From positions 34,348,001-34,412,000 of the forward strand of contig OZ024759.1 of assembly GCA_964016885.1 (NCBI GenBank): DNA of 64,000 nucleotides, written 5' to 3'. Each line of letters starts with the position of its first letter. Positions within the stretch are counted from its first letter, which is position 1. The position numbers were made by a program, and so were the translations under genes. The notes beneath the pieces were generated by a model that did not search any database, was not told where the DNA came from, and saw only the letters and a program-made list of their open reading frames with translations. Shown in pieces: positions 1-64,000 of the stretch. This DNA is from Eledone cirrhosa. Its lineage: Eukaryota.

Positions 1-415
1 ATATGTATAAACATTTATATCTATTTATTTGTATATATATATGAGTTATATATATATGTGTATAGAAAGTAGGTGTTTTAAACAACATCATGTCAAAAGT
101 ATTCAAACATTTCTTGGATGAGTTCGGACTACTTCAAAGTAATGATGTAAATTTTATAATTTTATTTACTCTGACAGAAACGTGTCTTGTGTTGAAGTTG
201 AGCTTGGAAGCAGTATATGGGTGCCTAATGTATTCATATAGATATGCATATAGATATAGATATATAAATGTGTGTGTGTGCGCGGGCGCGTGTTTGTGTG
301 TGTGTCTGTGCATAGTTCGTTCGACAACAAATTAGCAAAACATATCCGAATATGTTTTGTTAATTTCTTGTGGAACTATCTCTATACCGAACTCGTACTG
401 AGTGCTCTACTAACT

Positions 416-500
<85 letters not shown>

Positions 501-832
501 GAGACAGAGAGATGTAAGTAAAACAGGGATGAAATATATTATATAAATGACTAACCTTTTGGTTATATAGAAGCTTTATGTGATAATGTTCCAAGTAATT
601 CGATGATTATTTACATATTTTTGTTTATTTTTGCAGGTGTCAGCTTTGTTTAAAACCTTTTCAAAAATATTTTCGTTGCAGTCATTCGAAAAATGGTTTT
701 CGATTATGTTTATCTCACAGAAAACTTCTAAATTACCAAAAGGTCAGTCTTGCATTTTCCAAACTTTATTATCCCGGCAACATGTGATTTGTAAACAAAC
801 CCCTAACGTTTTAATTTTTTTCACAACATATA

Positions 833-871
<39 letters not shown>

Positions 872-960
872 CATGCATACATACATTTATATACATACAT
901 ATATTGATAAAACATTTCTATGCATCTATTATATATATATTATATTATACATGCATACAA

Positions 961-1005
<45 letters not shown>

Positions 1006-3661
1006 CGAGAGACGGGGAGGGGGGTAAAGGCAGGTGGGTCTGATAAACATAAAGCTTATAATATGGAAAGCTTATAACATGTATTAGAACTAACCGGACG
1101 ACATTTTGTAACGCTTTGAGATAACAAATAAATAAGCGCTCTGCTTTTATATGCTATCAAATGTGGCAGTTAAAAAACTGCCATGTGTGTCTATTGGGCC
1201 CTGTGTAAAAATAAAGTGTTATATGGACGTTTAAGTTGACGTGAAAGAAATCGTACAAAGGGTTAGAGTAATTTTTAACATTAAGAGAAGCAAATATTCT
1301 AACCAGTTCACATTTGAAAATGTTTCGTTCCGATAGATTTCTATAAGATTTCTTCTATAAGATTTCTAAAAGAAAAATCGTGATAAATAGGGATATGTGT
1401 CATTGATTTATCAGATAATTCAGACTGAATACTCTGCGCATTCTTAATCTTTGACATTTCAAAGTAAGGACAAAGACGGTGAGTGGGGGTGTGAGGCAAA
1501 GGAAGGAAAAGGAAAGAAAACAAAACAAAATGAAAGAATATCGAAGAATATATTTAAAAAAAAACGCATTAAAATACTGAAGGAAATTAAGAAAGAAAGA
1601 AAGAATGTAGGAAAGAAAAGATCTAAAAATGGGGAAATGTGAGGAATAAAAGAAATGAGAAGAACGATAGAACAATGGCGAGAAAGAAACGACGAAAAAA
1701 TAAAAATAAAAAGGTTAGAATGAAGAAAACTAAATAAATTAAACATGGATAAAAACTAAAAAGTACTGAAGGAGAAACCGAAAGAAAAACAGGCAGACAG
1801 ATAGATAGATATATAGATATGTAGATACATATATACGTACATATTATACATACTTACATATGTACATACATATATACATACACATATACATACGTACATA
1901 CATATATACATACGTACATACATACGTACGTACATACATACATACATACATACATACATACATACATACATACATACATACATACATACATACATACATA
2001 CATACATACATACATACGTAGTTATGTATGTATGTATATAGGTAGATGGAGAGGTACATAGATAAATATGTAGACAGATAGGTAGCTAGATAGATAGACA
2101 TACAAACTGATAGATATACAGACAGGCTGATAGATAGAGAAATATATAACGAAATTGTATGAATACAAAATGTAAAAAAGAAGGAACACCGTCGCCATTT
2201 CTATCAGGAGTTGAGTGGAAATCTTTCTGAAATTTGAACATCAAATGGAAAATTTTTCTAAGGTTTAAAGACTTTCCCCAATATTCTTTCACCATTTTCT
2301 TTTTCTTATTACCATTTCTACGTTACCTTAATCATTATTATTAGTAGTAGTAGTAGGGGTAGTAGTATTAATTCAACCAATACTGCCACCTACTATAACT
2401 TTAGTTTTATATAATGTGCCCGTGAATCTCTCTCTGCGTGTGTGTGTGTGTGTATGTGTGTGTCTGTGTGTGTGTGTGTGTATGTGTGTGTTTGTCTGTG
2501 TCTGTGTGTGGCTCTGTGTGTTTGTGTGTGTGGGGGTTTTGCTGTGTGTGTATGTGTGTGTGTGTTTGTGTGTATGTGTTTTGCTGTGTGTGTGTGTATG
2601 TGTGTGTTTGTGTGTGTCTGTGTGTGGCTCTGTGTGTTTGTGTGTGTATGGGTTTTGCTGTGTGTGTATGTGTGTGTATGTGTGTGGCTGTGTGTGTATA
2701 TCTTTGTACTCTTGGAATTTGTTTTTTTAATGTGAACTAAGAATAATGAAATCGAAGAATTTCCCTTTAAGACAGCTTGCTACGTGACATGGAATTGTAC
2801 ACCGTCCAAAAAAGTAAAGAAACATTGAATAAAAAAAAACGCAAAAAAAAGAAGAAAAAAAATGAATTCGTTTGGGAAATGATTCGGTGTTGGTGATGGT
2901 GGAGGGGGGAGTACATGGCTTAGTAAGCAAACATAAGATTATAATATCAATAGTAGTAGTAGAAGTGGTGGTGGTGGTAGCAGTAGTAGTGGTGGTGGTG
3001 GTAGCAGTAGCAGTAGTAGTAGTAATGGTCGTGTGAGACGCTCTTGTGATTTCAAAGGTAAACACAAGAAACCTCTTTGATACATCAAAGAGGAAATTTC
3101 GAAGACCTAAACTTTTCGGCAATGGTATATAACATTAATGTTATTCTTGTTGATGTTGTTATAACTATTGCTGTTGCTGTTGTTGTTGCTGTTGCTGTTG
3201 GTAATGTTGTTGTTGTTGTTGTTAGTGGTGGTGGTCATACATTGGAACTGTCTTAACATAACCATATTCCATTGATTAACAATAAATAAATAAAATATTT
3301 ATATAACCCCACACATAATATATTTCATAGTTCTATCCATATAATGAAATATGTAAGCCAACATGGACATAAATTCAAACTATGCATTTCGTAAGTTATT
3401 CAAATACGATTATTCCCGTTTGATAACAATCCTCTTGAAGCCGACCTGACTTCTGTGAAGTAAATTTGTTTATTTTAAAGTACTTATACATCTCTATAGA
3501 TTCTACCATCATAATATTATTTAAGAACCTATGTTAGGGTATTGACTCAACGCCAGCGCGATAATGATTTCCGCTGTAGGCACAAGGTCAGACGCTATCG
3601 GAAAAGTCAGCAGCAAATTTCAATTCCTCCAAATTCTTAAGTATTTCCAAAATTGTTTGAA

Positions 3662-4082
3662 ACGTATAGTCAGTGTCTTTCATTAGAAATATAGTAGTGA
3701 AAGGGTTAAAGACATAGGCAGTGACTTTCATTAGAAATATAGTAATGAAAGCGTTAATGACATAGACAGTGTCTTTCATTAGAAATGTGGTAATGAAAGG
3801 GTTAATGACATAGACAGTGTCTTTCATTAGAAATATGGTAATGAAAGGGTTGAAGGCATAGGTAGTGTCTTTCGTTAGAAATATGGTAATGAAAGGGTTA
3901 AAGACATAGACAGTGTCTTTCATTAGAACTATGGTAATGAAAGGGTTAATGACAGAGACAATGTCTTTCATTAGATATATGGTAATGAAAGGGTTAAAGA
4001 CATAAGCAGTGTCTTTCATTAGAAATATAGTAATGAAAGGGTAAAATACATAGGCAGTGTCTTTCATTAGAAATATGGTAAC
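3662..4082. repeat. 48-bp minisatellite, ~9 copies
   Basis: Unit GTCTTTCATTAGAAATATGGTAATGAAAGGGTTAAAGACATAGACAGT. Confidence 0.92.
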
Positions 4083-4677
4083 AGAATTGATTCGTTTAAC
4101 GAAAAACAAGCCAGTAAATTTTCGACTAAGAAACATGTAGTATGTATGGTAAATATGATATTAAAATATATTCATATATTTTCGTTGGGGCTACATGTAT
4201 TTTCATTGAGGCTACATTTTAAAGGAGTATTTACAGTAGCTACTACATGTGTCTCCGTTGAAAGAAACCTCCATATATTCGATGAAAGAATTCAATATAT
4301 TCGAAATCACAATCACTAAATTAATGCTGCAAAGTGTTTCATTCTCAGATTATAGAGTTAGCAAAGATATCGATGTTAAACTTTAATTATATATTTATTT
4401 ACACCAGAATGCAACCAACACTGTCAATATAAATCCATCTTTAAAGATAGATTTATATGAACGACTTTGGTTTCTTTCTCTATTAAATAGTTATGCTCTG
4501 CTTCTTTCACTGTCTTCAACTGTGAGTATCTTCACCTTTCCCAGTACACCATGGATTAGGCATCAATTCCTGCTTACTGTCAACCGTAGGTACATATAGT
4601 GTTACATGCCTTATCAAACATAACAGTCGATTCCTTCACTATAATTACATATATAGGCGTCAGTCTACATGTTGAAA

Positions 4678-4769
4678 ATATATCTAAGGAGCTTCCGCTT
4701 CCAGAGTCAGGTTCGATCATTAATAGATCGTTCCTCGAGCTGATCGACAGTGAAACATATGTAATATGT
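4678..4769 (+). ncRNA. Degenerate family G hammerhead
   Basis: ATATAT CTAAGGA ..TCCAGAGTCAGGTTCGATC..GATCG..CTCGAGCTG.. GAAAC ATAT GTA ATATGT; homologous to 56777-56869, G5A in core. Confidence 0.6.
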
Positions 4770-5020
4770 AATTAAATATGTATATGATACAATACTGATT
4801 CTTTGTTCTCTTATATATTAATACTATATATATGTATATATATGTAGATATATGTATATATATGTATATATATATATATACATATATATACATATATATG
4901 CATGTATATGGCAGTGTGTGTAAGTAAATATATACATATATATATAGAGAGGGTTTATATATATAAATGTCGCTGTGTTTGTGTGTATTCATGTTTATGC
5001 ATACATACATAAATAACACA

Positions 5021-5061
<41 letters not shown>

Positions 5062-5157
5062 GTCATCGATGTTATTGTCAACAGCAGCAGCAACAACAAC
5101 ACCTTAACCTAACCTAAATCGTAATCAACAACATATCAAGTGTAAATAAACAGAGAG

Positions 5158-5234
<77 letters not shown>

Positions 5235-6310
5235 ATACTATTACTACTGCCAGAACTACTACTACTAATACTAATGCTGTTACTACTAATACTAGTACTA
5301 GTACTACAACCAAAAGAACCACCACCATCACCTCTACTAATACCAACATAACCACCATCACCACCACCAACACAACAACCAACACAACCCCCACCATCAT
5401 CTCTACTAATACCAACTAACCACCGCCACCACCACAAACACAACCACCAACACAACCCCCACCATCACCTCTACTAATAGCAACATAACACCGTCACCAC
5501 CACCACTACTATTACCAACACAACCACCACCAACACAACAACCAACACGACCCCCACCATCAAGTCTACAATCAACAAATAACAACAGCGACACAAACAA
5601 ACAAACAAACAAACAAACAAACAAACACACCAACAAACAAATATTTCAAACAAATCCAACACGAATTCTAGCAAACAACACCAGCAGCAACAACAACTAC
5701 CACAACCATAACAACAACAACAACCAACGACAGCAGCAAAAACAACAACAACAACAACAACAATGAGAATAACATCGAAACAGCCTGAACAACAACAACA
5801 ACGAGTGAGATCAATAGAAGAAGTTTCTAGTGAAATCTAGGGGGTGAGGTGAAAAATATTGTAAAGGAGCTCTCGATTATGTTGCATCACTGACGAAGCA
5901 GAAAAAAGTGTGATTTGACTCGACAGTCGGCCATATTTGATATATCAAGCGGAACCTACTAGAAATCCCAAGTAGACAGAAAATAAATAAAACAAATATA
6001 TAGATAAATAATTCATGTGTATATGTATGTATATATGTATGTAGGTAGGTATGTATGTATGTGTATATGTATTTATGTATATATGTATACATACTTGAAT
6101 TTATGTGTGTATGTAATATATACGATGTATATATATATATATATATGTATGTATATATATATATATTTATGTATATATATATATATATATATTTATGTAT
6201 ATATATATATATATATATATTTATGTATATATATATATATATTTATGTATATATATTCATATATATATTTATGTATAAAGATATATGTGTATGGTGTGTG
6301 CATATACATA

Positions 6311-6368
<58 letters not shown>

Positions 6369-7297
6369 ACTAGGTAGGTAGATTGGTTAAATAAAAAATA
6401 TATACATTTTATATCTTTTAATAATTTTTCACGTCTTATTTTTTTTATTTTCCTTGTATCGTCTGCTTATTTACTTCTCACTTCTTTCGTCTCCTATTCA
6501 CTTTGGGAATCCATCACGTCTAACGTTTCTCGTCTCGTCTATAATTCTTACCATTCCATTTATTTCATCATATCTCATTCTGTCTCCTTCTCCATGGAAA
6601 ATCCCTGTTTTACTTTCCGTCTCATCCCATTGGTCCTTTATTTATCTATTCCCTTTTTCTTTCTCTTTTTCTCATCTGAAGATGTTGAATTGATAATGTT
6701 GTTACGGTGCCGGATTAAATGCATCAGTATTTTGTCCGGCTTTCTCTGCACTGAGTTGAAACCCAAATGAGGTCAACTTTGCTTGTTGTATTTTGAGGTC
6801 GATATATAAATTACCATTGAAGTACAGGCTATATAAAATACTACTGAAGTACATGATATAAGAAGTACCAGTCAAGTATCTTGTGTAAGCTCGTAGATTG
6901 TAGGAGTACAACTGGGACAGGGCATCTGTGGCATCTGTGGTTCTCTTGTTTTAATATTATTGTTATTTTTTTTATAACATTATTAAAATTTGTTTACATA
7001 CAAAACTCACTCACGAACACACACACTCACACACATACAGAGACACACACAAACGCAGACATACACACACACTATGTTTTCGTCCTGTACTGTCATGATG
7101 TTTTTTCTTGATGTAAACCCTTTGTGGTTAATAAAGAAACCAGAGCCTCAGACACCATGCTTTGCAACATAGAGTTTACATTCTGAGTTGAAATTCTGCC
7201 GAAGTTAACTTTGCCTTTCATCCTTACGGGGTCGATAAAATAAAGTACCAGTAATGTACTGTGTAATTGCTGGCCTTGTGCCTATATAAGAAACCAG

Positions 7298-7556
7298 TAT
7301 TATTATTATTATTGTTCTTTGAGTCTCAGTCATTGATGTTATTTAACTGGAAAGTTTGTTAAAATGAATATCAAGCCACTACCTGCAGCCTCAGATATTC
7401 AGGACGTATCGGAGGGTTCTTGCTGTTCCCAGCAAGCATGCCTTTTGAAGCGTTCCAAAAAGCGTGGCGGGGCCAATTTTCTTTAACCATCCCTGGAAAC
7501 TTTTTGAGATAGTACCTAATGTGCCTATGACAATCGGGACCACTTTGACTTCATAT
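7298..7556 (-). mobile_element. 3' end of R4/Dong-type (RLE) non-LTR retrotransposon with (TAA)n tail
   Basis: YEVKVVPIVIGTLGTISKSFQGWLKKIG..LQKACLLGTARTLRYVLNI* (stop 7391), characteristic R4-clade C-terminus; ends in AATAATAATAAT. Confidence 0.78.
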
Positions 7557-7745
7557 GGATTGCAGTATCGGTAGAGGGTCGGACGCCATGCTTTGACGCA
7601 TAGAGTTACGGCCCTTGCCATTCTGAGTTCAAATCCCGCCGAGGTTGACTTTGCCTTTCATCCTTGCGGGGTCGATAAAATAAAGTACCAGTAATACACT
7701 GGATATTTGCTGGCCTTGTGCCAAAAGTAGAAACAATTGGTATTA
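7557..7745 (+). mobile_element. tRNA-derived SINE family 1 (Meta-domain-like core GCCTTTCATCCTT.CGGGGTCGATAAAATAAAGTACCAG), (ATT)n tail
   Basis: A-box-like TGGCAGTATCGG (family consensus), B-box GAGTTCAAATCC; neighbouring copies at ~6700-6880, 7140-7300, 8070-8225, 8238-8430. Confidence 0.8.
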
Positions 7746-7779
7746 TTATTATTATTACTATTATTATTACTATTACTGA

Positions 7780-8055
7780 TAATGCGCCTGTAGGTGGGTG
7801 AATTTGAGGAGGAGAGGGGTGCCCTTCCCGGGTGCTCTCGAAGCGTCGGGTGGTTCAGGATTTGTGGGGTACCTGAGTGAACCCTGGGTGGTCATCACCC
7901 CCCGCCCCCTATTGGGGAATTTTCCTTGTATTTTTATTGTTATTTTGTTATTGTTATTTATATTGTTTACACGTTGTATATGTAAACCCCCCACTGTCCC
8001 TGTCTTTTGTATTGTCCCCTGTATGGCGGCCCTTGTGGCCAATAAATGAGAACAT
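7780..8055 (+). mobile_element. Tx1-related 3'UTR fragment flanked by (ATT)n
   Basis: CCTGTAGG..GAGGAGGAGAGG..TTGTCCCC..CCCTTGTGGCCAATAAA, similar to the 62.7-kb element; related ends at ~6890-7140 and ~54730-54840. Confidence 0.6.
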
Positions 8056-8705
8056 TATTATTATTATTACAATGGCGGTGGATTGACAGTATCAGTAGAC
8101 GGTCGGACGCCAAGCTTCGACGCATAGAGTTACGGTCCTTGCCATTCCTTACGGGGTCGACAAAATAAAGTACCAGTAATACACTGGGTAATTGCTGGCC
8201 TTGTGCCAAAAGTAGAAACAATTATTATTACTATTACAAGGGCGGTGGATTGGCAGATTCGGTAGAAAGTCGGACTCCATGCTTTGCAGCATAGAGTTAC
8301 GTCCCTTTACGATCTGCTTTCAAATCCCACCGAGGTTAACTTTGCCTTTCGTCCTTACGAGGTCGATGAAATAAAGTACCAGTAATACACTGGGAAATTG
8401 CTGGCCTTGTGCCAAAAGTAGACACAATTATTATTATTATTAGTATTACCATTACGGTTAGTACTATCGTTAATGTCGATCTAACTACTAATTTGGATAT
8501 TCTGTTATTAACAACAATGTCCTGGCCTCCATATATATATTGTTTTTTTTGTTTTGTTCCTTTTTGTTATTGATTCTACTCTTGTTGTTACTGATATTGT
8601 TGTTGTTGTTGTTGTTCTCGTTAATGGCGGCCAGTGGTAGTGGTGTTGGTGGTGGCGGGCATGGACGATGTTTTTACTTTTACTGCTTGTTTGTTTTCCT
8701 TGCCT

Positions 8706-8774
<69 letters not shown>

Positions 8775-8890
8775 TGTATGTATGTATGTATGTATGTATG
8801 TATATGTGTGTGTGTGCGTGTTTGTGTATGTCTGTCTGTTTGTATGTCTGTGTATGTATATATATATATGTATGTAGATATATTAGATAT

Positions 8891-8930
<40 letters not shown>

Positions 8931-8935
8931 GATAT

Positions 8936-8966
<31 letters not shown>

Positions 8967-9085
8967 ACGTGTGTAGATATATTGTATATATATATATATA
9001 TATATATGTATGTAGATATATTGTATATATATATATGTATGTATGTAGATATATTGAATATATATATATGTATGTATGTAGATAT

Positions 9086-9124
<39 letters not shown>

Positions 9125-9259
9125 ATATATATTGTATATATATATATGTATGTAGATATATTGTATATATATATATATATGTGTGTGTATGTAGATATAT
9201 TGTATATATATGTAGATATATTATAAACATATATATAAGTACCTATATATATATAAGTA

Positions 9260-9339
<80 letters not shown>

Positions 9340-9847
9340 AATATATATATACACAAATATACACATATATATATATGTGTATGTGTGTGTTTTTTGTTAT
9401 GTTCTGGGTCATTTTTTTTATTTCATTTTTATTATTATTTTGTTGTTCATCTTATTCTTTCCTTTCAACTTGAGATCAATAATAGTAAATTTCTTCCTCT
9501 CAGACGGAAACAAGAAATTAAAAAGAAATAATAACAATGGCGGGGCTGTTTATTGAGAATTCTCTTCATCAGTTCCCGCTATGAAACCGGCTTAAACAAT
9601 CCCAGAACAAGACAGAATCTCATAACATGGTTAAATATTCACTTGTGTCTCTTTGCTTCCTATGTTTTGTGTGGTTTGTTTGTTTTATGTGTTTTGTAGA
9701 TGTTTCTTTTGGGTTCCTTTTTTTGTATATTTGTTTGGCTGTTTTTTTTTGTATCTTGTTGTTGATGTTGTTGTTGTTGTTGTTGTTGTTATCCCTACAG
9801 AGAAGACTAAATTTACCATATAATGCAAGTTATACACACACACACAC

Positions 9848-9888
<41 letters not shown>

Positions 9889-9903
9889 AGAAATATATAC
9901 TTA

Positions 9904-9999
<96 letters not shown>

Positions 10000-10313
10000 T
10001 ATATACATATATATACTTGTATGTATTTCTTATCCTCTAACATTTATTAGAGAGAATTAGGAACAGTTATACGCGATTTAACGGTAGTAGTGGATAAAAT
10101 AAAAAATAAAAACATTTCGTTTCAATAAAGATTATGAAGGGAAGTGTATATAAAGTTCAAGGAAACGACGAAACAGAGGTAGAAAATTCTTATTTGTTTC
10201 ACGCTTTATATGGAAAAAGCGAAAGATAGTTCGACGTGTCGGGACTTACTCCTTCATTAGGATAACAAAAATAAAGACAGCATCACAAAGGATATTGTGT
10301 ATATTTATATATT

Positions 10314-10456
<143 letters not shown>

Positions 10457-10469
10457 ATATATTTATATT

Positions 10470-10518
<49 letters not shown>

Positions 10519-10525
10519 ATCAATT

Positions 10526-10574
<49 letters not shown>

Positions 10575-10721
10575 ATTTATATATATATTTATTTATATAT
10601 ATATATATTTATTTATATATATATATATTTATTTATATATATATACATTTATTTATTTATATATATGTATATATATATTTATATGTATATATATATTTAT
10701 ATGTATATATATATTTATATA

Positions 10722-10780
<59 letters not shown>

Positions 10781-10786
<6 letters not shown>

Positions 10787-11020
10787 ATAATAATAAATTT
10801 GAAGACTAAATTCCAAAGTGGGCTCGATAAGGATGAATTTGTATCAAATATATAAGAACCGTAGAGAAAATATTTATTAAAATAACAGATTAAAGTTTAA
10901 GCAAAGAATCGATGCTTTCACCCTTAACGGGATCTTCTGAAACTCCCGATAAGAAGATCCCGTTAAGGGTTAAAGCAGCATTTCTTTGCTTAAACTTTAA
11001 TCTGTTATTTTAATAAATAT
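10781..11020 (-). mobile_element. HHR-bearing element family C with inverted arm, in (TA)n
   Basis: Inverted arms ~10870-10938 / 10952-11020; tail AGTAATAATAATAAATTTGAAGACTAAA recurs at 19370-19510 and 47398-47465; partial copy 14965-15050. Confidence 0.75.
10894..10944 (-). ncRNA. Type I hammerhead-like motif, U4A core variant (family C)
   Basis: Minus strand AGTTT CAGAAGA TCCC-gttaa-GGGT GAAA GCA-tcgattctt-TGC TT AAACT. Confidence 0.65.
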
Positions 11021-11079
11021 ATATATATATAGAGAGAGAGAGAGATTACAATAATCAAAGTTCAGTTTAAGTCATTTAT

Positions 11080-11128
11080 TTGCTTACAATTGTTTCCTCC
11101 AAACCGAGGTTTGGATTCTTCGGAGCAA
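11080..11128 (-). ncRNA. Minimal type I hammerhead, U4C core variant (family F)
   Basis: Minus strand TTGCT CCGAAGA a TCCAAAC-ctcg-GTTTGGA g GAAAC AATT GTA AGCAA then AATAAA; palindromic ACAATTGT stem III. Confidence 0.72.
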
Positions 11129-11411
11129 CTATTTACTGATCTATAGCATACTTGACCTCCTTTTCAACCCAAGAAACACAACTGATGTTATTACATTGAG
11201 CTATTTATCTTACTGGTAATAGGATAGTAATTAATGGCTATCTTTCACTATTTAAGGTTTGTATATATAATATATTACCATTAAAGGTTTTATTACATAC
11301 ATAACCATAAATAGTACCCTTAATACTATATATATATATATATTTTTATATATATATATTTTATATATATATATATATATTTTATATATATATATATTTT
11401 ATATATATATT

Positions 11412-11451
<40 letters not shown>

Positions 11452-11471
11452 TATATATATATGTATATATA

Positions 11472-11512
<41 letters not shown>

Positions 11513-11603
11513 GTAAATATATATATATATATATGTATATATATATTTATATATATATGTATATATATATTTATATATATATATATGTATATATATATTT
11601 ATT

Positions 11604-11636
<33 letters not shown>

Positions 11637-11643
11637 GTATATA

Positions 11644-11720
<77 letters not shown>

Positions 11721-11893
11721 GTATATATATATATATTTATATATGTATATATATATTTATATATGTATATATATATATATTTATATGTATATATATATAT
11801 ATATTTATATGCATATATATATATATATATTTATATGTATATATATATATATATATTTATGTATATATATATTTATATATATATATTTATATG

Positions 11894-11949
<56 letters not shown>

Positions 11950-12351
11950 AATATATATGTATATATATATATTTAAATATATATGTATATATATATATTT
12001 ATATATATATATATGTATATATATATATTTAAATATATATGTATATATATATATTTATATATATATATATATATTTTAATATATATGTATATATATATAT
12101 TTAAATATATATGTATATATATATATTTAAATATATATTTATATATATATAGGAACCTATTACCCACTCTATTACCCTAAGTATTGAGTACTTTGGTGAG
12201 TTATGGTCCACCTGGTTCCTTACCACATTTCCTTCGTTATATATATATATATATATTTATATGTATATATATATATATTTATATGTATATATATATATAT
12301 ATATATTTATATGTATATATATATATATATTTATATGTATATATATATATA

Positions 12352-12391
<40 letters not shown>

Positions 12392-12401
12392 ATGATATTC
12401 T

Positions 12402-12463
<62 letters not shown>

Positions 12464-12477
12464 ATATATATATATAC

Positions 12478-12508
<31 letters not shown>

Positions 12509-12642
12509 ACGAAGGAAATGTGGTAAGGAACCAGGTGGACCATATATATATATATATCAATGATATTCTCACCTTCCAACAGAAATGGTCGCATTTTTTA
12601 AGGGTATGTCAATATTTATTTATAAAACTGCTCTATATTATA

Positions 12643-12703
12643 TTTTATCTGATGAAAGCACACCATAATTTAACTTGGTGTCCTTGAAATATGTATAATG
12701 AAA
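12643..12703 (+). ncRNA. Minimal type I hammerhead ribozyme (family E)
   Basis: TTTTAT CTGATGA AAG-c-ACACCA..TGGTGT-c-CTT GAAA TATGTATA ATGAAA; homologous to the arms at 28.3-28.6 kb. Confidence 0.78.
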
Positions 12704-12807
12704 TAAATATGGTTTTATAAATATAGTTTCCATTTGTTAATATATCGTATATATATATATTTATATATATAAGAATATCATTGATATATATATATATATC
12801 AATGATA

Positions 12808-12878
<71 letters not shown>

Positions 12879-12924
12879 ATGTTAACAATAGTAATAAATG
12901 GAAAATATCACTATATCATCATAT

Positions 12925-12985
12925 TTATTTTATTATATATATCTGAAGGATACTAAATTATAGTATGCTTTCATCAGATAAAATA
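12925..12985 (-). ncRNA. Degenerate family E hammerhead
   Basis: Minus strand TTTTAT CTGATGA AAGCATACT..AGTATCCTT followed by CAGAT instead of GAAAT. Confidence 0.5.
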
Positions 12986-13163
12986 CAATGTTTGATGTAT
13001 AAGATAGTGACATACACAAAATATACATATATATAAATATATATATTTATATATATATATATGGGGTGCGTATGTATGTAAAAGGTAAATCGAAATAAGA
13101 AAACAAACGAAACCGTACATGGAAGAAATATATTAGTTTGACGGTTGAAATAACAGGAAAAGA

Positions 13164-13202
13164 ATGTTAACGTTTCGGATATTTGTCCTTCATCAGAAGA
13201 TA
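13164..13202 (-). ncRNA. Minimal Penelope-type hammerhead (family H)
   Basis: Minus strand TCTT CTGATGA AGGA-caaata-TCC GAAAC GTT AACAT; palindromic ACGT stem III; more decayed relative at 10228-10263 (-). Confidence 0.68.
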
Positions 13203-13924
13203 TAGTTCGAAAAAATAAAGATAAAATAGAAATATAAAAAGTGATAATATGAGGGAACGGGGAAGAAAATGAGACTAAATTAGGAAAGAAAAATACGTAT
13301 TCAGTCAGCCATTTTGGAGATATTCATATACATATGCCTCAGTGCGTGTTAGATCGTTTGTAAAGCAATTTAACTAAGGAAAACAACAACTAAATAACGA
13401 AAAGAAATCGTCGATTAGATGCTGGTCATAAAACACTCCTCGATATTCAATATATAATATATAATATATAAATGATTGAACAGTTTTCATCCTAGCGAAG
13501 AGACAAAAAATGTCAAAACAAAAATAAAATAAATATGTCGGACACAAAAAAAAAATACAACCAAATAATATCTTCTCAACAGACTTCATATTTCTAAGAC
13601 AAATATGTCTGATTTTATCCTACATTATTTTATCTTATTTTATTTTATTTTAATTGTGATCAAATGGATGTAATTAGACATTTAGTTATTTTACATCCTC
13701 TCCAGAAAGCTACACGTGTTAGTGGGATGTTTGTAACACCTGATTGAAGATTTTAATTAGGAGGATTGATAGATTTAATATCGCTGTCGAGTATTTATCA
13801 CTAACAAACCAATAATTCACTAGATTATTGCCTTGTCTTCCTTGTTTAAGAGATTGTCATGCACAAATACACACACACACATACACACACACACATACAC
13901 ATACACACATACACACACTCACAT

Positions 13925-13965
<41 letters not shown>

Positions 13966-13970
13966 GAGAG

Positions 13971-14029
<59 letters not shown>

Positions 14030-14072
14030 TGGATATATATATATATCGAGAGAAAGAGAGAGAGATGGATGG

Positions 14073-14116
<44 letters not shown>

Positions 14117-14197
14117 TGAGATGGATAGATATATATATAGATAGAGAGAGATATAGATATATAAAAGAATATATATATATATATCCATATATATATA

Positions 14198-14330
14198 TAA
14201 TTGTTTCTACTTTAGGCACAAGGCCAGCAATTACCCAGTGCATTATTGGTACTTTATTTTATCGACTCCGTAAGGATGAAAGGCAAAGTCAACCTCGGCG
14301 GGATTTGAACTCAGATCGTAAAGGGACGAT
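14198..14330 (-). mobile_element. SINE family 1, 5'-truncated
   Basis: Reverse complement of the family consensus. Confidence 0.8.
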
Positions 14331-14413
14331 ATTATATATATATAAATATATATATATATACACGCTACATATTTATGTATAGAAATATATACGCTAAATA
14401 TTTATGTGTATAT

Positions 14414-14463
14414 ATTAGTGTGGTATAGACAAGTACATATGTACTTGTCTATACCACACTAAT
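14414..14463. repeat. Perfect 50-bp palindrome immediately upstream of the family D HHR
   Basis: ATTAGTGTGGTATAGACAAGTACAT|ATGTACTTGTCTATACCACACTAAT. Confidence 0.9.
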
Positions 14464-14467
14464 TCAA

Positions 14468-14522
14468 ACTGCCTGAAGAGGTCACAGCCAAAGATGGCTG
14501 TCACTGAAATATATATAGCAGT
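14468..14522 (+). ncRNA. Minimal type I hammerhead ribozyme (family D)
   Basis: Stem I ACTGC/GCAGT; CTGAAGA 14473-14479; stem II ACAGCCA-aaga-TGGCTGT; GAAA 14506-14509; palindromic ATATATAT stem III; AUA triplet; AATAAA immediately downstream. Confidence 0.85.
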
Positions 14523-14589
14523 AATAAACGAATCTAAATTTTAAACATTTGACTTTTTATTTAACTTTATTTTATATATATATATATAT

Positions 14590-14790
14590 ATATAGATGAG
14601 ATTCTACAGGACTAGAACTGTTTCATTCATTAGAAATCATCAGGAATCGCAGGAGATTCCTGATGATTTCTAATGAATGAAACAGTTCTAGTCCTGTAGA
14701 ATCTCATCTATATTAAAACTGTTATACTCTGCTATGTATTGAGTAAGTACCTTACTTACTGTGGTTACCTCCGATTCAACCCGGAATAAC

Positions 14791-14791
<1 letters not shown>
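14590..14791 (+). mobile_element. HHR-bearing PLE pLTR/retrozyme-like element, family A (inverted arm + direct arm + tail) in (TA)n
   Basis: Inverted repeat ~14590-14648 / 14655-14713, then a unique tail ending CCGGAATAACG; (TA)n on both sides; near-identical copy at 62121-62324. Confidence 0.8.
14653..14705 (+). ncRNA. Type I hammerhead ribozyme (family A)
   Basis: Stem I GAGATTC/GAATCTC; core CTGATGA 14660-14666; stem II TTC-taat-GAA; GAAA 14679-14682; stem III ACAG/CTGT with loop TTCTAGTC; GUA cleavage triplet ending 14698; mirror copy on - strand ~14598-14648. Confidence 0.85.
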
Positions 14792-14871
<80 letters not shown>

Positions 14872-14907
14872 AGAGAGAGAGAGCGAGAGAGAGAGAGAGA
14901 GAGAGAG

Positions 14908-14960
<53 letters not shown>

Positions 14961-15102
14961 TATATAAATTCCTAGAGCAAATATTTATTGAAATAACAGA
15001 TTAAAGTTTAAGCAAAGAATCGCTGATTCCACCCTTAACGGGATCTTATCATAAAAAAGAACCCACAGTAGATATTTTTACGTTTTATGTTCTCCCTCTT
15101 AG

Positions 15103-15167
15103 TATTAGAAGTATGGGACCATGATGCCACCGATGAATCTGCAGAATTAAAGATCATTCTTGAATGA
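15103..15167 (+). CDS. Possible short terminal exon (LEVWDHDATDESAELKIILE*)
   Basis: Pyrimidine-rich acceptor TTCTCCCTCTTAG at 15090-15102, non-repetitive protein-like frame; unsupported by other exons. Confidence 0.22.
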
Positions 15168-15470
15168 TTAAGTTTAATCCATGCTGTGGGTTTGTTCTCT
15201 GATCTTAATATTTGTCTTTCTCTCAAATTCTTGTCATATTCATAATGAAGCATTTTCTATGTTCTGCTGCCCTCGAGTTATATATATAAACATGCTGACA
15301 TTCATACATATATATATGTATATATTCATGGATATATATATGTGTCTGAGTGTGTGTATTCATGTATATATGTATGAATATGATCATGCATATATAGAGA
15401 GAGGTAGATAGATAGACAGACAGATAGATATATACACCCACATTTGTATACACATACAAGCATATATTCG

Positions 15471-15504
<34 letters not shown>

Positions 15505-15955
15505 CAGGTGAATGTGTTAATGTATATATATATATATATATAGGGAGAGAGAGAGAGAGAGATATATAATACACGCATACGTACATACGTGTGTACCACT
15601 GTGTCTCTGTACATCTCAGTGTGTCTGTATGTTTATGTATATGTGTATTCTTGCGTGCGTTTGTTTCTGCTGTGTAATTGAAATGCATAAGGCTGTTGCT
15701 ACATCATCATCACCACCGTCAGCATCAGCAGCACAATCAGCAACAGCAGCCCCACCAACAGCAGCCCCAACACCACCACCAGCAGCATCAGCGCCAATAA
15801 CAGCATCAGCACCACCACCATCAGCAGCAGTGATTCACAGACATCACTGATGAAATACATTAATCTGTACGTGCCTTAAGTTAATTAGCTCAATACTATT
15901 CTATTTTGTTTGAACCTCCAAACCAAGTCCTCAATGCCTTTCATCTATCTTATGT

Positions 15956-16282
15956 ACATTAAACAGATTGCAATCTTCTCATCTCTTCCTTAAATTCTTC
16001 TCTCATCAAACCTCACTAAGGTGCCCTTGTGATTCTAGTCTCCATCACTTAGAAGCAGTATCCTCCTTTTGTTATGAGTTCGAATCCCAGATCCCGGGCT
16101 ACAACATTAAACAGATTGCAATCTTCTCATCTCTTCCTTAAATTCTTCTCTCATCAAACCTCACTAAGGTGCCCTTGTGATTCTAGTCTCCATCACTTAG
16201 AAGCGGGAGCCTCCTTTTGTTCTGAATTCGAATCCCAGATCCCGGGCTACAACATTAAACAGATTGCAATCCTTTCATCTTC
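15956..16282. repeat. 148-bp tandem duplication (2.2 copies)
   Basis: ACATTAAACAGATTGCAATC at 15956, 16104, 16252. Confidence 0.92.
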
Positions 16283-16375
16283 TCGTAGGACCCCTACGGC
16301 TGAGCTCCGGTTAGATCTAGCTGTTGAAACAGTGGGAGCTCAGCCGTCGAGGTCCTGAATTATTTCATATATATA

Positions 16376-16411
<36 letters not shown>

Positions 16412-16420
16412 TGTGTGTGT

Positions 16421-16468
<48 letters not shown>

Positions 16469-17037
16469 AGATTTATGTATGTCATGTTATTACCCAACAA
16501 TGCACTTACATAAAGAAGACTATTCTACTCTACAGTAATTATGTGATAAATCTGTTGAATGCTGAATTACCATAACATCAGATCATTTCTACACCACCAT
16601 CAATTCCACCTCCACCACCACCACGATCCCCACCACCACCACTCGCACCACCACCACCACTACCACCATCACCACTATCACCACCACCACCATCACTCCT
16701 ATCACCACCACCACCATCACCAGCACCGCCAACACCACCACCACCACTACCACCACATCACCACCAACAACACCACCACCATTATCATCTCATTCTCATC
16801 CTACTTTTCCAAAAATTCCTGTGGTTTTCCCACCGTTTACCCCAATCAAATATAATCGTACGTCAGACTTGAAATCCCATCGTAAGCAATCATACTTGAA
16901 TTGAAAAGTGATGGCGTCTTTTTTTTTTTTTTAGTCTTTCCTTATTTCTTACAGATGTCAATAATAAACGTTAAATGGTTGCCACCATTGCTTCCTTTCT
17001 TTTTGTTGTTGTTGTTGTTTTTTGGTTTCCTTTTATC

Positions 17038-17056
17038 AAAATGGCCGCCATCTTTA
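17038..17056. promoter_or_regulatory. Overlapping divergent YY1-like motifs
   Basis: AAAATGGCCGCCATCTT = AAAATGGCCGC on + and AAGATGGCGGC on -. Confidence 0.35.
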
Positions 17057-17644
17057 TCGTCTGCTTTCGGTGTTTTTATCGTTGATATTGTTTTTGTTTT
17101 AATGTTTTGTTTCATATTTTGTCTTTTGTTTTTGTTTTTGGTTTAATTCCTCTTTGTCTCACCTTAGACACGTGTTGTTGTTGTTTTGTTGTTTTTTATT
17201 TTTATTTTTTTTATTTTACCTATTTCTTTTATTATTTTGTGTATTTGTTATTTCTGTTATTATTTTTGTGGGGGGGGTTATATTTTTCATTGATCGATTC
17301 GATTAGTTTAACCACCGACCTACCAACCAACAAACCAACCAACCAACTAACCGCCTGACAAAGCAGTCTTAACTACAACTCTACCAATCCAATAACCAGC
17401 CAACCAACCAACCAACCAACCAAGCAATCTACCAGCCAACCATCCACCCAACCTACCACCCACCCAACCAACTACCCAACCACCCAACTAACCACACTAT
17501 AATGCAGTAGTCTTACCTACAAACCTACCAACCTACCAAGTTAGTCAAACAACCAAAACATTGTTCTTTATTCACCAAAGAGCTCCAGTATTAGAATAAC
17601 GCTGTTTTATTACTCTCTCTATTGTCCGAATTATTTCTTTTGTG

Positions 17645-18040
17645 TAATAATTATTTCTACTTTTGGCACAATACCAGAAATTAACCCAGTGTATTACTGG
17701 TATTTTATCGACCCCGTAAGGATGAAAGGCAAAGTTAACCTTGGCTGGATTTGAACTCAGACGATAAAGGGCCGTCACTCTATGCTGCAAAGCATGGCGT
17801 CCGACCATCTACCGATACTGCCAATCCACCGCCATTTTGTGTAATAATTGTTTCTACGTTAGGCACAAGGCCAGCAATTAGCCAGTGTATTACTGGTACT
17901 TTATTTTATCGACCCCGTAAGGATGAAAGACAAAGTCAACCTCGGCGGGATTTGAACTTAGAATGGCAAGGGCCGTAACTCTATGCGTCAAAGCATGGTG
18001 TCCGACCATCTACCGATACTGCCAATCCACCGCCATTTTG
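17645..18040 (-). mobile_element. Two tandem full-length SINE family 1 copies
   Basis: Both end at GCCAATCCACCGCC followed by TTTTGTGTAATAAT; TTTGTGTAATAAT also precedes the first copy. Confidence 0.82.
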
Positions 18041-18334
18041 TGTAATAATAAGAGTTGTTTTGTTATTTTATATTATTAATTTTGTCTGTTATTTTATATT
18101 ATTACTTTTGTTGGTTTTGTTTGTTGTGTTTTTTTTCTATATTTCCAATTCGATTACATCTTTCTGCCGTTTATTTAGTGAGGCGCTAGATTTGTACTGG
18201 ATAGAGACGTGGTTGTTGTTGTTGCTATAATTGTTGTTAGGGTTGTTGTTGTTGTTTAGCTGTTGTTGTTGTTGTTGTTGTTTAGCTGTTGTTCTTCTTT
18301 TCTATATTGTGTGCGGGTGTGTACGTTTAACATT

Positions 18335-18520
18335 GAATTGGCAGTATCGGTAGAGGGTCGGACGCCATGCTTTGACGCATAGAGTTACGGCCCTTGCCAT
18401 TCTGAGTTCAAATCCTGCCGAGGTTAACTTTGCCTTTCATCCTCACGAGGTCGATAAAATAAAGTACCAGTAGTGTACTGGGTAATTGCTGGCCTTGTGC
18501 CAATAGTAGAAACAATTATA
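18335..18520 (+). mobile_element. SINE family 1
   Basis: Near-consensus copy. Confidence 0.82.
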
Positions 18521-18537
18521 TATATATATATATATAT

Positions 18538-18588
<51 letters not shown>

Positions 18589-18760
18589 AGAGAGTAAGCA
18601 AGTTAGATAGATAGACACAGAAAGATAGGGGACCATGATGCCACCGATGAATCTGCAGAATTAAAGATCATTCTTGAATGATTAAGTTTAATCCATGCTG
18701 TGGGTTTGTTCTCTGATCTTAATATTTGTCTTTCTCTCAAATTCTTGTCATATTCATAAT

Positions 18761-18891
18761 TGTTTCTACTGTTAGGCACAAGGCCAGCAATAACCCAGTG
18801 CATTACTGGTACTTTATTTTATCGACCCCGTAAGGATGAAAGGCAAAGTTGACCTCGGCAGGATTTGAACTCAGACTGTAAAGGGACGTAA
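18761..18891 (-). mobile_element. SINE family 1, 5'-truncated, 12-bp TSD CATATTCATAAT
   Basis: TSD at 18749-18760 and 18892-18903; empty site in the paralogous segment at ~15235-15246. Confidence 0.88.
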
Positions 18892-19195
18892 CATATTCAT
18901 AATGAAGCATTTTCTATGTTCTGCTGCATCTCAAGTTATATATATAAACATGATGACATTCATACATATATATATGTATATATTCATGGATATATATATA
19001 TGTGTGAGTGTGTATATTCATGTATAAATGTATGAATATAATCATGCATATATAGAGAGAGAGGTAGATAGATATACATCTCTCTCCCTCTTTCTCTCCC
19101 CCTCTCTCTCTCTGCTGTTCACTTCTCTCTCTCTCTCTCTATCTATCTGTATATATATATATACACACACACAGAGAGAAGTGAACAACAGAGAG

Positions 19196-19272
<77 letters not shown>

Positions 19273-19275
<3 letters not shown>

Positions 19276-19367
19276 ATTGTTTCTACTTTTGGCACAAGGC
19301 CAGCAATTACCCAGTGTATTACTGGTACTTTATTTTATCGACTCCGTAAGGATGAAAGGCAAAGTTA
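19273..19367 (-). mobile_element. SINE family 1 3' fragment
   Basis: Consensus 3' half. Confidence 0.75.
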
Positions 19368-19693
19368 TATATAGTAATAATAATAAATTTGAAGACTAAA
19401 ATCCAAAGAGGGTTCTATAAGGATAAATATATATCAAGGGTGAAATATATATTAAGGGTGAAAGCAGCGATTCTTTGCTTAAACTTTAATCTGTTATTTT
19501 AATAAATATATATATATATATAGGGAGGGTCATATTTGTGTAATAATATTGCCAGAATTAATAACAGAACACACTCACTGTTTGGTTGGTTTTCGCTTCT
19601 GTGTCTTTTATATCGGTTAATTTAATTTATTCGGTCCTCAATGTTACCATTGACTGACCAACGGTCAAAAATACAGATGCAATATAGACACAA

Positions 19694-19760
<67 letters not shown>

Positions 19761-19763
<3 letters not shown>

Positions 19764-19920
19764 CGAAGGAAAAGTACTCAATACTTAGGGTAGTAGAGTG
19801 GGTAATAGGAACGAGTGGGACCCCGACGGCTGAGCTCAAGCCGTTTCGACGGCTAATTCTGGACGGAATTAGCCGTCGAAACGGCTTGAGCTCAGCCGTC
19901 GGGGTCCTACTCGTTTCTAT
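19761..19920 (-). mobile_element. Family B element (internal deletion in tail)
   Basis: Palindromic head GACCCCGACGGCTGAGCTCAAGCCGTTTCGACGGCTAATT..; (TA)n flanks. Confidence 0.78.
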
Positions 19921-20317
19921 ATATATATATATCACATGTTCTCCCGGTGGGTTCCATGCAGCTATGTAGACAGTAAGTACTGTAAACCTGAACAGATAAT
20001 CTGGACTCAATGACATTGTGACTGGCCGAGAATAAAATGGCAGAGATTAGGTCACGTGGTTCTATGTCCTAATTAACTTCCTAATCCATTAATTAATTCT
20101 CATATCAGTATTTAATATCACTATCACCATCATCACCATCACTATCACCATCATCACCATCATCATCACCATCATCATCACCATCATCATCGTCGTCATC
20201 ACCATCATTACTCTCATCGTCATCGTCATCATCATCACCATCATCATCAATATCATCATCATAATCATAATCATCATCACCATCATCATCATCATCAACA
20301 GCAGCATCACCATCAAG

Positions 20318-20348
<31 letters not shown>

Positions 20349-21127
20349 GTACCATCATTAAACCGCTGCTGTCGCTGCTAGGAAGGGCGGGAGTGGTGTA
20401 GGTAGAGGAGGTGATTGCTGAAGTGGGACTACTGACCTCCTGGACAAGACTGGCCGAAGGGTCTGAATCCTGCTTACCTACCGTCATAGATAGGTAAGGA
20501 GGGGCGGCAGGGGGTGGTAGGGGGTGGGAGGGAAATAAGGGGGGTAGGAGGGGGAAGATTAGGAGGAGGAGGGGGAGAAGAAAGAGAAGAAGGAGAAGAA
20601 TAAGGAGGATGGGGAAGAGAATACGAAGGAGAAAAGGGAGAAGGGAAGAAGAAGAAGAAGAAGAAGAAGAAGAAGGAGAGAAGAAGAAGGCAAAGAAGAA
20701 GAAGTAGAAGAAGAAGGCAAAGAAGAAGAAGGCAAAGGAGGTGGCAAAGAAGAAGACGAAGAAGAAGGAGGCAAAGAAGAAGAAGAAGTAGAAGGGAAGA
20801 AGAAGAAGAAGAAGAAGACAAGGTCAACTAGGGGGATATTTAGGATATCTGATGTAATATGTAAAGTGTACTAACTTACCTGAGAAGATTAAGAGAAAGA
20901 AACAAGACAAAGAAGAAGACAGCCTTCTTCTAATATATAATTGATTTCAGACTAAATATATAATCTCACACACATACATATATATATATAAACAAATACA
21001 CACATATATACATACACATATTCACAAATACACACATATATACATACACATATTCACAAATACACACATTTATACATACACATATTCACAAATACACACT
21101 GATATACGCATAGTCAAATACACACAC

Positions 21128-21160
<33 letters not shown>

Positions 21161-21389
21161 TATATGCAAATGTACACATATATACACGCACACACATAGA
21201 AAGCACACACACATATACACATATATGCAAAATACACACATATATACACATACATATATAGACAAATACACACATGTATACACATACACATATAGACAAA
21301 TACACATATATAGATACACACAGGCGTGCTCACGTATTTAGAAAGATCACTCTCTCATCTCTCTTTCTCGCTCTCTCTCCCTCTCTCCC

Positions 21390-21467
<78 letters not shown>

Positions 21468-21589
21468 CAAGTATGTATGACTATAAGTATATATATGTAT
21501 GTATAGATAGATAGATACATTTATCGTGTTTTCATATTAGTATATACATACCTGTGTGTATATCTATATATCTATATATATATATATAT

Positions 21590-21875
21590 GTCAGGTCACC
21601 AGTTGGTGCTACTGGTAACATGTATCCCAGTACAACCTGTCCCATGGTCGGGTCGTTGGCGACTAAACTGGCGACCCCACCAAGGTTTCTTGGTGAGGAG
21701 GGTGACTTTGGACATCCTGCAGGACTAAAAACAAAACCTGTCAAAGGGCAAAGGAGCTCTTAAGAGTCAATGGCCATCCAAAATCACCGGGAGAGATGAC
21801 CCCTTAGCCTTTGTCAAGGCAGAATTCTAGGAGAAGGAAAACTCTGATATAACACCTGCAACCCTGATGGTATCC
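21590..21875 (+). mobile_element. Probable RTE-like LINE 5'UTR fragment
   Basis: GC-rich island after (TA)n with AAAACAAAACCTGTCAAAGGG and CTAGGAGAAGGAAAACTCTGAT, motifs I recall from RTE 5'UTRs. Confidence 0.4.
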
Positions 21876-22211
21876 AATGATGTTGACTTGTTCTTCTTTT
21901 TGGTAAATATCATCTTGGTTAAGAGAGTGGGACTGGCTTTGTGCAGTGCCTTTGCTCACTATAAAAGCTTCACGGCACAGGCATTGCTTTATATCTGGAG
22001 ATCTCTCTGCACTTGTCGTCACATGCTACCATGGGCCCAGCACTATGTGTCAGTAATTGTCACAAATGTAGTGTTTGTACCAGAGTTTTCAAGTCGCTGG
22101 CTGGACTAAAAAGTCACACTCGTTCAGGCCATCAGTAGGGGTTCTCCTACATGGATAAAAAGTAGTGGCCGTACTCAAAAACGAGTTGGCAGCGACCATA
22201 TATATATATAC

Positions 22212-22264
<53 letters not shown>

Positions 22265-22313
22265 CATATATACATATATATATACACACACATATATATA
22301 TATATATACACAC

Positions 22314-22410
<97 letters not shown>

Positions 22411-23272
22411 TATATATATATACACACACATATATATATATATATACACATATATATATATATACACATAAATATATATAAATATATATATATATACACA
22501 CATATATATATATATACACATATATATATATATACACATATATATATATATATACACATATATATATATATACACATATATATATATATACACACATAAA
22601 TATATATATATACACATATATATATATAAATATATATATATATATTCAACATACATAAATATATATATATATTAAACATATATATAGATATTATATATAC
22701 ATACATATCTATCTCTCTATATATAGTATACGGGTATATATATATATATATACCCAACTATCTTTCTTTCTATATTTAGGATTTCATTATATATTCTTAC
22801 GTTTCTTCACAACAGCAACAATAATGTGATATCATAGTTAATTCATATGCTATACGGTGAGATGTGCAATTAATATCTCCATATTTGTTTGATACGACCA
22901 TAAACGACATCCGGCAGCTATATGGACGTAGAAATTGGGGACTAACATGAAGTTGATTGACGCCATCATATTAACATATTCTCTCACTGAAAGGAGAAGA
23001 TGGTGTGTGTGTATGACCGTGTATGGTGTGTGATATGTGTGTGATCTGTGTGTATGGCTGTGTATGGGTATGGGGACATGGGTATGGGTGTATGTGTGTA
23101 TGTATATGTGGATGGATGTGTGGATGAATGTATGAATGTATATATATATATATATATATATACATTTATATTTATATATACATATTTATATATTTATATA
23201 TATATATTTATATATATATATTTATATTTATATATTTATATTTATATATTTATATTTATATATTTATATATT

Positions 23273-23304
<32 letters not shown>

Positions 23305-23348
23305 TATCTATATATATAAATATTTATATATATATATATTTATATTTA

Positions 23349-23381
<33 letters not shown>

Positions 23382-23420
23382 ATATTTATATTTATATATA
23401 TATATATTTATATTTATATT

Positions 23421-23471
<51 letters not shown>

Positions 23472-23488
23472 ATATATATTTATATTTA

Positions 23489-23540
<52 letters not shown>

Positions 23541-23629
23541 TATATATATATATAGAAAACTAACCGAACAGTGAGTGTGTTCTGTTATTAATTCTGGCAA
23601 TATTATTACACAAATATGACACTCCCCAA

Positions 23630-23741
<112 letters not shown>

Positions 23742-24051
23742 TTATATTTATATATATTATATATATATATATATGTATATATATATAGGCAATATATGCT
23801 TGTGTGTTTAATGTGTGTGTATGTATGAGTGTGTATGCATATATATATGCATGTATGTATCTGTTGTATATCTATCTATGAATTTATATATATGTGTATG
23901 TTTGAATGTATGAATGTATGTGTGAATGAATGTATTTATGTGTGTTAGTATGTATATATATATATATATATATTCATAGCTATAGGCTGCATCTCGTATT
24001 TCTTTTGTAGATATATAACTTACAATTAATGATTTATGAATTTAATTTCAT

Positions 24052-24147
<96 letters not shown>

Positions 24148-24289
24148 ATATATGTATATATATATGCCTGTGTGTGTGTGTGTGTATCTGTGTATGTGTG
24201 TATCCATATATATGTGTGTGCGTGGGTTGTTGCATCTGTTGACTCCAATGATTGATTGATGAATTCTTCATTGGTTTGATGGATGTTAA

Positions 24290-25662
24290 CATATGTATGT
24301 GTGTACCTCTGTATATGTATTTGTATATATGTGTGAAGGTGTGTATATGTATGTGTGTATATGTGAAGGTGTGTATATGTATGTGTGTACCTATGTATAT
24401 GTATTGTATATATGTGAAGGTGTATATATGTATGTGTGTACCTCTGTATATGTATGTGTATATATGTGTGAAGGTGTATATATGTATGTGTGTACCTCTG
24501 TATGTGTATGTGTATATATGTGAAGGTGTGTATATGTATGTGTGTATCTCTATATATGTATGTGTATATATGTGTGAAGGTGTGTATATGTATGTGTGTA
24601 CCTCTGTATATGTATGTGTATATATGTGAAGGTGTGTATATGTATGTGTTACCTCTATATATGTATGTGTATATATGTGAAGGTGTGTATATGTATGTGT
24701 GTATCTCTATATATGTATGTGTATATATGTGTGAAGGTGTGTATATGTATGTGTGTACCTCTATATATGTATGTGTATATATGTGAAGGTGTGTATATGT
24801 ATGTGTGTATCTCTATATATGTATGTGTATATATGTGTGAAGGTGTGTATATGTATGTGTTACATCTATATATGTATGTGTATATATGTGTGAAGGTGTA
24901 TATATGTGTGGGTGTACCTCTGTATATGTATGTGTATATATGTGAAGGTGTGTATATGTATGTGTGTACCTCTGTATATGTATGTGTATATATGTGAAGG
25001 TGTGTATATGTATGTGTGTACCTCTGTATATGTATGTGTATATATGTGAAGGTGTGTATATGTATGTGTACCTCGGTATATGTATGTATTAAAAAGTGAA
25101 GGTGTGTATATGTATGTGTGTACCTCTATATATGTATGTGTATATATGTGTGAAGGTATATATATGTATGTGTATCTCTGTATATGTATGTGTATATATG
25201 TGAAGGTGTGTATATGTATGTGTGTACCTCTAAAGATGTATGTGTATATATCTGTGTATATGTGTGTGTGTACCTATGTATATGTATTTGTATATATGTG
25301 AAGGTGTGTATATGTATGTGTGTACCTCTATATATGTATGTGTATATATGTGAAGGTGTGTATATGTGTGTGTGTACCTCTATATATGTATGTGTGTAAT
25401 TATCTGAAGGTGTGTATATGTATGTGTGTATCTCTGTATATGTATGTGTATATATGTGAAGGTGTGTATATGTATGTGTTACCTCTATATATGTATGTGT
25501 GTATATGTGTGAAGGTGTGTATATGTTTCTGTGTACCTCTGTATATGTATGTGTATATATGTGTGAAGGTGTATATATGTATGTGTGTACCTCTATATAT
25601 GTATGTGTATATATGTGAAGGTGTGTATATGTATGTGTGTACATTTATATATGAAGGTGTAT
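24290..25662. repeat. ~52-54-bp higher-order minisatellite derived from (TG/TA)n, ~25 copies
   Basis: Unit TGAAGGTGTGTATATGTATGTGTGTACCTCTRTATATGTATGTGTATATATG. Confidence 0.9.
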
Positions 25663-25789
25663 AAATTAATGTATAAATTAATGGATGTATGCTATGATTG
25701 TTGCTGGGATGGTGGCTTGAAATGACTGCCACTTGTAAGGTATGGACGGCAATAGATCGCTTGAAATTGGTGGTTGAATAGACAGATAG

Positions 25790-26688
25790 GTAGATAGATA
25801 GATTTCTTTATTAGCCACAAGGGCGCAACAAGAAAAGGGGACAATACAAAGACATGCCGGGGATTTTACATACAGTCGTGTAAAAAATATAAAAACAAAC
25901 AATTTCAACAATCGAAATCCCCAATAGGGGGGAGGCGCCACAAATGGGTTGTTTAATACCCCGTCGATAGAACAACCCTCAACTCCAGGGACGTGTTGTG
26001 CAAGTGCTCCTTTCTTCCTTTTGCTCTCTTCCTCAACCTACAGGCTTATAAACAGAGAAGGCCCAATCACTCGGGCCATTTTCGCTTCATTCACCCACCC
26101 TAGATAGATAGGTAAATAGGTAGCTAGATAAGTAGATAGATATATTAATTATTTGCCACAAGGGCGCAAAAGAAGGGGACAAATACAATTGGGGATTTTA
26201 CATACAAGGCGTGTAAAAATGTATAACAAAAATAATGAATAAAACAAACGAAATCCTAAATAGGAGGAGGCGTTACAAATGGGTTGCACACACCCCGAAA
26301 AAAATGAACAACCCTTATCTCCAGGAGCACGAAGAGGGAGCACTCCTCTCCTCTCTTCCTCTTCTTCCTCGACCTACATGCTTATATAAAAATAGATAGA
26401 TAGATAGATAGATAGATATGTTTATTTATTAGCCACAGGAGCACAAAAGAAGGGGACAAATACAAAGGGGGACGTTTACATACAATAAAAACGTGTAAAA
26501 TACTATCACAAATACAATTTAAAAGTTAATCGATTTTCTCCAATAGGGGGAGACATTTCATATGGGTAACACATACCCCCGAAAAAAATGTGCAACCCTC
26601 ATCTCCAGGAGTACGAAGAGTTTGTACACCTTTCCTCTCATCCTCTTTTTCCTCAACCTACAGGCTAATATAAAAAGAAGGCCCATAC

Positions 26689-26722
<34 letters not shown>

Positions 26723-26760
26723 TTCTTTATTTGCCACAAGGGCGCACAAGAAATAGGACA
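25790..26760 (-). mobile_element. Stack of four Tx1 3'-end fragments separated by GATA repeats
   Basis: Each starts (on +) with TTTATT(A/T)GCCACA..; homologous to 62741-63050; starts ~25803, 26145, 26419, 26721. Confidence 0.8.
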
Positions 26761-27469
26761 TTTGATAAAACAACCTATTTGAGACAATTGAAGACCAGCA
26801 CTGATTCACCCACAGCCCAACTCAGGCATACCGACCATTGGCTCCGTTAAGTACTTCGCTTCTCTATCATTAGGGCCCATGTCCCACGTCTCTGTATAGA
26901 ATTTTGGACAAGTGTCATTTGTCATTTACCTTGAGTCATTCCATGACTTATCATTAAAATCCTGGAGACGGGAACTGTTTTGAAGCCCATTGGAATGATT
27001 GCACCTATAATTCAAAGGACCTAGATCAGCCATGTGTAATTGAATCTCCCTGAGAATTATGTCAAGGGTACAAACGTCTACACGTTAATTCCTATGAAAC
27101 AAACTTTACTTTTAATTGATCCACTGGAGCAATCATCGCCGAAAGCAACGGGGGTCCTTTATCTAAGTATGATAGAGATTTGTTGAGCCTCTGTTTATAA
27201 AAGAGTTGCTCATAATCAGATGATGGAATCTTTGATGAAACAATGCGAGGGGTAGAATTGCTACTATTACTTCAGAGGAGAAGAAGAATTTGCTGAATGG
27301 AACTCTGCTGTTGTCCAGAATATTGATTCCTAACTACATTATCTAGCTTCTTCCTTCCTGCAATTCTGTGTCTTTCGTAAATGTCTTAGTTTAGAGTTGC
27401 AACAGATAAGGTTTCATTGCTCTAACATTTTTAATTTTCTCAAATACTCTCTCTCTCTCTCTCTCTTTC

Positions 27470-27586
<117 letters not shown>

Positions 27587-27598
27587 TATAGACATATA

Positions 27599-27650
<52 letters not shown>

Positions 27651-27703
27651 TATAGACATATAAACATATATATATACATATATATATATACATATATATA
27701 TAC

Positions 27704-27772
<69 letters not shown>

Positions 27773-27833
27773 CATATATATATACATATATATATATACA
27801 TATATATATACATATATATATACATATATATAC

Positions 27834-27922
<89 letters not shown>

Positions 27923-28090
27923 CATATATATATACATATATATATACATATATGTATATATATATACATATATATATATATACATATATACATATATATA
28001 TATACATATATACATATATATATATATACATATATACATATATATATACATATATACATATATATATATACATATATACATATATATATG

Positions 28091-28171
<81 letters not shown>

Positions 28172-28173
<2 letters not shown>

Positions 28174-28604
28174 AAAGTTATATTTAAATTGTTGGGTTAC
28201 AACTAGTAAATATTTATAACTGATATAAAAGCACTCGACAAGTATTTGGAGTATATTTACGATATTAAATAAATGGAAACTATATTTATAAAACCATATC
28301 TATTTCATTATATATATTTCAGGGATATCATATTAACAATATGCTATGCCTTCCTCAGACAAAATACAATATAAACAGTTTTATAGATAAATAGATTTGA
28401 CATACCGTACAACATCGACTTGCCAATTCAACTTTTCAAATACAAGTCGATGTTGTACGGTATGTCAAATCTATTTATCTATAAAACTGTTTATATTGTA
28501 TTTTGTCTGAGGAAGGCATAGCATATTGTTAATATGATATCCCTGAAATATATATAATGAAATAGATATGGTTTTATAAATATAGTTTCCATTTATTTAA
28601 TATC

Positions 28605-28607
<3 letters not shown>
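28172..28607 (-). mobile_element. Family E HHR element with 165-bp inverted repeat, in (TA)n
   Basis: Arms 28258-28422 and 28443-28607 (reverse complements by eye), 20-nt spacer, unique tail 28172-28257, (TA)n on both sides. Confidence 0.82.
28501..28562 (+). ncRNA. Minimal type I hammerhead ribozyme (family E); mirror copy on - strand 28303-28364
   Basis: TTTTGT CTGAGGA AGG..CATATT-gtt-AATATG..CCT GAAA TATATATA ATGAAA. Confidence 0.8.
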
Positions 28608-28637
<30 letters not shown>

Positions 28638-29124
28638 GTTCTCTTTCCAGTTGTAAGTATTTCTATTATTCTGATATATTTACGAAAGGTGTTTGCCATC
28701 GTATCTTCTTCTCCTCCGCCTCTCCGTCATCTCGTTGTCCTAAACACATCTTTCCACCGGTTTACTGAAGCCTTACTATATCCTATATATGTATATATAT
28801 ATATACATATATATACACATATGTATATATATGTACAGCCGTATATATATATATACATCCGTGTATGAAAGGTCGATATGACATTTGAAACATTTTATTT
28901 ACAAAATATCTGTATAATCACAAATGATGTATACACTATAATATATGCAATATTAGTATATACAATATATACTAATATATACACTGCTTCATTACATGTA
29001 TAGAACATAACAAAATAAAAGGAATAAATCTATGAAATGACTGAAACTGTCAAAGTGGAATATTTTATTATTTTATAATTTGAAGATAAACTATATTTTT
29101 GGTAAAACTAACATATTAGTAGGA

Positions 29125-29272
<148 letters not shown>

Positions 29273-29351
29273 ATATATGTATATATATGTATATATATAT
29301 AAATATATATGTCTATATATATGTATATATATATAAATATATATGTCTATA

Positions 29352-29398
<47 letters not shown>

Positions 29399-29433
29399 GC
29401 ATATCCATCTCTATATATATATGCATATACATG

Positions 29434-29464
<31 letters not shown>

Positions 29465-29581
29465 GTATATATATATGTATATATATATGTATATATATGT
29501 ATATATATAAATATGTATATATATATATGTATATATATGTATATATATATATATATGTATATATATATGTATATATATGTA

Positions 29582-29612
<31 letters not shown>

Positions 29613-29617
29613 ATATA

Positions 29618-29650
<33 letters not shown>

Positions 29651-29953
29651 GTATATATATATGTGTATATATGTGTATATATATGTGTATATATATGTAT
29701 ATATATATATGTATATATATATGTATGTATATATATATGTATATATATATGTATATATAGGTATATATATATGTATATATATGTATATATATATGTATAT
29801 ATTTATGTATATATATGTATATATATATGTATATATATATATGTATATATATGTATATATATATGTATATATATATGTATATATATGTATATATATATGT
29901 ATATATATATGTATATATATATGTATATGTATATATAATATGTATATATATAG

Positions 29954-30002
<49 letters not shown>

Positions 30003-30115
30003 GTTATATATATATATGTATATATATATAGTTATATATATATATGTATATATATATAGTTATATATATATATATTTGTATATATATAGTTATATATATA
30101 TATGTATATATATAG

Positions 30116-30182
<67 letters not shown>

Positions 30183-30185
<3 letters not shown>

Positions 30186-30353
30186 CGAAGGAGTTGTGGT
30201 AAGGAACCAGGTGGACCATAACGCACCAGAGTACTCAATATTTAGGGTGCAGAGTGGGTAATAGAAGAAAGTGTGACCCCGACGGAAGAGCTCAAGCCGT
30301 TTCGACGGCTATTTCTGGACTTGAGTTCTGCCGTCGGGGTCATACTTTCTCCT
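30183..30353 (-). mobile_element. Family B element
   Basis: Same tail, partial inverted head, (TA)n flanks. Confidence 0.75.
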
Positions 30354-31532
30354 ATATATATATATATATTTCTCACTCTCTCACACGTGCTCTATCTCCC
30401 TGATTCTCCCTCTCTCGCCCTGACTCTGACTCTCACTCTTACTCTCTCTGTTTCTCACTCTCTCACATTATCTCTCTCTCTATCTCTCACTCATTCTCTC
30501 TCATCCTCCCTCTAACCCTCTCTTTGTTTTGCGTTTCCGTCTCTCACACTATATCTCTCTCTCTCTCTCTCTCTATCTATCTAGCTATCTATCTCTATCT
30601 CTATCTCTCTCTCTTTCTCTCTCTCACTCTACTAAAAAAGACACAATTCTGCCATATTTATAAGAACCTTGCCTCACTTAAGACAAGGTCATCAATTTGA
30701 AAGTCAGGTAAATCGACTCCTGCCTATTACTGGAGCTCTAGTTCATCAACCTTGCAATGACAAGAGAAAGGGCTTGAACTCAAATGGACGTAACTATATG
30801 ACGCAAAGCATATTAACTGATGTTCTAATGACACCTCCCTTGTAATAAGAAGGAGGAGGGGCAGGAGGAGGAGAAGGAGAAGAAGAAGGAGAAGAAGAAG
30901 AAGAAGAAGAAGAAGAAGAAGAAGGAGAAGGAGGAATATAAAATAAAGTTTGCGATATTTTTACAAATTGCCTGAAGAGAAACTAATTTTTTAAGACCTT
31001 AAATAGATGACGTTCTCTGTCTTTACGTACTGAACAAACCCAATATAATCTTGAAGCAATTTTCAATTCGATAAATTGATCACATGTCAATCGAAGCATA
31101 AGAACTTACACCACAGCATCAAAACGTCTTAACATCATCATCAGCATCATTATTATTATCAAAATTGTCATCATTACCATCGTTATCATTATCACCATAG
31201 TTGTCACCAACATCCTTATATATATATCATCATCGCCATCAGCATAAGCATCGCCGTCATCGAAATGTGCACCACCGCCATCCTCATAGCCATCATCACT
31301 ATCATTATCATCACCTTCCGTATCTTTTGTGTGTGTTGTTGTTGTTGTGTGTATAGTGTGAGAGTATCTACTCTTGTTTATTTTCCTTCAGTTTTGCTTT
31401 CTTTGATTTTCAGGTATGTACGTCCTTGCTTAGCAATGCTTATATAGCTCTCTCTCTCTCACTCTCTCTCTCACTCTCTCTCTCACTCTCTCTCTCTCAC
31501 TCTCTCTCTCACTCTCTCTCACACTCTCTCTC

Positions 31533-31579
<47 letters not shown>

Positions 31580-31653
31580 ATAAATATATATGTGTTTATA
31601 TGCATACATATAATCCATTTCTTCCCCTTCTCACATCTATGTTTATATATCTA

Positions 31654-31688
<35 letters not shown>

Positions 31689-31690
<2 letters not shown>

Positions 31691-31891
31691 CGAGGGAAAA
31701 GTGGTAAGGAACCAGGTGGACCATAACGCACCAAAGTACTCAATACTTAGGGTAATAGAGTGGGTAATAGGCGTAAGTAAGACCCCGACGGCTGAGCTCA
31801 AGCCGTTTCGACGGCTAATTCTGTACTCAATTAGCCGTACAGAATTAGCCGTCGAAACGGCTTGAGCTCAGCCGTCGGGGTCTTACTTACT

Positions 31892-31895
<4 letters not shown>
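31689..31895 (-). mobile_element. Family B element with the longest retained stem II
   Basis: Minus strand ACGGCTAATT-gagtacag-AATTAGCCGTC GAAACGGC..GCCGTC GGGGTC. Confidence 0.78.
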
Positions 31896-31973
<78 letters not shown>

Positions 31974-32000
31974 CACATATATATTGAGAGAGAGAGACAT

Positions 32001-32069
<69 letters not shown>

Positions 32070-32071
32070 TA

Positions 32072-32143
<72 letters not shown>

Positions 32144-32377
32144 TATATATATATATATATTTATATATGAAGCCAAATCAGTGACATGAAAGAGTAGAGT
32201 GTTACGTTGGTATCGTGTGATAAATCAAATAGAAACGAGGACAAAAACATTTGAGAAAAAATGTCCAATGCAATGAATCAACTGGAACAATGGGTCCACG
32301 AATAATAAGAAAGAGAAATTGGGTGGAAAATATGACACTAAACAATCGGACAGGGAAAAAACAATAGTTGGGAAACT

Positions 32378-33030
32378 GGGCCAAATTTGACAGACATCTA
32401 ATCATCTGCCGTAAAATAGGGTCTCAGTCTTCTTGTAGAAATGGTTGAGAAATAGATGGCACCGCGGTTCCAACAGCTCTAAGATTAACAAATATCGGAT
32501 GATCAAGCATAAAATAGGGTCTCAGATCTAGTGTAGAAATGGCCGAGAAATGGATACCACTGTAGTTCCAACAGCTCTAAGATTAACAAATATAGGATGA
32601 TCAAGTATAATATAGGGTCTGAGATCTCGTGTAGAAATGGCCGAGAAATAGATAGCACCGTAGTTATAACAGCTCTAAGATTAACAAATATCGGGTCATC
32701 AGACATAGGCATAATATAGGGTCTCAGATCTTGTGTAGAAATAGTCGAGGAAAAGCGTAACCCCCTAAGTTCCACGTTGGTGGTAATGTGAATTAGATGA
32801 AACATCATCAGCGGAGCGGAAACAATTGGGAGACGGGACTAGGCTTAACAAATATCCGATCATCAGCCGTACAATAGTGTCTCAGTTTTCATGTAGAAAT
32901 GATGGAGAAATTCATAACCACGACGTTCCACTTTGGCGGTAATGTGAAATAGATGAAACATCGTCAGAGGAAACTGAAGTCTCAGTTTTCATGTAGAAAT
33001 TGTGGAGAGAAGAATAACACCAAGGTTCCA
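32378..33030. repeat. ~98-bp tandem repeat decaying rightwards
   Basis: GCTCTAAGATTAACAAATAT at 32476, 32574, 32672; GTCTCAG..TGTAGAAAT recurs to ~33000. Confidence 0.85.
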
Positions 33031-33099
33031 CCAGGGCGGTCTATTCTATGGTGATGCAGTCTATTTTATGGTGGTGCAGTCTATTTTATGGTACAAGAG

Positions 33100-33630
33100 A
33101 CTCTGTATTCTGCTGAAACATGTACCTTATCATAATTCTCAGGGAGATTCAGTGTTACACTCTATGTAATAAGGCTGGTACTTTGAATGACTTGTGCTGT
33201 CCATTTGATGGTACATATGGCCGAGTATTCCACGTATAGCTTAACCTAGTTCTCAGTGAGATTCAGAATGATTCTCTGTTAGAAGGCTGGATTCGAATTA
33301 CAGATACAGTATATATTATATTATAGTGTCAGTGGATGAGTACTCCACAGACGTGTCTACACTTTACGTAATTCTCAGGGAGATTCAGTAATACAGTATA
33401 TATGTCAAGGCTAGTTCTTTAAATAAAAGTCCATCAGCCAGAATTCTAAACAGTTTCTGTCTACCAAATTTCACTCACAAGACATGGGTTGACCCGCTAC
33501 TACGACAAGAGACACTTGTGTACATAGATGAGCTTTTCACAGACACGTGTACGTTAAGGTAAATCTCATGGAGATTCAGTTCCTCACAGTGTGTGAAAAG
33601 GCTGGTGCTTTCAATGACATGTACAGTTCG
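33100..33630. repeat. Degenerate tandem amplification (~115-bp units) of the SINE family 3 body
   Basis: Repeated TTCTCAGGGAGATTCAG..AAGGCTGG..TTTGAA..TCCACAGACACGTG. Confidence 0.65.
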
Positions 33631-33984
33631 TTACGATAAATTTCCTGAACATTTCTGTCCACAAGATTTGACTCACGAACCTCGGCTGACCTTGTGCTAT
33701 TGTAAATGACACAGACCCGTGGTCCCATGCAGTGGGATCGAACCAAGGACCTAATGAATACGAAGGAAACTTATAAAACATTCGGCCACGTTCTAACAGC
33801 AACAACAACAACAACAACGATAACAACAACACAAAGAACATTAATAGCTCGGTTAATGGCGTCGATGGAAATGAATAAATTTCACTTCTTCATGAATCTA
33901 TAATGAAACGCCGGAAGCTGGTTCGAACCTAAACCCTCTACGTGTGAAATCCACTTAACTTATCCACTCAGCCACCTGTCATAC

Positions 33985-34320
33985 TAATAATTGCTTCTAC
34001 ATTTAGCACAAGGCCAGCAATATGAAAAGAATTGGAGAAAGTTGAGTAAATCAACCCAGTGTATTACTGGTACTTTATTTTAACGACCCCTTAAGGATGA
34101 AAGGCAAAGTTAACCTCGGCAGGATTTGAAAAATAATTGTTTCTACTTTAGGCACAAGGCCAGCAATTACCCAGTGCATTACTGGTACTTTATTTTATCG
34201 ACCCCGTAAGGATGAAAGGCAAAGTCAACCTCGGCGGGATTTGAACTCAGATCGTAAAGGGACGTAACTCTGCTGGAAAGCATGGCGTCCGACCCTCTAC
34301 CGATACTGCCAATCCACCGC
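33985..34320 (-). mobile_element. Two adjacent SINE family 1 copies
   Basis: Older truncated copy 33985-34130 and full copy 34132-34320. Confidence 0.8.
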
Positions 34321-34592
34321 ACATCTTTCAACCTTCCTTAGGACGACTTTAACGGTTTTACACTTTCTCCTTCCCTATCTCTCTCTCACTATCTTTTTTA
34401 CATGTTCTCTCTCTCTATCTCGCTCTCTCTCTCTTTCTCTGTCTCTCTCACTATCTTGTTTACACTTTCTCTCTATATATATATATCTCTCTCTCGCACT
34501 ATTGTTCTTACACACACTCTCTCTATCTATCTACCTCTCTATCTCTCTATCTCTATCTCTCTCTCACTATCTTTCTTTCTTACACTTTCTCC

Positions 34593-34642
<50 letters not shown>

Positions 34643-35382
34643 ATCTTTCTTTCTTACACATTCTCTCTCTATCTCTCTCTTACTGTCCATCTTACACACT
34701 CTCTCTCTCTCTGCCTCTCTCTCACTCTCTCTCTTCCTTTCTCCTCTTAACACACACCACACCACACACATACACACACTACAGTACACATATACCCACA
34801 ACTACACACCACACATATATACCTATACAACAGCACACACACGACCACACACACACACACACTGATACACACACACACACTGCTACTAAAACACTGATAC
34901 ACACACACATATTGATACACACACACTGATACATACACACACTGATACACACACACACAGCTACACACACACATACACTGATATACACACACACACTGCT
35001 ACACACACACACACTGCTACACGTACACACACACACACACTGCTACATACACACACAATGATACACACACACACTGCTACACACACACACTGTTACACAC
35101 ACACACTGCTACACACACACATACACTGATACACACACACACTGCTACACACACACACACACACACACTGATACACACACACTGATACACACACACACAC
35201 TGCTACACACACACTGCTTAACACAGACACTGTTACACACACACACACTGATACACACATACACTGATACACACACACATTGATACACACACACGACAAC
35301 ACACACACACTGCTACTAACACACACTGATACACACACCCTATATACGTTAGCATTTGCAGATGCAGTAATTTCAGAATTGA

Positions 35383-35659
35383 AGTAGTAGTAGTAGTAGT
35401 GGTGGTGGTGGTGGTGGTGGTGGTGGTGGTGGTGGTGGTGGTGGTAGTAGTACTGGTGGTAGTACTGGTGGTAGTAGTAATAGTAGTAGTAGTAGTAGTA
35501 GTACTAGTGGGAGTAGTGGTAGTGGTGGTACTAGTAGTAGTAGTAGTAGTAGTAGTGGTAGTAGTAATAGTAGTAGTAGTAGTGGTGGTTGTAGTAGTAG
35601 TGGTAGTAGTACTGGTGATAGTAGTAGTAGTAGTGGTAGTAGTGGGAGTAGTGGTGGTA

Positions 35660-35700
<41 letters not shown>

Positions 35701-35925
35701 AGTAGTAGTACTATCATTAGCAGTAGTAGTAGTAGTAGTAGTGTCACACCTACAATTAATATTACCTGCAATAGACTAATTACTACTACTACTACTACTA
35801 CTACTATCAATTCTACTCCCATTTCTACTACTACTATTACTACTACTACTACTAAACTACCCCTAGTAGAACTAATACCACCACCGCTGCTACTACTAAT
35901 ACTATTACTATTACTACTAATGTCA
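35383..35925. repeat. (GTA/GTG)n followed by inverted (TAC)n trinucleotide tracts
   Basis: Direct inspection; similar tracts at 5158-5800, 16590-16790, 20115-20350. Confidence 0.95.
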
Positions 35926-35987
35926 CTATAAATGGCTTTATTAGCGTTTCATATGAAATAGTATTTATAATTTCTATCTATCTATCT

Positions 35988-36037
<50 letters not shown>

Positions 36038-36065
36038 GCATATATATATATATATTTATATATAC

Positions 36066-36174
<109 letters not shown>

Positions 36175-36191
36175 AAGAAAGATATATATAT

Positions 36192-36237
<46 letters not shown>

Positions 36238-36345
36238 GTATATGCATATACATATACATATATATATATATGTTTGTATATATATATGTATATATGGCTG
36301 CGTATATATGTATATATATATATATTATATACACACATATATATA

Positions 36346-36403
<58 letters not shown>

Positions 36404-36417
36404 TATATATGTGTGTG

Positions 36418-36494
<77 letters not shown>

Positions 36495-36533
36495 CACACA
36501 CATATATATATATATACACACATATATATATAT

Positions 36534-36568
<35 letters not shown>

Positions 36569-36654
36569 GTAGTGGTGGTGGTGGTGTAGATGTGTTAGAC
36601 TGGAAGCGGGTGTGGTAGGAGAAAGAAGAGGTGTAAGAAGAAAGGGAGACGACA

Positions 36655-38790
36655 GAAGCAGCAGCAGCATCAACGGCAGCAACAACAGCAGCACTGCCAC
36701 CAGCAGCAACATCAACTTGTTCTACCACAGTAACAGTAACAACCTCACCAGCAGCAACTGTCCGTGGTACAACAGCAGCAACAACAACAGCACTGCCACC
36801 AGCAGCAACACTCCAATAGCATGTTGTACTACAACAGCAACAGCAGCATCAATAACATCATCAGCAGGCTATAGTACTGCAAGAGGAGCCTCAACAGCAG
36901 CACCATCAGCAGGCTGTAGTACTACAAGAACACCATCAACAGCAGCACCATCAGCAGGCTATAGTACTGCAAGAGGAGCCTCAACAGCAGCACCATCAGC
37001 AGGCTATAGTACTGCAAGAGGAGCCTCAACAGCGGCACCATCAGCAGGCTGTAGTACTACAAGAGGAGCCCAGCAGCAGCACCATCAGCAGGCTATAGTA
37101 CTGCAAGAGAAGCCTCAACAGCAGCACCATCAGCAGGCTATAGTACTACAAGAACACCATCAACAGCAGCACCATCAGCAGGCTATAGTACTACAAGAAC
37201 ACCATCAACAGCAGCACCATCAGCAGGCTATAGTACTACAAGAACACCATCAACAGCAGCACTATCAGCAGGCTGTAGTACTACAAGAACACCATCAACA
37301 GCAGCACCATCAGCAGGCTATAGTACTACAAGAACACCATCAACAGCAGCACCATCAGCAGGCTGTAGTACTACAAGAACACCATCAACAGCAGCATCAT
37401 CAGCAGGCTGTAGTACTACAAGAACACCATCAACAGCAGCACCATCAGCAGGCTGTAGTACTACAAGAACACCATCAACAGCAGCACCAGCAGCAGTACG
37501 TACCATCAGCAGGCTATAGTAGTACAAGAACACTACCAGCACCAGTAGCAGCACTATCATCAACAGCAGCAGAAGATTGTAGTACTACAAGTGCAGCAGC
37601 AGCGCCACTATCAGCCGCAGCAGCAGTCTGTAGTACTACAGCACTATCAGCAGTACCAACAGTAGCATTAGTAGCAATAATAGATCAGCAGCAGCAGTCT
37701 GTAGTACTACAACACTGGCAGCAGCAGCAGTCTGTAGTACTATAACACTATCAGCAGCAGCAGTCTGTAGTACTACAACACTAGCAGCAGCAGCAGTCTG
37801 TAGTACTACAACACTATCAGCAGCAGCAGTCTGTAGTACTACAACACTAGCAGCAGTCTGTAGTACTACAACACTAGCAGCAGTCTGTAGTACTACAACA
37901 CTAGCAGCAGCAGCAGTCTGTAGTACTACAACCCTATCAGCAGCAGCAGCAGTCTGTAGTACTACAACACTAGCAGCAGCAGCAGTCTGTAGTACTACAA
38001 CACTAGCAGCAGCAGCAGTCTGTAGTACTACAACGCTATCAGCAGCAGCAGTCTGTAGTACTACAACACTAGCAGCAGTCTGTAGTACTACAACACTATC
38101 AGCAGCAGCAGTCTGTAGTACTACAACACTATCATCAGCAGCAGCAGTAGCTGTCTGTAATTCTACAGCATCAGCACTAACATCAGCAACATTAATAGCA
38201 ATAGCAGCACTATCAGCAGCAGCAGCACCATCATCACCACCAGTGGCACTATCAAGGAGCAGCACCTCAGCAGCACCATCGTCACCATCAGCAGCAGCAG
38301 CACCGTCATCACCGTCAGCAGTAGCAGCACCATCGTCACCACCAGTGGCACTATCAAGCAGCATCACTATCAGAAGCAGCAGCACCGTCATCACCATCAG
38401 CAGCAGCAGCACCGTCATCACCGTCAGCAGTAGCAGGCAGCACCACCAGCAGCACCAGTAGCACTATCAAGCAGCAGCACTATCAGCAACATCGGTAGCA
38501 CCGCCATCAGCAGCAGCTGCAGCACCACCAGCAACATAAGCAGTAGCAGGCAGCACCACCAGCACTATCAGTAGCACCATCAAGCAGCAGCACCACCATC
38601 ACCAACAGTAGCACCATCAAGCAGCAGCACCACAGCACCCTCAGTAGCACATCAAGCAGCAGCACCACCATCACCAACAGTAGCACTATCAAGCAGCAGC
38701 ACCACCAGCACCATCAGTAGCACCATCACCATCAGTAGCACCATCAAGCAGCAGCACCACCATCACCATCAGTAGCACCATCAAGCAGCA
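36655..38790. repeat. CAG-derived composite minisatellite (45-bp units, then ~27-36-bp units, then CAG/CAC-rich)
   Basis: Unit CACCATCAGCAGGCTRTAGTACTACAAGAACACCATCAACAGCAG then CAGCAGTCTGTAGTACTACAACACTA(T). Confidence 0.9.
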
Positions 38791-38814
38791 TATATTGGAG
38801 TATTGCCACGTTTT

Positions 38815-39266
38815 CCTACTGTTCACACTCTTCTCTCTCTCTCTCTCTCTGTTATATCACTCTCTCTCTCTGTTATCTCTCTCTCTTCCCTCTCTCTCTC
38901 TCTCTCTCTCTGTTATCTCTCTCCCCCTCTCTCTCTCATCAGTTCACACTGTTATATACATCTCTCTCTCTCTCTGTTATATCACTCTCTCTCTACCATC
39001 AGTTCACACTGCTCTCGCTCTGTCTTATCTCTCTCTCCCGCTCTCTCTATCTCTTATCAGTTCACACTGTTATATACATCTCTCTCTCTCTCTCTGTTAT
39101 ATCACACTCTATCTCTCTCTCTGTTATCTCTCTCTCCCTCTCATCAGTTCACACTGCTATACATCTCTCTCTCTCTGTTATATCACTCTCTCTCTCTCTC
39201 TGTTATCTCTCTCTCCCTCTCATCAGTTCAAACTGCTATACATCTCTCTCTCTCTCTGTTATATCA

Positions 39267-39307
<41 letters not shown>

Positions 39308-39907
39308 ATCTCTCTCTCCCCCTCTCATCAGTTCACACTGCTATACATCTCTCTCTCTCTCTACCGTCAGTTCTCTGTATTTGTCTGTCAGTACAACTCG
39401 AACCTGCCATTCATACATCCACTGCAGCTTTTTACTATCTCTCTCTCCCATTTCTCTCTCTTTCTTGCTCTATCTCTCTTGCTCTCTCTCACTCTCTCTC
39501 TCTATCTCCCCCTCTCTATCTTTCTCTCTCTCTCTCTTGCTCGTTCTCTCTCTCTCTCTCTCTCTCTCTTTAGATATCTCTCTCTCTCTCTCTATCTCTA
39601 GTTCTCCCTCTTCTATCTATATATCTACCTATCTATCTACCGGTCTCTATATCTATCTGTCTATCTACCTGTCTACCTGTCTATCTATCTATCTATCTTT
39701 GTCTGTCAGTACAACTCGAACCTGCCATTCATACATCCACTGCAGCTTTTTACTATCTCTCTCTCCCATTTCTCTCTCTTTCTCTCTCTGTCTTCTTCCG
39801 TCTCACTATATATCTACCTATCTATCTATCTCATTCTCTCTATCTATTAATAATATCGCCACTCTCTCTCTCTCTCTCCATTCATCCATTCACTGTCGCT
39901 TTTTAAT

Positions 39908-39964
<57 letters not shown>

Positions 39965-40234
39965 TCCCTCTCTCCCTCTCCTTCTCTCTCTCCCCCTCTC
40001 TCTCCCTCTCTCTCTCCCTATCCCTCTCTCTCCTCCCTCCTCCTTTCTCTATCTCTCTCTATTTACCTATCTATCTCTCTATTTGTTAGTCTCTCCTACA
40101 ATTCACTGTCAATTTTTAATTCATCTCTTCTTCTTCTTCTTCTTCTTCTTCTTCTTCTTCTTCTTCCGTCTCTCTATCTATCTATATATCTCCTTCTCCC
40201 TCTCTTTTTCTACCTGTTAACTATCTCTCTCTCG

Positions 40235-40315
<81 letters not shown>

Positions 40316-41105
40316 CATCCATTCACTGTCGCTTTTAAATTACTCTCTTCTATTCTTCTCTCTCTCCCTCTCTTCTTTTCCCCTCTCTCTATCTATCTAT
40401 CTATTATCTAACTACCTCTTTATCTCTCTCTTCTTCCCTCCCTCTCCCAATCTCTCTCTCTCTCTCTCTCTCTCTTTATTCAAAAATTCACTCACTTTTA
40501 ACTTCCTCTGTTTTCCTCTCTCTCTCTCCCTCTCACTCACCTCTCTTCCCTTTCAATCTATCTACCTCGTTCTCAACGTTTCTCCCTCTCTATCTATCTA
40601 TCTATATATATATATATATCTCCCTCTCACTCACTACTCTTCCCTCTCCCTCTCTCTATCTATCTATCTATCTACCTCGTTCTCACATTTTCTCCTCTCT
40701 CTCTATCTATCTACCTCGTTCTCGACTGTTCTCCCTCTCGCTCTCTCTCTATATATATCTCCCTCTCACTCACTACTCTTCCCTCTCTCTCTCACTCTAT
40801 CTATCTATCTACCTCGTTCTCAACTTTTCTCCTCTCTCTCTATCTATCTATCTACCTCGTTCTCGACTTTTCTCCCTCTCGCTCTCTCTATATATATATA
40901 TCTCCCTCTCACTCACTACTCTTCCCTCTCTCTCTCACTCTATCTATCTATCTACCTCGTTCTCAACTTTTCTCCCTCTATATCTATCTATCTATATATA
41001 TATATCTCCCTCTCACCCACTACTCTTCCCCCTCCCTCTATATATCTACCTCGTTCTCGACTGTTCTCCCTCTGTCTCTCTGTTTACAACTTCTCTCCTC
41101 TCTCT
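38815..41105. repeat. (CT)n-based compound minisatellites and short duplications
   Basis: Recurring CATCAGTTCACACTG, CTGTTATATCAC, CTACCTCGTTCTC; ~85-bp duplication at 39378 and 39698. Confidence 0.85.
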
Positions 41106-41231
41106 CTCATCCTGACGTTCCGATCAGCTCTTGCCCGGCACATCCTACTAGTACACAACATTGACATAAAACCATGCCGTGAACATAACCACCTTCCATA
41201 ACACTTAGCTCTCACTAACCTATAAAAAGTA

Positions 41232-41266
<35 letters not shown>

Positions 41267-41359
41267 CACACACATACACACATAGATATATACACATAAA
41301 CACACGCATACACTCACACACACACACACATACACACAGACAAACACACAAACACACAC

Positions 41360-41400
<41 letters not shown>

Positions 41401-41576
41401 CATACACATATATATATTCATATATAATATATATATACATATATTCATATATATACATATATATATTCATATATATACATATATTCATATATATACATAT
41501 ATATATTCATATATATACATATATATATTCATATATATATACATATATATATATACATACATACATATATATATAT

Positions 41577-41648
<72 letters not shown>

Positions 41649-42282
41649 TATATATATAAATATACATATATCCACATACACATATATAAACACACATATA
41701 GATATAGTTAACAACCAATACACACACAGACACGCACATCTGTTCACAGAGGCAAGCACCCACATACACAGTTACTGCAGATATAGACAGACACACACAT
41801 ACACACACGGGCAGCAACACACACAGACACAGACACACACACACACAGACACACACATATATATATATATAGACAGATAGAGAGACAGACAGACAGAGAA
41901 AGAGACAAGAAGGGAAGAAAACAACAAATTTATTTGAAAAGGTTAAACATTAAAACAAAATAACCAACAACAAACATACACGGCAGAAATGTTTGAATGA
42001 AAGAGAATGAGGACTGTAACGCGGTTATAATTGAAGGTGATAATAATGACGATGATGATGATGATGACGATGATACTGGTGATTATGGGTAGTAATACTA
42101 GGGGAGACGTGTTGGTGACCCCAACTGACCCGCCACAATGATGGAGGAATATAATAACCACAACAGCAAGAACAACAGAAATGATTGTATAAATGATTTG
42201 AAATATAACAACATAAATAATATTTATTATAATAAAAATATTATTATAAAAAAATAATTATATATATATATATATATATATA

Positions 42283-42320
<38 letters not shown>

Positions 42321-42335
42321 AATATATAAATATAT

Positions 42336-42394
<59 letters not shown>

Positions 42395-43027
42395 ATATGA
42401 ATGATTATTAAAACAAACCCCGCCCATCACTCCCCACTAAATAATATCGCGATCTCAGCCGTAAAAACAACAACAACGACAACAACATCGTAATGATGAT
42501 AATTGTGATGATAATAAGTAATAAAAAATAAATAAATTAATTATTATTAATAATAATTAATAATTAACCATAATAATATTACTTATTGGGAAGTATTTTT
42601 GCCGCTTTCGATGCAAGGAAGGATTTAACCACTATTTATTTATTCTGTGTTTTAAATTTTAAAAAAATATATATTTTAAAAAAAACACAAAGGAACTTAT
42701 TCAGACACGTGTTGCCTGCCTGGAGCTGTTTGGTTTTACACACAAATATATATATATATGTATGTATATATACGTATATTTACAGCGATACAGGTAAGTT
42801 GTTACGTCTAATATGTACTGTGTTTACTTTCAGTTTCGTGTGTTTTTTTCTGTCTGTCTTTTAATTTAGATATCTTGGATTTTACATAATCACTACACAG
42901 TACCCGTCTTTCTTTACACAAGTACCTAGCTTCCCACCCACCATAAACATCCTTTATACCGTTACCTGCATGTATACATCTTCATGTAAATATATATCTA
43001 GCTCTCTCTCTCTCTATATATATATAT

Positions 43028-43060
<33 letters not shown>

Positions 43061-43142
43061 CACACTTTGATCACCTGTACAGGCAATATTTATTAGAATA
43101 CTTTTGAAATTGGTATAGATTATTTGAGATACCCTGTATGTT

Positions 43143-43185
<43 letters not shown>

Positions 43186-43256
43186 GAAGGGTAATGCCCC
43201 AGCATGGCTTCAGCCGGTTGGCTGGAACGGGTAAAAGGATAAAAGAGTATATATAC

Positions 43257-43292
<36 letters not shown>

Positions 43293-43296
<4 letters not shown>

Positions 43297-43497
43297 GGGG
43301 CTGGTGGAAAGTTCCCGGGTATGAGGGTATCACAGACAGGGTAGATGTGGTACCTTCACAGGGGGAAGGGGGTAGGACCGCTGCAATAACTGTGTGAATC
43401 TGACAGGTAAATAAATGTTGAATAAAATCATAATTAACTGATCACCCGGTATTTTCTTTTATCCGAAGACAGGGAACTTTCAGCACACCTTCATGTA
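43293..43497. mobile_element. Mariner-type MITE (decayed)
   Basis: GGGGCTGGTGGAAAGTTCCC ... GGGAACTTTCAGCACACCTTCATGTA. Confidence 0.45.
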
Positions 43498-43510
43498 TAT
43501 GTGTTAGTTT

Positions 43511-43545
<35 letters not shown>

Positions 43546-43627
43546 CACGCGTGTGTATGTATCCGTGTGTGGTTGTGTGTATCCTATATGAAACTTCGAA
43601 GTCACACACCCACTTTTCCGGTCAATT

Positions 43628-43703
<76 letters not shown>

Positions 43704-44103
43704 TCTATATATAAACGTATTGAGTACGCATTCATTTAATGATAGAATGTGTGTACGCCACTTTGGTCCTTTGCGACAACCAGCAGGGCCCCTCACCCAC
43801 CACCAGGTGTTTAAATGACAGTAGACAACCTACTTCTGGAATTCAGATACTGCTTGCTGGCTGAGCTTTCCACAGACACGTGTACCCTTCACCCTTCACC
43901 TAATTCTCAGAGAGAAGATTCCCCGTGAAATAGTGTATGATGTTTACCTTTGAATTAAGGGCAAACATCCATTACGATATAAAGTCTTGGTCAATGTCAC
44001 AAAACAGAGCCGGGATTTGAACTCCCGACATTAAGATTGTGAGTCGAACGCCCTCACCACTAAAACAAGCCTTATTACACACATATACACACACACATGT
44101 ATT

Positions 44104-44139
<36 letters not shown>

Positions 44140-44142
44140 CAC

Positions 44143-44217
44143 ACAATGTGTCCCAAAATATGTGTATGCATATTTATTAGAATTTTGTTGAAGTGTCTAT
44201 ATATTTTTGGGAGACCC

Positions 44218-44222
<5 letters not shown>
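44143..44222. mobile_element. Tiny Tc1/mariner-type MITE in (TA)n; relative at 43058-43139
   Basis: GTGTCCCAAAATATGTGTAT ... ATATATTTTTGGGAGACCCTATA; shared internal ATATTTATTAGAAT. Confidence 0.5.
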
Positions 44223-44255
<33 letters not shown>

Positions 44256-44269
44256 AGTATATGTATGTG

Positions 44270-44302
<33 letters not shown>

Positions 44303-44359
44303 ATAAATATATATAAATATATATATATATATATGTATATATATATGTATATATATATG

Positions 44360-44390
<31 letters not shown>

Positions 44391-44441
44391 GTATATATAT
44401 ATATGTATATATATATGTATATATATGTATATATATATATA

Positions 44442-44473
<32 letters not shown>

Positions 44474-44474
44474 C

Positions 44475-44544
<70 letters not shown>

Positions 44545-44563
44545 GTATATATATATATATTTA

Positions 44564-44637
<74 letters not shown>

Positions 44638-46835
44638 TACATATATATATACATATATATACATACAACAACAAAAGGTACGCCGTAACTACTCACACAC
44701 TGAACCCTCGCCCCTCATTCTCTGTTTATCAAATATTTCCATATCTTGGACACTGCATAATTCTGAGCCTAAGCCCCCGCACATCCACAGACACGAGTAC
44801 TTAACCCTCAACACCACAACATTCACGCATGCATCTAAATCCTCACCAGCAATACACACACATCACAGGGGCAGCTAAAGGGCCCAACACCACCACACAT
44901 CAGACAGAGACGTACCTAAACCCTCACCCCCACCTCTAGAGCACATCACAAAGGTACTCCACGATTAACACACACCACGTACACACACACACATACACAC
45001 ACATATATATCTAAACCCTCATCACTAACACCACACATACACACACACAAAGACGTACCCTCACCCTCCCCACCAACACCCAGACACACACATAACCCTC
45101 TCCCCTCCCCACAGTCACCACCACAAACACCGGTATCAAACACACTTAAGTGTCTAAACTCCCAATACATACATATATATATACATACATATATACACAC
45201 ATATATATATATACATACATATATACACACATATATACACACAGATTATACATACATATACACACATATAAACATACATATATACATACATATATACACA
45301 CATATATACACACATATATACATACATATATACACACATATATATTTATACACATATATACATACATATATACACACATATATACACACATATATACACA
45401 CAAATATACATACATATACACACGTATAAACATACATATATACATACATATATACACACATATATACACACATATATACATACATATATACACACATATA
45501 TATTTATACACATATATACACATATATACACACATATATACACACATATATACACACATATATACACACATATATACATACATATATACACACACACATA
45601 CACGCATCTATATATACATATATACACATATTACACACATTAGATAGGTACCTAACACAGACAACACCAATATACACACAGGTACTTACCCCCCCCCCCC
45701 CCCCACCAACTCCAACACTCCTAAACGTACCTAAGGTCCTAGTACGCCTATATACATACGGGTACATACACACATTAAACGGGTACCTATACCATACAAC
45801 CTGTATACACTAATGCATGTATAGTTAAACCCCCAGCCCACCAAATACATACATGCATATATACATACATATATACATACATATATACATACATATACAC
45901 ATACATATATACATACATACATACATATATACATATACACATACATATATACATACATATATAGATACATATACACATACATATATACATACATACATAC
46001 ATATATACATATATACATACATATATACATACATATACACATACATATATACATACATACATACATATATACATGCATACATATATAGATGCATACATAC
46101 ACATACATATATACATACATACTTACATATATATATACATGCATATATACATACACGTACATATATATATACATACATATATACATATATATATACATAC
46201 ACGTACATATATACATACATACATACATATATACATATATACATACATACTTACATACATACATATATACATACATATATACATACATACATACTTATAT
46301 ACATACATACTTACATACATACATATATACATATATACATACATACATACATACATACATACATACATACATACATACATACATACATACATACATACAT
46401 ACATACATACCTACATTGCACAAACATATATACATACATACATATATACATACATTGCACGTACATATATATATACATACATTGCACGTATATATATACA
46501 CACATTACACGGTCACCTAAACTTCATCCCACAATACACACACACACACATACTTAAACTCCCAGCACATAAATATATATATATATATATATACTCATAA
46601 CACAGCTTCCCATATCCCCACCAACCCCACAAAGCACACACGTAGCTAACCCCCTACATATACATACATTACACAGGTACATTTACACTAATACACACAC
46701 ACGCGGGTCCCTAACCTTCGAACCCCTATCTATCAGAAAACGTCACCACACGAATCCCTGCCTATAGTTTTGTCTACACCTTACTTCTGACTTCATTGAT
46801 AACACATCAAGCATGTATATGTGTGCGTGATTATA

Positions 46836-46881
<46 letters not shown>

Positions 46882-47025
46882 TATAGATATATATATATAT
46901 AGAGACATATATATATATATATATAGATATATAGATATATATAGACATATATATATATATATAGACATATATATATATATAAACATATATATATATATAT
47001 ATATATAGACATATGTATATATATA

Positions 47026-47065
<40 letters not shown>

Positions 47066-47169
47066 TATATATATATATAGACATATATATATATATATAG
47101 ACATATATATATATAGATATATATATATATATAGACATATATATATATATATAGACATATATATATATA

Positions 47170-47221
<52 letters not shown>

Positions 47222-47294
47222 TATATATATATATATATATAGACATATATATATATATATATATAGACATATATATATATATATATATATAGAC

Positions 47295-47355
<61 letters not shown>

Positions 47356-47567
47356 TATATATATGTATAGACACATATATATATATATATATATATAGTA
47401 ATAATAATAGTAATAATAATAAATTTGGAGACTAAAATCCAAAGAGGGCTCGATAAGGATAAATATATATATACATATATATATATAGACATATACATAC
47501 ATATACAGACATATGCATATAGATATATCTATACATAAATGCACTCACATATATACGTATATATATT

Positions 47568-47743
<176 letters not shown>

Positions 47744-48026
47744 AATGAAAATAGAGAAATTAATGTGAGCAAGAAGCCAATATATATATATATATATATA
47801 ATATATATATATATACATATACACATGCATACATATACACACATATGCATTTACATATATATACATACATATATATATATATACATACACATACATATAT
47901 GTACATATATATGTATATATATATACCTATACACACATATATACCCATATATGCACACAAACACACATATATACATATATAGTGACGAAACATAAGTCAA
48001 TTGCATGAACTCATTATCCTTTATTT

Positions 48027-48082
48027 ACTGCTATATATATTTCGATGGTAGCCATTGAATGGCTATGACCTCATCAGGCAGT
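48027..48082 (-). ncRNA. Minimal type I hammerhead ribozyme (family D)
   Basis: Minus strand ACTGC CTGATGA GGTCATAGCCATTCAATGGCTACCATC GAAA TATATATA GCAGT then AAATAAA; same stem I as 14468 copy, different but still paired stem II. Confidence 0.85.
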
Positions 48083-48684
48083 TAGTCAGTTCCTAGATAT
48101 GCCAGCTCTGTGCTTATGGTGTTGATGGTATCAGAGCCTTGGGACATACAGAGCCTATACACATATATATATACATATATATATGTGTGTGTGAATGAAA
48201 TACATGTAATAGTTGTCCATTGAAATCCTCTCTCTTCATCTTCATCTTTATATCTGGTTTTTATTTTGATATCTTGGACACTGAAAAGTAAACCTTACCA
48301 GCTCCCTAACAACTTCCGAACAGCTCCCTACATACCCAGCCATCCACCTGTCTAGACGTCCAGCCACTGAAAATATCTAGGGGTAACTCTGGAACGCCAT
48401 TTACCCAAATTTACAAACACCCAATCTCTCCATCATCATCATCACTGCAATACTTCATAAACCATCTCAAGCCCTCCATCGTCATTATCACTAAAGGTGG
48501 GTAAAAACCCCCTTTTGACTCGATGAGCATGGGATTTGCACCTACAAAGTTCCCCTCTGAGGTACAAGTCCATGGAAGGTTGGTTGTGGAAGACCAGCTG
48601 TCACCCATGTATACCAACCTCCCGTCCACACACCACCGTTGAGGTCCAAGGGAAAGACAAAGGCACTAGTGACATGACAACGTA

Positions 48685-48729
<45 letters not shown>

Positions 48730-48942
48730 TATATACATACATTATTTACATACTATATATACACTTTATACACTATATATACACTATATTTGATGTTGTC
48801 CAAGGGAAAGACAATGGCCGATACAGCTTGGCACCAGTGACATGACAACTTATATATATATATATATATATATATACGTAATATACATACTATATATTCT
48901 CTATATATACACTATATATTCTCTCTGTATATACACTATATA

Positions 48943-49144
48943 TGATGTTGTCCAAGAGAAAGGCAATGGCCGATACAGCTTGGCACAAGTGATGTCGCAA
49001 CTCATTTCTACAGCTGAGTAAACTGAAGCAACGTGAAATAAAGTATCTTGTTTAAGGGCACAATGCATCACCCGGTCCGAGAATCGAACTCACAACCTTC
49101 CGATTGCAAGCCCAATGCTCTCACCACTAAGCCATGCCCCTTCA
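48943..49144 (-). mobile_element. tRNA-derived SINE family 2 (tRNA-like head with GCA anticodon loop)
   Basis: Minus strand GTGAAGGGGCATGGCTTAGTGGTGAGAGCATTGGGCTTGCAATCGG..GAGTTCGATTCTCGGACC (A and B boxes); 3' body extends toward ~48420 with local duplications. Confidence 0.75.
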
Positions 49145-49449
49145 CTACAATACTTCAGACATACCAGCCCTCTATCATCACCAAAACCACAACACTTCAT
49201 ACACCATGTCTTTTGTTTTGGGTCAATTTACTATTTTCCTCTACAGGTCTTGCTGTTCTGGCTGTTTTCATTGTTACTCTTGTTGTTGCTGTTGTTGCTG
49301 TTGCTGTTCTCTCTTCTACTTCTTCTTTCCTTCTTTTCATTCTTCCACTTTTTGTTGTTGTATTAGCCGTAATCGGTAGAGCATCAGACGCCATGCTTTT
49401 ATGGCATGTGTTAATATTAAACGCCCTTCAAACATCTCAGAATTAGAAA

Positions 49450-49771
49450 CTGGGCCCTCCGTCGGTTACGACGAAGAGTGTCCCAGCTGATCCGATCAAC
49501 GGAACAGCCTGCCCATTGAAATGAACGTGCAAGTGGCTGAGCATTCCACAGACACATATACCTTTAATGTAGTACTCAGGGAGATTCAGTGTGACACAGA
49601 AAGTGAAGCAGGCTGGTCATTTGAATTACAGATACGGCCTCATATTTGCCAGCTGAGTGGACTGGAGCAACGTGAAATAAAGTGTCTTGCTCAAGGACAC
49701 AACTCGATGCTCGGAACGGAATGTCACAATCTTACGATTATGAACCGAATACCTTGACCACAAAGCCATGC
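49450..49771 (-). mobile_element. SINE family 3 (shares head/core with family 2; body CAGGGAGATTCAG..)
   Basis: Related fragments at ~27030-27150, 43860-43970, 54400-54500, 54835-54970, 58905-59115. Confidence 0.7.
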
Positions 49772-50101
49772 TTAAGTTCCAGAAAGAAAGGTGATTATTA
49801 TCGATTTCTTTAATAAACTTGGTAGGTTGCCCTTGGTCTTCATATCCTCCCCCCCCCCCATAGCCTCCCCCTTCTCTCCTCAGACACGGGGAAAGATCGA
49901 TACTGTTGATGTTCCCGTTTAAATTGTTGCATGATCACATATATTTGGGAAAGAATTGTGCAGACAGGATGTGAAGGAGGATCTCCGGGGGGGAGTGGGG
50001 CAACCAGAGGAGGGTAGACTGGGAAACATTGCTTAGTGTGGGGCCTAGTGGTTAGACATACATAGACACACACATATACACATCTGTGTGTATACATACA
50101 G

Positions 50102-50150
<49 letters not shown>

Positions 50151-50152
<2 letters not shown>

Positions 50153-50264
50153 ACAAAGGAATTGTGGTAAGGAACTAGATGGACCATAACGCACCAGAGT
50201 ACTCAATACTTAGGGTAGTAGAGTGGGAAACGGCTTGAGCTCTGCCGTCGGGGGCATACTTTTT

Positions 50265-50270
<6 letters not shown>
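50151..50270 (-). mobile_element. Family B element, truncated
   Basis: Tail plus inverted GAAACGGCTTGAGCTCTGCCGTCGGGG; further fragments at 12150-12239 (+), 12507-12543 (-), 16285-16360, 56962-56998 (-). Confidence 0.72.
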
Positions 50271-50302
<32 letters not shown>

Positions 50303-50381
50303 TATCCATTCTTGTCTGATGACTGATAAATAGGCGAAGCTCCAGATTAACAAGACCCATTATTTAGCCATAATATAATGA

Positions 50382-50516
<135 letters not shown>

Positions 50517-50664
50517 GTGTGTGTGTGTATGTACGTATATGTATATTTCGTTTGCAATATTCTTGTAGTGAAATCATGTGTTGAACCATAAGTTATTATA
50601 CTTTGGGAGGGTCATACTTGCTGCCAATAAAATACACACACCAGTTGGGTTTCATTTGGTTTCT

Positions 50665-52140
50665 ATTATTAATCAGAAATTACGGGGCTCTATAATATAA
50701 AGTACCAGTCATGTACTGGGGTCGATTTAATAGACCTTTCCCATCCTCCAAATTACTGCCCTTGTGCCTATACTAGAAAACATTATTAATCAGAATTGGC
50801 AGTATCAGTAGGGGGTCGGACGCCATGCTTTCCAGGATAGTTACGTCCCTTTACGATCTGAGTTCAAATTCCGCCGAGGTTGACTTTGCCTTTCATCCTT
50901 ACGGTGGTCGATAAAATAAAATACCAGTAATGCACTGGGGTAATTGCTGGCCTTGTGCCAAAAGTAGAAACAATTATTAATCAGAAAGAGGGTGGTGGAT
51001 TGGCAGTATCGGTAGAGAGTCGGACACCATGCTTTGAAGCATAGAGTTACGTCCCTTTATGATCTAAGTTCAAAATCCCGCCAAGGTTAACTTTGCCTTT
51101 CATCCTTACGGGGTCGATAAAATAAAGTACCAGTAATGTACTGGGTATTTTCTGGCCTTGTGCCTAAAATAGAAACAATTATTAATCAGAAAGAATGCTG
51201 GTTTGGTAGAGCTGGAATAAAGTAAGACAAACGCTTGGAAAGAATCTTTACGTTTAGAGTTAAAATCTCGCCAGAGTTTACTTTGCTTTTCATCCTTACG
51301 GGGTCGATGAAATAAAGTACCAGTAATGCACTGGGGTCAATTTAATCGACTTTCGCCTTTCCCCAAAAAATGTTTAGCCTTGGGTCAACAATTAGAAACA
51401 ATTATTAGTCAGAAAGAGTGATAGGTTGGTAGAGTATGTAGAACCTAAGACAAACGCTTGGAATTATTAGCTTTGCTTTTCATCAGAGGAGAGGCTGTGA
51501 AAACCTTGAGAGTATTTTCTCCAAATCTTTACGGTCTGAGTTCAAATTCCGCCGAGGTTAGTTTCGTCTTTCATCTTTACGGGGTCGATAAAACAAATAC
51601 CAGTAACACACTGGTGTCGATTTAATCGATTGCTCCCCAAAAAAGAATTGTTGACCATGTGGTTAAATAAAAAACAAATTCTTCTTCTTCTTCTTTTCGA
51701 AGCATGTGGTTATATGACAGTTTACCATTTCTTTACACAGTCCTTTGCATTATTATTAAATTCTGCGAGATCTTTTAAGCTGCACTGGTTGTGTAGTAGA
51801 GGGCAAACAAGGCAGTGCTGCATCGTATGGTCCTCCTGTCCGCATCCGTAGATGGTTGGGCCGGTCTTGTAGCCCCATCTGGCCATAGCAGCTGTTAAAA
51901 ACAACTATTAATAAGAAAGAAGAGTGGGTTGGTAGAGTCGGTAGAAGGTAAAACAAAAGCTTGGGCCCGTTTTCTCCGAATCTTTACGTTTTGAGCTCAA
52001 ATCCCGCCGAGGTTAGTTTTGCTTTTCATTTTTTTTTTTCTGGTGTTGATGAAATAAAATAAAACATGGGTCAATTTACAGGGCATTCTCTGTCCCTAGA
52101 AATTGTTGACCCCTATTACAGTGCTGGAACGGATTATTAG
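50665..52140 (+). mobile_element. Head-to-tail array of ~6 SINE family 1 copies with a nested LINE 3' end
   Basis: Units separated by ATTATTAATCAGAA or variants. Confidence 0.8.
51679..51895 (-). mobile_element. 3' end of Ingi/Vingi-like LINE with (GAA)n tail
   Basis: WGYKTGPTIYGCGQEDHTMQHCLVCPLLHNQCSLKDL..KKW*, C-terminal zinc-knuckle-like; short 3'UTR then GAAGAAGAA; clade assignment from memory. Confidence 0.6.
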
Positions 52141-52297
52141 TCATGCTATTAATCCATTATTCTAGCAATCCATTATTCTACCAATCCATTATTTTATTAA
52201 TCCATTCACCTGTTTCAACTGGTTGTTTCATCTCAAATTATTTGACTTTCTCACTGATTATTTTGGACTTCTCTCTTTCTCTCTCTCTCTCTCTATA

Positions 52298-52342
<45 letters not shown>

Positions 52343-52539
52343 CTCGCTCTCTCTCTCTATATATATATATATCTCTAGCTCTCTCTCTCTCGTTCTCTCT
52401 CTATATCTATCTATCTATCTATCTCACTCTCTCTCTCTCTCTCTCTCTCCATCGCTCTCTATCTCTCACACTCTTTTTCTCTCTCACTATTTCTATCTCT
52501 TTCGTTCTCTCTCTCTCTCACTCTATGTCTATCTCTCTC

Positions 52540-52594
<55 letters not shown>

Positions 52595-53344
52595 ACTCTC
52601 CATCTCGCTCCCTCTCTCTTTCCCTCGCTCCCTCTCTCTCGAATTCCCACACTCTCTCTATATATATATATCCCTCTCCCTCTCTCTCTATCTCATTTCT
52701 TTTCGCGATTTTGTAACACTAACACCACCTTTAATATACATACATATCTGTGTATATATGTGTATACGTGTACATGTGTGTGTGTACGTGTTTGCGTGTT
52801 TTATGTGTATACGTGATTGTGTATGTGTATACATGTTTGTGTATGTGTGTGTATATATATATACATGTTTGTGTACGTGTGTGTGTGGTTGTATGTGTAT
52901 ACGTGAGTTTGTATGTGTGTGTGTGTATATTACTGTGTTTGTATTCATGTTTGCATATGTGTGTTTGTGTTGGGAACCCCAGTATATTACTGTTAAACCA
53001 AGCACAAAAATCAAACACCCAGAGAAAAAAATAGAATCAACATCGGTACCGACAAGATTTGAACACGACACTGTGGAGAATTATATTTGGGTAAAAACAT
53101 GATGTCCCTCAAAAACTAGATTAAATCCCTTGTATATCACTGGTACACCTATCACTTAAACCAAGCTGAAGTAACAAAAAGCAACCTAAAACACCGAGAG
53201 AAAAAAATAAGATAAAAAACGGCGCAGACGCGGATTGAACTATAAACTACAGATTACGGGTGGGTTTAAAACAATGTACATCAACTGGTAGGAAATTACT
53301 GTTGTTTGATTGCAGATCATAGATCTTATTCTTCTGAAGTCCCT

Positions 53345-53453
53345 TCACTCCCTGGAGAGTCGTAGTGGTGCCGTATTGACATCGTTTCTAGGACATTTCT
53401 TTAACCTGGCAGAACCCATACCTTCTCCAGTACTGAATATAGCAGATTTCTTC
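53345..53453 (-). CDS. Possible exon after a strong acceptor (KKSAIFSTGEGMGSARLKKCPRNDVNTAPLRLSRE*, or 32-nt exon ending AAG|GTATGG)
   Basis: Minus strand TCTCTTTCTATCCTTCTCAG acceptor followed by unique GC-balanced sequence. Confidence 0.2.
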
Positions 53454-53499
53454 CTGAGAAGGATAGAAAGAGACTGAGAGAATGGAAGTTAGAAACCGA

Positions 53500-54250
53500 T
53501 ATAGAGGAAGAAGAATCGACACCAGTACTAGACTGGTACTTTTGTTTTCGACCTCGAATGGGTCAAAGTTGACCTTGGCGGGATTTGAACTCAGAAAGCC
53601 GAAACGAAAACGGCAAAGCAACCTATCCGACATTCTAACAACTCTGCTCATTCACTACTTATTTCATAAATATTACACTTAATATATTAAACGTATGTCG
53701 GGCCGTGAATTGGCAGTATCGGTGGTACCTCGGACAACATGATTTAAATATTTTTCATTCATCCACGGTCGATATAATAAAGTACCAGTAATGCACTGGG
53801 GTTGATTTAATCGATTTTCCTCTCTCGCCAAAAATTGTTTGCTTTGTACCTACATCAGAAACCAATATATTAATCGTATGTTAAATACTAAAAACAAGCA
53901 GAAGAGACGACAGATAAAGAAGAAGAAAACAAAAGAGAATTAAACTCGGTGGAACGAGCGAGATTTGAACTCGTGACTGTGGAACATAGAAGTGTTTTTG
54001 TAACACCCTACTACAGCTTGTGTAGTTATGATGTTACTAATGTTCTACAAGTGACAACAGTAATGGTCAGAGAAGAACTTATGTGTGTAGGAATATTTAA
54101 TATCTGAGAGAACAAATCCCGCCAGGGTTAACTTTGCTTCTCATCCTTAAGGGGTCGATAAAATGAAGTACCAGTCACGCACTAAAGTTGATTTAGTCGA
54201 CTTTCCCCTCCCTCAACATTTCTGCCCTTGTGCCTATATTAGAAACCAAA
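53500..54250. mobile_element. Diverged SINE family 1 copies (53500-53650 -, 53700-53870 +, 54110-54250 +)
   Basis: Core motif GTCGATA..AAGTACCAGT. Confidence 0.65.
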
Positions 54251-55242
54251 ATTTGAGAGAACATATTTTATTTTCTACAAGTGATAGCAGTAATGGTCAG
54301 AAAAGAACTTGTGTGGGTAGAAATAGCATTTAATATTTGAGATAATATATTTTATTTGGTTGCCTCCCAACCTTGAAAATATCTGGAATCGATCTCCGTT
54401 GATTTCGACGATGAGTGTTCCAGTTGTTTGACAAACGGGACAATCTAAGCGTTAAATTAAAGTGCAGGTGTCTGAGCATACTAGATATACACATCGATTT
54501 TTTGGTCACATATTCCTCGGTTTATATTTCAGTATACACGGTAGTTCAATCATGTGGTTCCAAGTTCGATCTTATTGCTGCATGACATATTGGTCAAGTA
54601 TAATTTAAACATAGTGTCACGTCGAGCTAGACCTTGTAAGTGAAATTTGGTAGACGGAAACTGTTTGGAAGCCCGACAAATGGTGAATGGCTATAATTGA
54701 AAAGACCAGCATTATCCCACTCTCTCTCTCTCACTCTTGTTATATGTTTTTTTACAAGTCTTTTAAATGTATGTAAACTCCCCCCTTTGTATTTGTCCCA
54801 ATCTGTGATGCCCTACTGGCAAATAAATAGAAATTACTCTGTGAACTCACGTTAAGGGTACACGTGCCAGTCCGAATGGTCAGTCCGAATTAACTTACAC
54901 GTTAATTTCATCATCAGATCAAGCTGGTCTGTTAATCGAACAACTGGAATAGTCATCGTCGAAAACAAGGGAGATACATCATAATCTACCGTATATATTT
55001 CATACCACTGTAATACATGTTACAGTGAGAAATAGCTGTCTCGCTTTAATGATATAATTATCCTTACCAAGCCAGCTTACACTCTTCATATGACTTTATT
55101 TACATTGGTTCTATTCCAAAACGTCTTGAGATCTACAGATAAAGATTAATGGATTTCCGTCTATTTCGACGATGTATCTTCTAAGCGTTCAGTTTGTTCA
55201 ATGGAAAAGGAAGTCCGTTAAATTAACATGTCTACTGTCTGG

Positions 55243-55445
55243 TTGTGTGTTGTGTTCTTGAGCAAAACACTTCATTTCCCGTTGTTCTATTACGATACAT
55301 AGCCGAAAAAGAACCCAGCAATAGCTGGGGGTTTAACCCTGCGATGGACTGGTGTCCTGTCCAGGGGGGAGTCTTGTGCTCTCAGTCGCCTCACGCCAGT
55401 AAAATCGCTATAAACAGCAGCCTGATGAGCCTCTGAGTTCGAGAC
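55243..55445 (+). mobile_element. SINE-like fragment with CCTGCGATGGACTGG..TCCAGGGG domain
   Basis: GTGTTGTGTTCTTGAGCAAAACACTT then AACCCTGCGATGGACTGGTGTCCTGTCCAGGGGG, recalled from metazoan SINE bodies. Confidence 0.55.
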
Positions 55446-55874
55446 AGCTTAGTATTCCACAGATATGTGTGGGCAATAAAAGATAATCACAAACCTAATC
55501 AGGTGAGCAAACGTGAGACGAGACCTGACCTTTGAATTACAATTAGAGTTCATCTGATGGGTTTTTCAAACATATTCCTTCATCTCGATTTTATTCAGAA
55601 GGGTGGAGCCGATCTAAGACTATAGTAAAGCACATTTACTGGAGATGACACACGGTTATTCATGAGACGGGGCTGGCATTTTTAATTACAAGTAGAGACC
55701 ATCGAATAGGTTTTTCAATTAGATTCCGTCTGCTCGATTTTACTAATAAGGCTGGAGCTGATCAAGGACGAGATGAACCAAACATTCCAAAGATGACTCA
55801 GTGAGATTGAACCCAGGTGCATTTAATTGCTACGGAAATATTTTGACTACTTGGTTATACCTTCGTCAACAATA

Positions 55875-56035
55875 TATCTTCTTGTCATCCCATCCTTATA
55901 TCTGAGGGTCATATACTTATGGACCAGCACACCCATCTTTTCCTGTCTCTTGCCATTGCTGTACATTCCACCAAAGACCTTTCTGTCCATTCCTTAATAT
56001 CATATGTCCGTTTCCTGCCCTGCCGTCCCCTATAT
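55875..56035 (-). mobile_element. RTE-clade LINE 3' end fragment
   Basis: RGRQGRKRTYDIKEWTERSLVECTAMARDRKRW matches the RTE C-terminal GR..W.DDIKEWT..A.DR..W pattern. Confidence 0.7.
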
Positions 56036-56776
56036 AGAACTATAATGAACTCGGCTGGATTTGAAATCTGAAGGTCAAAAACCAGAACCTATACCGCAAA
56101 TGGTCTTAATCTGTCGTTCTACCAACTCTGCTAATCCACCACCCTGCATCTAAGAATATATTTTCTAGAGATTATATTACATACCCGGGTAGAGTGTACA
56201 ATAATTAATAGCTGCCCTGGTTATAGAATATAATTAAACTCACATAGACAGGTTACAGTTCTCTTTTGACCTTATTCATATCGGTTGGAATAAAAATTAT
56301 TCCAGATCTAAACCAGCTGACAATCAATATTTCACCTTACAAACCAGCCTCGTCTTCCCCGTGTGTCATTACATATTCTGGTAAGTCTCCTAGTATCTAT
56401 TCTAGTAACTAGCAGTAAAGTTGTAGCGTAGTGCTTAGGGAATAGGATTTGCAACCGTGAGGTTGCCAGTTCGATTCCAGGACTGGGGGATGCTTTATGT
56501 TCTTGTCCAAGAATATTTTTATTTCATGTAGCTCCTTCTGTCTGAACTTGTGAGAGGTATATAATATCAGCAACGGAAATATCAATGGAAACATTTTTTC
56601 TTTGGCCCGAGTCGACAAGTTCCAACCTTACTCCACTCGGTAAGGTCTGGGAACTTATCGAACTTTTTTCCTACTAATAACTATCAAGTCTACCTATTCT
56701 AGTAACTACAATATATATATATATATATATAATATGGAAAACGAAGAATCAATGAAGCATCGGAATACAATTTATT

Positions 56777-56869
56777 ACGTATTACAATTGTTTCTCCGGC
56801 GAACAGCTCGAGATTCGATCTGTTTGTGGATCGAACCTGACTCTGGATTCGCAAGTTCCTCAGATACGT
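56777..56869 (-). ncRNA. Type I hammerhead with very long stem II (family G)
   Basis: Minus strand ACGTAT CTGAGGA [~62-nt interrupted hairpin GCGAA..AGGTTCGATC-loop-GATCGAATCT..TTCGC] GAAAC AATT GTA ATACGT AATAAA. Confidence 0.8.
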
Positions 56870-57030
56870 CTAGTGATTTCGAAGCACATCCTCTTGAGCA
56901 TAGAGTGCTCAACCGGCACACCGCCTATGGATGCATCCAAGCAACCTTACTACAAATATATATAACAAAGAAAGTGTGGTAAGAAACCAGGTGGACCATA
57001 TATATATATATATAAATATATATATATATA

Positions 57031-57112
<82 letters not shown>

Positions 57113-57281
57113 AATATATATAAATATATATATATATATAAATATAAATATATATATATAAATATATATATATATAAATATATATAAATATATATATAAA
57201 TATAAATATATATATATAAATATATATATATATTTATAAATATATATATAAATATATATATAAATATATATATATATAAAT

Positions 57282-57330
<49 letters not shown>

Positions 57331-57432
57331 TATATATATATATAAATATAAATAAATATATATAAATATATATATATATATAAATGTATATATATATATA
57401 AATGTATATATATATATAAATATATATATATA

Positions 57433-57484
<52 letters not shown>

Positions 57485-57485
57485 T

Positions 57486-57572
<87 letters not shown>

Positions 57573-57584
57573 ATTATATAAGTA

Positions 57585-57805
57585 ATTAGGGCGGTTGATT
57601 GGTATATATACCATTATATAAGTAATAGGCAGTATCGGTAGAGGGTCGGAAGCCATGCTTTGCAGAGTTACGGCCCTTTATGGTCTGAGTTCAAATCCCG
57701 CCGAGGTTAACTTTGCCTTTCATCCTTACGGGGTTGATAAAATAAAGTACCAGTAATACACTGGGATAATTGCTTGCCTTGTGCCAATAGTAGAAACAAT
57801 TATAT
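57585..57805 (+). mobile_element. SINE family 1 with TSD ATTATATAAGTAAT and locally duplicated 5' junction
   Basis: ATTATATAAGTAAT at ~57573, ~57613 and ~57799. Confidence 0.8.
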
Positions 57806-58643
57806 AAGTAATTTACATTCAACACCCTAACCCTAGTCTTATGGGTGAAATAACCATACCAAAGTAGAGTTTAAATATTCCTTTAATATGTGTGGGTGTG
57901 TGCGCATGTGTAGAGCATGCGATAATAATTTGATGATTTGGGTTCAGGTATTTTTATTTCCTTCAAACGAAATATATCTTTAATAATGCGATAATTGTTA
58001 ATTTATTTTCATCGTTCTGTCTTGCTGAGTTGAAATCTCACCACATTTGTCTTCTCCAGTCACGCCTGTGTATCTATTGTGTGTGTGTATTTCATGTGGT
58101 GTATGTGTGTCTATTGTGTGTGTATGTGTGTATTCCATGTGGTGTGTGTGTGCGTATTGTATGTGTCATGTATGCGTTGCCATATGTGTGTTGTACCCTC
58201 GGGTCTCAAATATTCGTGCCCCTCTCCTTGCTTATTAAATTTTGCTATTCTATCTCCGGCAAAATTTTATTTTAAGTAGCAGCATTCCTGCGCCAATTAA
58301 TTTTCTTTAGATATTAAAAAAAAACATTTCACATGACCTAAAAAAAATGTCCATTACTAGAAATCCCATATGTTATAAATTAAACAGGATGGGTTGGTCA
58401 CCAATTATGTAAACTAAACGACTAATTCTTTTTTTGTGTGTGTTTTTTTTTTAAAGTCATCGGAGACAATCTTGAACAATTACCAATTCTCCAACCACCC
58501 CGTTTATTCCACCACCATCCGTTAATTCTAACCAAACCCCTGTTATTTGGAACCCGAGAGTAGTTGATTTTGTTGCTGTTGGAGGCTCTCCCTTGTTTAC
58601 GACGGCAATGGGGTCTTGTTATTCGAACACAGACACATCCTAT

Positions 58644-58765
58644 GTGAAGGCGCATGGCTTAGTGGCTAGAGCATTGGGCTTGCAATCGAAGGGGTGTGAA
58701 TCGAAGGGTTGTGAATTCAATTCTCGGACCGGGTGATGTGTTGTTTATTCAGCTGTAGAAATGAG
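58644..58765 (+). mobile_element. SINE family 2 head
   Basis: GTGAAGGCGCATGGCTTAGTGGCTAGAGCATTGGGCTTGCAATCG; decayed heads at ~56420-56530 (+) and ~43990-44075 (-). Confidence 0.7.
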
Positions 58766-59109
58766 ATGATAGGACTGGGGTCCATATCATTAAATCACCC
58801 AAGACACCTCCAACGAGATATACCTTGGAGGAGGCCAGCTAAACCTGCAGAGGTGTGAGCTGTCACACACACACACATAGATGTGAGCTGTCACACACAC
58901 ACACATCCTGCTCGTGAAATTAACGTCCAAGTCGCTGAAAATTACACAGACACGAGTACCCAAAATGTAGATTTATAGATTAAAAGGAGATTTAGTATCA
59001 CATAGTATGCGACAAGGCTGGTCGTTTGAATCACCTGTAAAACACACTCCTCTTTTATTTGTCAGCTGTGAGGACTTGACCTGATCGAGGTGCAGTGTCT
59101 TACATAAGG

Positions 59110-59530
59110 ACACAACACTACACTACACAAAAGTACACTACACAACACTACACAACACAACACTACACTACACAACACTACACTACACAAAACTACACTA
59201 CGCATAAGTACACTACACAACACTACACTACACAACACTACACTACACAACACTACACTACACAACACTACACTACACAACACTACACTACACAAAACTA
59301 CACAACACTACACTACACTACATTACACTACACTACACTACACTACACAACACAAGACTACACTACACTACACTACACAACACAACACAACACAACACAA
59401 CACTACACTACACTACACTACACTACATTACACTACACTACACTACACTACACAACACAACACAACACAACACAACACAACACAACACTACACTACACTA
59501 CACTACACTACACTACACTACACTACACGA
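59110..59530. repeat. (CACTA/CACAA)n pentanucleotide satellite
   Basis: Direct inspection. Confidence 0.95.
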
Positions 59531-59807
59531 CATGCGACACATCACGACGCCGAGAATCGAAATCACGCGTTCACGAGACACATGACTTCAGTAAAACTGT
59601 GTTTTATAGTAAAACTAAAGTGGTGAGTTGGCAGAGTGGTTAGAGCTTTTGTTAGAATAAGTTGCGGTACATAATTCGACTCTCGATGATCTGCTTTCAA
59701 ATTTTACCGAAGTGTCTTTTTAGAAGATCATTAAATAATAAAGTACCAATCCAGAAATGGTATCGATCCTTCCGTCCCCCCTCTCTCTCCCACTCTCTCT
59801 ATCTCTC

Positions 59808-59875
<68 letters not shown>

Positions 59876-60062
59876 TCTCTCTCTCTACCTCTCTATATAT
59901 ATATATATCGATCTATCTCTTACATACACACTCCCTCTCTATCTCACACACTCTTTTTACAGTCTCATGTTCTCTCTCTCTCGCACACATATGCAGACAC
60001 ACACACACACATTTTTTCTCTCTATCTCTCTCTCTCACACACACACACTCTCTCTCTCTTTC

Positions 60063-60122
<60 letters not shown>

Positions 60123-60179
60123 TCACACACACACACACACTGTCTGGCACTCTCTCACTCTCTCTATCTCTCTGTTACA

Positions 60180-60240
<61 letters not shown>

Positions 60241-60659
60241 ACATACACCCTCACCCCTAAACGTCTATCTATGCCAGCTTTACAACATATATTTACATAT
60301 CTTTACGTTCTGAGTTCAAATCTTGCCGAGGTTTACTTTGTCTTTTATTGTTGTTATTGCTGTTCTTGTTGTTCTTGTAGTCGTTGTTGTTGTTGTTATT
60401 GTTGTTGTTGCTGTTGCTGGTGTTGTTGCCGTTGTTGTTATTGTCGTTATTGTTGTTATTGTTGTTGTTATTGTTGTTGTTATTGTTGCTGATATTATTG
60501 TTGTTATTGTTGCTGTTGTTGTTGCTGATGCTGTTATTTTGTTAATGTCATTGTTGTTGTTGTATCGTTACATCGTCAGACTAAATACTTTACAGCATAC
60601 AGTTACGGCCCTTTGCGTTCTGAGTTCAAATCTCGCCGTGTAGAGCAGCGATACATACA

Positions 60660-60836
60660 TACGAGGGTTGCCTGAAAAGTTGAGAAGTCCATGACCTGAT
60701 TATGAAGGAGTGATGCTAAAGCTGTGAAATCTTGGATGCACTAATTTCAACTCTTCTATGTTAAGAAATAAACCTCATTTGGTCATTCCATGAGAGTATC
60801 TTGGTCAAATTATGCTCTTTTCAGCTGACACTTGTA
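60660..60836. mobile_element. Mariner-type MITE, TA flanked
   Basis: TA-CGAGGGTTGCCTGAAAAG ... CTTTTCAGCTGACACTTG-TA imperfect TIRs. Confidence 0.55.
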
Positions 60837-61221
60837 TATACAGAGTCCGTCGAAAAGATGTATGTACTTTTCAGCGGACACTTGTATATACAGAGTCCGT
60901 CGAAAAGATGTATGTACTTTTCAGCGGACACTTGTATATACAGAGTCCGTCGAAAAGATGTATGTACTTTTCAGCTGATACTTGTATATACAGAGTCCGT
61001 CGAAAAGATGTATGTACTTTTCAGCCGACACTTGTATATACAGTGTCCGTCGAAAAGATGTATGTACTTTTCAGCCGACACTTGTATATACAGTGTCCGT
61101 CGAAAAGATGTATGTACTTTTCAGCCGACACTTGTATATACAGAGTCCGTCGAAAAGATATATGTACTTTTCAGCTGATACTTGTATATACAGAGTCCGT
61201 CGAAAAGATATATACACACTT
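60817..61221. repeat. 50-bp minisatellite (~8 copies) built from transposon-like termini
   Basis: Unit CTTGTATATACAGAGTCCGTCGAAAAGATGTATGTACTTTTCAGCGGACA. Confidence 0.92.
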
Positions 61222-61321
61222 CAGGAACAGAAAATAAGACTTGTATAACTATTTAACTTGTTCATATATCTTTCTTCTCACACACACATACACACACATA
61301 CACACACACACATACACACAC

Positions 61322-61353
<32 letters not shown>

Positions 61354-61458
61354 ATATATTTACTTATATACAGACATACATAAGATGAATTTTCTTGTTG
61401 AGATATTTTGATGCAAGAAATATACTGTTAAATAATTGAATGAATATACACACACACC

Positions 61459-61511
<53 letters not shown>

Positions 61512-61631
61512 GTTCCTGAAGTGTGTATACATATTATTTGCAGACTGTATATTATATATATGTGTGTGTGCTTGTGTGTGAGTGTGTATTTACATATATC
61601 TATATATGTGTGTGTGTGTATGTATGTGTGT

Positions 61632-61685
<54 letters not shown>

Positions 61686-61843
61686 ATGTGTGTATATATA
61701 TATATACATATATATATGTGTGTGTATATATATCGCACCACCAACTACACAAACCAAGATGGGTGAACTGCACTACGTTGAGTACTCTCCACAATATTAC
61801 ACACGGAATGAGCAATTCTATCCAGTTGTGAACCAACAAACCT

Positions 61844-61881
<38 letters not shown>

Positions 61882-61886
<5 letters not shown>

Positions 61887-62062
61887 AACAAGTAAGACCC
61901 CGACGGCTGAGCTCAAGCCGTTTCGACGGCTAATTCTGGACTCGAAACGGCTTGAGCTCAGCCGTCGGGGTCTTACTTGTTCCTATTACCCACTCTACTA
62001 CCCTAAGTATTGAGTACTTTGGTGCGTTATGGTCCACCTGGTTCCTTACCACATTTCCTTCG

Positions 62063-62065
<3 letters not shown>
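61882..62065 (+). mobile_element. Family B element: fold-back head with 3' half of a hammerhead + ~85-bp tail, in (TA)n
   Basis: GAAAC GGC-ttgagctca-GCC GTC GGGGTC; tail ending CCACATTTCCTTCGTTA; inverted head; (TA)n flanks. Confidence 0.78.
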
Positions 62066-62120
<55 letters not shown>

Positions 62121-62123
<3 letters not shown>

Positions 62124-62324
62124 TTTTAATATAGATGAGATTCTACAGGACTAGAACTGTTTCATTCATTAGAAATCATCAGGAATCATGAGATTCCTGA
62201 TGATTTCTAATGAATGAAACAGTTCTAGTCCTGTAGAATCTCATCTATATTAAAACTTTTATACTCTGCTATGTATTGAGTACCTTACTTACTGTGGTTA
62301 CCTCCGATTCAACCCGGAATAACG
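62121..62324 (+). mobile_element. Family A HHR element, second copy
   Basis: Same sequence as 14590-14791 with a different fold-back junction; (TA)n flanks. Confidence 0.8.
62188..62244 (+). ncRNA. Type I hammerhead ribozyme (family A)
   Basis: 9-bp stem I ATGAGATTC/GAATCTCAT; CTGATGA 62197-62203; GAAA 62216-62219; stem III ACAG/CTGT; GUA at 62233-62235; mirror copy on - strand. Confidence 0.87.
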
Positions 62325-62361
<37 letters not shown>

Positions 62362-62385
62362 ATATATATGTATGTATATATATAC

Positions 62386-62417
<32 letters not shown>

Positions 62418-62439
62418 TTAAATATATATATATATTTAA

Positions 62440-62498
<59 letters not shown>

Positions 62499-62740
62499 CA
62501 TGGTACCAAGTCTTCGGCAACACTCCCCCGCCGTACGCGTGCTACAAACATATATGTTAACGATATATTTACAAGTAGAGAATGACAGAATGAGAGAATT
62601 TACGAATGAACGAATGGTTCAGTGAATGAATGAATGACAGCGAAACGTGTTTTGGACGGGATTGTGTTTTTTACTCGACAGAGAAGACTTTCAAACTGAC
62701 AGATAGATAGATGGATAGATAGATAGAGAGATAGATAGAT

Positions 62741-63495
62741 ATATTTCTTTATTAGCCACAGGGGCACAAAAGAAGGGGACAAATACAAAGGGGGAAGTTT
62801 ACATACAATAAAAACGTGTAAAATGTTATCACAGATGGAATTTAAAAGTTAGTCGATTTTCCCCAATAGAGGGAGACAGTTTATATGGGTAACACAGACC
62901 CCCGAAAAAAATGTGCAACCCTCATCTCCAGGAGTACGAAGAGCTTGTACTCCTTTCCTCTCCTCCTCCTTTTCCTCAACCTACAGGCTGATATAGAGAG
63001 AAGGCCCATTCACTCGGGCCATTCTCGCCACTTTCACCCACCTTTCATAAAACTTGCTGGGGTACAGCACCTCTCTCTCCATCCTGATTCTTCTTCCAAA
63101 GTGGTATTTGAAAAAAAGAATCAGTTGTTGGCCGGAGAGAAAGGTGTCTGACCTCAGCCCTTTCAACCTTGTCCACCATACAACCTCTTTCGCCATAGCT
63201 ATCACACAAAGGAAAACCGCCTCTCCTTCGTTTTTGAAGGAGGGTGGCGGTTTGATCATGACAATGGACTCGGTGGTCAACTGGATTGGTCCCACCCGCG
63301 ACAATAGTCGTTCCACATAGCCCCACAGGTCAGTGACGCCCGGGCAGTGTATGAATGCGTGCGCGACGGTTTCTTCGTCTCGCACGCACCTCGGACAGAT
63401 CTTTTTTGCAGGGTCCCTTCCCGGGCGCCCATGTCTGTAGAGCTTGTCTCGAACTGGTAGAGCTCCTCGGTAGCACTGCCAGGCCAGGGACTTTT
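62741..63495 (-). mobile_element. 5'-truncated L1/Tx1-clade LINE (ORF2 C-terminus + 3'UTR) inserted in (GATA)n
   Basis: Zinc-finger-bearing ORF end, 3'UTR ending GTGGCTAATAAAGAAAT, (GATA)n on both sides. Confidence 0.85.
62981..63493 (-). pseudogene. Tx1/L1 ORF2 C-terminal fragment (zf-RVT-like CCHC region), open frame of 170 aa
   Basis: KSLAWQCYRGALPVRDKLYRHG..ICPRCVRDEETVAHAFIHCPGVTDLW..; CxxC..ET..H...C motif typical of L1/Tx1 ORF2. Confidence 0.85.
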
Positions 63496-63502
63496 GATAG
63501 AG

Positions 63503-63550
<48 letters not shown>

Positions 63551-63575
63551 TGTTTCATGTATTTATGAATATTGT

Positions 63576-63625
<50 letters not shown>

Positions 63626-64000
63626 GTGTATATATATATGTGTGTGTAAACTACGTGAATTTGTATATCTGGCGATATACGGTATGTTTATAAATAAACA
63701 CACACACACACATATATATATATTATATATATATTAACTTACTATAAAAATAGTAACAACAAAGTCAAGTCGAGTTATGTTACCTATTCATTTCAGTGTT
63801 TTACGATCGTTTCGGAGTGTTTATCATATTGACATATTGACTGATATATAGCAGTTATATAATTGTATACTATCAGACATAATATATGGTTATATAGCTG
63901 CTATAGATCAGTCAATGTATCAATATGATCACTGAAAAGGTCACAGAATGTGTGACGAATGAACTTTGACAATATATGAACAACCGTCCGGTTATGGAAC

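What the first reader, a model, noticed from the sequence alone, without database searches (positions are those of the whole stretch)
31689..31895. Family B always breaks at or after ribozyme stem II and ends its inverted arm at the same site
Seen: copies at 19761, 30183, 31689 and 61882 keep GAAAC-GGC..GCC-GTC-GGGGTC but invert at different points within the strong stem II (ACGGCTAATT/AATTAGCCGT); the 50151 copy is more truncated. None keeps CUGANGA. The inverted arm stops at (C/T)CTAT and runs into (TA)n; 12150 shows only ATAGGAACCTAT. Inference: RT stalls at the hairpin, the cDNA snaps back and self-primes, and the end is joined by TA microhomology. This would be a readable record of how PLE inverted pLTRs form. 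Predicted missing 5' part: GACCCC-CTGANGA.
Basis: partly seen in the sequence, partly recalled or inferred. Interest (0 to 1): 0.72.

Follow-up and report, generated by a model that had tools for sequence, protein, structure and literature searches.

The report
Twin-primed Penelope stubs, not snap-back
These short mirror-image repeats in TA microsatellites are likely stubs of a Penelope-like jumping gene; in three of six each arm holds sequence the other lacks, so they likely form when two separately started DNA copies of the element's RNA are joined head to head, which would explain the inverted ends typical of this class.

Summary
The family is real: six two-armed insertions, two 3' stubs and one diverged relative, next to (TA)n. 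Both outer ends are fixed: short arm at YTAT in 6 of 6, long arm 77 nt further on in 8 of 8. No window copy has CUGANGA.

The 'strong stem II' is the inversion palindrome itself. In 3 of 6 insertions each arm holds sequence the other lacks, which a single snap-back cannot give without later deletion. Public reads show longer copies exist; their next 30 nt, similar in three organisms, form a different hairpin with no GACCCC-CUGANGA. Sister families fold outside stem II.

Best reading: two target-primed cDNAs start at two fixed RNA sites (matching the in vitro PLE result of PMC11167929), mostly run to a likely RNA 5' end in that hairpin loop, and are joined head to head. No cap-G signature was seen; the hammerhead's 5' half was not found.

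The layout is known for PLEs. The scan already reached this reading on other DNA of this genome.

The parts
31690..31828 (-). Long arm of the focal insertion (frame 1-139): half-hammerhead plus 77-nt tail; outer end at the family's 3' site
31828..31836 (+). 8-9 nt templated insert at the inversion junction (repeat of AATTAGCC); slip or abortive snap-back
31837..31896 (+). Short arm (frame 3-62), ending at CCTAT in (TA)n; shares a rare variant (GTAC) with the long arm
31854..31882 (+). Predicted 3' half of a hammerhead: GAAA, stem III with palindromic GAGCTC loop, GUC site (31874-31876), GGGGTC strand
   Evidence: low variation in reads
31734..31748 (-). AAGTA-TTGAG-TACTT hairpin about 19 nt beyond the short-arm end, shared with family A; candidate start signal
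61882..62063 (+). Insertion with short arm 61882-61943 (frame 2-62, plus one shared C) and long arm 61942-62063 (frame 18-139); each arm has unique sequence
50153..50269 (-). Insertion with non-overlapping arms: long arm frame 65-139, short arm frame 20-62
12149..12237 (+). Insertion with a 7-nt short arm (frame 56-62) and long arm from frame 58; the loop letters belong to the short arm
19763..19920 (-). Insertion; long arm frame 3-139 with an internal deletion (frame 97-131), short arm from frame 7-8
30185..30355 (-). Insertion; long arm frame 2-139, short arm frame 27-62, 2-nt junction match
12509..12544 (-). 3' stub, frame 104-139, 5' end merging with (TA)n at a native TAT
56965..57000 (-). 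3' stub with the same two ends as 12509
16285..16368 (+). Diverged subfamily copy; its right arm starts near frame 3 and ends at frame 62 in (TA)n

Best explanation
These head-to-head repeats with two fixed outer ends are likely miniature insertions of a Penelope-like element, likely made by two separately primed cDNAs that would start at two fixed RNA sites 77 nt apart and would mostly run to a probable RNA 5' end before being joined. Shown: the anatomy, the two fixed ends, arms with mutually exclusive sequence, clustering of inner ends at frame 2-8, and upstream sequence in longer copies. Inferred: the endonuclease opens both strands of a (TA)n target; one 3' end primes at the tail end (frame 139), the other at CCUAU (frame 62, 3-nt TAT match); each RT runs until the RNA ends, it meets the other primer (12152, 50153) or it drops off early; the cDNA ends are joined by 0-2 nt microhomology and filled in. 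An RNA starting in the hairpin loop would lack the CUGANGA half, so it would not self-cleave, and the stubs would never carry that core.
For: 3 of 6 insertions cannot come from a single fold-back (arm limits read by hand, shown). Outer ends are fixed: 6 of 6 short arms and 8 of 8 long ends. In sister family C the short arm passes 7-8 TAT sites after its GAAA and still ends at one site in 2 of 2 copies, so the end is not just the first microhomology. Tails are 76, 77, 88 and 86 nt in families A-D. Inner ends lie at frame 2-8 in 3 of 6 long arms (P 0.002 if uniform) and 3 of 6 short arms (P 0.02). Raw-read loss is about 6% per nt over frame 7 to 3 against about 1.3% per nt over frame 23 to 13. 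9 of 12 arms cross the GUC site and none ends there. Families A and C fold 5' of a complete hammerhead core, not in stem II. A purified PLE protein cuts and extends both strands and starts at two internal RNA sites that bound the genomic tail, without needing ribozyme cleavage (PMC11167929). Twin priming is described for L1 (PMC2912911).
Against: No cap signature: an extra C after frame 2 occurs in at most 13% of raw reads and 18% of contig depth; most go on with A. No RNA data, so the RNA start is unseen and its position is uncertain by several nt. 3 of 6 insertions also fit snap-back, and a rare variant is mirrored in both arms of 31690. In family B, CCTAT is also the first TAT after the ribozyme half. 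Two arms end at frame 18-20, the base of the native hairpin, as a stall would give. Palindromes can lose their centres after insertion, which could mimic unique arms. PMC11167929 found no sequence match between primer and start site, unlike the TAT match here. No parent ORF was found.
Confidence: 0.5

Rival explanations
1. Two separately primed cDNAs, as above, but the inner ends are set by RT pausing or RNA processing at the ribozyme's long second arm, not by the transcription start.
For: A native 10-bp bulged hairpin flanks the clustering site (read by eye from the loose ends). Two arms end at frame 18-20. No cap C is seen.
Against: Most ends lie in the loop, after the 3' strand was copied. 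Families A and C fold away from stem II.
Confidence: 0.2
2. First reader's model, a form of the self-priming hypothesis of PMC3846280: one cDNA stalls, snaps back, copies itself and joins (TA)n at the first TAT; odd copies arose by later deletion of the palindrome centre.
For: 19763, 30185 and 31690 fit it. The insert in 31690 can be read as a 7-nt run into native upstream sequence (one mismatch) plus a 4-nt fold-back. A mirrored rare variant in 31690. CCTAT is the first TAT after the half-ribozyme. Self-priming was proposed in print.
Against: Needs an extra deletion in 3 of 6 copies, one of them leaving the short arm's end exactly at the usual peak. The named stem is not native. The expected perfect fold-back product was not among the insertions or joints shown (those lists are truncated). 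Family C's fixed end skips 7-8 TAT sites.
Confidence: 0.17
3. DNA-level origin: a small fold-back DNA element, or palindromes made by break repair after simple 5'-truncated insertions.
For: TA flanks, inverted arms and no ORF in the window.
Against: Arms are unequal with variable centres, some copies are non-inverted 3' stubs, and the same build recurs in families with complete hammerheads.
Confidence: 0.05

Closest known systems
Canonical endonuclease-bearing PLE insertion structure (PMC8557442 passages; PMC3846280 passages)
   Same: Inverted 5'-truncated copy next to a direct copy, a tail at one end only, microsatellite targets.
   Different: Only about 140 nt, no ORF; tail 77 nt against 30-40 nt; arms that exclude the self-priming origin proposed in PMC3846280 in 3 of 6 copies.
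Hydra clade of PLEs (PMC8557442, section 11, Files S1 and S2)
   Same: (TA)n target; an octopus member exists; a TATTGAG hairpin lies downstream of the hammerhead in Hydra-2_Amil, as here.
   Different: No exact match to four family B motifs in the supplement; all listed Hydra hammerheads have a short stem II next to CUGANGA; clade-defining protein motifs could not be tested.
Poseidon PAc of Anolis (PMC11167929, parts 1-2 of 4 read)
   Same: Two internal RT start sites bounding the tail; both target strands extended; ribozyme cleavage not needed.
   Different: It does not treat inverted copies in the parts read; its start sites have no homology to the target, whereas the inner site here matches (TA)n by 3 nt.
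L1 twin priming (as described in PMC2912911, passages)
   Same: Second target end primes internally; cDNAs are joined at short complementarity; 50153 and 12152 have this geometry.
   Different: The internal site is fixed; arms often overlap by 36-60 nt; no poly(A) tail or readable target-site duplication.
Type I hammerheads of metazoan PLEs (PMC4209133, passages)
   Same: GAAA, A15.1-U16.1 pair, C11.1, palindromic loop 3, NUH site.
   Different: Stem III is longer; no CUGANGA or G10.1 partner within the 30 upstream letters seen.

Membership tests
EN+ Penelope-like element | ORF with telomerase-like RT and GIY-YIG endonuclease | not testable with these tools
   No such ORF in the window; no genome held
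EN+ Penelope-like element | Inverted 5'-truncated copy beside a direct copy | tested here: met
   6 of 6 two-armed insertions
EN+ Penelope-like element | Tail present at one end only | tested here: met
   77 nt; 30-40 nt in print
EN+ Penelope-like element | Hammerhead in the pLTR | tested here: inconclusive
   3' half only
EN+ Penelope-like element | Target-site duplication | not testable with these tools
   All six lie in (TA)n
Hydra clade | C-terminal EN without CCHH, DKT and RWK motifs | not testable with these tools
   No protein available
Hydra clade | (TA)n insertion preference | tested here: met
   also true of Naiads, so not diagnostic
Hydra clade | Canonical hammerhead near the 3' end | tested here: inconclusive
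   Core not seen within 30 nt upstream
Type I hammerhead ribozyme | CUGANGA core adjoining stem I and stem II | tested here: inconclusive
   Absent in window copies and in the 30 upstream letters shown; sequence further upstream unseen
Type I hammerhead ribozyme | GAAA, stem III with A15.1-U16.1, NUH site | tested here: met
   variants of 3% or less in X1 at these core sites against 13-34% in the adjacent segment
Type I hammerhead ribozyme | Stem II closed by G10.1-C11.1; stem I | tested here: inconclusive
   C11.1 and the GGGGTC strand are present; partners not found
Type I hammerhead ribozyme | Self-cleavage | not testable with these tools
   No assay; no window arm ends at the site
Type-SGC permuted hammerhead (PMC10085705) | Block order site, GAAA, CUGANGA | tested here: not met
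   GAAA precedes the site and no CUGANGA follows within the 139 nt
L1 twin-primed insertion | Internal priming with microhomology at outer and inversion junctions | tested here: met
   TAT at the outer end; 0-2 nt at junctions
L1 twin-primed insertion | L1 sequence with poly(A) 3' end | tested here: not met
   Ends at TTYGT (CTCGC in 31690) in (TA)n; works like it but is not an L1

The most novel reading that the evidence does not exclude
PLE inverted pLTRs and tails have one cause: a dimeric RT-endonuclease primes both ends of a target break at two hairpin-marked sites on an RNA that starts inside the long second arm of its own hammerhead. The promoter-made RNA cannot self-cleave and yields only head-to-head stubs, while full-length copies need read-through RNA that carries the whole ribozyme.
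Probability: 0.35. Interest if true: 0.7.

Novelty: new variant of a known kind. Interest (0 to 1): 0.45.

Why it matters
PMC8557442 names the formation of tandem and inverted structures as an open question for PLEs, and PMC3846280 proposes self-priming. These stubs are a natural test: arm overlap, fixed ends and inner-end peaks separate two-primer from fold-back models, and the in vitro system of PMC11167929 could test it directly. I found no paper proposing twin priming for PLE inversions in four searches of a library that lacks most subscription papers. The layout itself is known, the evidence here is six insertions plus truncated read summaries, and the RNA-start step is unproven.

Tried and rejected
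No genome is held, so breakpoints could not be plotted genome-wide. The repeat finder was swamped by microsatellites. Rfam: among the best 150 of 531 matches shown there was no hammerhead, almost all being microsatellite-driven miRNA hits. Two metagenome scans gave 0 hits. The native upstream motif is not in the window, so reads could not be walked further. No RNA holder listed. The read-end pile at 61935 (6232 molecules) coincides with AATT in a RAD library and was rejected as a digestion artefact (inference); a second AATT just upstream prevents counting read-through reads. Joints from frame 2-15 to frame 56-103 show asymmetric junctions but were not used as enrichment evidence: joints inside the overlap are ambiguous, frame 49-55 is hypervariable, and 117 joints were hidden. 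Two long arms ending near the internal site is not significant alone (P 0.054). Cap-C test negative. SGC permutation rejected. Sequence, near and relatives look-ups of earlier findings were empty. The protein search did not name the organism; 'octopus' comes only from earlier notes. bioRxiv 10.64898/2026.07.22.740005 (part 1 of 5 read, supplements closed) did not bear on the junctions; no tandem retrozyme layout is seen here.

Full report
Observation. The window is microsatellite-rich DNA (33% GC) with no host or PLE ORF recognisable in the ORF list. Earlier scan notes call the genome an octopus; I did not confirm this. Family B has six two-armed insertions, two 3' stubs and one diverged relative. 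I placed all arms on one frame, the reverse complement of 31690-31828: GAAA at 20-23, GUC at 40-42, CCTAT at 58-62, end at 139. Arms, long/short, read by hand and entered (which writes the 3' end as 138 for most): 12152, 58-139/56-62; 19763, 3-139/8-62; 30185, 2-139/27-62; 31690, 2-139/3-62; 50153, 65-139/20-62; 61885, 18-139/2-62. All 6 short arms end at frame 62 and all 8 long ends at 139. The diverged copy keeps both registers.

ACGGCTAATT and AATTAGCCGT are reverse complements supplied by the two arms, and both occur only in 19763 and 31690. Longer copies exist. Loose ends behind 61942 were seen in 96 and 112 contigs of run X1 (agreement 0.53 and 0.50), one contig of X5 and two of X6, coded as three organisms, with similar letters. 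The X5 contig and the X1 consensus show, by eye, a partner for frame 7-16 (10 pairs with a 3-nt bulge) around a 10-nt loop that contains frame 2. So a hairpin is native there, but not the one predicted, and no GACCCC or CUGANGA lies in the 30 letters shown. The tool shows no more, so the core may lie further up; earlier notes report hammerheads with 57-102 nt second arms in this genome (unchecked). The 3' half looks constrained: GAAA, stem III with a palindromic GAGCTC loop, and GUC vary by about 3% or less in X1 apart from one change that keeps a G-U pair (17%), while frame 49-55 varies by 13-34%. The T28-A36 pair is broken in two subfamilies.

Snap-back fails in half of the insertions. A fold-back product's second arm must be a subset of the first. 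In 12152, 50153 and 61885 each arm has sequence the other lacks. 50153 has non-overlapping arms that meet 2 nt from the short arm's outer site, the geometry of L1 twin priming (PMC2912911, passages). In 12152 the two loop letters belong to the short arm. The other three fit either model. 31690 has an 8-9 nt templated insert and a variant (G to T at the site matching 61939, not listed at 1%) mirrored in both arms; this shows a common donor but does not separate the models. Later deletion of a palindrome centre could rescue snap-back and is not excluded.

The fixed short-arm end looks like a start site. In B it is also the first TAT after the half-ribozyme, so B alone is ambiguous. In family C both copies pass 7-8 TAT sites and end at one position. 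Families A-D have tails of 76, 77, 88 and 86 nt. GTATTGAGTA occurs 8 times against 0.56 expected: 5 in B, 2 in A, 1 elsewhere. It is the best local A-B match (2 of 1000 shuffles as high), its loop starting 24-28 nt beyond the short-arm end, and it folds as a hairpin in B. A similar hairpin follows the hammerhead of Hydra-2_Amil, but that is 1 of 3 GTATTGAG hits in the supplement and a weak link. PMC11167929 (parts 1-2 of 4) shows a PLE protein, predicted to be a dimer, cutting and extending both strands from two internal RNA sites that bound the tail, with ribozyme cleavage dispensable.

Inner ends cluster. 3 of 6 long and 3 of 6 short arms end at frame 2-8 (P 0.002 and 0.02 under uniform, a post hoc window). 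In raw reads of X17, after setting aside 6232 molecules ending at the AATT site, depth falls about 1.3% per nt over frame 23-13 and about 6% per nt over frame 7-3; reads are not loci, so this is rough. RT should stall at the base of a hairpin (general knowledge), and only two arms end there (frame 18 and 20). Families A and C fold 5' of a complete core. 9 of 12 arms cross GUC and none ends there, as expected if the RNA lacks the other half. I took the idea of an RNA start from earlier notes. My test of it was partly negative: an extra C, expected from a copied cap, is in at most 13-18% of molecules. The letters around frame 2 resemble an initiator element (TCAKTY, recalled, untested).

Comparison and verdict. 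The layout is standard for PLEs (PMC8557442: passages, section 11, supplement searches and part 2). Self-priming was the published hypothesis (PMC3846280, passages). Hammerhead criteria are from PMC4209133 (passages) and PMC10085705 (passages). Four searches found no two-primer model for PLE inversions. PLE membership rests on structure only. Two primers is well supported (about 0.7 in total); run-off at the RNA start is inferred (0.5). My twin-priming reading was noted before any look-up; several earlier notes on other DNA of this genome say the same and are not independent evidence.

Noticed in passing
window 14595-14791 and 62122-62324: Family A fold-backs with a complete CTGATGA hammerhead in both arms, folding 6-9 nt 5' of the core; 76-nt tail.
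   Followed up: partly
window 28172-28605, 12558-12747, 12877-13036: Family C: complete hammerhead with a TATATA stem III; 28172 folds about 75 nt upstream of the core; short-arm type end fixed in two copies; 88-nt tail.
   Followed up: partly
window 10784-11016, 19370-19505, 14960-15060, 47398-47462: Family D fold-backs with an 86-nt tail; a possible variant hammerhead core (CAGAAGA) before a short hairpin and GAAA, read by eye.
   Followed up: partly
window 13169-13196 (-), 14473-14513 (+), 48036-48077 (-): Further hammerhead-like motifs; two have a stem II with a 2x2 internal loop and a TATATA stem III.
   Followed up: no
window 12509-12544 and 56965-57000: Two 36-nt 3' stubs share the same 5' end at a native TAT that merges with (TA)n, so TA microhomology may join 5' ends of non-inverted copies.
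   Followed up: partly
window 43703-43740: An otherwise unrelated repeat next to (TA)n carries the same GTA-TTGAG-TAC hairpin.
   Followed up: no
window 62981-63562 (-): 193-aa frame matching proteins with PF13966 (RT zinc-binding domain); likely a non-LTR retrotransposon fragment.
   Followed up: partly
window 14200-14332, about 18760-18900, 19273-19365: Three copies of a roughly 130-nt SINE-like repeat.
   Followed up: no
reads laid on window 61891-61950: At least three subfamilies of B; one replaces frame 3-11 but keeps the GAAA, GAGCTC loop and GUC.
   Followed up: partly

What the first reader, a model, noticed from the sequence alone, without database searches (positions are those of the whole stretch)
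62121..62324. Family A: intact canonical hammerheads on both strands of a fold-back element
Seen: all core nucleotides are present (CUGAUGA, GAAA, GUA), with a 9-bp stem I and a 4-bp stem III whose loop contains the palindrome CTAG. The inverted arm puts a second HHR on the opposite strand. The two copies 47 kb apart are nearly identical but have different junctions. Inference: a young family and the best candidate for an active ribozyme; intronic transcription in either direction would include an HHR, although the long hairpin would compete with its folding.
Basis: partly seen in the sequence, partly recalled or inferred. Interest (0 to 1): 0.8.

Follow-up and report, generated by a model that had tools for sequence, protein, structure and literature searches.

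The report
Folded-back Penelope retrotransposon end with hammerheads
This mirror-image DNA in a TA repeat does carry a complete self-cutting-RNA (hammerhead) motif on each strand, but it is most likely the ordinary leftover end of a Penelope-type jumping gene, and RNA read through it either way is predicted to zip into a long hairpin that would block the cutting.

Summary
Both copies (62.1 kb, 14.6 kb) have a full type I hammerhead core on each strand, far above chance. Corrections: stem II is weak (U10.1·U11.1 plus 3 bp). The family's own stem I is 6 bp; three of the '9 bp' are junction letters, and the minus-strand copy has 5 bp. The element is (TA)n–inverted arm–arm–one-sided 68-nt tail–(TA)n. 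It belongs to an abundant, diverse family (about 1 read in 1,800) with two preferred ends, each abutting (TA)n. That is the published insertion unit of endonuclease-bearing Penelope-like elements (PLEs). Ribozyme layout, (TA)n target and end distances fit the Hydra clade, where Penelope-13_HM already shows hammerheads on both strands. No RT/endonuclease ORF was linked, so membership is unproven. In either direction the antisense arm is transcribed first, and the hammerhead helices have predicted probability of about 0. So the family ribozyme is likely functional, but these copies are poor candidates in situ. No RNA run was available. This scan noted the same architecture before, in this and other genomes. 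New member of a known kind.

The parts
62064..62121 (.). Left (TA)n target run (shared with the neighbouring family-B element)
   Evidence: sequence; arm starts 2 nt from the run
62123..62187 (-). Inverted, 5'-truncated arm ending at the family's short terminus; type I hammerhead on - strand (CUGA 62182, N17 62144, stem I 5 bp)
   Evidence: short terminus 62257 followed by (AT)n in 410/529/570 reads
62188..62190 (+). Junction letters ATG, not from the parent (parent upstream is GATACCC); they add 3 pairs to stem I
   Evidence: loose ends before 62191/14654
62191..62241 (+). Type I hammerhead: native stem I AGAUUC/GAAUCU, core CUGAUGA 62197-62203, U10.1·U11.1, stem II UUC/GAA with variable loop 62208-62211, GAAA, stem III ACAG/CUGU with near-palindromic loop, cut predicted after A62235
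62192..62256 (+). Forward arm of the 65-bp perfect palindrome
62257..62324 (+). One-sided 68-nt tail ending at the long terminus; holds an ACTC..TATTGAGTAC motif also seen in family B and resembling Hydra-clade tails
   Evidence: (about 460 reads per run end at 62322 then (TA)n), 31, 52, 54, 55
62325..62360 (.). Right (TA)n target run
   Evidence: sequence
14590..14648 (-). Second copy: inverted arm with - strand hammerhead (CUGA 14643, N17 14605)
14649..14654 (+). Second copy: junction loop GCAGGA (last A is the parent's)
14655..14791 (+). Second copy: forward arm with hammerhead (CUGA 14660, N17 14698) and tail, then (TA)n

Best explanation
The element is a perfect 65-bp palindrome with a one-sided tail between two TA runs, carrying a full hammerhead core on each strand, and is likely the 5'-truncated, head-to-head insertion stump of an endonuclease-bearing Penelope-like retrotransposon, probably of the Hydra clade. 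Shown: the anatomy; an abundant family that continues upstream into a longer element; two preferred ends about 22 and 87-89 nt past the cut site, each joined to (TA)n; loop II variation and a stem I compensatory change. Inferred: the element's endonuclease nicks (TA)n and its RT copies the hammerhead-bearing end of the RNA. It stops at the 5' edge of stem I, and either the cDNA folds back and primes on itself or two cDNAs primed on opposite strands are joined, leaving one arm with the tail and one without. The hammerhead likely works in the parent RNA (processing tandem precursors, as monomer or as a dimer via the palindromic stem III). In the stump it is a passenger: a transcript in either direction makes the antisense arm first and is predicted to form a 65-bp dsRNA rather than cleave.
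For: Anatomy. 6 of 8 non-microsatellite fold-backs in the window have one arm within 11 nt of (TA)n and a 57-87 nt tail on the other side. Family reads: 6,712-7,268 of about 12.5 million per RAD run; loose ends give a longer upstream parent and two (TA)n-joined ends. About 80% of reads differ at 62211 in loop II; 29-35% carry T62239G, matched by an upstream ...GCAGC|TTC end that restores the pair as C-G. Published PLE layout: inverted 5'-truncated copy, tail on one end, (TA)n bias (PMC8557442 passages; PMC3846280 passages); opposite-strand HHR pairs in S. mansoni (PMC4209133); both-strand nicking and internal RT starts 111-118 nt into the ORF, i.e. about 85-92 nt past the HHR cut (PMC11167929). 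Hydra-clade table: by my count 14 of 25 elements have the same CUGANGAU...UGAA (U·U) core, 11 of 25 cut after A, 4 of 25 have stem III ACAG/CUGU. 26 of 27 Hydra families are listed with a (TA)n target. Penelope-13_HM has an inverted 5' copy with the HHR on the other strand. Motif-to-end distances of 86 and 153 nt here sit at the lower edge of and within the published 87-425 nt range (n = 24). Folding.
Against: No PLE ORF in the window: of 100 segments scanned (100 of 164 candidates), only a LINE zf-RVT passed its cut-off. No whole genome was held, so the parent RT-endonuclease was never linked. No identical sequence in the Craig supplement (0 hits for CTGATGATTTC, TATTGAGTA, GATTCAACCC). The 68-nt tail is longer than the published 30-40 bp, and loop III (8 nt) is longer than in Hydra rows (1-3 nt). 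No target-site duplication can be read in (TA)n. The linkage of the two stem I changes within one molecule is inferred from counts, not shown.
Confidence: 0.85

Rival explanations
1. A non-autonomous retrozyme-like element derived from a PLE end. Short head-to-tail hammerhead repeats (77-78 nt unit) are the active form and make small circular RNAs; the fold-backs are by-products of its insertion.
For: Joints 62260->62191 with GATACCC between (79/25/45 reads, 17/8/12 starts, side 65) and 14716->14654 with CATTTGTTGATACCC and variants in several contigs. Animal retrozymes are proposed PLE derivatives (bioRxiv 10.64898/2026.07.22.740005, abstract and introduction).
Against: Such joints are a small minority against 731-832 reads per run with a loose end before 62191. 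One contig of organism B runs 144 letters upstream without returning to the hammerhead. A partial tandem with a very short second copy is standard for PLEs. Only dimers can be seen in 150-nt reads. Published retrozyme units are about 200-400 nt (PMC7229834 passages).
Confidence: 0.07
2. One reading: the fold-back is itself an active two-way ribozyme cassette that cuts host transcripts from either strand.
For: Intact cores on both strands in both copies; the isolated 57-nt + motif folds into the hammerhead shape at -11.2 kcal/mol; U·U-started stem II is known in natural hammerheads (PMC3088659; axolotl HHR_Amex2, PMC7229834).
Against: The antisense arm always precedes the ribozyme. The hairpin is already about -47 kcal/mol by 62220, before stem III is made, and helix probabilities are 0.000 in read-through RNA. 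Even the isolated native motif plus tail has stem I probability about 0.016. The PAc hammerhead needed protein, and its cut ends were not seen in RNA-seq (PMC11167929).
Confidence: 0.04
3. A MITE or fold-back DNA transposon that captured a hammerhead, or a hairpin made by an assembly or chimeric-read artefact.
For: Perfect arms and a (TA)n target resemble Tc1/mariner-type MITEs (general knowledge). Long-read hairpin chimeras exist.
Against: The tail is one-sided and most family members are not fold-backs but continue upstream. A related fold-back junction is seen in raw Illumina reads of three runs of another study (35-36 reads with single-base gaps at 62188 and 62191) and in an X1 contig. The two window copies have different loops. 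The exact 62.1-kb junction was not separately confirmed in reads.
Confidence: 0.04

Closest known systems
Hydra-clade C-terminal EN+ Penelope-like elements (Craig et al. 2021, PMC8557442; e.g. Penelope-13_HM, Penelope-9_HM, Hydra-2_Amil, Hydra-2_Ajap, Hydra-1_Obim)
   Same: Type I HHR near the 3' end, often CUGANGAU...UGAA with U·U and a 4-nt loop II; stem III ACAG/CUGU and cut after A in several; (TA)n target; similar HHR-to-end distances; GCTC..GAGCAC tail motif resembling ACTC..GAGTAC here; Penelope-13_HM has an inverted copy with HHRs on both strands.
   Different: No ORF linked here; sequence not in their supplement; loop III 8 nt rather than 1-3; HHR unlike that of Hydra-1_Obim.
Inverted-pLTR insertion units of EN+ PLEs (Adineta vaga Penelope, PMC3846280; Poseidon_Ac, PMC11167929; D. 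virilis Penelope, PMC2377424)
   Same: Head-to-head inverted 5'-truncated copy, palindromic junction, tail on one end; long terminus about 87-89 nt past the HHR cut, like the PAc RT start sites.
   Different: Tail 68 nt versus 30-40 bp; no ATG-initiated ORF starts inside the hammerhead here.
PLE hammerheads (Cervera and de la Pena 2014, PMC4209133; Lunse et al., PMC5785218, seen only as a reference)
   Same: Type I fold with palindromic stem III/loop III able to pair between two molecules (self-duplex -12.8 vs monomer hairpin -1.4 kcal/mol).
   Different: Lacks the G10.1-C11.1 pair and the long helix II of metazoan min-HHRs; stem III is longer (4 bp).
Animal non-LTR retrozymes (PMC7229834; bioRxiv 10.64898/2026.07.22.740005)
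   Same: ORF-less, type I HHR; axolotl HHR_Amex2 also has U·U at the base of helix II.
   Different: Defined by head-to-tail arrays of about 200-400 nt; the window copies are single head-to-head pairs.

Membership tests
Type I hammerhead ribozyme | Core C3 U4 G5 A6 N7 G8 A9 / G12 A13 A14 A15.1 / U16.1 H17 | tested here: met
   all four motifs
Type I hammerhead ribozyme | Three helices around the core, stem I open | tested here: met
   stem I 5-9 bp, stem II 3 bp, stem III 4 bp; covariation
Type I hammerhead ribozyme (canonical) | Paired 10.1-11.1 (usually G-C) | tested here: not met
   U·U here; a known natural variant (PMC3088659; 14 of 25 Hydra-clade elements)
Type I hammerhead ribozyme | Match to an Rfam hammerhead model | tested here: not met
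Type I hammerhead ribozyme | Site-specific self-cleavage | not testable with these tools
   no RNA run listed; folding only
EN+ Penelope-like element | ORF with PLE RT and GIY-YIG endonuclease in full-length copies | tested here: inconclusive
   none in window (100 of 164 segments); no genome held; loose ends show only 30 letters
EN+ Penelope-like element | HHR in the terminal (pLTR) region | tested here: met
   cut site 22 and 87-89 nt from the two ends
EN+ Penelope-like element | Inverted 5'-truncated copy and one-sided tail | tested here: met
EN+ Penelope-like element | Partial tandems (direct pLTRs) | tested here: met
   head-to-tail joints (not in the window copies)
Hydra clade PLE | RT/EN phylogeny, EN without CCHH | not testable with these tools
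   no ORF in hand
Hydra clade PLE | (TA)n insertion preference | tested here: met
   shared with Neptune and Naiad, so not diagnostic
Non-LTR retrozyme | Head-to-tail array of HHR units | tested here: not met
   window copies are head-to-head; dimers elsewhere in the family
Non-LTR retrozyme | Expressed circular RNA | not testable with these tools
   no RNA run
MITE / fold-back DNA transposon | Terminal inverted repeats at both ends of all copies | tested here: not met
   one-sided tail; most copies continue upstream

The most novel reading that the evidence does not exclude
The ribozyme fold itself sets where this retroelement's insertions are truncated. In four fold-back junctions (both window copies, one X1 contig, one read cluster of a different subfamily) both arms end within about 2 nt of the 5' edge of stem I. 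There the nascent cDNA end becomes complementary to its own earlier part and could snap back and self-prime. The same family also makes 77-78-nt head-to-tail hammerhead repeats, which would be a retrozyme unit well below the sizes read in print. The two read-derived junctions are biased toward looking like the reference, and I did not search the literature for this specific idea.
Probability: 0.2. Interest if true: 0.5.

Novelty: new member of a known kind. Interest (0 to 1): 0.15.

Why it matters
As it stands it is one more family of hammerhead-bearing PLE ends. Its use is practical: an abundant family with a young subfamily, a dimer-capable stem III and two sharp termini is a good substrate for the open questions of what PLE hammerheads do and how head-to-head insertions arise. 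It is also a caution: a hammerhead on each strand of a palindrome is predicted to be silenced, not doubled, and such stumps are more likely sources of dsRNA for editing or silencing (inference, untested).

Tried and rejected
Whole genome: none held. The repeat finder was swamped by microsatellites. Rfam: no hammerhead at gathering score in the window or in 5 loci; the 64 E-value matches were mostly miRNA-type hairpin or low-complexity families, with no hammerhead family among them. No RNA holder listed, so expression, editing and cut ends are open. Exact 24-nt core pattern in metagenomes: 0 hits. With loop II as N: 4 metagenome and 4 viral loci. None matches family A beyond 26-28 nt, so they are not relatives, though several look like type III hammerheads. 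Pfam on 100 of 164 low-repeat segments found no PLE domain. Sequence look-up in earlier findings and near-place look-up: nothing. Lunse et al. not held. Paper search 'hammerhead ribozyme'+'octopus' listed 4 papers, none on this family by title or abstract. The O. vulgaris repeat paper has 0 occurrences of ribozyme, hammerhead or palindrom in its main text. A five-term U-U search gave 0. Considered: the parent's T-rich...CAG|ATTC is a 3' splice site, as in D. virilis Penelope where the intron ends at helix I, so junctions would come from spliced RNA. Given low weight: Hydra rows have T-rich upstream sequence without a conserved AG and no 5' splice site was in reach. Tail hairpins are not significant on their own (z -0.6 to -1.5). 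Seven of the 15 inverted repeats were simple-repeat arms and were left out of the count. Repbase/Dfam entries and unseen supplements may already hold this family.

Full report
Setting. The window is AT-rich and dense in microsatellites, with no long non-repetitive ORF except a LINE zf-RVT fragment at 62984-63484 (100 of 164 candidate segments scanned). It reads as animal genomic DNA. Earlier scan notes on the same genome call it octopus; that matches my recall of the SINE-like sequence near 14240-14330 but was not tested here. No whole genome is held.

Observation. A pattern scan finds type I hammerhead cores at 62197 (+, N17 62235), 62182 (-, N17 62144), 14660 (+, N17 14698) and 14643 (-, N17 14605), each with a 4-bp stem III. 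These 4 strict hits compare with a mean of 0.01 in 100 local dinucleotide shuffles. The arms are perfect, 65 bp with a 4-nt loop and 59 bp with a 6-nt loop, and identical between the copies over the shared arm. Stem II begins with U·U and has 3 pairs, and Rfam does not score the motif. U10.1·U11.1 is a known natural variant (PMC3088659 passage; axolotl HHR_Amex2 with 22% cleavage in one hour as monomer, PMC7229834 passage).

The family. Three RAD-seq runs of the same species label give 6,712-7,268 reads of about 12.5 million each at >=85% likeness; only 5-9% are >=99% alike. RAD sampling is uneven, so this shows abundance, not a copy number. The family is large and diverse, and the two window copies are a young subset. 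About 80% of reads differ at 62211 in loop II. T62239G (29-35%) is matched by an upstream end ...GCAGC before 62194, turning an A-U pair of stem I into C-G; the linkage is inferred from counts. Only 40 of 132 variant rows were shown, so core invariance was not measured; a few reads on the mirrored arm carry core changes (62179, 62180). In 731-832 reads per run the sequence upstream of A62191 is ...TTTTTTGATACCC, also at 97% likeness (277 and 448 reads). The native stem I is therefore 6 bp, and the ATG that makes it 9 bp is junction sequence. Reads end at two places, 62257 (410/529/570) and 62322 (464/463/460), each followed by (TA)n. The inverted arm uses the short end and the forward arm the long one. 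Three contigs of a second organism were laid at 97%. No RNA holder was listed.

Architecture. (TA)n, inverted arm, short loop, arm, one-sided tail, (TA)n recurs in 6 of 8 non-microsatellite fold-backs of the window, from three sequence families. PMC8557442 (passages) describes exactly this for PLEs: an inverted 5'-truncated copy, a tail at one end and microsatellite bias. PMC3846280 (passages) reads the palindromic junctions as self-priming. PMC4209133 (parts 1-2 of 4) places hammerheads in PLE terminal repeats, notes opposite-strand pairs, and finds low activity that needs dimers. PMC11167929 (parts 1-2 of 4) shows a PLE protein nicking and extending both strands at AT-rich DNA and starting RT about 85-92 nt past the hammerhead cut, close to the 87-89 nt here. 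That hammerhead needed protein, and no cut ends were seen in RNA-seq. The supplement of PMC8557442 (part 2 of 59 and search hits) points to the Hydra clade. By my count 14 of 25 tabulated elements have the U·U core, 11 cut after A and 4 have the ACAG/CUGU stem III. Penelope-13_HM is listed with an inverted 5' copy and a hammerhead on both strands. Two Hydra tails carry GCTC..GAGCAC where family A has ACTC..GAGTAC. Family A itself was not found in that file, and no ORF links it to the clade.

Is it active here? The isolated 57-nt + motif folds in hammerhead shape (-11.2 kcal/mol, z -1.4), with stem III only about 30% formed. Stem III can pair between two molecules (-12.8 versus -1.4 kcal/mol), which suggests dimer action. 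In either direction a read-through transcript makes the antisense arm first. It folds at -125 to -127 kcal/mol with stem I and III probabilities of 0.000, and the hairpin reaches -47 kcal/mol before stem III is made. The genomic copies are thus predicted dsRNA, not active ribozymes. These are equilibrium predictions; a promoter inside the loop or a helicase could change them.

Mechanism, committed. Shown: anatomy, family ends, target, covariation. Inferred: endonuclease nick in (TA)n, RT start at one of two sites, stop at the 5' edge of stem I, self-priming or joining of two cDNAs, and hammerhead function in the parent RNA only. Confidence 0.85 for a PLE stump and about 0.6 for the Hydra clade. 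Both window junctions, one X1 contig and a 35-36-read cluster of the other subfamily end within about 2 nt of stem I, although most copies run further upstream. That hints at a structure-set stop, but two of the four are ascertained by likeness. Head-to-tail 77-78-nt dimers also occur and are most simply short partial tandems; part 1 of 5 of bioRxiv 10.64898/2026.07.22.740005 links such repeats to PLEs.

Verdict. A real feature and a new member of a known kind. The same architecture was noted earlier by this scan in this and other genomes (unchecked AI notes, one of which led me to the Hydra table that I then read). Interest 0.15.

Noticed in passing
window 19818-19907, 30182-30355, 31773-31890, 50150-50269, 61882-62063; tail-only pieces 12156-12240, 12506-12544, 56962-57000: Family B fold-backs (stem III-like GGCTTGAGCTCAGCC, GUC site) with one-sided tails; junctions fall in or just after a long stem II hairpin and the CUGANGA half is lost. 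The 61882 copy shares a (TA)n run with family A.
   Followed up: partly
window 28258-28607; related 12603-12760 and 12861-12989: Family C: perfect 165-bp arms with a hammerhead on each strand (CUGAGGA 28507 +, 28358 -); a GTATGT splice-donor-like motif lies about 17 nt from the junction.
   Followed up: partly
window 14414-14517 and 48017-48083: Family D minimal type I hammerheads (long stem II, 2-bp palindromic stem III); the 14.4-kb copy starts with a 50-bp palindrome.
   Followed up: no
L001:5996-6056 (-), L002:176-240, L003, L005-L008 (L008:3155-3215): Metagenome and viral contigs carry the same CUGAUGAUUUC-N4-GAAUGAAAC core flanked by stems I and III that were not in the search pattern, i.e. 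apparent type III hammerheads with a U·U stem II that Rfam misses at gathering score. L004 does not fold so.
   Followed up: partly
reads on window 62191-62260 and 14654-14718: Head-to-tail 77-78-nt hammerhead dimers in other genomic copies, with several junction variants.
   Followed up: partly
window 62984-63484 (-): 3' fragment of a LINE ORF with zf-RVT (E 2.3e-06).
   Followed up: no
window 21965-22135 (+): Single weak C2H2 zinc-finger match (E 6.3e-05, below cut-off); possible exon or remnant.
   Followed up: no
window 10880-11020 and about 14960-15050: Another fold-back (19-bp perfect core, longer imperfect arms) with a related copy just right of the 14.6-kb element; no hammerhead core found by the scan.
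   Followed up: no
window 36573-38463, 60765-61245, 3588-4160: Minisatellite arrays giving long open frames with repeated peptides.
   Followed up: no
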